Origin: Candidatus Eiseniibacteriota bacterium | GTDB taxonomy: Bacteria; Eisenbacteria; RBG-16-71-46; CAZAMP01 | Reading direction: 5' to 3' | NCBI GenBank assembly: GCA_965224245.1 | Contig: OZ245046.1 | Location: 5,632,001-5,696,000 of the forward strand | Length of the DNA stretch: 64,000 nt | In this document: in pieces, positions 1 to 64,000 of the stretch | How positions within the stretch are numbered: position 1 is the stretch's first letter | Layout of the letters: every line of letters begins with the position of its first letter | Made by a program: the position numbers and the translations under genes | Notes under the pieces: model-generated | The model's input: only the letters and a program-made list of their open reading frames with translations | Told to the model about the DNA's origin: nothing | The model's database searches: none

Positions 1-341
1 ATCACGTCCTCCACGAGAAGGGGCGTGGCCATGATGGCGTCGAACGTGCGCTGGAAGTACATGCGCACGAAGCTCGAGTACGTGGTCTCGAAGTAGGACC
101 AGAACATGATGGCCACCGAGATCACGCCGGGCACCATGAAGCGCAGGTAGCGGATCTCCTCGCCCTGGTAGACGACGGTGCCGATCAGGCTCCCCATGCC
201 GAGGCCGAACGCCAGCACGTACAGGATGGGCTCGAAGAGCGGCGGCAGCACGTTGACCATCCAGGTCGTGCGCGACACGTCGGCGTTCCGCTGCCAGACG
301 CGCCACGAGCGGCGTGAGACGTTGCGAAGGGCGTCGATCAT
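1..341 (-). CDS. ABC-2 type transporter permease (NodJ-like), runs off the window end
   Basis: Manual translation from ATG at 341: MIDALRNVSRRSWRVWQRNADVSRTTWMVNVLPPLFEPILYVLAFGLGMGSLIG...YLRFMVPGVISVAIMF. This is a typical ABC-2 permease pattern, directly downstream of an ABC ATPase. Not in the ORF track. Confidence 0.85.
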   Translation of the reverse strand, partial: MIDALRNVSRRSWRVWQRNADVSRTTWMVNVLPPLFEPILYVLAFGLGMGSLIGTVVYQGEEIRYLRFMVPGVISVAIMFWSYFETTYSSFVRMYFQRTFDAIMATPLLVEDV

Positions 342-381
342 GTGGCGTCTCCGTGCGATCGGTCTCGCGTCACGGGGCCGG

Positions 382-1299
382 TCATTCGCGGAGCGTCCTT
401 CCGGCTCGATGCAGGAAGACGTCCTCCAGCGTGGCGTGGCGAATGAGTCGCTCCTGATGGGGGAACCGCGCCCCGAGCGTCGCCGACAGGTCCCCGTTCG
501 CCGCCGGGATCACGAACAGTCGATCCCCGAGATCCTCCACGCGCTCGGCCTGGCTCGTCACGAAGGCCCGGACGTCGTCGGACACGTTCCACAGCTCGAT
601 GACCTCGCTGCCGATCTCCTCCTCGACGAGCGTCTTGGGATGACCCTCGAGGAGGATCTTGCCCGCGTCGATCAGGATCACCCGGTCGCAGAGCTGCGTC
701 GCCTCCTCCATGTAGTGCGTGGTGAGGAGCACCGTCGTGCCGTCGCGACGCAGGCGGCGGACCCGGGCCCAGATGAGCTGGCGGGCCTGGGGATCGAGTC
801 CGGTCGTGGGCTCGTCCAGCACGAGCATCCGGGGTCGATTGATGAGCGCGCGGGCCAGGATCAGGCGCCGCTTCATGCCACCCGACAGCGCATCGATCCG
901 GGCCGAGGCCTTCTCGCCGAGGGCCATCTCATCGAGAAGCGCTTGCGCCCGTGACTCGGCCTCGCGCCCGGTGATGCCGAAGTAACGAGCGAACACCACG
1001 AGGTTCTGGAGTGCCGAGAAGTCGGGGTCGAGGTTGTCCTCCTGCGGGCAGATGCCGAGAAGCGACTTCACCTCGCGCGGGGCCCGCATGACGTCGTGTC
1101 CGAAAACCCGGATGGTCCCCGCGGTGACCGGGCTGAAGCACGTGAGCATCCTGACCGTGGTCGTCTTGCCGGCGCCGTTGGGGCCGAGGATGCCCACGCA
1201 CTCGCCGGCGTCCACGCGGAAGTCGATCGCGTCGACGGCGGTGAACTCACCGTATCGCTTGACGAGGCCGAGCGCCTCGACCGGCGCGGCGTCGGTCAT
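382..1299 (-). CDS. ABC transporter ATP-binding protein (NodI/DrrA-like)
   Basis: Walker A GPNGAGKTT, signature LSGGMKRR, Walker B LVLDEPTTGLD, H-loop TTHYMEEA. Confidence 0.95.
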   Translation of the reverse strand: MTDAAPVEALGLVKRYGEFTAVDAIDFRVDAGECVGILGPNGAGKTTTVRMLTCFSPVTAGTIRVFGHDVMRAPREVKSLLGICPQEDNLDPDFSALQNLVVFARYFGITGREAESRAQALLDEMALGEKASARIDALSGGMKRRLILARALINRPRMLVLDEPTTGLDPQARQLIWARVRRLRRDGTTVLLTTHYMEEATQLCDRVILIDAGKILLEGHPKTLVEEEIGSEVIELWNVSDDVRAFVTSQAERVEDLGDRLFVIPAANGDLSATLGARFPHQERLIRHATLEDVFLHRAGRTLRE

Positions 1300-1302
1300 G
1301 GC

Positions 1303-1875
1303 TCAGCGGGCACCGGCGGCGCGCTCCCGGAGACGGCGACAGTGCCAGGCGTGCCGCCGCTCGTGGGTGACGACCAGATCGAACGCCTGCCCGAGGCTGA
1401 GTCGAAGCAGACGCGTCACCGGGGACGCGAGCTTGCCCTGGCCGAGGTGCCGTCCGTCGGCACGCGCGATGAGCTCGCGAATCTCCCGATGCGCCCCGGC
1501 GAGCGCGGCACGTGCATCGGGCACCGTGCGACGCTCGGTCACCGGCTGGAAGCGCCCCGGGGCCTTGGCCTTGAACCGGGGCGGGGGCTCGAGCGCGCGG
1601 ATGAACCGGTTGGCGAGCCATCCGTGCCGGAAGGGCCCGGTTCCGGAGGGAGCCGTCTCGATCGCCCCCGACATGGGAGCCCGGTATTCACCCCACGTCT
1701 GGATCAGGTGATCGAGGTGCTGTGCCATCGACCAGCCGCCGTCCTCGCGCGGCCGGTTCAGCATCTCGTCGTCGCAACCGTCGAACAGCGCATCGAACTC
1801 GGCATCCAGCGCGTCGAGCTGCCGGAGCCGCTCGCGGAGCTCGGGCTCCCGGACGTTCGTCGTGGGGCTCGTCAT
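1303..1875 (-). CDS. DinB family protein
   Basis: GWSMAQHLDHL and HERRHAWH motifs. Start placed at ATG 1875 (MTSPTT), not at the longer ORF start. Confidence 0.8.
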   Translation of the reverse strand: MTSPTTNVREPELRERLRQLDALDAEFDALFDGCDDEMLNRPREDGGWSMAQHLDHLIQTWGEYRAPMSGAIETAPSGTGPFRHGWLANRFIRALEPPPRFKAKAPGRFQPVTERRTVPDARAALAGAHREIRELIARADGRHLGQGKLASPVTRLLRLSLGQAFDLVVTHERRHAWHCRRLRERAAGAR

Positions 1876-1913
1876 CGGGTGGTGCCTCGCGGCGTGGTCA
1901 TCGCGTCGTCCGA

Positions 1914-2585
1914 TCAGCCGTTGAAGAGTGCGTACAGGCGCTCGCGAATCGTGTCTCGTGCGGCGCGAAACGCGGCCAGCCGCGTCTCGTCGTCGCCTCC
2001 GACCGCCGCGGGGTCGTCGATCGGCCAGTGAATGCGCGGCACCGGCTTCAGAATCGTCGGACACACCTCGTCCGCGCACAGCGTGACCAGCAGCTGCACC
2101 GTGTCCACGTCGACGGCGTCCACTCCCTTCGATCGGAGGCCGTCGGCGGAGAGTCCGAGCTCGCCGAGCACCACGCCGACCTCGGGTCGAAGCGACGTCG
2201 GGTGCGACCCGGCCGAGGACACGGTGACCCCGGCCGGCGCCAGGTGGTGGGCCATGCAGTCGGCGAGCTGGCTACGGGCCGAGTTGGCCACACACATGAA
2301 CAGGATGTGACGCGGCTCGAGCGCATGGGCCAGAGCCGCCTCGATCATCCACCCCCGAGGATCCTGGTTCGCGGGCCCGGTACGGCCCACGATCCGGCCG
2401 TTGATCGTCACCATCGCGCGACCGGGCTCGGGCACCGCGTCGTGCGCGTCGTCCTCGTGCGGGTGGCGCGCCGTGACGTCCACCCCCGGCGCCAGGCGCG
2501 AGACGACGTCGCGCGTCCGCCGCACCGTGGCGTGCTCGTCGACGTCGGCGTCGCCGGCCACCACCACCTCGACGCGCTCGAGCAC
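1914..2585 (-). CDS. arsC: Arsenate reductase / LMW phosphatase (ArsC, thioredoxin-type) with N-terminal extension
   Basis: P-loop ILFMCVANSARSQ (CX5R), LVTLCADEVCP, HWPIDDP. Confidence 0.75.
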   Translation of the reverse strand: MLERVEVVVAGDADVDEHATVRRTRDVVSRLAPGVDVTARHPHEDDAHDAVPEPGRAMVTINGRIVGRTGPANQDPRGWMIEAALAHALEPRHILFMCVANSARSQLADCMAHHLAPAGVTVSSAGSHPTSLRPEVGVVLGELGLSADGLRSKGVDAVDVDTVQLLVTLCADEVCPTILKPVPRIHWPIDDPAAVGGDDETRLAAFRAARDTIRERLYALFNG

Positions 2586-2586
2586 G

Positions 2587-3093
2587 TTACCAGTCCTTGC
2601 CGGCGGCCGCGTCCTCGAGCGAGCCCTCGCCTCTGGCCGCGGCCAGGGCGTTCTCGAGCACGCGCTGCACCTCGGCGGCGTGCTCGGCCCCCTCGTCGCC
2701 GTAGTTGCGCAGAAACGCGAGCTGTTCGAGCGCCGCCTGAACGTGCGCCTCGGCCAGGTACTCGCGCGCGGCGGGAAAGCGCGGCCGGAGCTCCAGCGCG
2801 CGCGTGTAGTTCTTGAACGCCGCCGTCAGGGCGCCGGTCTTGCGCTGCGAGAACGCGAGCAGGTTCAGGATCTCGGGATCGTCCGGCTTGGCCTTGGCCG
2901 CTTTCTCGAGCTTGGCGCGGGCCGCGACGTAGTCGCCGGACTCGGCCAGTGCCTTGGCCTCGTTGAAGAGTTCGGCCGAGGGATCGGCGTCGGATTTCGA
3001 TTCGGTGCCGGCCGCCCATGCCGAGTAGCCACCGACCGCGAGAGCCGTGACCAGCGCGACGACGACCAGACACGAGGCAAAGCGGGTACGCAT
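2587..3093 (-). CDS. Secreted TPR-repeat protein
   Basis: Signal peptide; TPR-like helices (PDDPEILNLLAFSQRKTG, YTRALELRPRFPAAREYLAE). Confidence 0.8.
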   Translation of the reverse strand: MRTRFASCLVVVALVTALAVGGYSAWAAGTESKSDADPSAELFNEAKALAESGDYVAARAKLEKAAKAKPDDPEILNLLAFSQRKTGALTAAFKNYTRALELRPRFPAAREYLAEAHVQAALEQLAFLRNYGDEGAEHAAEVQRVLENALAAARGEGSLEDAAAGKDW

Positions 3094-3139
3094 GACGTGC
3101 TTCTCCGTACGAAGAGTCGGTAGGAATCCGGCGCATACG

Positions 3140-3175
3140 AAAAGCGCCGGGACCAGAGCTCACCCGGTCCCGGCG
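3140..3175 (-). terminator. Probable intrinsic terminator after the CRTAC1-like gene
   Basis: 10-bp inverted repeat cgccgggacc(3145-3154)/ggtcccggcg(3166-3175), followed on the minus strand by CTTTT. Confidence 0.55.
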
Positions 3176-3194
3176 GATCCTATCACCGCGAGCG

Positions 3195-5114
3195 TCAGCG
3201 CGCGATTACGACCTTGCCGGTGGCGACCTCGATCCCGCCGTCGCCCACGGCGCGGTAGTGATAGACGCCCGGAAGGACGGCGCTGCCGCTGGCCAGCCGT
3301 CCGTCCCAGTGGATCGATCCGGTGCCCGCGTCGACCGTCGTCGCGATGCGGCGCACCAGTCGACCGCGGGCGTCGTGGATCGTGATCTCGAGACGCGTGG
3401 CCACGTCGACCCGGTACGCGAACGACGTTCCCGTCCGTGTCGGGTTCGGATGCGGAGCGGCCACGGCCACCGGGGCACCCGAGGTGGGTGCGTCCACGGC
3501 GAGGAGCCCCCGCTGGAAGCTGAGGAGCTGATCCGCGGAGACGTCGACGTAGATGTCCTCGGAGCCGTCGACCCAGCGAACCCGCAGCTCGTCGACGGTC
3601 GTCGCCGCGCCCAGCCCGAAGTGGGCCTCGAGCGGGAAGCCTGCCACGTAGCTGCGGGCGAAGAGCACGTCGCGACGCAGCGTGCGGTCGCCGATCGTGG
3701 CGTACACCACGGCTCCGGCGGCGTCCGCGTCGGGTCCCAGCCGGACGTGCAGCCAGTGTCCCTGATCGGTGCTGACGTTCTCGTAGAGCCGGCAGGACTG
3801 GTTGATGTTGGTGACCAGGAGATCCTCGTCCCCATCGCGGTCGTAGTCGAACGCGATCACGGCGCGCGAGTCGTCGCCGTCCTCGAGACCGACCGGAGTC
3901 ACCCGCGTGAAGTGTCCCGTGCCGTCGTTCTCGAGATACACCGTGGGTGTCTGGTAGACCGGGGACCCCGGACCCACCGCGAACTCCACATACGTATCGA
4001 ATCCGGTCCCGGCGACGATGTCGAGATCGGTGTCGTTGTCGGCGTCGATGAACACGGTGCCCCAGCCCCAGTAGGTCTGCTCGACGCCACGACTCGCGGC
4101 CTCGTTCACGAAGGTGGCGGCGCCCGACTCGGTGAGCTGATTGATGTAGAGCACGTTGCCGTACCCGAGTCCCATGATGCCGTCGTCGTCGGAGATGTTC
4201 GTCGCGTAGAGGTCGAGGTCGTCGTCGTCATCGAAATCGGCGGCCGCCACGCCCATGTCATTGCCGATGTGGTCGACCCCCACGACGGCGCTCACGTCCG
4301 AGAAGAAGTTGCCGACGCGCCGGTAGAACCGGTCCTTCCGGTGATCGATGGCGACGAAGATGTCCTGATCGAGGTCGGCGTCGAAGTCGGTGAAGATCGG
4401 CGTGAAAGAGTCGATCGCGAGCACGCCGAGGCCGGAGAGCGCCGTCACGTCGCTGAACAGAAAGCTCCCGTTGTTCCGGAAGAGGCGGTTGGAGCCCGGG
4501 AACTGAGCCGGTCCCGCCGAGCCGTACATCGACCAGTTCGTGGTGTAGATGTCGAGGTCGCCGTCGCCGTCGTAGTCGGTGATGGCGGCGCCGCAGTGCA
4601 GCATGCCGTCGGGCGCGAAGCCGGAACCGGCGGTGACGCTGACGAACGTACCGTCGCCGTTGCCCTGCCAGATCTGGCTCGTGCTCTCGGGGCCTGCGCC
4701 GGGTGCGATCCCGTCGTTGACGAGAACCAGGTCGCGCAGACCGTCCCCGTCCATGTCGGCGAAGAACGCCAGGCGCGACATGCCCTGATCGGCCAGGGTC
4801 GGCGGCGTGACGTTGGTGAAGGTCTTCGATCCGAGATCCAGCTCGTTGCGGAAGAGGACGTTGGTGTCGCCCCACTGACCGCAGACGTAGACGTCCAGAT
4901 CCCCGTCGTCGTCGTAGTCCCCGACGGCCGCGCCGTTCCCCATGTTGAGGAACATCATCTCCTGGATGATGCTGCCGTCGATGGATTCGCCGAATGCACA
5001 GACGAATCCGAGCCCCGACGTGGCGGTCACGTCGACGAATGCGGTCTCGGCCCAAACGGTTGCCTGCGGCATCATGAGCAGTGACGCTACAGCAGCGAAC
5101 CAGGTCGACTTCAT
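3195..5114 (-). CDS. Secreted CRTAC1/ASPIC-UnbV FG-GAP repeat protein with C-terminal FlgD-Ig/T9SS-like domain
   Basis: Repeated DYDxDGDxD motifs, ASPIC region EAHFGLG...VRW, C-terminal PNPTR...IHDARGRLVR...WDGR...PGVY. Confidence 0.9.
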   Translation of the reverse strand: MKSTWFAAVASLLMMPQATVWAETAFVDVTATSGLGFVCAFGESIDGSIIQEMMFLNMGNGAAVGDYDDDGDLDVYVCGQWGDTNVLFRNELDLGSKTFTNVTPPTLADQGMSRLAFFADMDGDGLRDLVLVNDGIAPGAGPESTSQIWQGNGDGTFVSVTAGSGFAPDGMLHCGAAITDYDGDGDLDIYTTNWSMYGSAGPAQFPGSNRLFRNNGSFLFSDVTALSGLGVLAIDSFTPIFTDFDADLDQDIFVAIDHRKDRFYRRVGNFFSDVSAVVGVDHIGNDMGVAAADFDDDDDLDLYATNISDDDGIMGLGYGNVLYINQLTESGAATFVNEAASRGVEQTYWGWGTVFIDADNDTDLDIVAGTGFDTYVEFAVGPGSPVYQTPTVYLENDGTGHFTRVTPVGLEDGDDSRAVIAFDYDRDGDEDLLVTNINQSCRLYENVSTDQGHWLHVRLGPDADAAGAVVYATIGDRTLRRDVLFARSYVAGFPLEAHFGLGAATTVDELRVRWVDGSEDIYVDVSADQLLSFQRGLLAVDAPTSGAPVAVAAPHPNPTRTGTSFAYRVDVATRLEITIHDARGRLVRRIATTVDAGTGSIHWDGRLASGSAVLPGVYHYRAVGDGGIEVATGKVVIAR

Positions 5115-5300
5115 ACGGATGACCCCTCTTCCACATGAAACCCACGAGCGTCGCGCACGACTATGTTGTCCGGAGATTTTATCATCGAGTCCTGTGTTCT
5201 GCCCACAGAAGACGCCCGGCTCGGCCCAAGTCGCGGATCTGCGACGAGCGGTCGATCGAACCGACCGCGCGGTCGAATCCGGGGAGGGGCGGGCTTCCGT

Positions 5301-5412
5301 CGGTCGCCGGGGTGCCCGACGGCCCTACGGTCGCCCGGCGCCCGACGGCCCTACGGTCGCTGGGCGCCCGACGGCCCTACGGTCGCCCGGCGCCCGACGG
5401 CTCTACGGTCGC
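5301..5412. repeat. Tandem 26-bp minisatellite, about 4.3 copies
   Basis: Units cggtcgc-N5-gcccgacggc(c/t)cta begin at 5301, 5328, 5354 and 5380, with a partial unit at 5406. Confidence 0.9.
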
Positions 5413-6278
5413 CGGCGAAACGCGTCGGACGTGTAGAGGGCCAGCCCCGACCAGATCAGCGCGAATGCCGCGAGGTGCGACCCCGTGAACGGCTCGCCAT
5501 AGATGAAGACGGCAAGCACGAAGTGACAGGTCGGCGTCAGGTACTGGAGGAGACCGAGCGTCGTGTAGCGGAGCCGGCGCGCCCCGAGCGTGAAGGCCAC
5601 GAGCGGCGCGACCGTGAACGCGCCGGTGGAGGCGAGGATCGCGGCCTCGCCGGGGCGGGACAGCGTGAAGGCGCCGCCGGCCGCCCGCCCGGCCCAGACG
5701 AGGTACGCGAGCGCCGGACCGAACAGCACGGCCAGCTCGACCCCGAGTCCCGCGATGGCGTCGGTCCGCATCACCTTGCGCACGAGCCCGTAGAGTCCGA
5801 ACGATCCGGCGAGAGCGAAGGCGATCCACGGGACGCGCCCCACCCGCACGATCAAGAGGGTGACGCCGGCGGCCGCCAGGAGCACCGCGATCGCCTGTCG
5901 TCGCGAGAGACGTTCGCGCAGAAACACGCCCCCGAGAAGCACGTTGACCAGGGGGTTGATGAAGTACCCGAGGCTGGCGTCCAGGACGTGATCGTTGTTG
6001 ACCGCCCACACGAAGCCGAACCAGTTGATGGAGATCAGGATCGTGCTCGCGGTCAGCCGGATGCGCTCGCGCATGTCGCCCAGCGCCGCCCGCACCTCGT
6101 GCCACCGGCCGAGTACGGTGAGCGTGAGCACGACGAGGGGAAACGACCACACGATCCGATGGGCGAGCGTCTCGGTCGCGGGCACGTGCTGGATCGTCTT
6201 CCAGTAGACCGGCGCGAGCCCCCAGAACGCGAACGCGCCGGCCCCGTACGCGAGTCCGCGGATCGTGGAGTTGGACAT
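5403..6278 (-). CDS. rarD: EamA family transporter RarD
   Basis: ETLAHRIVWS, ASLGYFINPLVNVLLG, GLLQYLTPT and about 10 TM segments. Start placed at MSNSTIRG. Confidence 0.9.
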   Translation of the reverse strand: MSNSTIRGLAYGAGAFAFWGLAPVYWKTIQHVPATETLAHRIVWSFPLVVLTLTVLGRWHEVRAALGDMRERIRLTASTILISINWFGFVWAVNNDHVLDASLGYFINPLVNVLLGGVFLRERLSRRQAIAVLLAAAGVTLLIVRVGRVPWIAFALAGSFGLYGLVRKVMRTDAIAGLGVELAVLFGPALAYLVWAGRAAGGAFTLSRPGEAAILASTGAFTVAPLVAFTLGARRLRYTTLGLLQYLTPTCHFVLAVFIYGEPFTGSHLAAFALIWSGLALYTSDAFRRRP

Positions 6279-6346
6279 CGCGTCGGGGCTCCCTCGGTGG
6301 TTGGCGTCGAGCGCGCGGACTGTAGCGTGATACACTCCCGCGCGCC

Positions 6347-8311
6347 ATGATCACACGACGGACACCGACCACACGATACGACGTCCTCGTCGTCGGAGCG
6401 GGGCACGCCGGATGCGAGGCCGCGCTGGCCGCGGCCCGCATGGGCGCGACCGTGGCCCTGTGCACGCTGAGCCGCCGGAAGGTGGCCGAGATGCCGTGTA
6501 ACCCGGCGATCGGCGGCCTGGCCAAGAGCCACCTCGTGCGAGAGCTCGACGCACTGGGCGGCGCCATGGGGCGGGTCATCGACCGGACGGGCATCCAGTT
6601 CCGGATGCTCAACCGGGCCAAAGGACCGGCCGTGCGCGCACCCCGCGCCCAGGCGGACAAGGTCCGCTATCACCGCGCCATGCTCGGGGTGATCGAGGCG
6701 CAGCCGGGCATCGACCTGATCGAGGCGGAGGTCACGGGCATCCGTTTCGACGGAAGCCGGGTCGCCGGTGTCGTCCTCGCGGACGTCGCCGCGCATGGCC
6801 GGGGCGCCGAGGGGACGTCACGCGGAGGCGGCGGCGATCGCCAGGAGCTCGCCTGCGGGGCGGTCGTGATCACCACCGGCACGTTCCTGTACGGGCTCAT
6901 GCACATCGGGGACCGCCGCATGGAGGGGGGGCGCCGCGGCGAGCGACGCACGACCGAGCTCTCGGACTGCATCCGGTCGCTGGGGCTCGAGCTGGCGCGG
7001 TTCAAGACCGGGACCCCGCCCCGCGTGCACCGGCGGAGCGTTCGCACCGATCTCATGGAGGAGCAGCCGGGCGAGTCTCCCCTTCCACGTTTCAGCCACT
7101 TCGACGTCGCGAACGCCAGTCCGCAGGTGTCGTGCTGGATCACCCGCACGACCGAGCGCACCGCGTCCATCATCCGGACGAACTTGCACCGATCGCCGCT
7201 GTACGCGGGTAGCATCCAGGGGATCGGTCCCCGCTACTGTCCGTCGGTCGAGGACAAGATCGTCAAGTTCCCCGACAAGCCGTCGCACCAGATCTTCCTG
7301 GAGCCCGAAGGGCTCGACGTGGACGAGATGTACGTCAACGGGCTGTCCACGAGCATGCCGGAGGCGGTGCAGCAGGAGATGGTGCACTCGATCCCGGGAC
7401 TCGAGACGGCCGAGATCCTGCGGCCCGGGTACGCCGTCGAGTACGACTGCATCCCGCCGGTTCAGCTGGATCGCACGTTGATGGTGACGGCGTACCCGGG
7501 TCTGTTCTTCGCCGGACAGATCAACGGGACCTCGGGCTACGAGGAGGCAGCCGCGCAGGGCCTCGTGGGCGGCGTCAATGCGGTCCAGTACCTGCGCGGT
7601 GCCGAGCCGCTGGTCCCGGGGCGGGCCGACGGCTACATCGGCGTTCTGATCGACGATCTGGTCACGCGGGGCACGCGCGAGCCGTATCGCATGTTCACCA
7701 GTCAGGCGGAGTATCGTCTGATGCTGCGCTGCGACAACGCGGGCGATCGCTTCGGCGAGACCGCGCGCCGCCTCGGGCTGCTGACCGACGCCGAGGCCGA
7801 TCGCCTCGCGCACGAGTCCGGCGCCGCGGCCGACCGCGTCGCTGCCCTCGATCGCTCGCCGGTGCCCAGAGACGCGCTGGAGCGACTCGCCGAGGTCACC
7901 GGCACCCCGGTCTCCGGCAACGTCCGGAGCTGGGCCGAGCTGGTCAGGCGACCGGACTACTCGCTGTCCGACCTCGTGGCCGCCGGCCTCGTGCTGTTCG
8001 ACGACGCGTGCCGCGACCGATTCCCGTCGATCGACGAGGAGCGGGTGATCGAAAAGATCGAGAACGAGATCACGTACGCCGGGTACATCCGACGGATGGA
8101 GGATGAGATCCGACGCCACCGAGCCCTCGAGGAACGACGCATCCCCGCGTCCGTGCTCGAGCGGGATCTCACCGGCCTCTCCTCGGAGGCGGTGGCCAAG
8201 CTGCGCGCGGTGCGCCCCGAGACGTTCGGCCAGGCGAGGCGCATCTCGGGCGTCACACCCGCCGACCTGTCGGTCCTGATGGTGCACGTGGAGCGGCATC
8301 GGCGCTCCTGA
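6347..8311 (+). CDS. mnmG: tRNA uridine-5-carboxymethylaminomethyl modification enzyme MnmG (GidA)
   Basis: VVGAGHAGCEAA, CNPAIGG, KTGTPPR, GPRYCPSVEDK, GQINGTSGYEEAAAQG. Confidence 0.97.
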   Translation: MITRRTPTTRYDVLVVGAGHAGCEAALAAARMGATVALCTLSRRKVAEMPCNPAIGGLAKSHLVRELDALGGAMGRVIDRTGIQFRMLNRAKGPAVRAPRAQADKVRYHRAMLGVIEAQPGIDLIEAEVTGIRFDGSRVAGVVLADVAAHGRGAEGTSRGGGGDRQELACGAVVITTGTFLYGLMHIGDRRMEGGRRGERRTTELSDCIRSLGLELARFKTGTPPRVHRRSVRTDLMEEQPGESPLPRFSHFDVANASPQVSCWITRTTERTASIIRTNLHRSPLYAGSIQGIGPRYCPSVEDKIVKFPDKPSHQIFLEPEGLDVDEMYVNGLSTSMPEAVQQEMVHSIPGLETAEILRPGYAVEYDCIPPVQLDRTLMVTAYPGLFFAGQINGTSGYEEAAAQGLVGGVNAVQYLRGAEPLVPGRADGYIGVLIDDLVTRGTREPYRMFTSQAEYRLMLRCDNAGDRFGETARRLGLLTDAEADRLAHESGAAADRVAALDRSPVPRDALERLAEVTGTPVSGNVRSWAELVRRPDYSLSDLVAAGLVLFDDACRDRFPSIDEERVIEKIENEITYAGYIRRMEDEIRRHRALEERRIPASVLERDLTGLSSEAVAKLRAVRPETFGQARRISGVTPADLSVLMVHVERHRRS

Positions 8312-8471
8312 CGTTCGCGACGTTCCGGTGCGCGACACCGCGAGGATGGCGTCCACCGCGGGGAGATTCCGCCGCCGCGTGCGCGCGAACTCCGATACAC
8401 TCTTCGGTGGACTGCACGTCATTCGTTTGACACGAGCGAACGCCGATCGATCGCACCCCTCGGAGGACTCC

Positions 8472-11069
8472 ATGCGCTCTCGTCCGATCGCGCCGCCAGC
8501 CGTCGCCGGCGTCATCGCGCTGGCCCTGACCCCGCTCTCCACCGTCGTCGTCGCGTCCGTTCCGGTCATGAGCGCCTCGGGTGAGCCCGGCATCGAGCGC
8601 CTCGTCGTCGACGGCGCGGCCACCGTCGACGAGCTCCTGGCCCGCGGTAGCTACATCTTCCCCGAGGACGTGGATCCCGGCATCGCACCCGAGGGCGACG
8701 CGATGCTCGACGTCACGTTCACGCCGGACGGCTCCCGCTTCGTGGTCGCGCAGCGCGAGACGAACAACGTCACCGTGTACGACTGGTCGACGATGGCGCC
8801 CGTGGCCACCGTGGGCGTCGGCACCGGACCCGGGGGCGTGGCCTGCACCGCCGACTACGCCGTGGTCGCCTGCGGTTTCTCGGACGAGGCCTGGGTGATC
8901 GACCTCGGCGACTACTCGGTCGCGGCCGTGATCGCGACCGGCGAGCAGCCGTGGGTCGTTCGCGTGAGCCCCGACGGCTCACGGGCCTTCGTGGCGTGTG
9001 ACGTCTCGGACACCTGCGAGATCATCGATCTGACGACGCTGATGCACGCCGGGACGATCGAGGCGTTTCCGATCGCGCTCCTCACGTTCTCGTTCGCGGC
9101 CGAGAACGGACGGTCGTCGTTCTCGTTCTCCGAGTTCGAGGTGAGCCCCGACGGGGCCCATCTGCTCGTGCCGGACCTCGTGAACGAGGTCCGTCTCTAC
9201 GACACGACGACCGGTGCGCTCGTGGATCAGGTCACCGGCATCCCGAACGCGGTCGCGGTGGGCCTGTCCGCCGACGGGTCCACGCTGGTCGCGCTGGACG
9301 CGACGACCGATCCCGGGGTCGCGTATCAGGTCGATCTCACCAGCCGGGCGGTGACGGGATCGGTGGTGTTTCCCACCACGATCGCCACACGACAGGTCGC
9401 GGTGAACCAGAACGGGTCGAAGTGCTACGTCGGCCTGAGCGGCAACCAGTCCGCGATCGGTCGCTTCGCGACCTCCGATGCGGTGACGTTCGCGTCCACG
9501 TTCACGGCGTTCTGGATCGGGTCGACAGCGGACCATCGCTACGCGATCAGCGGGCAGAACCGCTTCTCGATCGTCGACTTCGACACCGAGACGATGGTGG
9601 CTCAGGTCCCGAATCACAACCAGAGCATCGGCGCGGTCTCGCCGGTGCTGGACCGTGTGGCGTCGTTCGATCCGCTGCGAAACGAGGTGATCCACCAGTT
9701 CGACGTCGCCACGCCGGCGGCTCCGGTGTACCGCGGGACGACGCCCGCGGGCGAGGCCCCGGAGGGCGACTGTCCGTATCGTGTCGCCCTCCACGGGGGG
9801 ACGGCCGTCGTCGGGAACGTCATGTCGGAGACAGCGACGATCCTCCACGACGGGGTGGTCTCGTCGATCCTGCACGTCGGCGAGCGCACGAAGGACGCCG
9901 CGATCTCGGCGGACGGGACGGTCGCCGTCGTGTGTGCGCAGGAGGCGCATCAGGTGGCCGTGATCGACCTCCTCTCCGAGACGGTCGACGCGATCGTGCC
10001 CACGAACCTCCGGCCCGCCGGCGTCGTCCTCACGCCCGACGGCACACGCGCGTACGTGGCCAACATCCAGTCGAACACGGTCTCGGTCGTGTCGCTGGCC
10101 GGCGCGTCGAGCACCGAGATCGCCGAGCTCCCGGTGGGGACGATCGGTGTCACGTTCGCCGCGTTCGGCGTCACCAGCGGCGTCGCGATGAGCCCGACCG
10201 GCGAGTACGTGCTCGTGGCGGCGTCGTTCGACGACAACGTGAAGGTCATCTCGACGGCCACGAACTCGATCGTGGCCACGCTGCCCGTCGGCGACTTTCC
10301 GCTCTCCCTCGCCTTCAACGCCGATGGATCCCGCGCGATCGTGACCAACTACCAGGGCGACAGCATCTCGCTCCTCGCCATCGACGGTGCGGCGTCGTCG
10401 GTCGTGACCACGACCGCGGTGGGGGACGGCCCGCTCCGCGTGGCGTTCAGCCCGGCAGAGAACCTGTTCGGCGTCGCAGTCTACTCGGCGAAGACGCTGG
10501 TCGAGATCGACGATACGACCGGCGCGATCGCCGACAGTCACGGCTTCGCGTCGTTCGGCAACGTGATCGACGTCGGCTACGACGACAGCGGGCTCTACGT
10601 CGTGCTTCTGGGACCGTCCGCGGACGTCGGCGGACACGTGATCGTCGAGGATGTGGGAATGGTCACGGTTCCGACGTCGCCGTCGTCGTTCGCGGTGACG
10701 CCCACGCGCATGGTGGTCACGATGCCGGGACCCGACGTGCTCACCGTCATCGACTGGGACGGTCCGATCTCGACGCCGGAGGTGGCGACGGTGAGCCCGT
10801 CGGCCCCCTTCGGGGTCGGCGCGCCGCGCCCCCAGCCCGCGCGGGGCACGACCCACCTGGATCTCGTTCTCGGTCATGCGGCCGACGTCACGCTCCGGAT
10901 CGTCGACGTGTCCGGACGCGAGCGCGCGCGCATCGCCGAGGGACGTTTCGACGCCGGCCGACACGACGTGAGCTGGGACACGCGCGACGTCGCGCCGGGG
11001 GTGTACTGGGCGACGCTGGAGGCCGGCGGGCGAACGGTCGCCAGCCGACGGGTCGTGGTCGCGCGCTGA
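8472..11069 (+). CDS. Secreted YVTN-type multi beta-propeller protein with FlgD-Ig/T9SS-like C-terminus
   Basis: RBS ggagg before ATG 8472; many (S/T)PDGxRxxVxN repeats; C-terminal PQPARG...IVDVSGRE...PGVYW. Confidence 0.85.
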   Translation: MRSRPIAPPAVAGVIALALTPLSTVVVASVPVMSASGEPGIERLVVDGAATVDELLARGSYIFPEDVDPGIAPEGDAMLDVTFTPDGSRFVVAQRETNNVTVYDWSTMAPVATVGVGTGPGGVACTADYAVVACGFSDEAWVIDLGDYSVAAVIATGEQPWVVRVSPDGSRAFVACDVSDTCEIIDLTTLMHAGTIEAFPIALLTFSFAAENGRSSFSFSEFEVSPDGAHLLVPDLVNEVRLYDTTTGALVDQVTGIPNAVAVGLSADGSTLVALDATTDPGVAYQVDLTSRAVTGSVVFPTTIATRQVAVNQNGSKCYVGLSGNQSAIGRFATSDAVTFASTFTAFWIGSTADHRYAISGQNRFSIVDFDTETMVAQVPNHNQSIGAVSPVLDRVASFDPLRNEVIHQFDVATPAAPVYRGTTPAGEAPEGDCPYRVALHGGTAVVGNVMSETATILHDGVVSSILHVGERTKDAAISADGTVAVVCAQEAHQVAVIDLLSETVDAIVPTNLRPAGVVLTPDGTRAYVANIQSNTVSVVSLAGASSTEIAELPVGTIGVTFAAFGVTSGVAMSPTGEYVLVAASFDDNVKVISTATNSIVATLPVGDFPLSLAFNADGSRAIVTNYQGDSISLLAIDGAASSVVTTTAVGDGPLRVAFSPAENLFGVAVYSAKTLVEIDDTTGAIADSHGFASFGNVIDVGYDDSGLYVVLLGPSADVGGHVIVEDVGMVTVPTSPSSFAVTPTRMVVTMPGPDVLTVIDWDGPISTPEVATVSPSAPFGVGAPRPQPARGTTHLDLVLGHAADVTLRIVDVSGRERARIAEGRFDAGRHDVSWDTRDVAPGVYWATLEAGGRTVASRRVVVAR

Positions 11070-11111
11070 CGAGGACCGAGGAGCGCGCCGGCCCGCCGAC
11101 GGGGAAGCGCG

Positions 11112-12266
11112 TCAGCTCGACGGCGTGAGCGCGTCCGAGAGATCGGCGATCAGATCCTCGATCGCCTCGATGCCGATCGAGAGCCGGAGGAGATCCTCGG
11201 GCACCGGCGTGCCCTCGCCCTCGACCGGCGCGCGATGCTCGATGAGACTCTCCACACCGCCCAGCGACGTCGCGTTCCGGAACACGCGGGTGCGACCGGC
11301 GACCGCGCGTGCGGCGTCGAACCCGCCCCGTACCCGGCACGACACGATGGGGCCGAACCCGCCGTGCATCTGCCCTGCGGCGAGCGCGTGTCCGGGGAAG
11401 TCGGGCAGACCGGGGTAGAACACCTCGAGAACCTCGGGCTGCTCGGACAGCGCCTCGGCCACCGCCATCGCGTTCGCGCAGGCGCGCTCGACCCTGAGCA
11501 CCAGCGTGCGCATGCCGCGCAGGAGAAGCCAGCACTCGAACGGACCGAGTATCGCGCCGCGTCGAGCACGCTGGCGGCGGATGTCCTGCCACCGCTCTCC
11601 GCGGGCATCTCGCGTCACCAGCGCGCCGGCCACGACGTCGGTGTGCCCGTTCAGGGACTTCGTGGCCGAGTGCATGACCACGTCGACGCCGAGCTCGAGA
11701 GGTCTCGTCAGGATCGGCGTGGCGAACGTGTTGTCAGCCACCACGAGAGCGCCGGCACGGTGCGCGATCTCGGTGGCCGCCGCGATGTCGGTGATCCGGC
11801 ACGTCGGGTTGGCGGGTGTCTCGATCCACACGAGATGGGTCTCGCCGGGCCGCATCGCGGCATGCAGCGCGTCGAGGTCGCCGGTGGGTACGAGATCGAG
11901 GGTCAGTCGCCCCGCGGTCGCAATCTCCTCCAGCCACCGCCGGAGCGACCAGTACATGATCGTCGGCGCCACCACGTGCGCACCGACCGGCAGCGAGTCG
12001 ACGACGGCGGTCGCCGCGGCCATGCCCGAGCTGAACACGATCGCGTCGGTGCCACCCTCCAGATCGGCGAGCAGGGCCTCGGCGTGCTCGAACGTGGGGT
12101 TTTCGTCGCGCGAGTAGCTGCGTCCGTCGGGATACGAGCCGTCGGGTGCGCGCTCGTAGATGGCCGACGCGTGAATGGGCGGCACGATCGCGCGCGTGGT
12201 CGGATCGATCGGGGCCAGCGCCTGCGCGGCACGCGTGGCTGGAGAGAGTGGCTTCGGGTCTGACAT
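11112..12266 (-). CDS. Cys/Met metabolism PLP enzyme (cystathionine gamma-synthase/lyase family)
   Basis: YSRDENPT, FSSGMAA, ETPANPT, DNTFATP, HSATKSLNGH (PLP lysine), TSLGGVESL, LLRLSIGIE. Confidence 0.93.
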   Translation of the reverse strand: MSDPKPLSPATRAAQALAPIDPTTRAIVPPIHASAIYERAPDGSYPDGRSYSRDENPTFEHAEALLADLEGGTDAIVFSSGMAAATAVVDSLPVGAHVVAPTIMYWSLRRWLEEIATAGRLTLDLVPTGDLDALHAAMRPGETHLVWIETPANPTCRITDIAAATEIAHRAGALVVADNTFATPILTRPLELGVDVVMHSATKSLNGHTDVVAGALVTRDARGERWQDIRRQRARRGAILGPFECWLLLRGMRTLVLRVERACANAMAVAEALSEQPEVLEVFYPGLPDFPGHALAAGQMHGGFGPIVSCRVRGGFDAARAVAGRTRVFRNATSLGGVESLIEHRAPVEGEGTPVPEDLLRLSIGIEAIEDLIADLSDALTPSS

Positions 12267-12524
12267 CGTCACCTCGCGACGGGCTGGCGAGGGGCTCGGT
12301 CGCGGATCGCGACCGCGGCCCCGGGCGTGGGACGCGACAGTATGTTTCGCGCGACCGATCGAAGTCCAGAGGTCGTCGACGAAGCGTGACCCCCCGGGGG
12401 GGCGCCCGGCGCGGTCGAGAATCCTCCCGGGATGCGGGTGGGTAAGGTATCCTCGACCCCGGGCCGCTCGCCGACGGAGGCGTCAACGGACGAGCGCTCT
12501 GCCGCACGCCGACTCGAGGTGGCC

Positions 12525-15500
12525 ATGGTGCCAGAATCGGATGCGCCCGATCTTCACTCCCGCCCGAGACACGAACGTCCGGAATCGCCACGAGACGGTC
12601 GCACCGCCGGCTCCGCGCCGTCGCCCGGAGACGTGGCGGCGCCACGCGGCGTCCCACAGCGAGTCGGTCGCTATCGCGTGCTCCGAGAGCTCGGCCGTGG
12701 GGGGATGGGCGTGGTCTACCTCGGTGAGGACTCCACGCTCGGCCGCAAGCTCGCGATCAAGGTGCTTTCGGCGGATCTGGCCGCCGACGCGACCCGCCTC
12801 GCCCGCTTCGAGCGCGAAGCGCGGCTCCTCGCGTCGCTGAATCATCCCAACATCGCCGTCGTCCACTCGTTCGAGCATGACCGGCAGGATGTGTTCATGA
12901 CGATGGAGTTCGTCGAGGGCGAGTCGCTGGAGTCACGGCTCGAGCGGACACGCCTGAGCGTGGCGGAGACGCTCGACCTCATACGACAGGTGGCGGACGC
13001 CCTCGACGCCGCCCACGAGCGCGGCGTCGTTCATCGCGATCTGAAGCCGGCCAACGTGATGCTGACCGCATCGGGGCGGGTGAAGATCCTGGACTTCGGA
13101 CTCGCGAAGTCTGTGATGGGGGCGGGCGCCGTCTCCGAGAGCCTGACCCTGGCCGGCGCCATCCTGGGCACGCTCGGCTATGCGAGCCCCGAGCAGCTGC
13201 GGTCCGAGGACGTGGACGAACGCACGGATCTCTGGGCGTTCGGCTGCGTCGCGTACCAGTGCCTCACCGGGCGGCCGCCGTTTCCCGGTCGCACCACGCT
13301 GGAGGTCATCGACGCGACGCTCGGGGCGAGCCCGGACTGGACCGCCCTGCCGGTGGACGTGCCGGACGACGTCCGGGCGTTGATCGAGTCGTGTCTCGCG
13401 CGAGACCGCGACGACCGCCCGAGCGACATGACCGCCGTGTGCAACGTCCTGAATCGGACGCCGGGCACCACGATTCCTCGGCCGCGGAGGGATCCGGCCG
13501 AGGTGCCCCACAACCTCCCGAGACCGATCTCGAGCTTCGTCGGACGACGCGCGCAGCTCGGTGAGCTCGGCGAGCTGATCCGGAGCGAGCGCCTCTGCTC
13601 ACTGGTCGGTCCCGGCGGCTGCGGCAAGACCCGATTGTCGATCGAGTTCGCCTGCCGGAATCTCGGCGAGTTTCCACAGGGCGTGTGGTTCGTCGAGCTC
13701 GCTCCGTTCGACGACGCGGCGGCGTTGCTCGGCGCGGTCGCGATGACGATCGGCGTCCGCAAGGAGGAGGGTCGCACGCTCACCCAGACGATCGTGCGGA
13801 CCCTCGCCGACGCACCTGCGCTCCTGGTGCTGGACAACTGCGAGCACCTGATCGACGCCTGTGCAGAGCTGGTCACCGCGTGTCTGGAGGCAGGGTCCGC
13901 GCTACGGATCCTGACCACCAGTCGGGAGCCGCTGCGCGTGAGGGGTGAATGCGTCCATCGTCTGCCGCCGCTCGAGCTGCCCGCGGAGCGAACGAGCCAC
14001 GCCCTCGACGAGCTGAAGGACGTGGAGGCCGTTCGGCTGTTCAGCGACCGCGCGGCGTCCGCGGGAGCCGGCTTCGAGCTGGACGACACCAACGCCGCCG
14101 ACGTCGTCGAGATCTGCCGCCGGCTGGACGGCATCCCGCTGGCACTGGAGCTCGCCGCGGCACGCACACCGATACTATCCGTCGCCGAGATCGCCGATCG
14201 TCTCGGCGATCGTTTCCGGCTACTGACGTCGGGTACCCGGGGGGCGCTGCCGCACCATCAGACGCTGAGGGTCTCGATCGACTGGAGCCACGAGCTCCTG
14301 TCGCCGGCCGAGCAGAGCCTGTTTCGACGACTCGCGGTGTTCTCGGGCGGATGGACGTTGCCGTCGGCGGAGGCCGTGTGTGCGTTCGGCGAGCTGGCCG
14401 CCGACGACATCCTCGACGTCAGCGGCTCGCTGATCGCCCGCTCGCTGGTGGAGGTGTCGCGAGATCGGCTGCCGGCGCCCGGCGGTCCGCGTTACTCCAT
14501 GCTGGAGACGATTCGCGCGTACGCGCTCGAGCGTCTGGCCGAGTCCAGCGATCGTGACCCGGTGGAGCGGCACCACCGTGATCACATCCTCGAGCTGGTC
14601 GAGCGGGCCGCGCCCATGCTGTCGGGGTCGGCCCAGGCGGAGTGGTTCGACCGGCTCGCGGCCGAGCACGACAACCTGGTCGCGGTGCTCTTCCGATGTC
14701 TGGATCGGGGAGACGTCGGCGCCGCCGTCCGGATCGTCGAGGTGGTCAGTCGCTTCTGGCGCGTCCGCGGGCACTGGGCGATCGGGCGTCTCTCGTGCAC
14801 GCGCGTGCTCGAACATCCCGGCTGTCCGGCGAGCTCGACCGATCGGGCGATCGTGCTCGAGTGCGCGGGGAAGCTCGAGTGGAAGGCCGGTGAGGCCGAG
14901 CTGGCCGAGCGCTACTTCGAGGAGGCGCTCGAGATCGCCACCCGCGTGGGTGCCGAGGCCGTCACCGCGAACGCACTGCGTGGCCTGGGGAGCATCGCGC
15001 AGCAACACGGTGACCACGCGAAGGCCGGCGCCCGCCTGGAGGAGAGTCTCGAGATCGCGCGACGGCTCGGCGACGAGATCGGTGTGGCCGAAGCGCTCAA
15101 CGCGCTGGGTTCGCTGAGTCACGCTTCGGGGGATCTCACCCGGGCGTCGGCCCGATTCGAGGAGTCTCTCGACATCTGGCGGCAGGCGGAGGACGGGGTC
15201 AGCGCCGCGAACGTCCTCAACAACCTGGCCGTCGTCGCAATGCGCCGCGGCGATTTCGATCGAGCCCTGGAGCTGTTCGGCGAGAGCCTCGGTCACGCGC
15301 GTGCGGTCCGCGACGAGCACGCGGTGGCGGCGACGTTGAACAACCTCGGGATGGTGGCTCACATGATGTCCGACGACGCCGGCGCGCGCGGGTACTTCGA
15401 GTCCGCGCTCGAGATCCGACGTCGGATGAAGAATCCGTGGGGGGTCGCGCTGGCACTGCGCAACCTGGGCGAGGTGACCGACGACCCGGACGAGGCCACG

Positions 15501-15962
15501 GCGCTCCAGGAGGAGAGTCTCGCGATCGCGAAGCGACTCGGTGATCGCGAGGGCATCGCGAACTGCCTCGGGAACTTGGGGAGCCTCGCGGCGGCGCGCG
15601 GCGACCATGTGGAGGCAGTGGCGCTTCAGGCCGAGCAGCTGGAGATCCTGCGCGACCTCGAGAACCGCGTCGGTGTCATCGAGAGCCTCGAATCGCTGGG
15701 GCTCGTCCTCGTCTCGCTGGGTCGGCTGGCGCCCGCCGTTCGGACCCTGGCCGCGGCCGGCTCGCTGCGGGAGAGGGCCCGGGCTCCCCTTCCGCCCGCG
15801 GACCACACCCGACTCGATCGCGGCGCGAACGCCGCCCGGGAGGGACTGGACGCTCGAGAGTTCGAGACGGCATGGACGGAGGGCCGCGCGATGAGCGCGG
15901 ACGCCGCGGTCGACTCCGTCCTCGCCGAGGCCGGGCGGCACGCCCCGGCACACGACATCTAG
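12525..15962 (+). CDS. Hanks-type Ser/Thr kinase fused to STAND-type ATPase and TPR repeats
   Basis: GRGGMGVVY, HRDLKPAN, DFG, P-loop GPGGCGKT, LLVLDNCEH, LDGIPLALELAA, C-terminal LNNLG TPRs. Start uncertain (12432 or 12525). Confidence 0.92.
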   Translation: MVPESDAPDLHSRPRHERPESPRDGRTAGSAPSPGDVAAPRGVPQRVGRYRVLRELGRGGMGVVYLGEDSTLGRKLAIKVLSADLAADATRLARFEREARLLASLNHPNIAVVHSFEHDRQDVFMTMEFVEGESLESRLERTRLSVAETLDLIRQVADALDAAHERGVVHRDLKPANVMLTASGRVKILDFGLAKSVMGAGAVSESLTLAGAILGTLGYASPEQLRSEDVDERTDLWAFGCVAYQCLTGRPPFPGRTTLEVIDATLGASPDWTALPVDVPDDVRALIESCLARDRDDRPSDMTAVCNVLNRTPGTTIPRPRRDPAEVPHNLPRPISSFVGRRAQLGELGELIRSERLCSLVGPGGCGKTRLSIEFACRNLGEFPQGVWFVELAPFDDAAALLGAVAMTIGVRKEEGRTLTQTIVRTLADAPALLVLDNCEHLIDACAELVTACLEAGSALRILTTSREPLRVRGECVHRLPPLELPAERTSHALDELKDVEAVRLFSDRAASAGAGFELDDTNAADVVEICRRLDGIPLALELAAARTPILSVAEIADRLGDRFRLLTSGTRGALPHHQTLRVSIDWSHELLSPAEQSLFRRLAVFSGGWTLPSAEAVCAFGELAADDILDVSGSLIARSLVEVSRDRLPAPGGPRYSMLETIRAYALERLAESSDRDPVERHHRDHILELVERAAPMLSGSAQAEWFDRLAAEHDNLVAVLFRCLDRGDVGAAVRIVEVVSRFWRVRGHWAIGRLSCTRVLEHPGCPASSTDRAIVLECAGKLEWKAGEAELAERYFEEALEIATRVGAEAVTANALRGLGSIAQQHGDHAKAGARLEESLEIARRLGDEIGVAEALNALGSLSHASGDLTRASARFEESLDIWRQAEDGVSAANVLNNLAVVAMRRGDFDRALELFGESLGHARAVRDEHAVAATLNNLGMVAHMMSDDAGARGYFESALEIRRRMKNPWGVALALRNLGEVTDDPDEATALQEESLAIAKRLGDREGIANCLGNLGSLAAARGDHVEAVALQAEQLEILRDLENRVGVIESLESLGLVLVSLGRLAPAVRTLAAAGSLRERARAPLPPADHTRLDRGANAAREGLDAREFETAWTEGRAMSADAAVDSVLAEAGRHAPAHDI

Positions 15963-15971
15963 GAGGTCGAG

Positions 15972-16520
15972 ATGCGTCATCGAGAGAGGTCGTGGACTCG
16001 CGCGAGGTCCTGGTGCCTCGCACTCATCGGATCGCTGGTGGTCGCCGGGGGCGCGTTCGCGGACGACTGCGACTCGCGAGCGGTTCCGATCGTTCCGTCC
16101 GCGAAGCAGTCGCGGGTGTGGGAGATCACCCAGACGTCGGTGTCGATGTACACGGTGGACCTGAACGTCGACGGCTTCACGACGTCCGTCACGATCCAGG
16201 AGGATTCCAGCCCGGGTCAGACCGCCAACGACATCCGCGACGAGCTCGTCGCGGTACTTCCGGGCAACTACACGGTGTCGGTGGTCGTCTGCAACAGCAC
16301 CCGGGCGCTGGTCAGGGTGACGAAGGACAGCGGGGAGATCGACCCCTTCCTGCCCGCGTCGTTCACCGACGGCTCGCAGAGGCTCCAGGAGGTACTCCTG
16401 GTCAACACGAACGCCGTCCCGTCGCTCGGGCTCGTCGGTGTCGCGCTCGTGATGATCCTGTCCGTGGTGATCGGCGTCTCGGTTCGCCGACGCCGGTCGC
16501 GCCCGATCGTCGGCACCTGA
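15972..16520 (+). CDS. Secreted protein with IPTL-CTERM-like C-terminal sorting/anchor signal
   Basis: Signal peptide ending AFA; C-terminal AVPSLGLVG, a TM helix and RRRR; RBS aggagg. Confidence 0.7.
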   Translation: MRHRERSWTRARSWCLALIGSLVVAGGAFADDCDSRAVPIVPSAKQSRVWEITQTSVSMYTVDLNVDGFTTSVTIQEDSSPGQTANDIRDELVAVLPGNYTVSVVVCNSTRALVRVTKDSGEIDPFLPASFTDGSQRLQEVLLVNTNAVPSLGLVGVALVMILSVVIGVSVRRRRSRPIVGT

Positions 16521-16745
16521 CGATCGCGGCCGTCGCGGCCCGCCGAGAGCCGCGCGGCCGCCGGCGACACGCCCCGGTGGTGCATTCCAGCCCCTCGACG
16601 CCGGGTCGTGGCCGGCGATTCCCGCCGGGAACCGGAGCGCGGATTCGTCGCCCTTGGTGACCGGGAGCGTTGCCGATAGAATCAGACGACGGCGGCTGGA
16701 CGCCGCCGACCACACACGACCCGAAACGCAGCTCAGGACGACCTC

Positions 16746-18287
16746 ATGCAATCCACCTTCCCGCCGATCACGCTGACCCTGCTGGTCGCGTCGGTGGCCC
16801 TTCCGGCTCTGGCCGTGGAAGAGCTTCCCGACGGGTTCAGCGTGCAGACGCTGGCCGAGCTCTCCAATCCCGTGGGGTTCGCGTTCCTTCCCGACGGCCG
16901 GGCGCTCATCGTCGAGCAGAAGCAGGAGGCCCCCCACGAGACCGAGGGCTACGTCTACCTGTACGCGAACGGGTCCGTCACCGGGTCGCCCATCCTCGTC
17001 ATCCCCGACGTCAACGCCGTCGGCAACGAGCGGGGCCTCCTCGGGGTGGCCGTGGATCCCGGATGGCCCGATCGCCCGTACGCCTACTTCTTCTACGACC
17101 ATCTCGACGGCACCAACCGCGTGAGGATGTACGCGGCGGTGGGGGATCTGACCGACCCGTACGGCACGGCGCTCACGTTCTCGAGTCCGTACGACGTCCT
17201 GACCGACCTGCCCGACTTCCTGGAGTGGCACAACGGGGGGACGCTGCGTTTCGGTCCCGACGGCATGCTCTACGTCTCGCACGGTGACGACGCCACCGAT
17301 CAGTGCGACGACTTCCAGGACCCGTCCCGATGGCACGGCGTGATTCTCCGACTCGACGTGTCGGCGTTGCCCGGCGCGGGGAGCGGACCACCCGACAAGT
17401 CGATCATCACGCCGGCCGACAATCCGTTCGCGGGACCGGACGCGTTCGCCCGGCTCACCTTCGCCATCGGGTTTCGCAACCCGTTCCGGTTCAACGTCGA
17501 TCCGCTGACCGGCGCGCTCTACGTTGGCGACGTGGGCGAGGCCGCGTACGAGGAGCTGGACGAGTGCATCGGCGGTGAGAACTTCGGCTGGCCCGAGCGC
17601 GAGGGCGCGCACGACTACGTGCCCGGACAGCCCTGCCTGAAGGATCCGGGTGTGGACCCGATCGCCGAGATCGCGCACGACGGGGTGAATCCCTTCTCGA
17701 TCATCAGCGGCCCGCGCTACCGGCCGCGCGGTGGGGTGTTCGACCTCGACGCGGAGTACGACGGCGACGTGTTCTACCTCGAGTTCTACAGCGGCGTGAT
17801 CCGCCGGCTCACCGACGACGGTGGCGCCTGGGTCCCGGCCCCGCCGGTGCCGGGGCAGCCCGGTCCGCTCGACTGGGCCCGCGGAATCGACTGGATCACC
17901 GACCTCCAGGTGGGGCCCGACGGCGCGCTGTACTACACCCGTCTCCGGAGCCCCGCGTCCTTCGGACGCATCGTGGGGCCGCCGGTGGTCGGTGTGCCCG
18001 AGGCGCCCGCATCCGGGCTGGACGTGCACGTCGGCCCGCATCCCATCGCGCCCGGCGACGCGATCGTGCTGTCGCTGACCGCTCCCGGCGCGGCCGTGCT
18101 CGAGCTCGCGCTGTTCGACGTCGTCGGTCATCGCCTGGACGGCACGCGACGCGAGTCCGCCACCGGCAGGTTCTCGCTGGAGTGGACGCCCCGCGGCGGG
18201 CGTGCCGGGCTCAGCCCGGGGATCTACTTCCTGAGGGTCGACGCGAGCGGACGAAGGGCGATCCGGCGGCTCGTGGTCGCGCCGTAG
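16746..18287 (+). CDS. PQQ-dependent sugar dehydrogenase (glucose/sorbosone DH family) with T9SS-like C-terminus
   Basis: NERGLLGVA, HNGGTLRFGPDGMLY, GFRNPFR, DVGE, ENFGWP. Confidence 0.9.
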   Translation: MQSTFPPITLTLLVASVALPALAVEELPDGFSVQTLAELSNPVGFAFLPDGRALIVEQKQEAPHETEGYVYLYANGSVTGSPILVIPDVNAVGNERGLLGVAVDPGWPDRPYAYFFYDHLDGTNRVRMYAAVGDLTDPYGTALTFSSPYDVLTDLPDFLEWHNGGTLRFGPDGMLYVSHGDDATDQCDDFQDPSRWHGVILRLDVSALPGAGSGPPDKSIITPADNPFAGPDAFARLTFAIGFRNPFRFNVDPLTGALYVGDVGEAAYEELDECIGGENFGWPEREGAHDYVPGQPCLKDPGVDPIAEIAHDGVNPFSIISGPRYRPRGGVFDLDAEYDGDVFYLEFYSGVIRRLTDDGGAWVPAPPVPGQPGPLDWARGIDWITDLQVGPDGALYYTRLRSPASFGRIVGPPVVGVPEAPASGLDVHVGPHPIAPGDAIVLSLTAPGAAVLELALFDVVGHRLDGTRRESATGRFSLEWTPRGGRAGLSPGIYFLRVDASGRRAIRRLVVAP

Positions 18288-18380
18288 CGCACGGCGAGCC
18301 GGCGCGCCCGATCACGCCGGCAGAGCATGCCGTCGCGCCGCGCGCGCACACCCGCCCGGGACCGCGCGTGATCGGATGGA

Positions 18381-19529
18381 TCAGAGCGTACGCACGAAGT
18401 GCAGCTGCGCCTCGATGATCGGATAGCGCGCGTCGGCCGGATCGGTGAGCGCGAGCGCGCGCTCGAACTCGGCCTCCGCCTGACGGGTCTTGCCCTGCCG
18501 CCGGAGCACCCGGGCGAGCGACTCCCGGAGGCTCGCCTCCGCATCGGGGTACGTCTCGAGCCCGCGCTCCGCCTCGACCACCGCGAGGTCCATGATGTCG
18601 GGGAGCGGGTGCCGGAACGCCAGGTACAGGAAGTCCTCGAGCTGTTCGAGAGAGGCCGGGGGGAGAAAGTGCTCGCGGAGGTGCTCCAGGGCCCGCTCCT
18701 CGCGGCCGTCCGCCATCAGCGACCACGCGCGCACATACTGAAACTTCGCGTCGCTCTCGGCATCGGGATACATGGCCGCGAAGTCGTCCAGCAGGTGGAG
18801 CGCCGTCTTGTGGTCCTTGGCCACGCGCTGGTACCCGCGGGTGATGTTGGCCCATCGGGCCTGGCGCTGCAGAACGGCCAGCGAGTCGGCGTCGATTCCC
18901 GGAAGGTCGTCGGCCTCGAGCCCGAGAATCCGCTGGTAGGCCCGCTTGGCCAGCTGGGCCTGGCCGCGCGCCACGTAGAGATCGCCGAGCGCCATCCAGT
19001 CGGCGGGCAGGTCGCGGGTCCGGGCCTCGGCCTCGGCGGCCGCGAGCGGATCGTGACCTCCGGCCGCCCGTCGGAGCTGGGCCACGTAGTCCTCGGGGTA
19101 TCCCACGATGCTCCCGAGGAGCGTCCCGGCGCGCAGCCTGCCGCCGCCGGGCGCCGGGCGAACGACGAGCGTGGTCGGGGTCCCGGAGAACTGGATGCCC
19201 TGATCGCGCAGGAGCCGGTCGCCGTCCTCGTCGTACCCGTGGATCTCGACGACCGCCCAGTCCCGCGTGAGCTCCCGGATCTCGCCGGCGTCCGGGTTCC
19301 GCAGGAGATCCCGATCGAGGCGAATGCACGGCGGACACCAGTCGGGCTGGGTGATGACGAGCATCACCAGCCGGTCGGCCTCGCCGGCCGCCGCGACGAC
19401 CTCCTCCAGCGACTGGTCCGCGAGGGACGTGAACGTGACCTGGGCCTCGGCCGCCGATGCGATGAGACCGGCCGCCACGACCGTCGCGATGGTGGACGCG
19501 ACGCCGCGCCGATGGCGAGCACTCGTCAA
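18381..19529 (-). CDS. Secreted thioredoxin-fold (WCPPC) protein with TPR repeats
   Basis: Signal peptide, DWCPPC, GTPT loop, C-terminal TPRs; TTG start with AGGAGG RBS. Confidence 0.8.
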   Translation of the reverse strand: MTSARHRRGVASTIATVVAAGLIASAAEAQVTFTSLADQSLEEVVAAAGEADRLVMLVITQPDWCPPCIRLDRDLLRNPDAGEIRELTRDWAVVEIHGYDEDGDRLLRDQGIQFSGTPTTLVVRPAPGGGRLRAGTLLGSIVGYPEDYVAQLRRAAGGHDPLAAAEAEARTRDLPADWMALGDLYVARGQAQLAKRAYQRILGLEADDLPGIDADSLAVLQRQARWANITRGYQRVAKDHKTALHLLDDFAAMYPDAESDAKFQYVRAWSLMADGREERALEHLREHFLPPASLEQLEDFLYLAFRHPLPDIMDLAVVEAERGLETYPDAEASLRESLARVLRRQGKTRQAEAEFERALALTDPADARYPIIEAQLHFVRTL

Positions 19530-19770
19530 AGATGACCTCCTTGGGCCGGGTGAGACGTCGACGGTCGTTGGACCCGAGCGACCGATTGTAGTTCCGAACG
19601 CCGATCCGTCACACCCCGACCGGCGGGACGGTTCACCTCGGCCCGGAACGGTCGTCCGCGCGGCTGTCCGGACTGTCCGCGGGGTGTCCGCGGACGCGAC
19701 GCGGCGACACCCGCGTGCCCGGCCGGAGGCGGCGGGCCGGAACGTAATTGGTTTCTTCGGAATACATTAG

Positions 19771-19960
19771 CCCGGAGCGAGGAGTTGGCCGGGCCGCCCC
19801 GTGAGCGTGGCACGCGAGCTGCTTGAGAAGATTACGGGGCACCGGCGCCTGCCGGGGCTCCGAGCGCGTGCCAGAGCGATGACGCGCGCGCGCGGCATCG
19901 CGTTTCTCGCCGCGGCAACCGGCGAGAGTCGATTGCCTCCAGGGCCGAGTTCGGGGCATC
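19771..19960 (+). ncRNA. Candidate structured non-coding RNA or leader (unassigned family)
   Basis: Several nested stems with G-U pairs and a GCAA tetraloop on the + strand, an upstream AT-rich patch and a downstream terminator. Confidence 0.4.
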
Positions 19961-19979
19961 ACGGAACGGTCCAGGCACG

Positions 19980-20023
19980 GGGCGGGGGCGGCGTTTTCGG
20001 GACGCCCGCCTCCGCCCTTCTTT
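19980..20023 (+). terminator. Intrinsic terminator-like hairpin
   Basis: gggcgggggcgg(19980-19991)/ccgcctccgccc(20006-20017) followed by ttcttt. Confidence 0.6.
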
Positions 20024-20280
20024 CGTGGCGGTCGGTTCGGGCGGCGACGCCGCTCCGCCCGACACCGGTCAACCCGTGCGCGTCCGGTGTGATCGCACCG
20101 CCCGCGGTGTACCCGTCCCGCCATCATCCCGCGACGCGGTCGGTTGCCGCCCCCGAATCCCGGTGATAGGATGATCCGCTGGTAACGCCTAGTCACCGGC
20201 CCCCAAACGATTTCCGTCGCCCCCAAGGAACCCCTTGCGGTCCGTCCCTTGCTGACGACGGGCCCTCGAAGAGGCGGGAC

Positions 20281-23205
<2,925 letters not shown>

Positions 23206-23283
23206 TCACGCGCGGGACCGACACGTGCCCGGTGGGACGGCGCACTTCGCGGCTCGCCCCGTTGTCGAAGGGATGGACTCTCG

Positions 23284-24141
23284 ATGGACCAGCTGGCCGA
23301 CCTCGTGGATGTGAGGATGCTGGCGACCAGCGCACTGGCGTTCGCGCCACGAATCCTGGTCGCGTTCGCGGTTCTGTTCGGTTTCTGGTTGCTGTACCGG
23401 TTGACTCGACCGGTCGTGGCCGGGACGCTCCGCCGCAGCGGTCTCGAGAACACGTTCGTCACGCTGCTGGTGGATCGGATCTACCGGGGCGCGATGATGA
23501 TCTTCGGCGTGGTGATGGCGGCCGGCCAGGTCGGGATCGACGTTGCGGCCGCACTCGCGGGGATCGGCATCGCCGGCGTCGCGGTGGGGTTCGCGGCCCA
23601 GGACCTCCTGGCCAACATGATCGCCGGGTTCGTCATCATGTCCGACAAGCCGTTCAAGGTCGGGGACTTCATCACGGTCGACGACCAGTACGGCTCGGTC
23701 ACCGACATCACGCTCCGGTCCACGCGGATCCGGACGAATCGCAACACCTACGTCGTGCTGCCCAACCGGTCCATCATCGACACCATGCTGATCAACCACA
23801 CCAAGAACGGGGAGACCCGCGTCGACGTTCCGCTCGGGATCGCGTACAAGGAGGACATTCCGACCGCGCGAAAGGTACTGCTGGAAGCGGTGAAGGGACT
23901 GGACGGCGTGCTGGAGACACCGGCCCCCGCCGTCGCCGTCGTGGCGCTCGGCAACTCGAGCGTGGATCTCCAGGTGCGCGTCTGGATCCACGGGACGGCG
24001 AACGAGGTTCCGATCTCTTCGAACGTGCTGGAGACCTCGAAGCTCGCGCTGGACGCGGCGGGCATCCAGATTCCGTTCCCCCACCTGCAGCTGTTCGTGG
24101 ACGACGTTCAGGAACGCGTCGTCGAGAAGATCCGTCGCTGA
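23284..24141 (+). CDS. mscS: Small-conductance mechanosensitive channel
   Basis: Three TM segments, GFAAQDLLAN, KPFKVGD, GIQIPFP. Confidence 0.92.
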   Translation: MDQLADLVDVRMLATSALAFAPRILVAFAVLFGFWLLYRLTRPVVAGTLRRSGLENTFVTLLVDRIYRGAMMIFGVVMAAGQVGIDVAAALAGIGIAGVAVGFAAQDLLANMIAGFVIMSDKPFKVGDFITVDDQYGSVTDITLRSTRIRTNRNTYVVLPNRSIIDTMLINHTKNGETRVDVPLGIAYKEDIPTARKVLLEAVKGLDGVLETPAPAVAVVALGNSSVDLQVRVWIHGTANEVPISSNVLETSKLALDAAGIQIPFPHLQLFVDDVQERVVEKIRR

Positions 24142-24145
24142 TCCG

Positions 24146-26047
24146 TCACCGGCCGGTGTGGGCCGCCCCGGCGCCCGTGCAGACGCCGGTGTCGGGACCG
24201 ATGCGCCGGCCGCACGGGCTCGCGGCGGGAAGGCACGGCGACGTCGCGGACAGCGCGTAGTCGCCCCCGGACGTCGGCGCGTCGCCGGGGGGCGCCGGTG
24301 CGCAGAAGCGCGGATCCTCGAACAGGGACGTCTCGTAGACGACGCCCTCGTCGATCGCGCCCAGGGTGTCGACGGCCGAGCACGTGAACACGGCCGACAT
24401 GCCGGACAGGTTCTCGTAGAAGACGTTCGGGGCGCCGTCGATCGCCGCGTTGTTCCAGATCACCGTGCGCTCGAGCGTCACGCGAGCGGGGTATCTCACC
24501 TCGATGCCGCCCCCGACGCCGGCGCCCAGCGTCTCGTCGAGCGCCCCGGCCCGGTTGCCCGCGATCAGGCAGGCCTCGAACGTGGCGGGGGCCGACACCG
24601 AGATTCCTCCTCCTCCGGCGCCCGATACGTTTCCCGTGAACACGCAGCGCCTGACGATGGCCTCGGATCCCGACTCGAGGCTCAGTGCGCCGCCGATGTT
24701 GTCGGTGACGTTGGCTCGGAACACACAGTCCTCGATGAGCGGCGCAGCGCCGACCTCGGCCTCCAGGGCGCCACCGGAGTAGGCGCTGAAGCAGGTCTCG
24801 AACACACAGCCGCGAATGGTGGGTGCGGTGCCCGCGAATCGGAACACGATGGCCCCCCCGGACAGCTCGTGGCGTCGCTCGACAGCGGCGCCGCCGACCG
24901 CGGTTCCCATCCAGCCGTTCCGGACCGTGAACCCCTCGACGATCGTGTCGCGTCCCTCGCCGTTCTGGAACAGGAACGCGCGGTGAGGATTGCTCGGTCC
25001 GGCGGCCGCGTCGAGAATCGTCGACGTGGGTCCGTTCTCGCTCCGGATGACCAGGTTCTTGGGCCGCGGAGTCGTCGAGCGGCTCGGGTTCAGATCGACG
25101 TTGCCCGGTCCGGTGAAGACGCCGTCGGCGACGAGAACCGTGTCGCCGGCGTTGGCCGCGTCCATGGCCGCCTGGAGCGTGGGGTACTCCGCGGGAACCC
25201 GTCGCGCGCGGGGCACCAGCGCGCGGCGGTCGCCGAACACGCTCGGCGTGTTGTCTCGCACGTCGGCCCCGAGCTCCCGATCGCCGCGCACGTCCCGCGT
25301 GGCCGGCACGAAGTCCAGGTCGATCGCATGCGGGTGCGCGAACCACTCGTTGACGTCGACGTCGAGCACCACGTCGGTCGTGTCGCCGGCCACGACGTCC
25401 AGCGGTCCGATGGGTGCGCGGACCTCGGCGTGAAACGACTCCACCGGTCCGGCTCCGTCGTCGATGCGCCCCACGAGCACGTGGAACGCGTCGAAGGGAT
25501 CCCCGCCGTCGACCCGCGTTCGGTTCTCCCCCTCGATCATCAGGTGGTGATACCCTCCGCCGAGCTCGGCCGGCCAGCGCATCGCCTCCCAGTCCGGCGT
25601 CGCGGGCCATTGACCGCCCTGCGTCGGGTCGCGGTTGTCGGACTCGCCGAGTCCCAGGGTGAACGTGAGGAAGTCGACCGATCCGGGCGGAACGGTCGCT
25701 CGGAACGTCGTGGTGGTCGGACGCGCGACGTCCACGACGACCGCCGGGGCCTCGCCCCGCCGGTCGTCGCCGAGCCCTCGGCCGCCCGGCCCTCCGTCAC
25801 CCCGATCTCCGCCGACGACGTCGAGCCGCGAGACGATGTAGCGCAGCACACTGACGCGATACGGGTTGCCGACCTCGTTCACGTACTCGGCGCCGAGCTC
25901 GAACGGTGTTCCGGCGGCCACGTGTCGCAGCGTGACCCGTAGAACTGCGTCCGAGGCCGGGGGGCCGGGCGGCGTCGGCACCGTATCCTCGGAGCAACCC
26001 TGCGCCGCCACGAGCGCGAACGCCGTCGCGGCGACCGTCCGGGGCAC
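24146..26047 (-). CDS. Lipoprotein: MbnP-like domain fused to right-handed parallel beta-helix
   Basis: Lipobox AAQGC; MRWPAELGGGYHHLMIEG (MbnP-like); VPAEYPTLQAA...GDTVLVADG, GGAI/GGAL beta-helix repeats, DPRFC...SPC tail. Start uncertain (ORF extends to 26200). Confidence 0.75.
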   Translation of the reverse strand: MPRTVAATAFALVAAQGCSEDTVPTPPGPPASDAVLRVTLRHVAAGTPFELGAEYVNEVGNPYRVSVLRYIVSRLDVVGGDRGDGGPGGRGLGDDRRGEAPAVVVDVARPTTTTFRATVPPGSVDFLTFTLGLGESDNRDPTQGGQWPATPDWEAMRWPAELGGGYHHLMIEGENRTRVDGGDPFDAFHVLVGRIDDGAGPVESFHAEVRAPIGPLDVVAGDTTDVVLDVDVNEWFAHPHAIDLDFVPATRDVRGDRELGADVRDNTPSVFGDRRALVPRARRVPAEYPTLQAAMDAANAGDTVLVADGVFTGPGNVDLNPSRSTTPRPKNLVIRSENGPTSTILDAAAGPSNPHRAFLFQNGEGRDTIVEGFTVRNGWMGTAVGGAAVERRHELSGGAIVFRFAGTAPTIRGCVFETCFSAYSGGALEAEVGAAPLIEDCVFRANVTDNIGGALSLESGSEAIVRRCVFTGNVSGAGGGGISVSAPATFEACLIAGNRAGALDETLGAGVGGGIEVRYPARVTLERTVIWNNAAIDGAPNVFYENLSGMSAVFTCSAVDTLGAIDEGVVYETSLFEDPRFCAPAPPGDAPTSGGDYALSATSPCLPAASPCGRRIGPDTGVCTGAGAAHTGR

Positions 26048-26283
26048 GCGTTCGCGTCGCCGGCCGGGCCGGCGGCCACCCGGATGCGACGGAACCGGGC
26101 CGGAGTCCGTGGGGTGTGCCGAGGGCGTGGCGTCGCCCGGGACCTGCTTTGACCGGATCCCCGTCGAGTTGGTATTGTCGACGCGAACGATGTCGCGCAT
26201 TCAGCATCCCCCATGCTTCGGCTGACCTGCCCCGCGACGTGTCCACCCAGAGCCGGCCGCGGGTCGTCAAACAGGAGACATTC

Positions 26284-27840
26284 GTGATCGATCCCTCGAC
26301 GTTCCGACGTTCCGCTCTCGCATGGACGCTCGTACTCGCCATGACCGCAGGCTGCGGAGACGACGACGATCCCATGACCCCCGACGACGGTCCCGGCGCG
26401 ACCGGCTCGGCCACGGTGCGCATCGTACACGAGGTGGACGGGACCGGCTTCGCGCTGAACACACCGTACACGAACGCCACCGGCAACACCTACTCGGTGG
26501 CGAACCTCGAGTACGTCCTCTCGCGGGTCACGTTCACGAGCACCGCTGCCCGGGCGTTCGAGAGCGACGCCGCGTTCTACGTCTCGGCGGACGACACTGA
26601 TACGCACACGCTCGTCTTCGACGAGGTTCCCGCCGGCGACTACACGGCGGTGTCGTTCACGTTCGGTCTCGACGAGACCATGAACCGTGATCCCGATCAG
26701 GGCGGGACGCTGCCCCGCACGCCCGAGTGGGAGGCCATGCGCTGGCCCGCCACCTGGGGCGGCGGCTACCACTACATGAAGCTGGAAGGCACGTTCGAGA
26801 CCGACGACGCGGCCACCGAGAGCTTCGCCATGCACACGGGACGCCGGAACGCCACGTCGGACCCCACGTTCGGAACCGACCCCGCGCCCATCCCGCACTT
26901 CTTCACGGTCACGGTGCCCGGCTCGGCGTTCACCGTCGAGGACGACACGGACACCGACGTGTCGATCACGATGAACCTGAATGGGTGGTTCGAGGACCCG
27001 TACGCCTACGACCTCGACATGTACTCGCTGATGATCATGATGAACACGGCGGCCCAGAACATCCTGGAGGGGAACGGACCCAGCGTGTTCGGCGACCCCA
27101 GGAACGAGAACGCGGGCGCGCGCATCGACGTGGCGTTCGACCACGACGTGGCGGGAGCACCGCTCCTGTTCGACGCGATGGACTACACGACCGCCGAGGG
27201 CAACGACTACTCGGTGAAGACGCTTCGATACATCGTCTCGCGCGTCGAGCTGGTGAACGCGACCGGTGGCGTTGTGGCGGGTCCCCTGGTCCACTATCGC
27301 GACGCGTTCGAGGACGGGACGCGCGCGCTGTCGATCGAGCACGTACCGCCAGCATCGTACACGCAGCTCCGGATCACGTACGGGCTGGACGGCGAGCTGA
27401 ACAAGGACCCCGATCAGGGCGGAGACCTGCCCCAGACGCCCGAGTGGGAGGCCATGCGCTGGCCGACGCTCTGGGGCGGCGGCTACCACTACATGCAGCT
27501 CGAAGGTGACTTCCGGACCGAGGGCGACGACGTCGAGTCCTTTGCGACCCACACCGGCCGCCGCCACGCACAGGATGGCTGGGGCGGGCCGCCGGATCCC
27601 GAGCCCATCGAGCACTACGTGGACCTGACGTTCTCCGGCCTCGGTCTGGACGCCGCGAGCACCGACCACTGGGAGATCCGCATGGTCATGGACGTGAACC
27701 AGTGGTACGAGGACCCGATCGAGTACGATCTCGACATGTATCCACGGATGATGATGATGACCACCGCGGCGCAGGACATCCTCGAGGCGAACGCCGCGAC
27801 GGTCTTCCGCGTGGAGTCGGTCGCGGAGCTCTCGGAGTGA
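26284..27840 (+). CDS. Lipoprotein with two tandem MbnP-family (copper-binding) domains
   Basis: RBS aggag plus GTG; lipobox MTAGC; two copies of AMRWPxxWGGGYHYM(K/Q)LEG...HTGRR, 717 nt apart. Confidence 0.8.
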   Translation: MIDPSTFRRSALAWTLVLAMTAGCGDDDDPMTPDDGPGATGSATVRIVHEVDGTGFALNTPYTNATGNTYSVANLEYVLSRVTFTSTAARAFESDAAFYVSADDTDTHTLVFDEVPAGDYTAVSFTFGLDETMNRDPDQGGTLPRTPEWEAMRWPATWGGGYHYMKLEGTFETDDAATESFAMHTGRRNATSDPTFGTDPAPIPHFFTVTVPGSAFTVEDDTDTDVSITMNLNGWFEDPYAYDLDMYSLMIMMNTAAQNILEGNGPSVFGDPRNENAGARIDVAFDHDVAGAPLLFDAMDYTTAEGNDYSVKTLRYIVSRVELVNATGGVVAGPLVHYRDAFEDGTRALSIEHVPPASYTQLRITYGLDGELNKDPDQGGDLPQTPEWEAMRWPTLWGGGYHYMQLEGDFRTEGDDVESFATHTGRRHAQDGWGGPPDPEPIEHYVDLTFSGLGLDAASTDHWEIRMVMDVNQWYEDPIEYDLDMYPRMMMMTTAAQDILEANAATVFRVESVAELSE

Positions 27841-27847
27841 ACGACGC

Positions 27848-28945
27848 ATGATGCCGCGGCGCACCACGAGTACCCGATCGATCGGCGGCCTTCTCGCCGC
27901 CGTCTGCCTCGCGCTCGGCGCGTGCGCCTCGGACAAGACCACCGATCCGGATCCCCCGGCGACTGCCTGCGAGACCGACACGACGCCGATCGAGTTCACC
28001 GCCCCCGGCTTTCCGCCGATGGTGGTGCCCGAGGACAATCCCACCACGCCGGCCGGCGTCGCGCTCGGGCGGCGCCTCTTCTACGATCCCGTGCTCAGCG
28101 ACGACGGCACGCTGTCGTGCGGGGGCTGCCACCTGCCCTCGCACGCATTCGCCGACAGCGCGTCGCTCTCCCAGGGCATCACCGGCGAGACCGGCTCGCG
28201 AAACGCGCCGGCGCTGATGAACGTCGGGTGGTTCCGCGAGCTCTTCTGGGATGGTCGAGCCGGATCGCTGGAGGAGCAGATCGATGGACCCGTCACGCAC
28301 CCCAAGGAGATGGCCGCCGACTGGGACGAGGTGGTCGCCCGGGTCGCGGCCAGCGACGGCTACCTCGATTGCTTCGAGGCGACGTTCGGGGACCGGCAGA
28401 TCACGGCGGATCGGATCAAGAAGGCGATCGCCCAGTTCGAGCGCTCGTTCGTGTCGGCGAACGCTCCGTACGATCGCTGGCAGATCGGCGCCGGAGAGCT
28501 GAGCCCGGCGGCGGTTCGGGGCTGGCAGATCTTCTTCTCGGAGGTCGGGGACTGCTTCCACTGCCACGGCGTCAACGGTCTCTTCACCGACAACCGCTAC
28601 CACAACGTGGGGGTCGATTCGGTGATCGTGGACCCCGGCCTCGGCGGCATCACGGAGCGTCCCGAGCACGTGGGTCTCTTCAAGACCCCGTCGCTCCGGA
28701 ACGTCGAGCGAACGGCGCCGTACATGCACGACGGGCGGTTCCAGACCCTTCGCGAGGTCGTCGAGCACTACAACCACGGCGGCTTCCGGACGGCGACGGT
28801 GGATCCCCTGATCCGGGTGGGCGTCGGGCTCCAGCTCAGCGAGCAGCAGGTGTCCGATCTGGTCGAGTTTCTCCGGGCGCTCACCGACGACGACTTCTTC
28901 ACGAACCCCGACTACCAGGACCCGTCGGCCAGGGCGAGCGACTGA
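27848..28945 (+). CDS. Di-heme cytochrome c peroxidase family protein (MauG/MbnH-like)
   Basis: LGRRLFYDPVLS, CGGCH, RNAPAL, LFWDGRA, CFHCH, FKTPSLRNV..TAPYMHDG; lipobox LGAC. Confidence 0.92.
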   Translation: MMPRRTTSTRSIGGLLAAVCLALGACASDKTTDPDPPATACETDTTPIEFTAPGFPPMVVPEDNPTTPAGVALGRRLFYDPVLSDDGTLSCGGCHLPSHAFADSASLSQGITGETGSRNAPALMNVGWFRELFWDGRAGSLEEQIDGPVTHPKEMAADWDEVVARVAASDGYLDCFEATFGDRQITADRIKKAIAQFERSFVSANAPYDRWQIGAGELSPAAVRGWQIFFSEVGDCFHCHGVNGLFTDNRYHNVGVDSVIVDPGLGGITERPEHVGLFKTPSLRNVERTAPYMHDGRFQTLREVVEHYNHGGFRTATVDPLIRVGVGLQLSEQQVSDLVEFLRALTDDDFFTNPDYQDPSARASD

Positions 28946-29004
28946 GCGATCCCGCCGCCGCGATCTCTTGCGCCGGCTGTCGTTCGGTCGTGGATCTTCG
29001 GAGA

Positions 29005-29424
29005 TCAGTCGCCGGCGACGCGATCGAGCACGAGAAGGTGACTGGCGCCCCAGAGGTTCTCCTGCCGGAGCACGAGCGCATCGCCCTCGGCCGCGACCGC
29101 GAACGGTCCGTCGACGACGAGGCTCCGGTCGAACCCGCCGACGGTGGGGCCGGTGTCGACGAGCACCCAGGTGCCGTCGCGCTGCTCGAGACGGCCCGTG
29201 CCCGCGGGCGGGAAGTCGAACGACGCGCCCTCGAGCGAGTACCGCGTCCCGTCGGTCACCTCGATCCGGACCGGCCCCGACCGCTGGTGGGTCTCGCCGT
29301 CATCGCCGATCCACGTCCGGATGTAGGTGCCGGAGTACGTCTCACGGAGCCCCGCCGTGCATCCGGCGCAGGCAATTGCGGCACACGCGAGCACGAGTCG
29401 GAGCGACGATGAGCGAGAGAGCAT
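29005..29424 (-). CDS. Hypothetical lipoprotein
   Basis: MLSRSSSLRLVLACAAIACAGC lipobox; RBS AGGAGG upstream; small beta-rich mature domain. Confidence 0.6.
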   Translation of the reverse strand: MLSRSSSLRLVLACAAIACAGCTAGLRETYSGTYIRTWIGDDGETHQRSGPVRIEVTDGTRYSLEGASFDFPPAGTGRLEQRDGTWVLVDTGPTVGGFDRSLVVDGPFAVAAEGDALVLRQENLWGASHLLVLDRVAGD

Positions 29425-29504
29425 GCTGTCCTCCTGGGCGTCGCGTCCCCGGTGGCGTCGGCGGCGCGCCCTGGCCGATGCGCGGCCGGTGCCCGGATGC
29501 GAGA

Positions 29505-30371
29505 TCAGTCCGAGAGCTCGACCGTGACGGGCTGCCCTACTGAAACGGAGTGTGCCGCCGCGAAGTTCCCCATGTTGATCGCGAACGAGAGCCGTTCCCG
29601 GCTGTTGAAGTAGGCCAGGGGCCGGCCTTCGGGGACGTCGCCGAACGTCGCCACGAGCGGCAGATCCAGCCGCGTGTCCCCTATCCACACGTGCAGGAGC
29701 GTCGGCAACGGACCCCGCGCCTCCAGCTCGGCCCGCGTCAGATCCGTCCAGACGTTCCCGAACGCCTTGTCGAGCAGCAGCACCGCCGTGTGCCACGCGC
29801 CGTCCCGGAGCTCCGAGGTCGGGATCTCGAACGTGACGAGGCGCTCGGCGGAAGGCCCCGCGTCGGCGGGCTCGTACTGGCCCGCGGCCAGGACCGCGCC
29901 CGAGGGCGAGAACAGATCCCGGCCGTGAAACGTCGTCGACGGCGCCTCGACCGCAAACGCGGGGTTCGTGATCTCCCACGCGCCGACGAGGGGCCACTCG
30001 GCCAGCACGTGGGTCAGGAGACCGTTGTCCGGTGCGACGAAGAGCTGGCCGTTGGCGGTCTCGGCGACGATCGCCCGCCGCTCGGTCCCCACACCGGGAT
30101 CGATCACGCCGACGAACACGGTGCCGGCCGGAAACGTTCGGGCCGCCTCCTCGAGGTAGAAGGCGCCTTCACGGATGTCGAACGCGGTCACGTCGTGCGT
30201 CAGATCGACGATGCGCAGGGCGGGCTCGCGCGCGAGCATGATGCCCTTGCAGAGGGCCACCGCGTCGTCGCGCACGCCGAAGTCGCTCATGAACACGACC
30301 AGCCCCGTCGGCTCGAACGCGAGGGCCGCTGCCGGGAACATCACCGCCGCCACCGCGATCAGGCGTTTCAC
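29505..30371 (-). CDS. SAM hydroxide adenosyltransferase / DUF62 family protein with signal peptide
   Basis: SDFG, DLTHDV, VIDPGVGTERR, APDNGLL, STTFHGRDLF, FGNVWTD. Confidence 0.9.
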   Translation of the reverse strand: MKRLIAVAAVMFPAAALAFEPTGLVVFMSDFGVRDDAVALCKGIMLAREPALRIVDLTHDVTAFDIREGAFYLEEAARTFPAGTVFVGVIDPGVGTERRAIVAETANGQLFVAPDNGLLTHVLAEWPLVGAWEITNPAFAVEAPSTTFHGRDLFSPSGAVLAAGQYEPADAGPSAERLVTFEIPTSELRDGAWHTAVLLLDKAFGNVWTDLTRAELEARGPLPTLLHVWIGDTRLDLPLVATFGDVPEGRPLAYFNSRERLSFAINMGNFAAAHSVSVGQPVTVELSD

Positions 30372-30431
30372 GTCGGGCCTCCTCGGTCGTGCGGGGCGGC
30401 CAGCGCCACCCCGCGCGGCGAGCCGGTGGCG

Positions 30432-31163
30432 TCACTCGGCCTGGATCGTGGCCGCGATCACGTGGTCGAGGTTCGGGTACTCCGCATCGAGGAACTCGTT
30501 ACCCCGTGCGCTGATGCGGTCCTGGGGGAGGCCGTCGCCGTAGCCGTCGTAGAGCTCGTCGACGACGGTGTCCATCCCCTCGACGACGCGCCCGAACGGC
30601 GCGAACCCCTGGCGATCCAGGAACGAGTTGTCCTTGAAGTTGATGAACACCTGGGTCGTGCGGCTGTGCGGCCCCGACGTGGCGAACGTGATGGTCCCTC
30701 GCTGGTTCGACTCCTTCGGGATGTCGTCGAGGATCTTGGCGGTCTGCCAGGCCTGCGTGATCGTCGGATCGCCGTTCATGCCGAACTGCACCACGAAGCC
30801 CTCGACCACGCGGAAGAACCGGCAGTCGTCGTAGAACCCGTGGCGAACGAGGTTGTAGAAGCGATCGGCGCCGCGCGGCGCCAGCGCGCGATCCACCTCG
30901 ACCACGAAGTCGCCCTTGGTCGTCTCGACCTTCACGCGATACGTGCTGGGGGCCTTCTCCTTGAAGGCCCCGGCCTTCGGATCCATCAGCAAGGACGTCT
31001 CTCCCGCGTGGCCGGCGTCGCTGGCCGGTGCATCTTCGGACATGGCGGCTTCGGCTCGGGCCTCGGCGCCGTCATCCGTCTTGGCTTTGTCGCCGGAGCT
31101 CGCGCAGCCCACGGCGACCGCGCTGGCGAGCGCGAGCACGGTCGTCAGCGACCAAATGCGCAT
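30432..31163 (-). CDS. Cyclophilin-type peptidyl-prolyl cis-trans isomerase (lipoprotein)
   Basis: FFRVVEGFVVQFG, RGTITFA, TTQVFIN, FAPFGRV; lipobox AVGC. Confidence 0.92.
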   Translation of the reverse strand: MRIWSLTTVLALASAVAVGCASSGDKAKTDDGAEARAEAAMSEDAPASDAGHAGETSLLMDPKAGAFKEKAPSTYRVKVETTKGDFVVEVDRALAPRGADRFYNLVRHGFYDDCRFFRVVEGFVVQFGMNGDPTITQAWQTAKILDDIPKESNQRGTITFATSGPHSRTTQVFINFKDNSFLDRQGFAPFGRVVEGMDTVVDELYDGYGDGLPQDRISARGNEFLDAEYPNLDHVIAATIQAE

Positions 31164-31621
31164 GTCGTGTCTCCTCCTCCGAAATCCGGGTGAATGGTCC
31201 CCGAGACGTGGCTTCGGGACTTACGAGGCCGGGCAGTATAAGCCGGTCACCCGGCCACGTCGCCCACTAAGTACCCGCGAGAGAGCGGCCCGGATCAGCC
31301 GGCGCGAGGCGCTCGCGGTCCGGGGGGCGCGGACCTAAAGGGCGTTGTCGGACGGGCCGATACGTGCAATGTGAGTCGAATCTCCGTCCTGCGAGACGAA
31401 ACCGCGAAACGCCCAAGCTCCCGCTCCGCCCGGCGCCGACTCCCGGCGATCCGCTCGGTGCCTCGATCGTCCGACCCCCGAGAGCGTCCGCGTCTCCTCG
31501 ACTCCGTCCGACGTGCGTTGGGGTGGTGCCGACCTCGATCGGCACAAGTCGCTGATAAGGCGACGTTTGCGACTCTGTCGAGCCGGGAGCCATCCCGGAA
31601 ACGAGAAGGGGCGATGACGGA

Positions 31622-32308
31622 ATGAAGAAGACCATTCTCCTCGGATGCGCTCTCCTGCCGCTGATGGCGGGCAGCGCGTTCGCACAGTCGACCGGCACGG
31701 TCAGCGTCAGCGGCGCGGTCTCCAAGTCGGCTGCGATTCGCTGGTGGAGCTACACGCCGATCGTGGGCGAGGTGGGCACCAACAACCCGGCCACGCAGAA
31801 CGGGCCCATGGACTTCAGCCTCGACGTGTCCGAGGCGGCCGCGGGTCTGAATCTCCAGAGCTACACCGGCGGTACCGTCCAGATGATCATCCGCTCCAAC
31901 GCGGCCTACACGCTGAACGCACAGGTCACCACGTCGAGTGGCTTCGGCACGATCGCGAACGGCGACATGGCGCTGAGCGACGTCGGCTTCGGCATCGGGT
32001 CGGTGTCGAACTCCGGCCCGAAGGTCTTCGGCGATCCGGCGTCGGGATCCACGGTCGCGGCGGCGTTCGCGTCGGATCCGAGTGCGGCGGCGAAGGACGT
32101 GGACGAGGAGCCGATCTTCACCGCGTCGCTCGACGACGTCACGTCCAGCGTCCAGGTGCTCGACGGTCCGCGGATCTCGAACCGGGGCGGCATCGGCTCG
32201 CCGAACAACGGCCTCCTGGTGGACACGACGTACGCCATCGGCCCGCAGTTCTACACGCCGGTCGCGAGCTTCGACGCCACGGTGACGTTCACGCTGGCCA
32301 CCCCCTAG
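31622..32308 (+). CDS. Putative fimbrial/pilin-like major subunit (secreted)
   Basis: Sec signal ending SAFA; alternating N-terminal strand TGTVSVSGAV; RSNAAYTL; C-terminal strand FDATVTFTLA; upstream of a chaperone-like gene. Confidence 0.6.
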   Translation: MKKTILLGCALLPLMAGSAFAQSTGTVSVSGAVSKSAAIRWWSYTPIVGEVGTNNPATQNGPMDFSLDVSEAAAGLNLQSYTGGTVQMIIRSNAAYTLNAQVTTSSGFGTIANGDMALSDVGFGIGSVSNSGPKVFGDPASGSTVAAAFASDPSAAAKDVDEEPIFTASLDDVTSSVQVLDGPRISNRGGIGSPNNGLLVDTTYAIGPQFYTPVASFDATVTFTLATP

Positions 32309-32432
32309 CGCGATGTCTCGACAGGTCCCTCCCAGGGGCGCGCGCGGCGCGCCCCCGCGATCGAGGCATCCGATCGCCGACGGTTCCCATCCGAGGAGCC
32401 CCGGACCGCGCACGTCGCGGGGCCGGGGCCTC

Positions 32433-33095
32433 GTGCGTTTCGGCGCCGTCGTGCGCCGGGCGCTCTGGTGCACGGCGATGCTCGGGCTCTGGGGCACGAG
32501 CGTCGCGGTCGCGGAGCTGGGCCCGGTCCTCGTGCTGCCCGAGCCTCCCGGTCCTCCCCCCAAGCCCCCGGCCGGCTTCGACGGCGAGATCGTCGTGCTG
32601 CCCGATGACCTCGCCGAGACCGGGACCGCTCGGATCCCGCTCGGCACCGTCGAGCTGGGAGAGCTGACGCCGGGTGTCGGCGTGCCGTGGGTGCGCGAGG
32701 AGACCACGATCGCGATCTACTCGCCGTTCGGGTACTTCCCCCGCTACCGGCTCACGGCCCGGTCGCTGACGCCGGCCGGAGGGCCCGTCGGCGCGTTCAC
32801 GACGGCCGACATCGGCATGGGGATCACCGATCCGGTGGGGCGGGCGCCGCGGATCAACCCCGACTACGACTACGACCCGTCGACCGTGGCCAAGAACGCC
32901 GACGACGAGCCGCTGTTCGTCGGCACGGTCCAGTCACTGGGTCCGTTCATTCCCGGCACCGAGATTCTCCGGATGCGCGGCTTCTACTGGGGCTCGTGGA
33001 ACTACTTCACGCTCATCTTCGCCGTCGGGCCGCAGTACTTCACCCCCGGACCCTCGCAGGTGGTCCAGCTGGAACTGGAGCTGATCCTCCTATGA
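32433..33095 (+). CDS. Putative minor pilin-like subunit, paralog of the upstream gene
   Basis: Shares DIGMGI/DVGFGI, DPSTVAKNADDEPLF/DPSAAAKDVDEEPIF and AVGPQYFTP/AIGPQFYTP with 31622-32308. Start uncertain (32313 or 32433). Confidence 0.6.
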   Translation: MRFGAVVRRALWCTAMLGLWGTSVAVAELGPVLVLPEPPGPPPKPPAGFDGEIVVLPDDLAETGTARIPLGTVELGELTPGVGVPWVREETTIAIYSPFGYFPRYRLTARSLTPAGGPVGAFTTADIGMGITDPVGRAPRINPDYDYDPSTVAKNADDEPLFVGTVQSLGPFIPGTEILRMRGFYWGSWNYFTLIFAVGPQYFTPGPSQVVQLELELILL

Positions 33096-33964
33096 CGATC
33101 CCGACCCGTTTCGCGAGCGCCGTGGCGCTCGCCCTGGTGACGACCTCGGTCGCCGTCCCCGCCGCCCGGGCCGGCGACGTGTCGATCATCCCGAGCCTCG
33201 TCGAGGTGCGGGTTCCGCCGGGCGAGGACTTCACGACGCTCGTGGAGATCGTGTACGCCAAGAGCAACGACCAAGACGACATGCCGCTTCGCATCGTCCT
33301 GTCCACCGAGGACTGGGACATGAACGCCGAGGGACGGCTCTCATATGCAGTGCCCGACAGCCTCCCGGAATCGGCCGCGTCGTGGGTCGTCTTCTCGCCG
33401 AGCGAGGCCGAGATCGTCCCCGGACAGATCATGCATGCGCGCATGTCGGTCATCGTGCCCGAGGACGCGCGGGGCGGCGAGTATCGCGCCGCGCTGATCG
33501 CCCAGCCGAGGCCGGCGTATCGGCCGCTCGAAGAGAATCAGAAGCGTCTCCAGTTTCGCTACCGCCTCGCGTCCACGATCTACGTGAGCGTGCCGCCGAT
33601 CGAGCACGAGCTGGATCTGGTCGGTCTGGACGTGGTCGCCGATCGCGGGCGGTGGGCGGTGGTTCCGTCCTTACGGAACGACGGCGGAGAGCACGCCCGT
33701 ATCGTCGACTCGTTCGAGGTGCTGCCGATCGAGAACCCGCTCCTGGGGAGCGCATACGTGAAGCAGACCGAGGAGGCGGGGGTCGTGCTGCCGGGACGAC
33801 TGCGCCGACTCCGACACTGGCTGCCGGAGTACCTCGAGCCCGGTGCCTACCGCATCGTGTACGAGGCCGACGCGGGAGATCCCTACCCCCTGATGGTGGG
33901 GGAGAGCACGTTCGAGATCCCGGGTCCCGACGACGTCCCGACGGTCGTCGCCACCCGGGACTGA
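33092..33964 (+). CDS. PapD-like periplasmic pilus assembly chaperone (two Ig-like domains)
   Basis: ATGA overlap with the upstream gene; signal peptide; VPGQ...VIVPEDARGGEYRAALIAQP; LRNDGGEHAR...VLPGRLR...LEPGAY. Confidence 0.7.
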   Translation: MTIPTRFASAVALALVTTSVAVPAARAGDVSIIPSLVEVRVPPGEDFTTLVEIVYAKSNDQDDMPLRIVLSTEDWDMNAEGRLSYAVPDSLPESAASWVVFSPSEAEIVPGQIMHARMSVIVPEDARGGEYRAALIAQPRPAYRPLEENQKRLQFRYRLASTIYVSVPPIEHELDLVGLDVVADRGRWAVVPSLRNDGGEHARIVDSFEVLPIENPLLGSAYVKQTEEAGVVLPGRLRRLRHWLPEYLEPGAYRIVYEADAGDPYPLMVGESTFEIPGPDDVPTVVATRD

Positions 33965-34010
33965 CGGTGGTGTGCCGCCGCGATCCGATCCGACCGGTGC
34001 GGCGGGCACG

Positions 34011-35594
34011 CTAGTCCGGATCCGCCGAGCGCGCGGAGAAGGCGAGCGCGGCCGCCGTCCAGACGAACGGCAGCAGCGGCATCACGTAGCGCCTGAGAAC
34101 GAGATGACTCCAGGCAACCGCGAATCCACAGGCGATCGCGAACGCGAAGATCAGGATCGCGATCCGGCGCGCCCGCCGCGCGTCCGGGCCCGCCGGACGC
34201 GTGAACGCGGCGCACAGGATGACCGCGGCGACCGCCCAGCTCACCATGGCCCACGGGGCGTAGAGCTTCCGGAGAGCGGCCATCGGGTCGCCGTGGCGCG
34301 GCGTCCACTCGGTGGTGTGCTGTCCGGGCCAGAAGGCGGTGATGGAGCCGTCCGGATGCTCGCGGTACGTGTACCGGCCGTGCGCCACGGGAGAGGTCGG
34401 TACGAAGACCCGTGCGAAGCTCGGCAGCACGAACGTCCGCAGATACGTTCCCAGGTTCTGCGCGATCCACTCGTGCGTGAACGACCGGAAGAGCTCGTTC
34501 ACGAGAATGAACGCGTTTCGGTACTGCAGCGCGAACGCGGGGAGAGCCGGGTTCGTCCGGTTCCGGTGCTCGACGAAGTACCGCTGAGCCGGCGTCGTCG
34601 GTACCTTCGCCTCGCGGATGAAGCCCGTCAGGAACCGACGATAAGGCTCCACGTCCTTCGGTTCGGGCTCGTAGCGGGGCCAGAAGGCTCGCAGCAACCG
34701 TTTCGCGGGTGATCTGCGATTCCAGCGATGCCAGTTCGAGTCGTGGTCGGGTCGGATCGACGATGGGTACGCGGTGAGGAACTCGGCGACCAGACGGGCC
34801 TCTGGGTCGAGGAAGTCTTCGGGGGCCAGCTCGTCGAGGTGAGGCGCAATGTTGCCGTAGAGGGCCCAGCCGTCGAACGTGGTCGGGCGAAAGCGTCCGA
34901 GGCTCCAGTCCACGTGCGCGCTGATCGCCAGGATGCTGGCCGAGGACACGAGCACGACCATGCCGGCACGACGGGCACGGCTCGCATGCGACGGCGCACG
35001 CCACACCACGGTGGCGGCCAGCAACGCCGGATTGGCGAGGCCCACGAACCGGAGGAACATCGTCGACACCGACAGCGCGAGCGCGCCGGCGAACCACCGT
35101 CTCGTCGGGGAGTCGACGTACGCGAGAATCGTGGCCAGGAAGCCGATCGTCTGCGCCGTATAGACGGTATCGGCGATCAGGAAGTGATCGAGGTACCACG
35201 CGTGGGGATCGAACGCGATCAGCGCTCCGGCCGCAACCGCGACCTCCCGGCGAACGCGCTGGTGGCGGTGAAGCACCCACGTCAGTCCGAGCGACGCGAT
35301 CAGCCGAAGCAGAGCGGCCAGCACGACCGACACCGTCGGCGTCGGCGAGAACACGCGGGTGGCGGCCAGGTATAGCGAGTAGCCGATCGGCTTGTACGGG
35401 TTCGCCTTCAACGACTCGGCCGACAACACGTACTCCTCGCTGTCGCCGACGAGATAGGGATGAGGGTACAGGTAGACCTGGAGGAGCTTGAGCAGCACGA
35501 ACGCCACCGTCATCCAGACGAGCGGGGTGACGAGCGAGCCGGCGGGGCTGCCTGACGATCGCTCGCCTCGACGGGAGTGTCCGGCGCTCGTCAT
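34011..35594 (-). CDS. Polytopic membrane protein, GT-C fold glycosyltransferase-like
   Basis: GDSEEY...KPIGYSLYL in the first loop, multiple TM helices, a large soluble loop, C-terminal RRYVMPLLP. Confidence 0.6.
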   Translation of the reverse strand: MTSAGHSRRGERSSGSPAGSLVTPLVWMTVAFVLLKLLQVYLYPHPYLVGDSEEYVLSAESLKANPYKPIGYSLYLAATRVFSPTPTVSVVLAALLRLIASLGLTWVLHRHQRVRREVAVAAGALIAFDPHAWYLDHFLIADTVYTAQTIGFLATILAYVDSPTRRWFAGALALSVSTMFLRFVGLANPALLAATVVWRAPSHASRARRAGMVVLVSSASILAISAHVDWSLGRFRPTTFDGWALYGNIAPHLDELAPEDFLDPEARLVAEFLTAYPSSIRPDHDSNWHRWNRRSPAKRLLRAFWPRYEPEPKDVEPYRRFLTGFIREAKVPTTPAQRYFVEHRNRTNPALPAFALQYRNAFILVNELFRSFTHEWIAQNLGTYLRTFVLPSFARVFVPTSPVAHGRYTYREHPDGSITAFWPGQHTTEWTPRHGDPMAALRKLYAPWAMVSWAVAAVILCAAFTRPAGPDARRARRIAILIFAFAIACGFAVAWSHLVLRRYVMPLLPFVWTAAALAFSARSADPD

Positions 35595-35852
35595 CGCGCA
35601 CCACGCGGTGCGCCGTCCGCCGCGGCGCGCGAGCGTCTGTCCCGGTCGTCGACGACGTCGTCGATCCAGGCGAGCGCGGGCATCGAGCGGGCCATGGGAC
35701 GTCCCCTGGTGAGTCACGGTGAATGAATGATGGGGGGATCGTGCGAGCTTACCCTGCGAGGCCGTCGAAGGGAACCCGTGGCCCGGTTCACGGCGTGGAT
35801 ACGATGCTCGGAATACGAGCATCGTATCCGGGGACCATCCTGGTGGTGCCGA

Positions 35853-36083
35853 CTAGCCCAGCACCTCGACCAGCGCCTTCCGATGATGCTTGCTGCCCAC
35901 GGCGGCGACGATCGTCCGGAGCGCTTCGAGGTTCCGGCCGTGCTTGCCGATGATCAGCCCCATGTCTTCCTTGGCCACCGACAGCTCGTAGATGGTCAGC
36001 GATTGACTCGAGATCTCACGCACGGAGACGCTGTCGGAGTTGTCGACGAGCTCGCGGGCCATGTTCTCGATCAGAGACTTCAT
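35853..36083 (-). CDS. khpA: KH-domain RNA-binding protein (KhpA/YlqC family)
   Basis: MKSLIENMARELVD...DMGLIIGKHGRNLEALRTIV (GxxG loop), 76 aa. Confidence 0.85.
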   Translation of the reverse strand: MKSLIENMARELVDNSDSVSVREISSQSLTIYELSVAKEDMGLIIGKHGRNLEALRTIVAAVGSKHHRKALVEVLG

Positions 36084-36433
36084 GAGTCGCGTCCTTTTGC
36101 CGGGACGACGGGACGTCATCCTCGATTGCAGTGTCGGGTACGTGTCGGTTCGCGGCTCGTCGTGGCACGTGTGCGACGACGAGCGTGTCACGCATGCGGA
36201 AGGCGACCGGGAGCCGGAGGATTCCGCGTCGACCAGCAGTCGCGAACCGGTCTCCGGATCGGAATCGCGCGCCCGCGCGTCACACGGATCTTGATCGACC
36301 GACCCCCGCACGATGTTTCGCGAAAAGGGAACGTGCTCGGGACGGCCGGCCGCTCCGGAACCGGGGTCAGCCGTCGAGCCGTCCGCCTTCTGGCGATCGA
36401 CTGCTCGATCGGGCGCGAGGCCTCGGGGGCGCG

Positions 36434-38890
36434 CTAGAACCGTTTCCGGACGACCGCGCGGGGCCGTGGCACCACCCCGACCTGGATCCCCGTGACGTCG
36501 CGAGTCACCGGCACGTCCACCTGCATCGTGGCCGGCGCGATCAGCTCGCCGGGGAGCGACGCCGGCGCGATCTGGAGGGCGTGCCGTCCCGGGGGCACGT
36601 CTCCGAGCCGGAACGAGCCGTCCGGGCTCGAGAGCGTGTTGGAGCCCCCCGCGATGAACACGAGCGCATCGGACACGACCGGCTCGTCGGTGTCGTGCCG
36701 GTCGTTTCCGTTCACGTCGACGAACACGATGCCGGTCACGCGGCGGTTCACGCACGCGCGGAAGTCGATCCGTGCCCGGGTCAGGGGCCCGATCGTCACG
36801 TCGCCCGACAGTGCGCCGAGCACCGAGAGGTCCGCCCGCAGCGTGGTCGCCTCCACGGTCACGTGGTGGCGGCCCGGGGCGAGCGACTCGAACGCGTATC
36901 GTCCCTCGCGGTCGGTCTCACGCCGGTCCATGCCGCGATCCAGCGTGACCACGATGCCGCGCAGCGGCCGCTCGCCCTCGTCGTAGCGCCCGTTCAGGTT
37001 CGTGTCGACGTAGATGCGACCTTCGATCGCGACCGGTCGGTTGCGGCCGGCGGCATCGTCCATGCCCGCGTGCCGGAGCCGATCCTCGTCCAGCACGAAG
37101 CGTCCGCGCCAGTCCGCGCGCGTGAGATGTCCGACCTGCTGCTGATCCACGGCGATGCTGGCCCCGTGATCGCCCGAGGCGTAGCCGATGCGGATGCGCG
37201 CGGTGAAGCCTCGCTGCTCGTCCACGAATGTGCGCGTCCATCGGCCGCCGACGGTCATCGAGAGGCCCCCGAGCATGCGGACCGGTGGCGACCAGTCTGC
37301 CGACGCTCCGGCGAAGCGATGATCGCTCCACGACGTCGCGAGCTGAGCTCGACCGGCGCGGGTGTCGACGAGGAGACCGGCGGAGGCGAAGAACGCATCG
37401 GAGCCGCTCAGCCGTCGTCGCATCGATCCGTACCACTTGCCGATCGGCAGCCGTCCCCGGAGGTCCAGCGAGAGGTCGGTACGTGTCGAGGTTCGGCCGA
37501 GATCGGCGATCGACAGCGTGGCGACCGCGGACTGGAGCGCCGGATGTGACGGGGTCCACGCGGTCGCCGCATCGTAGAGCCGGTCCGTCGACCGGAGGAC
37601 CGGGTCGTAGTGCAGCGAGTGCGACGCGCCCAGCGACACGCGCTCGGACAGGCGGCGGTTCGCACCCAGCGTGTAGAACGACGAGCCGTCCTCGGCGAAC
37701 ACCGACGCGCGCTGGAACGCGGTGCCGAAGTGCCCCGCGCGCACGCGGAGCGCCGTGTCGTCCTCCGGTGACCACTGCGCGTGGAGCTCGATCGCCTCGC
37801 GATCGGCGAGGTCGTGTCCGGGGCTGACGAACGCGCCGCCCTCCACGCGGGTCAGCCATCGCTCTCGCCGCGCCTCGTGACGCACGCCGACGAGCATGCC
37901 CTCGCGCCGGGACGCCCCGCGTCCGATCCAGGACGCCCCGACATCGAGGGCGTCGGCCGCCGTCGGCTCGTCTCGCAGGCGCCAGCCCATCGACACCGTA
38001 CCCACGTGCTCGTCGAAGCGAGGTCCCACGAAGTTGCTCCGGGCGCCGGTGAATCCGGACGAGAGCTGCACGTAGCTGGCCGACAGCCGCCGGGCGCCGC
38101 CGTTCAGCTCCAGATCGGCGCCGATGCCACGGCCGTGCGCGCGTAGCCACGACATGCGCGTGTCTCCGCGGAGGTCGCCCAGCATCACCCGACTCCCGGC
38201 TCCGGAATCGAGCTGGGTCAGGAAGGTGTTCAGATGAGCATGCTGTGCATCGGTGTACCGCCCGTCCAGCCGCGTCGACAGGAGCCCCGTCCGGACGCGG
38301 GTCCGGTTCTCGAGCGTGAGCGCGCCGTTGACCACGTCGCCGCGCTCGACCGCGTTGCCGTGGTAGCGGACCTCCTGCACGCCGATGGCCGGAAGCTCCG
38401 CGCGGAGCTGCTCGGGATCCAGCGGATTGGACGTGACGATGAGGGCGTCGGTCAGCGCATCGACCCGGATCGTTACCCCGAAGAGGATCGATGCCAGCTC
38501 GATCGGGACCCGGAGATCGCCCTCGTGCGTGCCGACCGGCAGCCCGGGCGCCAGACGGCTGCCGATGGCGAAGTCCCGGCTGACCTCGCCGGTCAGCCCG
38601 TCGTAGTACGCGGTCACCCCCTGCGACGGGATCGACACCGAAACCGATCGCGAGTAGCTCTCGAACACGACGGTGGCGCCCAGCGTCTGGGCGATCGGAC
38701 GCGTGGGCACCAGCCAGACGTCACCCCGCCGCTCGGGCGCATGTCCCGGGGTCACGATCGTCTCGCCGTCGATCACGAGGCCGGGAACGGTCTCGGCCCG
38801 CACGATCGGTGCGCTCCAGGCGAGCGCCATCAGCGCGAGAATCGCGACCACGCCGCGCGTGTTCCGGCCCGGGCTCGTGTCGATCCGCAT
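36434..38890 (-). CDS. Usher-like outer-membrane protein with N-terminal copper-amine-oxidase-N-like domain and two C-terminal SdrD-B-like Ig domains
   Basis: Signal peptide; LVPTRPIAQTLGATV / VPIELASILFG stalk-like motifs; long amphipathic beta-strand region; GRIYVDTNLNGRYDEGE and GIVFVDVNGNDRHDTDE; terminal Phe. Confidence 0.6.
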   Translation of the reverse strand: MRIDTSPGRNTRGVVAILALMALAWSAPIVRAETVPGLVIDGETIVTPGHAPERRGDVWLVPTRPIAQTLGATVVFESYSRSVSVSIPSQGVTAYYDGLTGEVSRDFAIGSRLAPGLPVGTHEGDLRVPIELASILFGVTIRVDALTDALIVTSNPLDPEQLRAELPAIGVQEVRYHGNAVERGDVVNGALTLENRTRVRTGLLSTRLDGRYTDAQHAHLNTFLTQLDSGAGSRVMLGDLRGDTRMSWLRAHGRGIGADLELNGGARRLSASYVQLSSGFTGARSNFVGPRFDEHVGTVSMGWRLRDEPTAADALDVGASWIGRGASRREGMLVGVRHEARRERWLTRVEGGAFVSPGHDLADREAIELHAQWSPEDDTALRVRAGHFGTAFQRASVFAEDGSSFYTLGANRRLSERVSLGASHSLHYDPVLRSTDRLYDAATAWTPSHPALQSAVATLSIADLGRTSTRTDLSLDLRGRLPIGKWYGSMRRRLSGSDAFFASAGLLVDTRAGRAQLATSWSDHRFAGASADWSPPVRMLGGLSMTVGGRWTRTFVDEQRGFTARIRIGYASGDHGASIAVDQQQVGHLTRADWRGRFVLDEDRLRHAGMDDAAGRNRPVAIEGRIYVDTNLNGRYDEGERPLRGIVVTLDRGMDRRETDREGRYAFESLAPGRHHVTVEATTLRADLSVLGALSGDVTIGPLTRARIDFRACVNRRVTGIVFVDVNGNDRHDTDEPVVSDALVFIAGGSNTLSSPDGSFRLGDVPPGRHALQIAPASLPGELIAPATMQVDVPVTRDVTGIQVGVVPRPRAVVRKRF

Positions 38891-39113
38891 CGTGCGGTGG
38901 ATCCCCCTCGTGGGCGTTTCCGGAGGCGAACACGCCGGAACGTGCCGCGCGCGGGCGTTTCACGTTCCATGGGCCGCGCCGCACCGGGGCGCGGACGGTA
39001 ACGGAGCTCGGCTCGTGGGCAAGAGCGAGGCCGCCGACGCGGCGAGGGCGATCACGTGACATGGAGCTGCACGGTCGTAACGATCGGGCCGGCGCGGCGC
39101 CATCTTTAAGCAT

Positions 39114-39141
39114 TTGCAACGTCCTAGGGCGCTGTCAGAAT
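39114..39141 (+). promoter_or_regulatory. Possible sigma70-type promoter for gdhA
   Basis: ttgcaa-16 nt-cagaat with TG at the extended -10 position, in an AT-richer intergenic patch. Confidence 0.3.
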
Positions 39142-39201
39142 ACGCGGTGACCAGAACCAGGTTCGCATTCGTGACGCACTCGCGCCGCCACAGGAGGTCA
39201 C

Positions 39202-40635
39202 GTGGCCACACGCAAAGCCAGGGCCGAAGATCTGAACTTCAAGAACGTCGTCGACCGGCAGTTCGATCGCGCGACCCGATTCCTGAAGCTCCCGGAGGGT
39301 CTCGTCCAGTCGATCAAGGTCTGCAACAACGTGTACTACGTGCAGTTTCCCGTGAAGTTCGGTAAGCGGTACCAGATCTTCGAAGGATGGCGAGCCGAGC
39401 ACAGCCACCACAAGAAGCCGCTGAAGGGCGGCATCCGCTACTCGCGAATGGTGGAGCAGGACGAGGTCATCGCGCTCGCGGCGCTGATGACGTACAAGTG
39501 CGCCATCGCGAACGTCCCGTTCGGGGGCTCGAAGGGCGGGGTCAAGCTTCGACCCCGCGACTACACGCCCGACCAGCTGGAGAAGGTCACCCGTCGCTTC
39601 ACTGCCGAGCTGATCAACAAGCGTTTCATCGGCCCGGGGATCAACGTGCCGGCGCCCGACTACGGCACCGGCGAGCGAGAGATGGCGTGGATCGCCGACA
39701 CCTACGATGCGTTCCACGCCGGTGAGCTCGACAACATGGCCTGCGTCACCGGCAAGCCCGTGAGCCAGGGCGGAATCCGCGGACGCAGCGCGGCCACGGG
39801 GCGGGGCGTCGTGTTCGGGCTGCGAGAGTTCTTCCAGCACAAGAAGGACGTGGTCGCGGCCGGCCTCTCGGGCACGCTCGAGGGCAAGCGGGTCTCGGTC
39901 CAGGGCTTCGGCAACGTCGGGTTCCACGTGGCGAACATCCTCGCGCGAGAGGACGGCGCCAGGATCGTCGCCGTCGGCGAGTACGACGGCACGGCGTACG
40001 ATCCGGACGGTCTCGACCTCGCCAAGCTGGAGCGGCACTTCAGATCCAAGCGCTCCATCCGGGGTTTCCCCGGCGCCAAGACGCTGCCGACGGGGCTCGA
40101 CTGCCTGGAGGTGGACTGCGACGTGCTCGTGCCCGCCGCGCTCGAGCATCAGATCACCCTCGCCAACGCCAGGAAGGTCAAGGCCCGCGTGATCGCCGAG
40201 GCGGCCAACGGGCCCACGACGCCCGAGGCCGAAGCCCTCCTGATGAAGCGCGGGGTCTGGATCCTGCCCGACATCTACCTCAACGCGGGTGGGGTGACGG
40301 TCTCGTACTTCGAGTGGAGCAAGAACATCTCGCACATGCGTCTGGGCCGCATGGAGAAGCGACGCGACGAGGCGGTCTCGCGCCAGCAGGTGCAGGAGAT
40401 CGAGAAGCTCGTCGGGCGCAAGTTCCCGTCCGAGGTGCGTCGGAAGATGATGATCGGCGGCAACGAGGAGGATCTCGTCAACTCGGGGCTCGAGGAGACG
40501 ATGGTCACCGCGTACAACGAGATCCGCGACACGAGAAAGCGCCATCGCGGCGTCGAGGATCTCCGGACCGCCGCCTTCATCTGCGCGATCCAGAAGATCG
40601 CCGAGAGCTACCTGGCGCTCGGGATCTTCCCCTGA
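39202..40635 (+). CDS. gdhA: Glutamate dehydrogenase (Glu/Leu/Phe/Val DH family)
   Basis: KGGIRY, MTYKCA, GGSKGG, VPAPD, TGKP, QGFGNVG, EAANGP, NAGGVTVSYFEW; RBS aggagg. Confidence 0.95.
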   Translation: MATRKARAEDLNFKNVVDRQFDRATRFLKLPEGLVQSIKVCNNVYYVQFPVKFGKRYQIFEGWRAEHSHHKKPLKGGIRYSRMVEQDEVIALAALMTYKCAIANVPFGGSKGGVKLRPRDYTPDQLEKVTRRFTAELINKRFIGPGINVPAPDYGTGEREMAWIADTYDAFHAGELDNMACVTGKPVSQGGIRGRSAATGRGVVFGLREFFQHKKDVVAAGLSGTLEGKRVSVQGFGNVGFHVANILAREDGARIVAVGEYDGTAYDPDGLDLAKLERHFRSKRSIRGFPGAKTLPTGLDCLEVDCDVLVPAALEHQITLANARKVKARVIAEAANGPTTPEAEALLMKRGVWILPDIYLNAGGVTVSYFEWSKNISHMRLGRMEKRRDEAVSRQQVQEIEKLVGRKFPSEVRRKMMIGGNEEDLVNSGLEETMVTAYNEIRDTRKRHRGVEDLRTAAFICAIQKIAESYLALGIFP

Positions 40636-40709
40636 TCGGGCCCTCGTGAGCGCGGTGCCCGCCCGCTCGCGGGCACCGACGGCCGGGGCGGTCGGCCGGG
40701 ACGGCGCGG

Positions 40710-42752
40710 TCAGCGCAGCCGGAGCTCGAGCCGGATCCGCCGCCCGGGGGCCGGCAGGCCCCACGCGTCGTAGAGCGCGACGTCGCCCAGGTTGTCCACG
40801 GCGATCCGCGCCTCGGCGCTGGAGAAGGTACCTGCGCCCCAGGACACGCGTACCGGCCAGGATCGGGAGACCGATGCGGAGAGGATCGCCTCGGCATCCA
40901 GCTCGACGCTGTCGCCGGTGATGCCGTCGATCACGCTCTGATCCCCGGTGTACGAGACGCCGACGCTGCCCACCGCGCCGGCGGCGATCGGGAACCGCGC
41001 GCGGGCATCTCCGAACGCGGACGGCAGGTTCTCCGGCCGCGTGGTGTCGTCCGTCTCGGTGTCGGTCAGATCCACCGACTGAAGCGTGGCGTTGGCCGAC
41101 AGCTCGATGCGCCCGAGGCGATGGGCCCCGATGAGCTCGAGCCCCGTGCTCGTCAGCTCGTTCCGGTTCACGCGCATGAACTTCCCCGTGCCGTCGTCGA
41201 GGAGCACGCGCACCACGGCGTCCTCCAGGAGCGTGTGGAACACGACGAGCTGGGCCGATCCGTCGCCGACGCGCGAGCTGATTCCCGCCTCGGTGGTCAG
41301 CAGCTTCTCGGGCTCGAGGTCGGGGTTCGGCACGAATCGATCGAGTGCGCCGGAGTAGAGCTCGCGGAGCGCCGGGAACCGGCCCCGCCGGCTGACCCCG
41401 GCGTGCACCACGGCCCGACCCATCACGGCCGAGAGGCCGGCGCGCGCACCCAGCTCGGACAGCGGTTCCTGGGTGTCGCGGCCACCCGCCTCGGGCGTGG
41501 CGGCACGATCGTAGGCGGCTCCCACGCTGAACGAGAGGGCGTCGACGGCTCCGAAGCCGTCGGTGCGCCAGACGTTCTCGACGCCGACGCTGCTGATCTC
41601 CTGGCGGTAGCGAGCGTCGCCTTCGGGAAGGCTCTCGTCGTGGCGAATGCCCGACCACGTGAACGCACCGCGCAGCATTCCGCGGCGTCCGAGCGTCTGA
41701 TCGGCGAGGAGGCGCAGCGTCACCGTCCGGTCCTCGCCGTCGTCGAAGCCGACGACCTCGTCGTACGCACGGGTGGCATAGGCGTCGATGTCGGTCCGGC
41801 CGCGATCGTATCCGACGCTCAGCTCCAGGTCGCCGCGGCCGCCGAACGGTGAGCGCCGGAGGCCGGTACCGCCCGAGAGCACCGCCAGCGTTCGGGACAC
41901 GCTCGGGTAGCGCCACAGTCGGGCGTCCTCGTCGGGCACTCCGAGCTCGGCGGCGATGCCACGCTCCTCGTCGAACGAGGATCCCGAGAACGAGAGCCAC
42001 GCGCCGCCGGGCGTGTCGTAGCGCAGCGCGACGAATCCGTTGACGTTGCGGAGGTCGGTGTTGAGGCGGAGGTCGTCCTTGGTCCGGACCGGCTCGCGGA
42101 TGCCGTCGGCCAGGGGCTCGCCGTCTCGGTCGCGAAAGCCGACCCCGGCCCGGGCCAGCCAGCTCCCGGAGCGCGACTCGAACGGGATCGACGTCGTGAC
42201 CGTGGTCCCGAACGCACCGGTGTCGTCCGCGCCGGTGGTGATCTCGAGCCGTCTCTCGGGGGATCGCGCGCGAGCGTCACCGACCCGGACCTCGACGACG
42301 CCGCCGAGCACGTTGGGCCCGTGCAGCATCGACGAGAGCCCTCGCGTGAACGTGACGTCCTCCAGAGCCGTGGCCGGGATGACCGAGACGTCGGCACGTG
42401 CGTCCCACGCCAGGGTGATCGGTACCCCGTCCACCAGCACTGCGACCTGACGCGACTCGGATCCTCTCGCGGAGATCTCGGCCTCGCCGCGAGAGTTCGT
42501 CCGGACGTGCAGCATCGGCAGCTCGCGAAGGACGTTCTCGAGCGAGGCCGCCGCCGGCACCGGCAGCGAGTCCAGCTCCGCCTCGACGGCGCTGGCGCCG
42601 CCGATGGTGGTCACCGCGCGGGGTGCCTGTACCACGACCTCTTCGCCGGTGTAGATCGGCTTCCGGTCGGAGTCGTCTGGGGCGTTCTCCGTGGCGGAGC
42701 CGTCGAACCCGATCAGACACACGATCGAGGCGTAGAGAGCCGAGCGTTGCAT
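40710..42752 (-). CDS. TonB-dependent receptor
   Basis: TonB box EEVVVQA, plug SARGSESRQVAVLVDGVP, LHGPNVLGGVV, NPDLEPE, DNLGD...PGRRIRLELRLR. Confidence 0.9.
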   Translation of the reverse strand: MQRSALYASIVCLIGFDGSATENAPDDSDRKPIYTGEEVVVQAPRAVTTIGGASAVEAELDSLPVPAAASLENVLRELPMLHVRTNSRGEAEISARGSESRQVAVLVDGVPITLAWDARADVSVIPATALEDVTFTRGLSSMLHGPNVLGGVVEVRVGDARARSPERRLEITTGADDTGAFGTTVTTSIPFESRSGSWLARAGVGFRDRDGEPLADGIREPVRTKDDLRLNTDLRNVNGFVALRYDTPGGAWLSFSGSSFDEERGIAAELGVPDEDARLWRYPSVSRTLAVLSGGTGLRRSPFGGRGDLELSVGYDRGRTDIDAYATRAYDEVVGFDDGEDRTVTLRLLADQTLGRRGMLRGAFTWSGIRHDESLPEGDARYRQEISSVGVENVWRTDGFGAVDALSFSVGAAYDRAATPEAGGRDTQEPLSELGARAGLSAVMGRAVVHAGVSRRGRFPALRELYSGALDRFVPNPDLEPEKLLTTEAGISSRVGDGSAQLVVFHTLLEDAVVRVLLDDGTGKFMRVNRNELTSTGLELIGAHRLGRIELSANATLQSVDLTDTETDDTTRPENLPSAFGDARARFPIAAGAVGSVGVSYTGDQSVIDGITGDSVELDAEAILSASVSRSWPVRVSWGAGTFSSAEARIAVDNLGDVALYDAWGLPAPGRRIRLELRLR

Positions 42753-42878
42753 GCAGGTCGTCCTCTCGGTTGGGTATCGCGTTCGTCGGTCGCGCCGGGC
42801 GCCCCGCACACGGACCGGACGTGTCGTACGGCGGCACTGCCGGTCGTTCCGATGACGCCCGCATGTGCCGAGTGAGAG

Positions 42879-44807
42879 CTAGCCGCCGCCGAGTCTCCGG
42901 CGTGCACGGTCGATCCACGGCGTCACGCGGGCCTTCTCGGTCCGGGGAGCCTGTGACTCCGCCCGGCGAAACGCCTCGAGCGCGTCGCGGTACGCACCGA
43001 TCGCCAGCGCGCGCCGCCCTTCGAGGATGGCGACGCGGTAGTCGCCGGGGGAGGCGCGTCTCGCGCCCGCGACCGCCGCGTCGAACCCATCCCAGTCGTT
43101 CGTGGCGCCGCGAGCTTCGGCGAGCCGGAGCCAGGATAGCACGCGTGTCGAGTCCAGCGTGACCGCGCGTTCGAACGCGAGCGCGGCGTCCTTCCAGCGG
43201 TTCATGACGACGTACGTCTCTCCGAGCCCGTGATGCGCCTCGGGATCGCCCGGGGTCAGCGCCACCGACCGCAGCTGCATCTCGAGCATGTTGGCCACCT
43301 GCATCTCACTCGAGTGCAGGATCGAGTCGGAACGTGCCTGCCAGCGCTCGATCATCGTGCCGAGCGGCGTGGGCTCGAACTCGCGCGTCTCGGGCGCGGT
43401 CCCCGCATCGTCGCCCATGACGTAGCCCAGCGACATCAGGCGCCGGCGCATGTCCTCGTCGATGGCCTCGGCGTGCTGCGGAGCGGCGTGGGCGGCCACG
43501 CGTTCCGTCAGCTCGAACTGCAGCTCGGCGGCGGCGCGAGGCATCTCCGAGACCGTCGGCGGTGCATCGCCGGCGAGCAGGTTCTTCCGCTCGTCCCGAT
43601 CCCGCGCGAGGTCGTAGTACTCGGGCCACGGGGCATCGATGAACTTGTCGCCGTGGCGGCGAAGCGCGTGGATCGGCGCCCAGCCGTGCATGAGGTGGGG
43701 CCAGAGGGTCTCCAGGTACACCGTTCGCGGCTCGTCCGGTGGCGGGTCGAGGAGCGAGAGTGCCTCGCCGGACGTGTCGTGAGTCATGCCGAGCAGGTCG
43801 AGCACGGTGGGGAACACGTCGCACGTCGTGACCACGCGGCCCGACAGCGTGGCCGGTGCATTCATCGCGTTGCCCGGGACGAGTATCAGGGGCACGTGCA
43901 TGGTCGATTCGTACACGAGGTGCGCGTGAGTCCGCTCGCCGTGCTCGCCGAGCCCCTCGCCGTGATCGGCGGTGACCACGATCAGCGTCCGGTCGCCGAC
44001 TCCACCGGAGTCCAGCGCGGCCAGGAGGCGGCCCAGCTCCCGATCCACGAACGCGATCTCGCCGTCGTACGGGGCGTCCGCGAACGACGCGTCGAACGGG
44101 CTCGGTGGCGCGTACGGATCGTGGGCGTCGAAGTAGTGCACCCACACGAAGAACGGCTGGCGATCGATCATGTCGATCACGTTCGAGTTCAGCCACGAGA
44201 GCGCGGCGTCGGTGACGCGGTCGGCCGGGCGCTCCGCGGAGCCGCGCTGGGCCCGCGGGTCGTCGGAGAGCTGATCGTCGTACACGTCGAAGCCCTGCGC
44301 GAGCCCGCGGCTCCGCTCGAGCACCGACGCGGCCACGAAGGCCGCCGTGGCGTAGCCCGCCCCGGACAGTCGCTCGGCCAGCGTGGTCACCCGATCGTCG
44401 AGATGGTGCACGCCGTTCAGGCGGACCCCGTGATCGGGCGGAACGAGTCCGGTGAAGAGGCTGGCGTGTGCCGGCAGCGTGATCGGCACCGGCGTGACGG
44501 CGTCGGTCACGCGAACGCCGCGTCCGGCGAGGCCGTCGATCACCGGGGTCTCGGCGGCGCGATACCCGTAGCAGCCGAGGTGATCGGCGCGCACGGTGTC
44601 CAGCGTGACCACGAGCACGTTGTATCCCTGGAGCGCCCCGCGCGCGATCGGCATCGCGCTCACCTCGCGTCCGGGCGGCGTCGACTCGTCGCACGACACC
44701 AGCGCCCAGGCCGACACGGCCAGCGCCACCACCGAGACGGCGCGCGATCCCGGCGCGTCCGGCGAAGCCGGCCGGCTCGGCCGCGCGGGGTTCCGGCTCC
44801 ACCACAT
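42879..44807 (-). CDS. Sulfatase-like hydrolase (alkaline phosphatase superfamily) with C-terminal TPRs
   Basis: NVLVVTLDTVRADHL, PITLPAHASLFTG, HYFDAHDPY, TADHGE; TPR tail. Start uncertain. Confidence 0.85.
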   Translation of the reverse strand: MWWSRNPARPSRPASPDAPGSRAVSVVALAVSAWALVSCDESTPPGREVSAMPIARGALQGYNVLVVTLDTVRADHLGCYGYRAAETPVIDGLAGRGVRVTDAVTPVPITLPAHASLFTGLVPPDHGVRLNGVHHLDDRVTTLAERLSGAGYATAAFVAASVLERSRGLAQGFDVYDDQLSDDPRAQRGSAERPADRVTDAALSWLNSNVIDMIDRQPFFVWVHYFDAHDPYAPPSPFDASFADAPYDGEIAFVDRELGRLLAALDSGGVGDRTLIVVTADHGEGLGEHGERTHAHLVYESTMHVPLILVPGNAMNAPATLSGRVVTTCDVFPTVLDLLGMTHDTSGEALSLLDPPPDEPRTVYLETLWPHLMHGWAPIHALRRHGDKFIDAPWPEYYDLARDRDERKNLLAGDAPPTVSEMPRAAAELQFELTERVAAHAAPQHAEAIDEDMRRRLMSLGYVMGDDAGTAPETREFEPTPLGTMIERWQARSDSILHSSEMQVANMLEMQLRSVALTPGDPEAHHGLGETYVVMNRWKDAALAFERAVTLDSTRVLSWLRLAEARGATNDWDGFDAAVAGARRASPGDYRVAILEGRRALAIGAYRDALEAFRRAESQAPRTEKARVTPWIDRARRRLGGG

Positions 44808-45020
44808 GCTCACGACGCTCACGAACGACGGCAACGGTGCGTCCTCCAGTCGGGGTCCAGGGACGGGCAGTCTACCAGGATCGCGGCCGAAGTCCGGACA
44901 ATCGCACGAGGCCCGCCGTCCGGATCGGGGCCACGGTTGCCGCGCCGAGCCCGAGCGGGTACTGTCATGTTGCGATGAAACGGTATCTCCACGGCGTCGA
45001 AAGACAGCGGAGGACGCCTC

Positions 45021-47771
45021 ATGTTCGATCAGTTCAAGCAACAGCTTCCCGACATCGACCCGATCGAGACCCAGGAGTGGCTGGAGTCTCTCGAGTCGGT
45101 GATTCAGCAGTCGGGCGCCAAGCGCGCGCAGTACCTGATGTACAAGCTCCTGAAGGCCGCGCGCATGCGGAACGTCGGCCTGCCGCCGACCACACAGACC
45201 CGCTACATCAACACCATCAGTCCCGAGCAGGAGCCCACGTTCCCCGGAGACGAGGACATGGAGCGGCGCATCCGGCGTCTCATCCGCTGGAACGCGGCCG
45301 CGATGGTCATCCGGGCCAACCGCCGTTTCGACGGACTCGGCGGACACCTGTCGACCTATGCCTCGGCCGCGACGTTGCTGGAGGTCGGGTTCAATCACTT
45401 CTTCCGGGGCAAGGATCATCCCGGCGGTGGGGACCAGATCTACTTCCAGGGCCACGCCGCGCCGGGCATCTACGCCCGCGCGTTCCTGGAAGGTCGTCTG
45501 TCGGAATCGCAGCTCGATCGGTTCCGGCGCGAGACCGGCGGGGGCGGGCTCTCGAGCTATCCGCACCCGCGGCTGATGCCCGAGTTCTGGGAGTTTCCGA
45601 CCGTGTCGATGGGACTGGGACCGATCAGCGCGATCTACCAGGCCCGGTTCAATCAGTACCTCCATGCCCGGGGCATCGCCGACACGTCACAGAAGCGCGT
45701 GTGGGCGTTTCTGGGTGACGGCGAGTGCGACGAGCCCGAGGCGCTGGGCGCGCTCACACTCGCGGCGCGTGACGGCCTCGACAACCTCACGTTCGTCGTG
45801 AACTGCAACCTCCAGCGACTCGACGGTCCGGTGCGTGGCAACGGGAAGATCATCCAGGAGCTGGAGGCGGTGTTCCGCGGCGCCGGCTGGAACGTGATCA
45901 AGGTGATCTGGGGCCGCCAGTGGGATCCGCTGCTCGCCAGGGACCGCCGCGGTGTGCTCGAGCAGAAGATGATGGACACGCTCGACGGCGACTATCAGCT
46001 CTACTCGGTCGAGGACGGCGCCTTCATCCGCAAGCACTTCTTCGGTCCCGATCCGGAGCTCGCGCGCCTCGTCGAGGACCTGTCCGACGAGGACATCAAG
46101 CGGCTGCGCCGCGGCGGCCACGACTATCGAAAGATGTACGCGGCGTACAAGCGTGCCACCGAGACCGTCGGGCAGCCCACCGTGATCCTGGCCAAGACCG
46201 TCAAGGGGTGGACGCTGGGCCCGGGCGTCGCCGGACGCAACGTCACGCATCAGAAGAAGAAGCTGGAGGACGATCAGCTCAGGACGTTCCGCGATCTCCT
46301 CGAGCTGCCCATCCCCGACGATCAGCTGGACGACCTCCCCTTCCATCACCCCGGTCCGAAGTCGGACGAAGTGCGCTACCTCATCGAGCGGCGGCGGGCG
46401 CTGGGCGGCTTCGTCCCCACGCGACACGCTCGCGCCAAGACGCCGATCTCGCCCCCGGCGGACTCGGTGTTCACCGAGTTCCTGGCGGGCACCAAGGCGA
46501 ACGTCGAGGCCTCCACGACGATGGCCTACGTCCGGATGCTGCGGAAGATCATGAAGGACCCGGCGCTCGGGCGTCGGGTGGTTCCGATCATTCCCGACGA
46601 GGCGCGCACGTTCGGGATGGATCCGCTGTTCGCCGAGTTCGGCATCTACGCGTCGCAGGGGCAGAAGTACACGCCGGTCGACGCGGACTACGTGATGAAG
46701 TACCACGAGGCCGCCGACGGGCAGATCCTCGAGGAGGGGATCACCGAGGCCGGCGCGCTGTGCGACTTCACCGCGGCCTCCACGTCGTACGCGACGCACG
46801 GCGAGCCGACGGTGCCGTTCTACATGTTCTACTCGATGTTCGGCTTCCAGCGGGTCGCAGACCTGATCTGGGCGTGTGCCGATCAGCGCGGTCGGGGCTT
46901 TCTCCTCGGTGCCACGGCCGGCCGCACGACGCTGATGGGCGAGGGGCTCCAGCACGACGACGGCCAGAGCCACGTCATGGCCTCGGTCGTGCCGTCGGTG
47001 CACGCGTACGATCCGGCCTACGCATTCGAGGCGGCCATCATCACCCGCGAGGGCCTTCGCCGGATGCTGGACGAGAACGAGGACGTCATCTACTACATCA
47101 CCCTCTACAACGAGGCGTACACGATGCCCGCGATGCCCGAGGGAGCGTCCGAGGGCGTGCTCAAGGGGCTCTATCGATTCCGCGAGGCGCCGACGGGCAA
47201 GCACCGCGTGCGCCTTCTGGGAAGCGGTCCCATTCTGAACGAGACACTGCGCGCCGCCGAGATGCTGGCCGAGGGCTACGACGTGGCCGCCGAGGTCTGG
47301 AGCGCGACCAGCTACTCCGAGCTCCGGCGAGACGCGCTCGAGGTGGATCGTTGGAATCGCCTGCATCCGGGCGAGGAGGCGCGAAAGCCGTACGTGACCG
47401 AGTGTCTCGGCGGCGAGGACTCCCCGATCGTCTGCGCGTCGGACTACATGAAGACGATGCCGGACATGATCGCGAAGTGGGTGCCGGAGACCTTCATCGC
47501 GCTCGGAACCGATGGGTTCGGGCGAAGCGACACGCGTCAGTCGCTCCGGCGCTTCTTCGAGGTCGACGCGGGACACATCGTGGTGGCGGCGCTGTCCGGG
47601 CTCTGTCGCGCCGGCGCGGTGAAGGCGTCGGTCGTCCAGAAGGCGATGAAGACGCTCGAGATCGATCCGGACTCCAGGGCGCCCGAGAGTCGTGACCTCG
47701 GTGAGCAGGTCGTCGAGAAGACGAACGGCGCCCGAGGCCGCCGGTCTCGGCGAAAGGCGCCGTCCCGGTAG
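45021..47771 (+). CDS. aceE: Pyruvate dehydrogenase E1, homodimeric type
   Basis: DIDPIETQEW, FPTVSMGLGP, GDGECDEPE, NCNLQRLDGPVRGNGKIIQELE, LGTDGFGRSD. Confidence 0.97.
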   Translation: MFDQFKQQLPDIDPIETQEWLESLESVIQQSGAKRAQYLMYKLLKAARMRNVGLPPTTQTRYINTISPEQEPTFPGDEDMERRIRRLIRWNAAAMVIRANRRFDGLGGHLSTYASAATLLEVGFNHFFRGKDHPGGGDQIYFQGHAAPGIYARAFLEGRLSESQLDRFRRETGGGGLSSYPHPRLMPEFWEFPTVSMGLGPISAIYQARFNQYLHARGIADTSQKRVWAFLGDGECDEPEALGALTLAARDGLDNLTFVVNCNLQRLDGPVRGNGKIIQELEAVFRGAGWNVIKVIWGRQWDPLLARDRRGVLEQKMMDTLDGDYQLYSVEDGAFIRKHFFGPDPELARLVEDLSDEDIKRLRRGGHDYRKMYAAYKRATETVGQPTVILAKTVKGWTLGPGVAGRNVTHQKKKLEDDQLRTFRDLLELPIPDDQLDDLPFHHPGPKSDEVRYLIERRRALGGFVPTRHARAKTPISPPADSVFTEFLAGTKANVEASTTMAYVRMLRKIMKDPALGRRVVPIIPDEARTFGMDPLFAEFGIYASQGQKYTPVDADYVMKYHEAADGQILEEGITEAGALCDFTAASTSYATHGEPTVPFYMFYSMFGFQRVADLIWACADQRGRGFLLGATAGRTTLMGEGLQHDDGQSHVMASVVPSVHAYDPAYAFEAAIITREGLRRMLDENEDVIYYITLYNEAYTMPAMPEGASEGVLKGLYRFREAPTGKHRVRLLGSGPILNETLRAAEMLAEGYDVAAEVWSATSYSELRRDALEVDRWNRLHPGEEARKPYVTECLGGEDSPIVCASDYMKTMPDMIAKWVPETFIALGTDGFGRSDTRQSLRRFFEVDAGHIVVAALSGLCRAGAVKASVVQKAMKTLEIDPDSRAPESRDLGEQVVEKTNGARGRRSRRKAPSR

Positions 47772-47986
47772 CCGTCACCGCCGATCGAACAGCTTCCCCG
47801 GCTGGCGCCCCGCGAATCCCGTACGCGTTCGACGTCCGGGGCGCTGCCGGCCACGGTGACACCGCTCGATACCCCGCGAGTGCCCGCGAGACGCGTCCGC
47901 GCACCGAGCTCCGGAGCGCCTACCCATCGCCACGAGCGTGATCGACGGCCACGAGGCGGGACCTCTCCTTTCCTGAGCTTCCGGCT

Positions 47987-48028
47987 TGATCGAGATAGTC
48001 AATATTGAGTACATTGATATCCAGATCA
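47987..48028. promoter_or_regulatory. AT-rich palindromic putative operator upstream of the subtilase
   Basis: Perfect tcaatattga (47999-48008) within a larger imperfect inverted repeat tgatc..gatagtcaat / attgatatc..gatca. Confidence 0.45.
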
Positions 48029-48082
48029 GAGTTCGTCGCCCATTGACGATCCGCGCATCGATCACATGCAGGGGAACGGAAC

Positions 48083-50320
48083 ATGCGTACGTACCAGATC
48101 ATCGTCCTGGCCTTGCTGACCTCGATCGGGGAGAGCGTCGACACATCCGAGGCGTCCCCGGACGGAGCCTCCGCGCGTGAGGAGGCGGTGGTCCTGGCCC
48201 GGTTTGTGCCGGGGTCGATCGCCCTGCCGCCGGGTGTCACCGAGCTGGCGCTGGCGGATGCGGTCGAGACGCCCGGCGTTCTGACCCGGCACGCGCTCGG
48301 CGCCGAGCTCGACGCCGTGGGCGTGGTCGGGCTCGGGCACCTGATCCCGACCTTCGATCCCACCGTGGTGGACCGCAACGGCGAGCCGGTGACCGACGCG
48401 GATGGTCATGTCCTCACGGTCCCGCACGATCTCGGTCTCTGGTACGTCCTCGATCTCTCGCACGACCGGGTGGAGGAGAGCTGCGCGATCCTGGCCGAGA
48501 GCCCGGACGTCGAGGTGGCCGAGCCCGACTGGCGCCGGCGCGCCAACGCGCTTCCGAACGACGACTACTTCGATCGCCAGTGGGGCCTGCGGAACACCGG
48601 CCAGTATGGCGGCGTGCCGGGAAAGGACCTCAACGCCGAGGACGCCTGGGACGACTTCGGAGCCGGGCTCCATCCGGTCCGGATCGCGGTGCTCGACACC
48701 GGCATGGACTTCGCTCACCCCGACTTTCACGAGGTCGAGGTCGGCGTGAACCTCGTCACCGGCGGGCTGCCCGAGGACGACAGCGCAGGCGTCTGGCACG
48801 GGACGGCGGTCGCCGGCATCGCCGGCATGAAGGGCAACAACGGGATCGGGGGCACGGGCGTCGGATGGCAGCTGACCATCGTGCCGGTGAAGGTGCTCGA
48901 TGCGGGCGGCGGCGGCTTCGATTCCTGGATCGCCGCGGGCCTCGACTGGACACGGAGCCAGGGAATCAAGATCGCGAACATGAGCCTCGGCGGTGAGCCG
49001 TTCTCCTCGCTGGTGCGCGAGGTCGTGCGAAACGGGCGCGCCGCCGGCATGACGAACGTGGCGGCGGCCGGGAACTACCAGCCGGTCTCCGGCGGTGCGC
49101 ACTATCCCGCCGCCTACGGCCGGCATTGCCTGTCGGTGAACGCCTTCATGATGAACGGTGACCGATGGGTCGACGACTCGCCAGTTCTTCTCTGCGGCGT
49201 CGAATCGGCCGTGTGTGGCGATCGGCCGGACTACGAGCCGTGCGAGTCCTACCACGGCACCACGGTGGATCTGACCGCTCCCGGTGGACGGGCCATCTTC
49301 ACCACCAAGCACTCGGTGTTCGACGACGGATACTACGAAGTCACCGATCCCTGGCGCTCGTGTGCCAACGGCGGGATCACGGACTGGAGCACGGTCGATG
49401 CCTTCGGCGGTACGTCGGCCGCCACGCCGCACGTGAGCGGCGCGGCGGGGCTTATCCTGGCCATGAACCCCGACCTCGACGGTGAGGACGCCGAGAAGAT
49501 CCTGATCCGGACCGCCCACGACCACAGGCAATACGAGATTGGATGGGACGAGCATTCCGGCTGGGGGCGGCCGGATCTCGAGGCCGCGCTGGAGCTGACC
49601 CAGTGGCCCTACGTGGCCGAACGGCGGACCGGGGTGAGCGGTGGCAGCGCGGTGCTCGATGGGACCGGCGTGGCCGTGTTCATGAACGTCGAAGGTCTGG
49701 GAGCGGCGGGCTACGCCTTCCAGCGCTACCGGGTCGACGAGACGATCCCCCTGGACGACGGCTTCGTCGCACAGCCCCTGGCATGGGGACGGGTGCAGGG
49801 CGCGATCGGGTGGCGGCGCATCGTGGACGGCGACGTGTTCGACCTGCCCGGCGAGAACGCCGGCCACACGAGCATCGCGGCCGTGTCGAGCTCGAGCATC
49901 ACCGTGCGAACCTACTACTACGATCTCTACCGGGTCTCCGATGGGGGATACGTGGGGCGGTTCCCGAACGGTGGAACCGTCCGGTTCTCGTTCACGGTGA
50001 TCGGGCCGGCGCCGGCCCTGGCGGTGGGGGACGGCGCGGTGCCGAGTACCCGGGTATTGCGGGTCGTTCCGAACCCGGCATCGACCTGGGCGGCCATCCG
50101 GCTGCCGTTCGCGGACCGGGAGCGCTCGCCGGACACCCGGCTGTCGATCTACGACGCATCCGGTCGCGAGGTGCGGCGATTCGAGGCTCACGGAAACTCG
50201 AGCCTCGTCTGGGATCTGACCACGGGGACCGGTAGGCCGGTCGCCGCCGGCGTCTACTTCCTGAAGCTGGAAGACGGAGCCGACAACCTCGGGCATGCAC
50301 GCATGCTCGTGACGAGATAG
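48083..50320 (+). CDS. S8 (subtilisin-like) serine protease with FlgD-Ig/T9SS-like C-terminus
   Basis: Catalytic triad IAVLDTG, HGTAVAG, GTSAATPHVSG; AAAGN; C-terminal PNPAS...IYDASGREVR...AGVYF. Confidence 0.93.
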   Translation: MRTYQIIVLALLTSIGESVDTSEASPDGASAREEAVVLARFVPGSIALPPGVTELALADAVETPGVLTRHALGAELDAVGVVGLGHLIPTFDPTVVDRNGEPVTDADGHVLTVPHDLGLWYVLDLSHDRVEESCAILAESPDVEVAEPDWRRRANALPNDDYFDRQWGLRNTGQYGGVPGKDLNAEDAWDDFGAGLHPVRIAVLDTGMDFAHPDFHEVEVGVNLVTGGLPEDDSAGVWHGTAVAGIAGMKGNNGIGGTGVGWQLTIVPVKVLDAGGGGFDSWIAAGLDWTRSQGIKIANMSLGGEPFSSLVREVVRNGRAAGMTNVAAAGNYQPVSGGAHYPAAYGRHCLSVNAFMMNGDRWVDDSPVLLCGVESAVCGDRPDYEPCESYHGTTVDLTAPGGRAIFTTKHSVFDDGYYEVTDPWRSCANGGITDWSTVDAFGGTSAATPHVSGAAGLILAMNPDLDGEDAEKILIRTAHDHRQYEIGWDEHSGWGRPDLEAALELTQWPYVAERRTGVSGGSAVLDGTGVAVFMNVEGLGAAGYAFQRYRVDETIPLDDGFVAQPLAWGRVQGAIGWRRIVDGDVFDLPGENAGHTSIAAVSSSSITVRTYYYDLYRVSDGGYVGRFPNGGTVRFSFTVIGPAPALAVGDGAVPSTRVLRVVPNPASTWAAIRLPFADRERSPDTRLSIYDASGREVRRFEAHGNSSLVWDLTTGTGRPVAAGVYFLKLEDGADNLGHARMLVTR

Positions 50321-50375
50321 AGGCGTGCGAACCGAGCGGTCCGAGGCGGTGGCCCGGTGTTGCAGGAGCCGCGTC

Positions 50376-51347
50376 ATGCGGCGAGTCGCTCCAGCGCTGA
50401 TGCTGATCGCGATTGCATCCTGCGAGCAACGGCCGACGGGTCCCTTCGAGCTGGAGCGGCCATGCACGCCCCCTGTGCAAGATCGATCGCCCGGCGTCGA
50501 CATTCTGCCCGCCTGGTCACCGACCGGGGAGTTCATCGCGTATCGCACCTGGCCCACCACGGGGGGACAGGTGATGGGGCTCCACCGGGTGTTCGTCGAC
50601 GAGGACGGTCAGCGAGAGAGCGATCCCGAGCTGCTTCTGGACCTCACGGAGCTGGGGCCGGCAGGCGAGCTCCGCATCTCACCCGATGGGACCACCCTCG
50701 CGTACTGGTTCGCCGGCGACATCTGGACGCTCGACTTCGCGACGCACGACACCACGCGCGTCACCCGCGTCGGAGACGCCCGCTGGCCCGACTGGCATCC
50801 GGACGGTGAGTGGCTCGTCTACGCCCAGGTCCTCGGCGGCTCGCAGATCGACCCAGACTCGACCGGCGGCATGCACGTGGTGAACGTGAGGACGCTCGAG
50901 GATCGGCAACTCACGCGGCGCGGGGGACTGATCATCGCGGGCGGCCACCCCAGGTGGGATCACGAGGGAAGGAGCATCGTCGTGTTTCGTGGTCGGCACG
51001 ATCTCGAGCTTTTTCGCGTGTTTCCCGACTCGACGGACTACATCCAATTGACACGTACCGGATGGGACAACGAGGCCCCGACATGGTGGCTACTGCACGG
51101 TGAGGAGGTCGTCTTCACCCGTGTGGATGAGAGAGAGGACATGGAGTACGTGATCGACCTGGATACCGGCCGTGTCCGATGCTTCTCCTCCAACGGCGAG
51201 CCCGTGAACCTGCGCGCGTTCGACTTCAGCCCGGACCACACGAAGGTCGTGACCACGCGCGCCGACACCACCGGCACCATCGGCGTGCTCTGGGTGCTGG
51301 ACATCCCCAGCGGTCGGTGGACACAGCTCACCGATCCGCCGCTCTAG
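50376..51347 (+). CDS. TolB-like (PD40/WD40) beta-propeller lipoprotein
   Basis: Lipobox IASC; repeats PAWSPTG, ISPDG, PDWHPDG, PRWDHEG, FSPDH. Confidence 0.8.
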   Translation: MRRVAPALMLIAIASCEQRPTGPFELERPCTPPVQDRSPGVDILPAWSPTGEFIAYRTWPTTGGQVMGLHRVFVDEDGQRESDPELLLDLTELGPAGELRISPDGTTLAYWFAGDIWTLDFATHDTTRVTRVGDARWPDWHPDGEWLVYAQVLGGSQIDPDSTGGMHVVNVRTLEDRQLTRRGGLIIAGGHPRWDHEGRSIVVFRGRHDLELFRVFPDSTDYIQLTRTGWDNEAPTWWLLHGEEVVFTRVDEREDMEYVIDLDTGRVRCFSSNGEPVNLRAFDFSPDHTKVVTTRADTTGTIGVLWVLDIPSGRWTQLTDPPL

Positions 51348-51364
51348 TCAGAAGGAGGGACGCG

Positions 51365-51982
51365 GTGCGCTGGACGACGATTGCGCTGGCCGTTGCCACG
51401 CTGTGCCTGGCGCCGCCGCTCACGGCGAGGACGTGGGAGGCTGGGTTCGTCGTTCGCGACGACGAGTCGACCGGTGTGCTGAGGAGCTGGGACCAGACGT
51501 TCGGCCTCTCCGCGGGTCTCACGCTGCCGCTGGCCCGGAGCCTCGAGCTCGCGTCCCGCCTCACCACGCGCATCGGGTGGTTCGATCGGTACGAGGGCGC
51601 TTGCCCGTACTGCGCGGGCTTCGGGTGCGGATGCGCGTTCGACGGGGTGGGGCTGCGGACCCTGGAGGGAACCTTCACGCTCCGCGGTGTCGGCGGCACC
51701 TCGGTCAAGCGCTTCGTCGGCCTCTGTGGAGGGGTCCTCGTGGCCGACGTGGGGAAGGTCACGCGAACGATTCGATTCGTGAGTCGTCCCGATGACCCTC
51801 GGTTCGATACGGTCGAAGGGACCGGGAAGATCACCTTCAGGGCCCTCTTCGGCCTCGCCGCCGGCACCATCTTCCGCGGTCGCGACCACGGACTGGGCGT
51901 GGGCTTCGAGGGGTCGGCGACGATGGCGACGGACCGCTCGACGCTGTGGTTCCAGCTGGCCTATCTCGTCGAGTTCCGGTGA
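51365..51982 (+). CDS. Hypothetical small outer-membrane beta-barrel protein
   Basis: RBS aggagg plus GTG; signal peptide; alternating beta strands; C-terminal QLAYLVEFR. Confidence 0.55.
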   Translation: MRWTTIALAVATLCLAPPLTARTWEAGFVVRDDESTGVLRSWDQTFGLSAGLTLPLARSLELASRLTTRIGWFDRYEGACPYCAGFGCGCAFDGVGLRTLEGTFTLRGVGGTSVKRFVGLCGGVLVADVGKVTRTIRFVSRPDDPRFDTVEGTGKITFRALFGLAAGTIFRGRDHGLGVGFEGSATMATDRSTLWFQLAYLVEFR

Positions 51983-52103
51983 ACGCCGGGCCACGTGTCG
52001 GCCGATCGCCTTCACGGTGGCCGGTCGCTTTGCACGTCCGTGGCGACTGCCCGGCTCGCCGCCTCCCACACGATCCGAAGCGGCGGCCGGGCGAAGCACC
52101 CGT

Positions 52104-52886
52104 TCACCAGTCGGCGATCACCTGACGGCGGCGGTCCCCGCGTCCGTCGTGAGGGTCGTCGCCGCGAGGACCGCGGCCGTCACCACGGCCGTCACCGTGC
52201 CAGCCACCGCGCGGTCCGCGACCCGGTCCGTCGTCGTCCCAGTCCGACCAAGGCCCGTGTCCGTTCCCGCGGATCCACGACGCGCGGACCGTCTCGCCCT
52301 CGTGGCTCAGGTTCAGAATGCGACCACTGGCCAGCACGAGCACCCGGTCGCCCCGGCGCCAGTCGCGCGCCTCGGCACCGACGCCCCGAGAGATCGCGAG
52401 CACGCCGCCGCCCTCGAGCACGAGACGACCGCGGCGCACGGTCCGGATCTCGTCCAGACCCGCGAACGCGATCTCGTCCGCCCTGGGCCGTCGGATCATG
52501 TGGACGCGGACCGTGCCGTGATCGGCGATCCAGAGCGACCATCCGCCACGGGCACGGTACAGGACCACGCGCTGGTTCCTGAGGACGCAGTCGAGCCGCC
52601 GGGTGGCCCGCACGACGGCGCCGCCGGCGAGCACGATGCGCCGTCCGTGTCGCACCCGGTCGATGCGAGAGGCGACGTAGGGAACCGAACGATACGCGCC
52701 GGGGGTCGCGTCACACCACTCGTCGAAGTCGGGAAGGCCGCCGTGCCAGGCGGTCATGATGCTGCCGATGGATCGGGAGATCTCGGGCTTCGAGGTCGGC
52801 TCGGGAGCCCCGCAACGGGCTTCCTGAGCATCGGCCGACGCCACGCTGATGGCGAGACAGAGCACGCCGCAGAGAAGTCGTTTCAT
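52104..52886 (-). CDS. Hypothetical secreted protein
   Basis: Signal peptide MKRLLCGVLCLAISVASADA; two internal repeats; G/D/R-rich tail. Confidence 0.55.
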   Translation of the reverse strand: MKRLLCGVLCLAISVASADAQEARCGAPEPTSKPEISRSIGSIMTAWHGGLPDFDEWCDATPGAYRSVPYVASRIDRVRHGRRIVLAGGAVVRATRRLDCVLRNQRVVLYRARGGWSLWIADHGTVRVHMIRRPRADEIAFAGLDEIRTVRRGRLVLEGGGVLAISRGVGAEARDWRRGDRVLVLASGRILNLSHEGETVRASWIRGNGHGPWSDWDDDGPGRGPRGGWHGDGRGDGRGPRGDDPHDGRGDRRRQVIADW

Positions 52887-53108
52887 CGTCGTCATCCTCG
52901 TTGTGCCCCCCTCGGATCGAGGAAGGCGGTCCGGCGTGGAGGCAATTGCCGGTTGCTCAGAGGACGATCGGCCCCCGCGTTTCGTTACACCCGGGTGTTC
53001 TGGAAGTCGTAACTCGTTGTCAATGTGAGGCTAACGGCCTCGGGTCGACCGGTCTCGGCCACCCGTCGTACACTGTCGGCCGCACGAAATCAACCGGAGC
53101 CGCGACCG

Positions 53109-55094
53109 ATGACCCAGACCCGACCGACCCTGACCACACCGGCCGAGATCGAACGCCGTTTGCAGTCGATCCTGCCCCGGGTGCAGAAGCCCGGCCGTTA
53201 CACCGGCGGTGAGCTCAATCAGGTCGTCAAGCGCTGGAACGACGTGGACGTTCACGTCGCCCTGGGCTTTCCCGACATCTACGACCTCGGCATGTCCAAC
53301 CTGGGCCTGTCGATCCTGTACGACATCCTCAACCGCGAGGACTGGATCGCCGCCGAGCGCGTGTACTCGCCGTGGTCCGACATGGAGGCGGAGATGCGCG
53401 CCGACGCGCTCCCGCTGTACTCGCTGGAGACCAAGCACGCGATCGCCGAGTTCGACGTGCTCGGGGTCTCGCTGCCCTACGAGACGCTGTACACCAACCT
53501 CTTGAACATGCTCGATCTGGCCGGCATCCCGGTGCGCGCACGCGACCGCAACGAGTCGCACCCGATCGTGGTGGCCGGCGGTCACGCCACGTTCAATCCC
53601 GAGCCGATGGCCGACTTCGTGGACGTGTTCGTGATCGGCGACGGCGAGGAGGCCATCGTCGACGTCGCCGACGTCGTGCGCGGGTGGAAGGGATCCGGTC
53701 GCTCGCGACGTCAGCTCCTCGAGGAGCTGGCCGGGGTCTGGGGGCTCTACGTGCCCTCGCTCTACCGCGCGCGCTACGCGGAGGACGGCACGCTCCAGTG
53801 CACCGAGCCCGTCAGCGATTCGGCTCCCGCGGTGGTCCTGAAGCGCGTCGTGGCCACGATGCCCGAGCCCGTCACGCGGTTCATCGTGCCCTACGTGGAC
53901 ACCGTCCAGAACCGCATCGCGATCGAGATCATGCGCGGCTGCACGCGGGGCTGCCGCTTCTGTCACGCCGGCATGATCGCGCGGCCGGTGCGCGAGCGGA
54001 CGGTGGACGAGGTCGTGGACGCGATCGGCACGGCGCTCGAGCACACGGGCTTCGATGAGGTCGCCCTGCTCTCGCTGTCCTCGTCCGATTACGACGAGAT
54101 CCTGCCGCTGGTGAAGGCGGTCAGCGCCCGGTTCCACCACAAGAAGCTCAACATATCGCTGCCGTCGCTCCGGATCGAGTCGTTCTCGGTCGAGCTCATG
54201 GACGAGCTGATGAAGGACACCCGCCGGGGCGGGTTCACGCTGGCCCCCGAGGCGGCCAGCGAGAAGATGCGGCGCATCATCAACAAGCCGGTCTCCACCG
54301 AGGGCGTCATCACCACCGCGCGCGAGATCTACTCGCGTGGGTGGCACACGATCAAGATGTACTTCATGATCGGGCATCCCACCGAGACGCTCGAGGACGT
54401 GCAGGAGATCGTGAATCTCTCAAAGGCCGTGCTCGAGGAAGGGCGCAAGGAGATCGGCGGCCGCGCGCGCGTGCACATCGGTGTGAGCACGTTCGTGCCC
54501 AAGCCGTTCACGCCGTTCCAGTGGGTGCCCTGCGACACCGTGGATCAGATCCGGGCCAAGCAGCAGCTCCTGCACGGCCAGACGCGCGGCATCAAGGGCA
54601 TCAAGCTGAACTGGAACGACTGGCGCGAGACCTTCCTCGAGGTCATGCTCTCACGCGGCGATCGCCGACTGGGCGACGTCATCCACGAGGCGTGGCGGCG
54701 AGGCGCGCGCTTCGACGCCTGGGGTGAGCACTTCGTGTGGGACGAGTGGATGGCCGCGATGGACGCCTGCGGGCTCGATCTCGACTTCTACACCCACCGC
54801 GAGCGCGCGCTGGACGAGGTGTTCCCGTGGGATCACATCGACGCCGCGGTCAACAAGCCGTTCCTGGCCGACGACTACAAGTGGTCGCTCCTGGAGAAGA
54901 CCCGCGTGGACTGCCGCGATCAGTGCTTCGCGTGTGGCATCCTGCCCAAGTTCAAGGAGCTCCGGCGCGAGAACGCGGGCGACGTCTGGGAGTGCCCGGA
55001 CGTGAACGGCCCGAGACCGGCGTCCGCCACGATCGACTTTCGCTCGCGCAAGGACGTGGCCGCGGGCGTGCCGATCTCCGGGGCGCCCCGATGA
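53109..55094 (+). CDS. TIGR03960-family radical SAM protein
   Basis: VQKPGRYTGGELN, FPDIYDLGMSNLG, RGCTRGCRFC, TLAPEA, FVPKPFTPFQW, C-terminal CRDQCFACG. Confidence 0.92.
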   Translation: MTQTRPTLTTPAEIERRLQSILPRVQKPGRYTGGELNQVVKRWNDVDVHVALGFPDIYDLGMSNLGLSILYDILNREDWIAAERVYSPWSDMEAEMRADALPLYSLETKHAIAEFDVLGVSLPYETLYTNLLNMLDLAGIPVRARDRNESHPIVVAGGHATFNPEPMADFVDVFVIGDGEEAIVDVADVVRGWKGSGRSRRQLLEELAGVWGLYVPSLYRARYAEDGTLQCTEPVSDSAPAVVLKRVVATMPEPVTRFIVPYVDTVQNRIAIEIMRGCTRGCRFCHAGMIARPVRERTVDEVVDAIGTALEHTGFDEVALLSLSSSDYDEILPLVKAVSARFHHKKLNISLPSLRIESFSVELMDELMKDTRRGGFTLAPEAASEKMRRIINKPVSTEGVITTAREIYSRGWHTIKMYFMIGHPTETLEDVQEIVNLSKAVLEEGRKEIGGRARVHIGVSTFVPKPFTPFQWVPCDTVDQIRAKQQLLHGQTRGIKGIKLNWNDWRETFLEVMLSRGDRRLGDVIHEAWRRGARFDAWGEHFVWDEWMAAMDACGLDLDFYTHRERALDEVFPWDHIDAAVNKPFLADDYKWSLLEKTRVDCRDQCFACGILPKFKELRRENAGDVWECPDVNGPRPASATIDFRSRKDVAAGVPISGAPR

Positions 55095-55134
55095 GGCCGT
55101 GACGGCCTCGAGCCAGGGACGCCGAGAAGCCGCC

Positions 55135-55845
55135 ATGCAACCGGATCGCGACGGTCTCAGCCGGATCGATGCGTACCGCTACCGCATCACGTTCGCCAAG
55201 ACGATCGAGATGCGCTACACGAGCCATCTCGACGTGCAGCGCACGTGGGAACGTCTGATCCGGCGAGCCGAGCTGCCGCTGCTGTTCACGCAGGGGTTCC
55301 ATCCACGCGCCCGATTCAACCTGGCGGCCGCGCTGCCTCTCGGGTTCATCGGCGAGGCCGAGATCGCCGAGCTCTACCTGGTCGAGGACCGTGCGCCCGA
55401 ATCGCTGGCCGCCACGCTGCGCAAGTCGGCGCCGCCGGGCATTCGCATCGATCACGTCGATCGCGTGGATCCCCGCGCACCGGCGGTGCAGACCGAGATC
55501 GCCGCCTCGGACTATACGGTGCGACTGGCACCCGAGGTGGACCTGGACGCCCTGGCCCTGCGCGTGACGGCGGTGCTCGCCGCGGATTCCGTTCCGCGCG
55601 AGCGTCGGGGAAAGGCGTATGATCTGCGTCCGCTGATCGGATCGATGACGCTGGATCCCCCGGGCCACGGGCCGGGCGGCCACGACGTGGGTGCGGAAAG
55701 CCCGCCGGCGGGGATACTGCGGATGACGCTGGTGGCGCGTGACGGCGCGACGGGTCGGCCGGACGAGGTGCTCTCGGAGCTGGGTCTGGATCCTCTCACG
55801 CAGCTCGTCTGCCGCGACAGGCTCGTACTCGAGAGTGACTCATGA
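55135..55845 (+). CDS. TIGR03936 radical SAM-linked protein (DUF2344)
   Basis: RYTSHLD, RRAELP, QGFHP, ALPLG; adjacent to TIGR03960. Confidence 0.88.
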   Translation: MQPDRDGLSRIDAYRYRITFAKTIEMRYTSHLDVQRTWERLIRRAELPLLFTQGFHPRARFNLAAALPLGFIGEAEIAELYLVEDRAPESLAATLRKSAPPGIRIDHVDRVDPRAPAVQTEIAASDYTVRLAPEVDLDALALRVTAVLAADSVPRERRGKAYDLRPLIGSMTLDPPGHGPGGHDVGAESPPAGILRMTLVARDGATGRPDEVLSELGLDPLTQLVCRDRLVLESDS

Positions 55846-57098
55846 GACGTGCAGCGACGGGCGCCGCCGGGCTCCCGGTGGTGGTTCCGGCGATCGTGCT
55901 CACCCTCCTGGGACCGGCCTGTGCGTCGCACCGTCCCGACCCGCTGCCGGCACCCGACGCCGCCGTGGTGTCGGGATCGCCCGCCGAGGTGTTCACGGGC
56001 GATGCGCCCGCCGGCAACCCCGATCGCGACGCATCCGTGGAGCCCCCGGAGCCCGACGAGCTGGTTGCCGGCGAGTGGGTCCCGATCGGACCGCCGGCCG
56101 CGCTGATGGGAACGCTGCCCGGGGATCGTGGCGCCGTACAGGACGTCGTCGTGTACCGTGGCGACGTCGTCGTCGCCGGATCGATTCGCGTGAGCGCGGA
56201 TCGAGATCCCGCGTACATCGCGGTGTGGAACGGGTCCACCTGGCGGTCGTTCGACGGTGGGGCGGACCGCATGGTGCGCGAGCTCTTCCGGTGGGGCGAC
56301 CGGCTGGTGGCCGGCGGCCACTTCACGGAGATCGGAGGCATCGCGGCCGATCACGTCGCCATTCACGACGGCGACCGCTGGGCGGCCATGGGCGACGGGC
56401 TCGACGGCGGCGTCGAGACGTTCGCCGTTCACGACGGGGCGCTCTACGCCGGCGGCGAGTTCCGGTTCTCCGGCGACACCGAGATGAGACGTATCGCCCG
56501 GTGGGACGGCACGCGCTGGCGACCGGTCGGGTCCGGCGTCGGTGATCCCGGCCCGAGCGCTGACGTGGTCCATGCGCTGGCGAGCCACGAGGGCACGCTC
56601 TGGGTCGGTGGCGCGTTCAAGACCATCGGGGACGCGCGCATCCGGAACCTCGCCGTCTGGAACGGCGAGACGTGGAGCGCGGGCGGCGACACCGACGACG
56701 CCGTTCAGACGTTCGGTCACTACCGGGGCGAGCTCATCGTCGGTGGCAAGTTCAAGACGATCGGCGGTGCACCACTCGCGTACATCGCCCGCCGATCGGT
56801 GAACGGGTTCGAGCCGCTCGGCGCTGGCCTCAGCCGCTGGGCGGTCGACGTCGCGACCCATCGGGGATGGCTGGTCGTGGGTGGGTGCTTCCTGACCGCG
56901 GGGGACGTGGCTGCGGAGTTCGTCGCCGCCTGGAACGGATCCCGGTGGGTTCGGCTCGGCTCCGGGCTCGACATGTGCGCCTGGTCGGTCAGCGCGACGG
57001 ACGATCGTCTTCTCGTGGGTGGCGGCTTCACCCGCGCCGGCGGCGCTCCGGCGCAGTACGTCGCCACCTGGGATCCGGACGCGAGGCGCGGGAAGTGA
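55842..57098 (+). CDS. Beta-propeller repeat lipoprotein
   Basis: Lipobox-like GPAC; about 6 repeats of LxVGGxF..(I/V)AxW(N/D)GxxWxx(L/M)GxG; ATGA coupling. Confidence 0.75.
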   Translation: MRRAATGAAGLPVVVPAIVLTLLGPACASHRPDPLPAPDAAVVSGSPAEVFTGDAPAGNPDRDASVEPPEPDELVAGEWVPIGPPAALMGTLPGDRGAVQDVVVYRGDVVVAGSIRVSADRDPAYIAVWNGSTWRSFDGGADRMVRELFRWGDRLVAGGHFTEIGGIAADHVAIHDGDRWAAMGDGLDGGVETFAVHDGALYAGGEFRFSGDTEMRRIARWDGTRWRPVGSGVGDPGPSADVVHALASHEGTLWVGGAFKTIGDARIRNLAVWNGETWSAGGDTDDAVQTFGHYRGELIVGGKFKTIGGAPLAYIARRSVNGFEPLGAGLSRWAVDVATHRGWLVVGGCFLTAGDVAAEFVAAWNGSRWVRLGSGLDMCAWSVSATDDRLLVGGGFTRAGGAPAQYVATWDPDARRGK

Positions 57099-58498
57099 GG
57101 GCCCCGGACGCTCGTGCCGGGACGCCGCGTCGCGTGTTCCTCGACAGTCTCGGGTGCCGGCTCAACGACGCCGAGCTTCAGAGCTGGGCGCGCGCGTTTC
57201 GCGGAGCGGGGCATCGCATCGTCGGGCACCCGATCGACGCGGACGTCGTGGTGGTCAACACGTGTGCGGTCACCGGCGAGGCGGTCCGGAAGTCGCGCCA
57301 GCTCATCCGGCGGCGGCATCGCGAGAATCCCCGGGCGCGGCTCGTGCTGTCCGGATGCTTCGCCGAGCTCGACCGCGACCGCGCAGCCGCTCTCGAGGGC
57401 GTGGACCTCGTCGTCGGCAACCGGGAGAAGGACCGACTGGCCACGATCGTGCTCGACACCCTGATGCCGGGCGTGATGCCGGCGCCTGCCCGCGAGCCGC
57501 ACGCGACGCCCTATCCGCGCGCGGCGAGGACGCGGGCGTTCGTGAAGGTCCAGGACGGATGTCGCCACCGGTGCACGTTCTGCATCGTGACCGTCGCCCG
57601 CGGCGAGGAGCGGAGCCGCACCCTCGACGACGTCGTCGGCGAGATCTCCGATCTCGAGGCAGCAGGGGTCCAGGAGATCGTCCTCACCGGCGTTCATCTC
57701 GGGGGATACGGCTCGGACGTCGGCGTGGACCTCCGGACGCTCGTGGAGGCCGTTCTGTCCCGGACGCGGGTCCCGCGAGTGCGTCTGTCGTCCCTGGAGC
57801 CGTGGGACCTTCCCGACGGCTTCTTCGACCTCTGGCGAGACCCGAGGCTGATGCCGCACCTCCACCTGCCGATCCAGAGCGGGGCGGACACCGTGCTCCG
57901 CCGCATGGGCCGCCGGTGCGACGTGGCGACGTTCCGCGCCCTGGCCGACACGGCGCGCGCGGCGATCGACGGCGTGACGCTGACCACCGACGTGATCGTC
58001 GGCTTCCCGGGCGAGACCGACGCCGAGTGGCGCGAGACGATGCGCACGATCGAGTCGATCGGGTTCGGGCACCTTCACGTGTTCACGTACTCCGCGCGGG
58101 AGGGAACGGGGGCGGCTCGCCTGGCCAATCAGGTGACGACGGCGACGAAGCGGGCGCGAAGCGCGGAGATCCGGGAGCTCGCGGCCCGCATGAAGGCCGA
58201 CCACCTCTCGCGGCACGTGGGCACGTCGCGGCCGGTCCTCTGGGAGACCCGCGTGGACGACGGCGCCTCGCCTCGCGTCGACATCGGCATCGACGTCGCC
58301 GCCGGGGCCTCGGACACGACCGTGCGATGGTCGGGATACACCGACAACTATCTCCGCGTGTGTACCCGGGTACACGAGTCGCGGTCGCTGGCCAACCTGA
58401 CCGTCGACACGAGGCTCGTCTCGCACGACGGCGAGACCCTGACCGGTGACGTGACGGTCGCATCGCTGCTCGCCGTCGCGACGCCGTCTGGCGGGTGA
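57095..58498 (+). CDS. mtaB: tRNA t6A37 methylthiotransferase MtaB
   Basis: LGCRLN, NTCAVT, SGC, KVQDGCRHRCTFC, HLHLPIQSG, DVIVGFPGET; GTGA coupling. Confidence 0.88.
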   Translation: MRAPDARAGTPRRVFLDSLGCRLNDAELQSWARAFRGAGHRIVGHPIDADVVVVNTCAVTGEAVRKSRQLIRRRHRENPRARLVLSGCFAELDRDRAAALEGVDLVVGNREKDRLATIVLDTLMPGVMPAPAREPHATPYPRAARTRAFVKVQDGCRHRCTFCIVTVARGEERSRTLDDVVGEISDLEAAGVQEIVLTGVHLGGYGSDVGVDLRTLVEAVLSRTRVPRVRLSSLEPWDLPDGFFDLWRDPRLMPHLHLPIQSGADTVLRRMGRRCDVATFRALADTARAAIDGVTLTTDVIVGFPGETDAEWRETMRTIESIGFGHLHVFTYSAREGTGAARLANQVTTATKRARSAEIRELAARMKADHLSRHVGTSRPVLWETRVDDGASPRVDIGIDVAAGASDTTVRWSGYTDNYLRVCTRVHESRSLANLTVDTRLVSHDGETLTGDVTVASLLAVATPSGG

Positions 58499-59106
58499 CC
58501 GCGATGGCGAGGGGCCCGTCTCGCGTCCGGTCACCGCGCGGTCCTCGCGGCTTCTCCAACGTCATCGCGTTCGACGACGCGCCGTTCGATCGCACGCACC
58601 GCGGCGACGTGCCCGTGGTCGGCGCGGTGTTCGCGGAGACCCGGCTGGACGGCGTCGTGGTCACGCGCGTGCGCCGCGACGGCGCCAACGCCGCGCAACG
58701 GCTGGCCGAGGCGCTCGTGGACTCCCGGTTTCACGAGCACGTGCAGCTGATCCTGCTCCAGGGGGTCGCGATGGCCGGGTTCAACGTGGTCGACGTGCCG
58801 GATCTCGCGGAGCGGACGGGACGGCCCGTGCTCGTGGTCGCGCGCCGGGCCCCGGACCTCGATGCGATCCGGCGCGCGCTCCTCGGGAGCGTGCGCGGGG
58901 GACGTCGGAAGTGGGCGCTCATCGAACGGCTGGGGCCGATGGAGCCGATGGGGTCGGTGTACGTGCAGCGGGCGGGTATCGACGCCACCGACGCCCGCGT
59001 GACGCTCGATCGGCTGACGGTTCACGGGTCGATCCCCGAGCCCATCCGCGTGGCGCACGTGCTGGTCGGCGCGTGGGGGGAGGGGCGCAGCCGGGGGCGA
59101 GCCTAG
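58495..59106 (+). CDS. DUF99 family protein (endonuclease V-like)
   Basis: AFDDAPF, RRDGANA, GVAMAGFNVVD, IPEPIRVAH. Confidence 0.85.
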   Translation: MTAMARGPSRVRSPRGPRGFSNVIAFDDAPFDRTHRGDVPVVGAVFAETRLDGVVVTRVRRDGANAAQRLAEALVDSRFHEHVQLILLQGVAMAGFNVVDVPDLAERTGRPVLVVARRAPDLDAIRRALLGSVRGGRRKWALIERLGPMEPMGSVYVQRAGIDATDARVTLDRLTVHGSIPEPIRVAHVLVGAWGEGRSRGRA

Positions 59107-59121
59107 ACGGAAGCGAGTCCG

Positions 59122-59826
59122 TCAGTACATCTCCTTGACGCGGCTCCAGGACGCCGATTCGACCGGCACCACCGGATCGCCCCGGAGTCGGAACGCCGAC
59201 TCGTACGGAATCCCGAACACCGACGTGTGCGGCACCCAGTCGGCGAAGCCGAAGAACGCAGACTGGAACGCGCCCTCGAGCCCGTTTCCGGAGCCGGTGG
59301 CCTGACCGTACTGGGGATTGATGCACCCCTGCGACCGGCAGGCCAGCCAGTAGCGCTTGCCGATCTCCCCCTCGAACGGCGTGTCGAGGAGAATGCAGTA
59401 GCGGTTCTTGTTGAAGTCGGGATCGCGGAACTCGTGATACTCGGTGTCGATCTCCTCGTACGCGACCGAGCCCGGTGCGCCGGCGTCGTCGGTGTAGATC
59501 CGGATCCGGAAGTTGTCCGGCGGGATCGGCGAGCCGCACCAGTAGACGCCCCACCACTCCACGGCCACCACCGTCGAGCCGTCGTACGTGAAGTCGTCCG
59601 CGACCTCCGACTCGAACGGGTAGCACGGGTCGTACTGCGAGGAGAGCCCCGACTGATCGTCGGGAACCTGCTCCCACACGATCTCGTACGGGCAGTCGAA
59701 CTCGTCACCCCCGGGAGCGATCATCCACTCGTCGCTGCCGGGCAACAGGTGTCCCTGAGCACCGGCGGAGCCGACGATGCCGGGCACGATACATGTCAGC
59801 ACGCACAGCAAGAGCGGAAGCCGCAT
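59122..59826 (-). CDS. Secreted protein with C-terminal 'VESASWSRVKEMY' tail
   Basis: Signal peptide, EVADDF domain, several Cys, terminal SWxxVKxxY motif. Confidence 0.7.
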   Translation of the reverse strand: MRLPLLLCVLTCIVPGIVGSAGAQGHLLPGSDEWMIAPGGDEFDCPYEIVWEQVPDDQSGLSSQYDPCYPFESEVADDFTYDGSTVVAVEWWGVYWCGSPIPPDNFRIRIYTDDAGAPGSVAYEEIDTEYHEFRDPDFNKNRYCILLDTPFEGEIGKRYWLACRSQGCINPQYGQATGSGNGLEGAFQSAFFGFADWVPHTSVFGIPYESAFRLRGDPVVPVESASWSRVKEMY

Positions 59827-60013
59827 CGCCGTCTCCTTCTCGAAAGCGGGTTTTTCGGGGCGTCGGACGGCATTCTAGCAGAATCGTCGCCGGGGACGCG
59901 GCGCGATTCAAGACGGGGCTGCGCGAGCAGGATCGGTTCCAACCCCGGCCCCGATCGGCGCGTCCAAGCCCTTGGAGAGTCGACTCGCATCCAGCGCCAT
60001 GAGGAGGATCACC

Positions 60014-61690
60014 ATGCCGCCCGTCGCCCTGCTCGGTGAAGTCGCCAAGACGCTGCCGCGCGCGACGCTGCTCGCGCTCCTGACGGCGGTGCTCGTCGCG
60101 ACCGGGGCCGTCGCCCACGATCTGGAGGACACGCGGCGGGCGGCCACCGACGCGTACGACCGCGGGGACTACGCCGAGAGCGCGTCACTCTTCGAGGAGG
60201 CGATCGCCCAGGGCGCACGCGATTCCACCACGCCGTACAACGGCGCCTGCGCGTTCGCTCTCGCCGGTCGCACCGGCGACGCGCTTCGGATGCTCGATCT
60301 CGCGGTGAGGCGGGGCTTTCGCAACCTCGAGCTCATTACGACCGACTCCGACCTGGCGCTCCTTCGGGACGACCCCGCGTGGCCGGACGTCGTGGGCGGG
60401 GCAGAGGCCAACGCGAGGGCCCACGATCGCCTCTGGAACAGCCCCGCCCTGGCCACGCCGTACGCAGAGAACCTGACTGCGGTGCAGAAGATCGCCGGCC
60501 TGTCGCGCCTGTGGTCCGAGGTCCGGTTCAACTTCGTCAACTTCGATCTCGTCCCGTCGCTCGACTGGGACTCGCTGTATGTGGACGCACTGGGATCCAT
60601 CCAGGAGACGCCGTCCACGGCGGCGTACTACCGGCGCCTCCAGCGTCTGGTGGCCGCGCTCCGGGACGGCCACAGCAACGTGTATCCGCCGAGGGAGCTG
60701 AGCGCTCGGTTCTACGCGCGTCCGCCGCTCCGGACACGCCTCGTCGGCGACGCGGTGCTGGTGATCGACGTCTACGATGACGCGCTGGCGGCCGACGGCG
60801 TGAGCGTCGGGGACGAGCTCGTGGCGATCGACGGGGTCCCGGTCGAGACGTACGCGCTGGAGCGCGTGCGCCCCCATCAGTGTGCGTCCACGCCGCAGGA
60901 TCTGGACGCGCGGACCTACGAGAGGGCGCTCCTCCAGGGGCCCGCGAACGAGTCGATCGAGCTCACCCTGGTCGGGGCCGACGGCGAGCGCCGGGTGCGG
61001 TCCGTCACACGCCTCTTCGGCGCGGACTATCGGAAGCTCGTCCCGCCCCGCCCGCCGATCACGATCGAGCGGCTGGACGGCAACGTGGCCTACGTGGCGC
61101 TGAACACGTTCCAGGACCCCGAGGCGGCCGACGCGTTCGAGGCCGCGTTCGACGAGATCGCGACCGCGGATGCCCTGATCCTGGACGTGCGCGAGAACGG
61201 CGGCGGCAACAGCAGCATCGGCTGGCGCGTGCTCGCATGCCTGACCGACGGCGGGGTCCCCACCTCTGGATGGTTCACCCGAAGCTACCGTCCGGCCTAT
61301 CGCGCCTGGAATCGCGCCGAGGAGACCTACGGCGTGGATTCGGACACTTTCACCCAGGACGAGGATCGAGTCTTCGACAAGCCGTGCGCGATCCTGATCG
61401 GCCCCCGCACGTTCTCGGCGGCCGAGGACTTCGCGGTGTCGTTCGACATCATGGGGCGCGGTGCGATCATCGGCGAGCCCACCGGCGGCAGCACCGGTCA
61501 GCCGCTGTCGGTCGTGCTGCCCGGCGGGGGATCGGCCAGGATCTGCACGAAGCGGGACTTCTATCCCGACGGCCGGCAGTTCGTCGGCGTCGGCGTGCAG
61601 CCCACCATCCCGTGTCACCAGTCGATCGAAGACGTGCGCGCAGGTCGCGATCGCGCGCTCGAGGTCGCGCTGGCGCACCTCACCGATTGA
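60014..61690 (+). CDS. S41 family peptidase with N-terminal TPR and PDZ-like region
   Basis: RBS gaggagg; YNGACAFALAG TPR; LRDGHS; ILDVRENGGG; TFSAAEDF; IGEPTGG; GVQP. Confidence 0.9.
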   Translation: MPPVALLGEVAKTLPRATLLALLTAVLVATGAVAHDLEDTRRAATDAYDRGDYAESASLFEEAIAQGARDSTTPYNGACAFALAGRTGDALRMLDLAVRRGFRNLELITTDSDLALLRDDPAWPDVVGGAEANARAHDRLWNSPALATPYAENLTAVQKIAGLSRLWSEVRFNFVNFDLVPSLDWDSLYVDALGSIQETPSTAAYYRRLQRLVAALRDGHSNVYPPRELSARFYARPPLRTRLVGDAVLVIDVYDDALAADGVSVGDELVAIDGVPVETYALERVRPHQCASTPQDLDARTYERALLQGPANESIELTLVGADGERRVRSVTRLFGADYRKLVPPRPPITIERLDGNVAYVALNTFQDPEAADAFEAAFDEIATADALILDVRENGGGNSSIGWRVLACLTDGGVPTSGWFTRSYRPAYRAWNRAEETYGVDSDTFTQDEDRVFDKPCAILIGPRTFSAAEDFAVSFDIMGRGAIIGEPTGGSTGQPLSVVLPGGGSARICTKRDFYPDGRQFVGVGVQPTIPCHQSIEDVRAGRDRALEVALAHLTD

Positions 61691-61758
61691 TCGTCGGACG
61701 GTCGTGTCCCGCTGCCGGGGAATCGCACCGCCGAGAAGCCCGATCCCGACGCGCGTCG

Positions 61759-62304
61759 CTACCCGTTGCCCGCGACGGCGGCCGCGATCCGGTCGATCTG
61801 CCGGCAGTGTACGATGTCGTGGGCGGCGAGGAGCTTCACGATGAGCCGCACGCTCTCGGGGCCGCGCTCGTCGTGGTGTCCCACGCGATCCAGCTCGGCA
61901 TCCGACAGGGCCTGCACGAAGCGCAGGTTCCGGCGGCGCATGAACGAGAGCTCCTCGAGGGTGTCGCCGACGTCGCCGAGCTCGGAGTGGAGCCGTGTCG
62001 CGAAGTGATCCTGATCGTACCCGACGAGTGCGGGCTCGTCCTCGGCGACCACCAGCCGCATCCGGTAGCCGTAGACCATCTCGCTGTCGGCCAGATGCTC
62101 GATGACCTGTCGGATCGACCACTTCCCCTCGGCCTCGGGGCGTGCGATCGCATCGTCGGAGAGCGCGGACAGGCGCCCCGCCAGCCCGGCCATCAACGAT
62201 CGCAGCACCACCAGGGGATCGCGATCGCCCAGAAGATCGAGGAGCGCGCGGGTGTAGGCCGCCGAAGACCCCCTGGCCATCTCGGCCGGGTTCGAGAACG
62301 TCAT
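61759..62304 (-). CDS. DinB family protein
   Basis: KWSIRQVIEHLADSE, YDQD, HDIVH. Confidence 0.85.
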   Translation of the reverse strand: MTFSNPAEMARGSSAAYTRALLDLLGDRDPLVVLRSLMAGLAGRLSALSDDAIARPEAEGKWSIRQVIEHLADSEMVYGYRMRLVVAEDEPALVGYDQDHFATRLHSELGDVGDTLEELSFMRRRNLRFVQALSDAELDRVGHHDERGPESVRLIVKLLAAHDIVHCRQIDRIAAAVAGNG

Positions 62305-62320
62305 GGGACCCTCCGATTGC

Positions 62321-63121
62321 TCAAGGGATGGTCTGGTATACCCGGCGCGCCGGCACCGACACGACACGATCCTCGTCCACGAGCCACGCGCTGAGCGCGC
62401 CGCCCCACACGCAGCCGGTGTCGAGACCGACCACCCGCTCGGTTCGCACCAGGCCGCGCATGGCCCAGTGCCCGAACACGACGCGCGTCGCGCCACGATA
62501 CCACGCGTCCCAGGGCGCGAAGCCGTCCGGGGGGTCGACGTCGTCGTGGGGGCGGACTCCCGAGGCCGAGCAATGCCGGACGCGGGTGAAGAATGCGAGG
62601 TCCTCGTCGTCCCAGGGAACGTCGCCGCGACGGATGCGGGTCTCGAGCCGTCGCGCGGCGATGCCAGCTCGCGAGGCACTCGCGGCGCCCGTCCCGTGCG
62701 ACGCACCGTCGGCGTTCGACAGGCCGCCCGCGTCGGTCCAGGCCGGGTGCAGCCCCGCGTGCACGAGGACCAGATCCGGCCACGTCTGGAGAAGGGGACG
62801 CGTCCGCAGCCAATCGAGAAGATCGTCTCGATCCGGGGCGCTCGAGAGCGCGTCGAGCGTGTCGCGACGCCTGGCGGCGCGATCTCCGGCGGCCACGCCG
62901 AGGGCGTGGAGGTCGTGATTGCCCAGGACCGAGCCGGCGTCGATCGCCACGGCGCGGCGGAGCACCTCCAGCGACGAGGGGCCGCGGTTGACGAGGTCGC
63001 CGGTGAACCAGATCTCGTGTCGTGCGGGGTCGTACGAGACCGACTCGAGGAGGGCGTCGAGCTCGTCGGCACAGCCGTGCACGTCGCCGACGATGAGGCG
63101 TTCTCGCTCGTACGGCGGCAC
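62321..63121 (-). CDS. apaH: Symmetrical bis(5'-nucleosyl)-tetraphosphatase
   Basis: GDVHGC, GDLVNRGPSS, LGNHD, VHAG, FGHWA, LDTGCVWGG. Confidence 0.9.
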   Translation of the reverse strand: MPPYERERLIVGDVHGCADELDALLESVSYDPARHEIWFTGDLVNRGPSSLEVLRRAVAIDAGSVLGNHDLHALGVAAGDRAARRRDTLDALSSAPDRDDLLDWLRTRPLLQTWPDLVLVHAGLHPAWTDAGGLSNADGASHGTGAASASRAGIAARRLETRIRRGDVPWDDEDLAFFTRVRHCSASGVRPHDDVDPPDGFAPWDAWYRGATRVVFGHWAMRGLVRTERVVGLDTGCVWGGALSAWLVDEDRVVSVPARRVYQTIP

Positions 63122-63132
63122 GGGCGCGTCCG

Positions 63133-63567
63133 TCAGCGTGGCGTCTCGAGCCGGCTCGGTCGCGTGAGGATGTAGCCCGCGACGACGGCCATGACCGCCG
63201 CGATGGACCCGGTCACCAGCCAGTTGCTCCCGGTGACCACCGTCAGCACGGCGAGTCCGATCGACATCGAGATCAGCGCGAGGATCTTGGCCCGCCGGGG
63301 AATCACCCGGTGCGTGGACCACGCCTGCAGCGGGGGACCGAACCGCGGATGCGTGTAGAGCCACCGATGCAGCCGGGGCGAGCTCTTCGAGTAGCACCAG
63401 AGCGCGGCGATCAGAAAGCACGTGGTGGGCACGATCGGTAGGATCGCGCCGATCACGGCGAGCCCCGTGAAGAGGAGACCGCCGGCCAGGTAGAGCATTC
63501 GCGCGGGCGAACGCGACCCGGTGGCGTCGTCGGCCGTGCGGTCGTGATCGCGGCGTGTCATGACCAT
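63133..63567 (-). CDS. ybaN: YbaN (DUF454) inner membrane protein
   Basis: LPIVPTTCFL, SSPRLHRWL..HPRFGP, IPRRAK. Confidence 0.88.
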   Translation of the reverse strand: MVMTRRDHDRTADDATGSRSPARMLYLAGGLLFTGLAVIGAILPIVPTTCFLIAALWCYSKSSPRLHRWLYTHPRFGPPLQAWSTHRVIPRRAKILALISMSIGLAVLTVVTGSNWLVTGSIAAVMAVVAGYILTRPSRLETPR

Positions 63568-63701
63568 GCGTTCCACCTCGATGCCGGGAGCTCCGTCAAC
63601 AGCCTGGGAGCATACCGCGTCGCTGCGCACCGTGTCACCGCCGGAGAGGTGACGCAGTCGGTAAGTTTCCTATTTTAAATGAGTTGTCGCCGTATCCCCG
63701 A

Positions 63702-64000
63702 TCACATCAGGCCCAGCTCGAGCTTCGCGGCCTCGGTCATCAGGTCGGGCGTCCACGGGGGATCCCACACGAGGCTCACGGTGGCGTCGGTGACGCCGTG
63801 CACGCCGCGGACCTTCTCCTCGACCTCGGGCGGGAGCGACTCGGCCACCGGGCATGCCGGTGACGTGAGCGTCATGTCCACCTGGACCCGCCCGTCCCCG
63901 GAGACCTTCACGCCGTAGATCAGCCCCAGGTCGTAGATGTTGACCGGGATCTCCGGGTCGTAGCACGTCTGGATCGCCTCGATCACGCGCGCCTCCAGCG
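63702..64000 (-). CDS. Fe-S cluster assembly protein, DUF59/SufT/PaaD-like (5' end outside the window)
   Basis: YDPEIPVNIYDLGLIY, MTLTSPACP, WDPPW. Confidence 0.92.
   Translation of the reverse strand, partial: LEARVIEAIQTCYDPEIPVNIYDLGLIYGVKVSGDGRVQVDMTLTSPACPVAESLPPEVEEKVRGVHGVTDATVSLVWDPPWTPDLMTEAAKLELGLM

Follow-up and report, generated by a model that had tools for sequence, protein, structure and literature searches.

A predicted donor-strand-exchange fibre locus combining a WxLIP-type chaperone with an usher-like outer-membrane protein in Candidatus Eiseniibacteriota

Introduction

The locus analysed here raises the question of whether two small secreted proteins, the protein encoded immediately behind them and a large secreted protein encoded on the opposite strand form a machine for assembling a surface fibre and, if so, from which protein families that machine is built. 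The locus lies in a stretch of 64,000 nucleotides of a Candidatus Eiseniibacteriota genome (assembly GCA_965224245.1, contig OZ245046.1), hereafter the window, and a preliminary description made from the letters alone had read it as a divergent pilus of the chaperone-usher kind. Our in silico analysis supports that reading, with checks on the pilin acceptor site, the outer-membrane barrel and gene co-occurrence yielding no refutation. On the strength of structure prediction and co-occurrence, we assign a probability of about 0.7 to the cluster encoding a donor-strand-exchange surface fibre, built by a two-part machine similar to the chaperone-usher pathway and made of other protein families. 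Such a machine would bring together a soluble WxLIP-related chaperone and a pore in the outer membrane with the shape of a Gram-negative usher, a combination that is new and so far unreported in print.

A 2026 preprint (10.64898/2026.10.17.759780), in the part drawn on here, shows the WxLIP family to act as the chaperone of Gram-positive WxL pili, with the WxLIP protein ElrE priming WxL pilins by means of a donor strand that runs in parallel (residues 141-152 of ElrE), and reports a screen at Pfam gathering thresholds that found the WxL pilus system in Bacillota only.

Gene organization and co-occurrence

All four open reading frames (ORFs) are present at the positions first proposed for them, in DNA with a GC content of roughly 70%. 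On the forward strand, pil1, encoding the candidate major fibre subunit (31622..32308, 228 aa), is followed by its paralogue pil2, encoding a candidate minor subunit (32433..33095; 220 aa counted from the GTG at 32433, in a reading frame open from 32313), and by the gene for a candidate soluble periplasmic chaperone of WxLIP type (33092..33964, 290 aa). The claimed ATGA coupling of the latter two is visible in the sequence, where the pil2 stop overlaps the start of the 290-aa gene at 33092-33095. A predicted usher-like outer-membrane protein of 818 aa, secreted and ending in the terminal Phe that had been pointed out (...VVRKRF), is encoded on the reverse strand (36434..38890), convergent to the other three genes and separated from the chaperone gene by two unrelated genes. 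Pil1, pil2 and the 290-aa protein have no Pfam or NCBIfam family match.

DNA of about 70% GC yields many spurious long ORFs, and the four genes could be mis-called or chance neighbours forming no functional unit. We hold this to be very improbable, given that all four proteins have conserved homologues, that their order is kept in many loci and that the AF2 and complex models described below are confident. The pilin-(pilin)-chaperone order holds in all 21 related loci long enough to judge, with pil2 orthologues directly after pil1 in 10 of 26 related loci (L001-L006, L012, L025, L033 and L037). Among the 12 fetched stretches long enough to judge, 9 encode a homologue of the 818-aa protein downstream and on the other strand; it is absent from the fetched DNA in the other three (L001, L027 and L033), and in L001 it was found some 8 kb further on. 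Based on the conserved order and on the 9 of 12 stretches with a barrel gene, the gene cluster is an observation far beyond chance. The association expected by the preliminary description also extends to whole genomes: of 206 genomes from the phylum, three carry the pilin family, and these are also the three that carry the full-length barrel family, and each of the four further pilin-bearing genomes searched carries exactly one barrel homologue. In paralogous systems, a chaperone homologue is paired with a barrel relative of 909-1178 aa in 5 of 6 fetched loci. The named relatives are metagenome-assembled genomes labelled Gemmatimonadota, Candidatus Eisenbacteria, Acidobacteriota/Blastocatellia or simply 'bacterium'.

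The small secreted proteins

Pil1 and pil2 are indeed paralogues (BLASTP, 31% identity over 120 residues, E 4e-9), and the blocks that they had been said to share are seen in their alignment and kept across 27 aligned relatives as D[VI]G[FM]GI, DPSxxAKxxDxEPxF and A[IV]GPQ[FY][YF]TP. Pil1 comprises a signal peptide ending in AFA, a mature N-terminal extension, an Ig-like body and a C-terminal strand (ATVTFTLATP); the alternating N-terminal stretch QSTGTVSVSGAVSK and the C-terminal FDATVTFTLATP, both anticipated, are conserved among 27 aligned relatives. In pil2, the signal peptide is followed by an N-terminal strand, a variable Pro-rich linker and an Ig-like body, and an alignment of 9 sequences shows the strand to be conserved (consensus AQxEIxLxLPxP; ELGPVLVLPEPP in the window). 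The sole Cys of each protein sits inside the signal peptide (positions 9 and 13), so the mature pilins lack the usual disulfide Cys, as had been noted. Inspection of both sequences revealed no LPxTG motif, the Pfam WxL family matches neither the pilins nor any other protein in the genome, and a pilin profile finds no sequence match among solved chains at E ≤ 10.

The pil1 profile recovers 73 proteins, including pil1 itself, at E ≤ 1e-3 among 1132 candidates. Because the pil1 family is more conserved than that of pil2 and a pil1-like gene stands first in every locus found with this profile, pil1 is likely to be the major subunit. Its own N-terminal strand and Pro-rich linker make pil2 a candidate minor subunit, in the role of initiator, tip adaptor or terminator.

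In the AF2 monomer model of pil1 (pLDDT 75.4, pTM 0.73), the mature N-terminus (residues 22-36) is unstructured and lies outside the fold. The structural match that ranks first in both aligners is TLP-1b (Foldseek E 1.4e-3; VIA Z 7.2, rmsd 4.4, 162 aligned residues), one of the TLP-1a/TLP-1b fibrils recovered from pond water by CryoSeek (PMC11494351; PDB 9ikj, 9ikk). Further matches include TasA, Csu, CupE, archaeal bundling pili and FimA, in a list made up mostly of strand-swapped filament subunits, the Sulfolobus 0406 filament and cannulae among them. These matches are weak, with the best Z below the tool's caution line of 8, TM-scores of about 0.33 and, for TLP-1, 7% identity and no sequence support, and we counted this against the fibre reading; the model suggests only a weak proximity of pil1 to the orphan TLP-1 fibrils and other strand-swapped pilins. 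According to the part of PMC11494351 used here, the TLP-1 protomer is similar in size to mature pil1 (236-237 versus 207 residues) and donates an N-terminal strand, as pil1 is predicted to do, and the closest relative predicted for TLP-1, from Flavobacteriales, is made as a precursor with a signal peptide.

A WxLIP-type chaperone candidate

The preliminary description had attributed PapD-like signatures to the 290-aa protein. The quoted motifs (PG..VPEDA.GGEY and N.G..H...LPG) are present and correspond to consensus positions throughout the family; they are not PapD signatures. Pfam PapD_N is matched by 1 of 89 relatives (E 0.0039), which is not the protein of the window, and the family's relation to FimC is faint (hhalign probability 7), leading us to reject assignment to the PapD family. 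Instead, the profile of the 89 relatives matches the solved WxLIP protein EfmWxLIP1 (9i25_C, 9i1y_A) across profile positions 38-269 of 270, with E 5e-9, and 21 of the 89 match Pfam WxLIP_PGBD; the window's protein itself has only a sub-threshold NPCBM_assoc match. The family comprises 908 cluster representatives at E ≤ 1e-3. An N-terminus resembling a signal peptide is found in 86 of the 89 relatives and a C-terminal hydrophobic anchor segment in none, from which we infer that the family is soluble. Sequence comparison thus points to a candidate soluble periplasmic chaperone of the WxLIP (DUF916/DUF3324) superfamily.

Complex models of pil1 with the 290-aa protein scored 0.86, 0.89 and 0.85 (median 0.86), against 0.00 for the best of three controls, and such high scores may reflect solved chaperone-subunit or WxLIP complexes memorized by the predictor; 116 of 157 solved complexes attain this mark, as do 2 of 215 mismatched pairs. 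The runs share at least 86% of contacts, with a partner pLDDT of at least 79. In the model, a predicted donor strand of the chaperone (R152-LQFRYRL-A160) pairs in parallel with the C-terminal pilin strand (219-227), the lowest-error contacts being 153:219, 154:220, 155:221, 156:222, 157:223, 159:225 and 160:226. This arrangement would constitute donor-strand complementation. Because a chaperone strand pairs with the last pilin strand and the N-terminus lies outside the monomer fold, pil1 is predicted to be a fold with an acceptor site, not a closed Ig fold.

An interface that looks this stable may also belong to a static surface complex, in which pil1 and pil2 persist as monomeric Ig-like proteins, at the surface or in the periplasm, bound to the WxLIP protein and exported or anchored by the barrel. 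In the part cited here, PMC10599100 (2023) put forward a stabilizing role of this kind; it is the platform model of WxL clusters, which predates the demonstration of the pilus. We regard a static complex as quite unlikely: the portion of the preprint used here (10.64898/2026.10.17.759780) recasts the platform model of the Gram-positive relatives as a pilus, the nearest folds to pil1 are polymerizing subunits, and the alternating N-terminal extension of pil1 is conserved and left free, outside the chaperone interface, which on its side begins at residue 34.

The predicted usher-like outer-membrane protein

The AF2 model of the 818-aa protein (pLDDT 73.8, pTM 0.55), built on only 9 sequences, shows the transmembrane barrel that had been predicted. 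A signal peptide precedes an N-terminal alpha/beta domain (~38-153), some 26 consecutive antiparallel strands (169-596) and two C-terminal beta-sandwiches of CarboxypepD_reg/SdrD_B type (~620-810), with Pfam matches to CarboxypepD_reg (3.5e-12), SdrD_B (7.6e-11) and, below the cut-off, Cu_amine_oxidN1 (0.0019). Ushers, either FimD or PapC, take the first twelve places among the Foldseek PDB matches (E 1.6e-20 to 7.6e-12); pore-only ushers (E ~5e-8) are merely one to two orders ahead of TonB receptors. VIA aligns residues 168-806, barrel and C-terminal domains included, to FimD 137-833 with Z 15.2, in a tie with MtrB (14.7), VDAC (14.5) and OccK (14.2), and the usher likeness of the model is therefore not specific in this second aligner. 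The proposed identification as an usher is supported by the predicted shape and needs correction on two points: by sequence the protein has no match to the Pfam Usher family and its family is unrelated to FimD in hhalign (probability 0.09), and the barrel model has no plug-sized insert (longest inter-strand loop, 15 residues).

These absences, the VIA tie with unrelated barrels and the position of the gene, which in the window follows two unrelated genes and has the reverse orientation and which is not adjacent in 3 of 12 stretches, would suit a chaperone-primed fibre exported without an usher mechanism. The 818-aa protein would then serve as an anchor or a general pore, or would be an envelope protein with no part in the system that merely travels with the locus. 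This we consider unlikely, since the barrel follows the distribution of the pilin across the genomes above, its gene is directly convergent in L004, L006, L007 and L035, its relatives in the paralogous systems L052 and L053 are encoded co-directionally right after the chaperone, and its domains follow one another as in an usher.

Assembly model and comparison with known systems

In the donor-strand-exchange reading that we favour, pil1 and pil2 would be exported by Sec, as both have signal peptides, and would each fold in the periplasm as an Ig-like domain short of one edge strand. The soluble WxLIP-type chaperone would fill the missing-strand site with its amphipathic R-L-Q-F-R-Y-R-L-A stretch (152-160), parallel to the pilin C-terminal strand, and the resulting complexes would dock with the 818-aa protein in the outer membrane. 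At this site, the next subunit would use its free N-terminal extension (QSTGTVSVSGAVSK in pil1) to displace the chaperone strand by donor-strand exchange, with the wide barrel providing the exit for the growing polymer.

Similarities to the Elr/WxL pilus of Enterococcus faecalis include a chaperone that is a full-length, profile-level relative of EfmWxLIP1 (PDB 9i1y, 9i25), and a predicted donor strand (152-160), parallel to the pilin C-terminal strand in the model, whose location corresponds to that given for ElrE (141-152) in the part of the preprint used here. The subunits of both systems are Ig-like, of about 200 residues and with an alternating N-terminal strand; G10 and V12 of mature pil1 agree with the reported consensus [G/A]10 and [V/I]12, whereas positions 8 and 14 differ. 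Unlike in Elr, the chaperone here is predicted to be soluble (96.7% are anchored in Bacillota, according to the portion of 10.64898/2026.10.17.759780 drawn on), an outer-membrane barrel partner is present, and the pilins lack WxL and LPxTG features.

Classical and archaic chaperone-usher pili (Fim, Pap, Csu, CupE) share with this locus a common logic: the subunits are secreted and extended at the N-terminus, the periplasmic chaperone consists of two Ig-like domains, and a protein of about 800 aa in the outer membrane places a large barrel between an N-terminal domain and a pair of C-terminal sandwiches. Their subunits and ushers are among the fold matches reported above. They differ in their families, with no PapD_N, PapD_C or Usher match to the proteins here; in the 24 strands of the usher barrel, against about 26 predicted here without a plug insert; in the end domains of the 818-aa protein, which resemble Cu_amine_oxidN1 and CarboxypepD_reg/SdrD_B; in the Cys-free mature pilins; and in the convergent usher-like gene outside the operon.

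No adhesin gene is evident, and the fibre may therefore be structural or matrix-like. Strand-donating Ig or jelly-roll subunits with a matrix role and no tip adhesin likewise make up the TasA/TapA matrix fibres of Bacillus and the bundling pili of archaea; according to the part of 10.64898/2026.10.17.759780 used here, these systems have neither an usher nor a chaperone completing the fold at every step. No camelysin/TasA family match was found here in Pfam, and the TasA fibre (8aur) matches the pil1 model with a VIA Z of 6.3 and a Foldseek E of 2.9e-3.

Gene calls and organization of the locus

We interpret the locus as encoding a donor-strand-exchange fibre made by a periplasmic chaperone of the WxL-interacting protein type (WxLIP; DUF916/DUF3324, Pfam WxLIP_PGBD and WxLIP_HBD) together with an usher-like pore, a reading to which we assign a probability of roughly two in three. 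The G+C content of the window (~70%) gives rise to many spurious open-reading frames (ORF); judged by conserved homologues, the four ORFs from which the preliminary description had assembled a fimbrial system are real genes. They comprise, on the forward strand, the candidate pilins pil1 (31622-32308; 228 aa) and pil2 (32433-33095; 220 aa) and the gene for a 290-aa secreted protein, here termed the chaperone (33092-33964), and, on the reverse strand, the usher-like gene (36434-38890), which encodes an 818-aa protein. The ATGA coupling described for the chaperone gene is present in the sequence, its own ATG overlapping the TGA of pil2, and the proposed paralogy of pil1 and pil2 is borne out by 31% identity over 120 residues (E 4e-9). 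The mature forms of both contain no Cys, again as described. That the cluster is an artefact, in a window where spurious ORFs abound, is scarcely credible for genes with such homologues.

Two further genes lie between the chaperone and usher-like genes, co-directional with the latter on the reverse strand. One encodes a polytopic membrane protein of 603 aa (34011-35822) that belongs to no Pfam or NCBIfam family, also when trimmed to 517 aa, and whose first loop (…PYLVGDSEEY…) presumably resembles those of GT-C glycosyltransferases; the other encodes a 77-aa KhpA-type KH protein (35853-36086). Both were considered as parts of the system and rejected, since tblastn matched them in the window's own genome and in none of the related loci. 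Because neither accompanies the cluster in any of these loci, we treat the two proteins as passengers, and their genes look like local insertions. Scans for promoters, terminators and Rfam families across the locus yielded no match.

Linkage and distribution

Twelve related loci were found in one-per-species genomes and 14 more on metagenome contigs, for a total of 26, with the genome loci labelled as Blastocatellia (4), 'bacterium' (4), Gemmatimonadetes/Gemmatimonadota (2), Candidatus Eisenbacteria (1) and Acidobacteriota (1). They follow two layouts, the pil1-pil2-chaperone order of the window and an Acidobacteriota-type order of pilin-chaperone-pilin-pilin-chaperone. All 21 loci that reach far enough have a chaperone homologue after the pilin, the other five ending too early. 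An 818-aa homologue is located downstream on the opposite strand in nine of the 12 stretches with at least 3 kb past the last chaperone, in agreement with the convergent layout previously noted for the window, and was not found in the fetched stretches of three loci (L001, L027 and L033). The genomes of four loci (L001, L002, L008 and L009) each contain exactly one 818-aa homologue (E<=4e-152), which in that of L001 lies ~8.2 kb downstream in convergent orientation.

Of 206 genomes from the window's phylum, three have the pil1 family, and these three also hold the full-length matches to the 818-aa family; the genes thus occur together elsewhere, the check that the preliminary description had asked for. 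In six more genomes the match is confined to the C-terminal 200 residues of larger proteins. The chaperone family is present in 61 of the 206 genomes, the unpublished G083 among them. We inspected six loci around other chaperones, four picked for a nearby C-terminal match and two as the top chaperone matches lacking one; five of the six carry, within ~1.2 kb, an ORF of 909-1178 aa matching the barrel-family profile. Since other chaperone loci carry relatives of the barrel protein, the system in the window is one member of a larger, unannotated class. In L052, which holds a paralogous system (3124-6316) from a different genome of the phylum, a chaperone homologue is flanked by four small secreted ORFs (177-195 aa) that match no Pfam family; a 989-aa barrel relative comes after them, and all of these genes share one strand. 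Of the small ORFs, two end in …YSITLVYTMETTP and …YSINVTYTLVTHLP, recalling the …ATVTFTLATP of pil1. When the profile of the pil1 family was aligned with a small ORF of L052, hhalign revealed no relation (probability 0.44), and pilins of sister systems can therefore not be linked by sequence.

A candidate soluble chaperone of the WxLIP superfamily

The chaperone has no Pfam or NCBIfam match at or above cut-off, and phmmer against PDB sequences returned no match at E<=10. Scanning 1.84 billion cluster representatives in full, we obtained 908 relatives at E<=1e-3, of which 147 reach E<=1e-10. We aligned the protein with 88 of the 150 relatives listed, keeping those of roughly single-domain-pair length and excluding fragments as well as tandem-doubled forms (480-590 aa). 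The resulting 89-row profile matches EfmWxLIP1, a WxLIP of Enterococcus faecium with solved structure (9i25_C, 9i1y_A), at E 5e-9 over positions 38-269 of 270 (chain residues 24-263), followed by short, weak matches, including the fimbrial chaperone EcpB at E 0.012. In Pfam, the 89 rows most often match NPCBM_assoc (26), WxLIP_PGBD (21) and fn3_5 (20), with WxLIP_HBD and PapD_N (E 0.0039) in one row each; all WxLIP_PGBD and WxLIP_HBD matches were obtained at E<=0.01. The window's own protein matches neither WxLIP family at E<=1, nor does it match PapD_N or PapD_C, and hhalign of its family against E. coli FimC gives a probability of 7. On these profile, Pfam and hhalign results the chaperone belongs, at superfamily level, with the WxLIP proteins and not with the PapD family, and the PapD-like identity originally suggested for it has to be abandoned.

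A hydrophobic C-terminal segment, defined as a 19-mer of mean KD >= 1.6 in the last 45 residues, occurs in none of the 89 rows, the window's included, and 86 of them have a signal-like N-terminus; this branch is therefore soluble and secreted, that is, periplasmic in a diderm. Ten clusters of relatives looked up by name are unnamed or 'hypothetical protein', save for one member called 'P pilus assembly chaperone PapD'. The nearest Atlas cluster, auto-named 'P pilus assembly protein, chaperone PapD', is Deinococcota-rich, and a further one nearby has WxLIP_HBD in 14% of its members, both being leads only. About 20 of the 150 listed relatives (P0129, P0136, P0140, P0151 and others) are tandem-doubled chaperones of 480-590 aa with two or three matched stretches; Acidobacteriota-type loci have instead two separate chaperone genes.

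Pilin candidates outside known families

No Pfam or NCBIfam family matches pil1 or pil2 at or above cut-off, and for 27 relatives a Pfam search at E<=10 turned up nothing beyond noise (DIM and LPAM_1, for example). Against PDB sequences, neither pil1 (phmmer) nor the pilin profile had any match at E<=10. The pil1 family comprises 73 matches, itself included (E<=1e-3 among 1132 candidates), at 50-82% identity with a single exception at 31%, and all are unnamed or 'hypothetical' except for one UniRef name starting 'PEP-CTERM sor...'. The WxL domain (PF13731) was not detected in pil1 or pil2 at E<=1, in the 27 relatives at E<=10 or in the whole genome at E<=1, and neither sequence contains an LPxTG motif. 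The C-terminal motif of the pilins may resemble the distal motif of WxL proteins, and the pilins may be remotely related to these. Among 14 control genomes, the Pfam WxL model matches in Deinococcus radiodurans and Lactococcus lactis, and exceeds the cut-off in one of the two.

The AF2 model of pil1, based on 27 sequences (pLDDT 75.4, pTM 0.73), predicts a beta-sandwich from residue 37 on, preceded by an unstructured mature N-terminus, which forms a free, conserved extension; pil2 carries a conserved N-terminal strand of its own, together with a Pro-rich linker. The best Foldseek matches of the model in the PDB are TLP-1b (E 1.4e-3), the TasA fibre (2.9e-3), TLP-1a (3.0e-3) and Thermus TTHA1873, none of them strong, and for TLP-1b the probability is 0.98 with a TM-score of only 0.33. 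With VIA, a second, Foldseek-independent aligner, TLP-1b again ranks first (Z 7.2, rmsd 4.4, 162 of 237 aligned). The Epf adhesin domain, the Sulfolobus 0406 filament, the Csu pilus, TasA, CfaE, CupE, bundling pili, cannulae and FimA follow at Z 5-6.6, and all of these scores, that of TLP-1b included, are below the value of 8 under which the tool advises caution. What counts in this evidence is the enrichment of the model's matches for strand-swapped filament subunits and no single score. Membership of pil1 in the TasA/camelysin group was considered and set aside, with no family match and a fold score no better than that of chaperone-usher (CU) pilins.

Predicted chaperone-pilin complex

The modelled pair consisted of residues 28-290 of the chaperone and 22-228 of pil1, with a separate alignment for each. 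It scored 0.86, 0.89 and 0.85, against 0.00 for the best of three controls, with contact agreement between runs of at least 86% and partner pLDDT of at least 79; the mark for this score is reached by 116 of 157 solved complexes and by two of 215 mismatched pairs, and the score expresses likeness, not binding, and may reflect memory of solved complexes. The contacts of lowest error run from 153:219 to 160:226, joining chaperone residues 153-160 to pilin residues 219-226, and because both indices rise the chaperone strand R-L-Q-F-R-Y-R-L-A is predicted to lie parallel to the last strand of the pilin. In the pilin-chaperone prediction, one of those called for in the preliminary description, a chaperone strand completes the pilin fold, a topology that corresponds to donor-strand complementation as in CU systems and in the ElrE-ElrD pair of Enterococcus. 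A static complex, in which pil1 and pil2 stay with the chaperone and form no polymer, would include this same contact; the pilin N-terminal residues 22-33 lie outside the chaperone interface in the model, and we regard such a complex as improbable next to the donor-strand-exchange fibre.

A predicted usher-like outer-membrane protein

Pfam detects only two CarboxypepD_reg/SdrD_B repeats at the C-terminus of the 818-aa protein and, at its N-terminus, a domain resembling Cu_amine_oxidN1 that stays below cut-off. Word-indexed searches with its central region retrieved only the protein itself, and those with a seq­uence profile of seven members retrieved itself and four unrelated proteins sharing the C-terminal repeat; as these searches were unproductive, the alignment for folding was built from eight locus-derived homologues. 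An Atlas search with the barrel region gave leads only, all scoring <0.9: 'outer membrane beta-barrel' clusters, others of PEP-CTERM-associated OMPs, and an Acidobacteriota cluster of 847 aa that shares all three Pfam domains with the 818-aa protein.

In the AF2 model, from only 9 sequences (pLDDT 73.8, pTM 0.55), the signal peptide and an alpha/beta domain (38-153) precede 26 consecutive antiparallel strands (169-596) and two beta-sandwiches (620-810); the model thereby predicts the transmembrane barrel that had been sought in this protein. Many turns of the barrel have two residues and the longest inter-strand loop has 15, so that the model lacks a plug-sized insert. In the PDB, FimD and PapC ushers take all of Foldseek ranks 1-12 (E 1.6e-20 to 7.6e-12), with pore-only ushers at ~5e-8 and the best other barrel, FemA, at 6.6e-7. 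VIA aligns 430 residues with FimD (168-806 vs 137-833; Z 15.2, rmsd 16.2), a score tied with those of the unrelated barrels MtrB (14.7), VDAC (14.5) and OccK3 (14.2); for the PapC pore it gives Z 13.8 and rmsd 4.9 over 352 residues. In sequence, a Pfam scan at E<=1 detected none of the usher families (PF00577 Usher, PapC_N, PapC_C), and hhalign of the nine-sequence family against E. coli FimD gives a probability of 0.09. The usher of unusual architecture put forward earlier is supported by the predicted barrel and two C-terminal sandwiches; neither a match to the Usher family nor, in the model, a plug-sized insert was found. We read the model as an usher-like architecture with homology unproven. 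That the barrel protein is something other than an usher, as the VIA ties and missing family matches would allow, is unlikely, though slightly less so than a static chaperone-pilin complex, beside the Foldseek ranking and the occurrence of its family in the same genomes as pil1.

Proposed mechanism and relation to known systems

The family relations, the co-occurrence and the predicted complex topology and barrel are computed; we infer that the subunits would polymerise by donor-strand exchange, of which the free, conserved N-terminal extension is an indirect sign, and that the fibre would leave through the barrel, with pil1 as the probable major subunit and pil2 as a minor subunit with its own N-terminal strand and Pro-rich linker. 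The mechanism is of a known kind; the parts list and their combination are new.

Gram-negative CU systems with PapD and Usher families are one known setting of donor-strand pili. Compared with these, the locus has a similar predicted barrel with two C-terminal sandwiches, whereas the Usher, PapD_N and PapD_C families and the plug are missing. According to a preprint of October 2026, Enterococcus WxL clusters build a donor-strand-exchange pilus without an usher; the WxLIP protein ElrE is its chaperone, with a parallel donor strand at 141-152; a C-terminal membrane helix is present on 96.7% of WxL pilus chaperones; and the system occurs only in Bacillota in a screen at Pfam gathering thresholds (10.64898/2026.10.17.759780). 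In contrast to that membrane-tethered Gram-positive chaperone, the one described here is soluble; pil1 and pil2 lack the Pfam WxL domain and LPxTG, and a predicted usher-shaped outer-membrane protein is present. A third point of reference is provided by the TLP-1a/b fibrils (PDB 9ikj, 9ikk), reported as imaged from pond water, with donor-strand exchange from protomer n+4 (PMC11494351); TLP-1 is the top, if weak, fold match of pil1, with no sequence match at E<=10.

The locus joins the CU and WxL settings: a soluble WxLIP-type chaperone is combined, in a diderm lineage, with an outer-membrane protein of predicted usher shape and with subunits outside the family libraries. In the literature searched we found no description of a WxLIP-type chaperone with an outer-membrane partner, of a diderm WxLIP-usher system or of the TLP-1 genes; the preprint text mentions neither TLP, diderms nor Deinococc (10.64898/2026.10.17.759780), and its supplements could hold wider screens. 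If confirmed, the reading would make the WxLIP chaperone family far more widespread than reported, open a testable route to the relation between the CU and WxL pathways, and supply orphan cryo-EM fibres such as TLP-1 with candidate genes for their assembly. We tentatively propose, at somewhat less than even odds, that WxLIP-type chaperones, far from being confined to Bacillota, are the periplasmic arm of a widespread second CU-type pathway of diderms, with a plug-less usher-like barrel and many unrelated pilin families, of which the Gram-positive WxL pilus would be a usher-less, membrane-tethered derivative and TLP-1-like orphan fibres would be products. For the question of origin, a WxL-like pilin from a phylum of diderm type would be informative.

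Flanking genes

Upstream of pil1 and divergent from it lies a gene for a cyclophilin-type prolyl isomerase with a lipoprotein-like signal (30432-31163, reverse strand; …AVAVGCASSG). The 458-bp gap between the two contains no promoter-like or Rfam match, and the cyclophilin gene is absent from the related loci. On the forward strand, a gene for a 574-aa protein with two MbnP domains (26116-27840; E 3.7e-58, two stretches) is followed after eight bases by that of a MauG/MbnH-type di-haem cytochrome c peroxidase (27848-28945; E 3.1e-56), the two forming a tandem-MbnP/MbnH pair.
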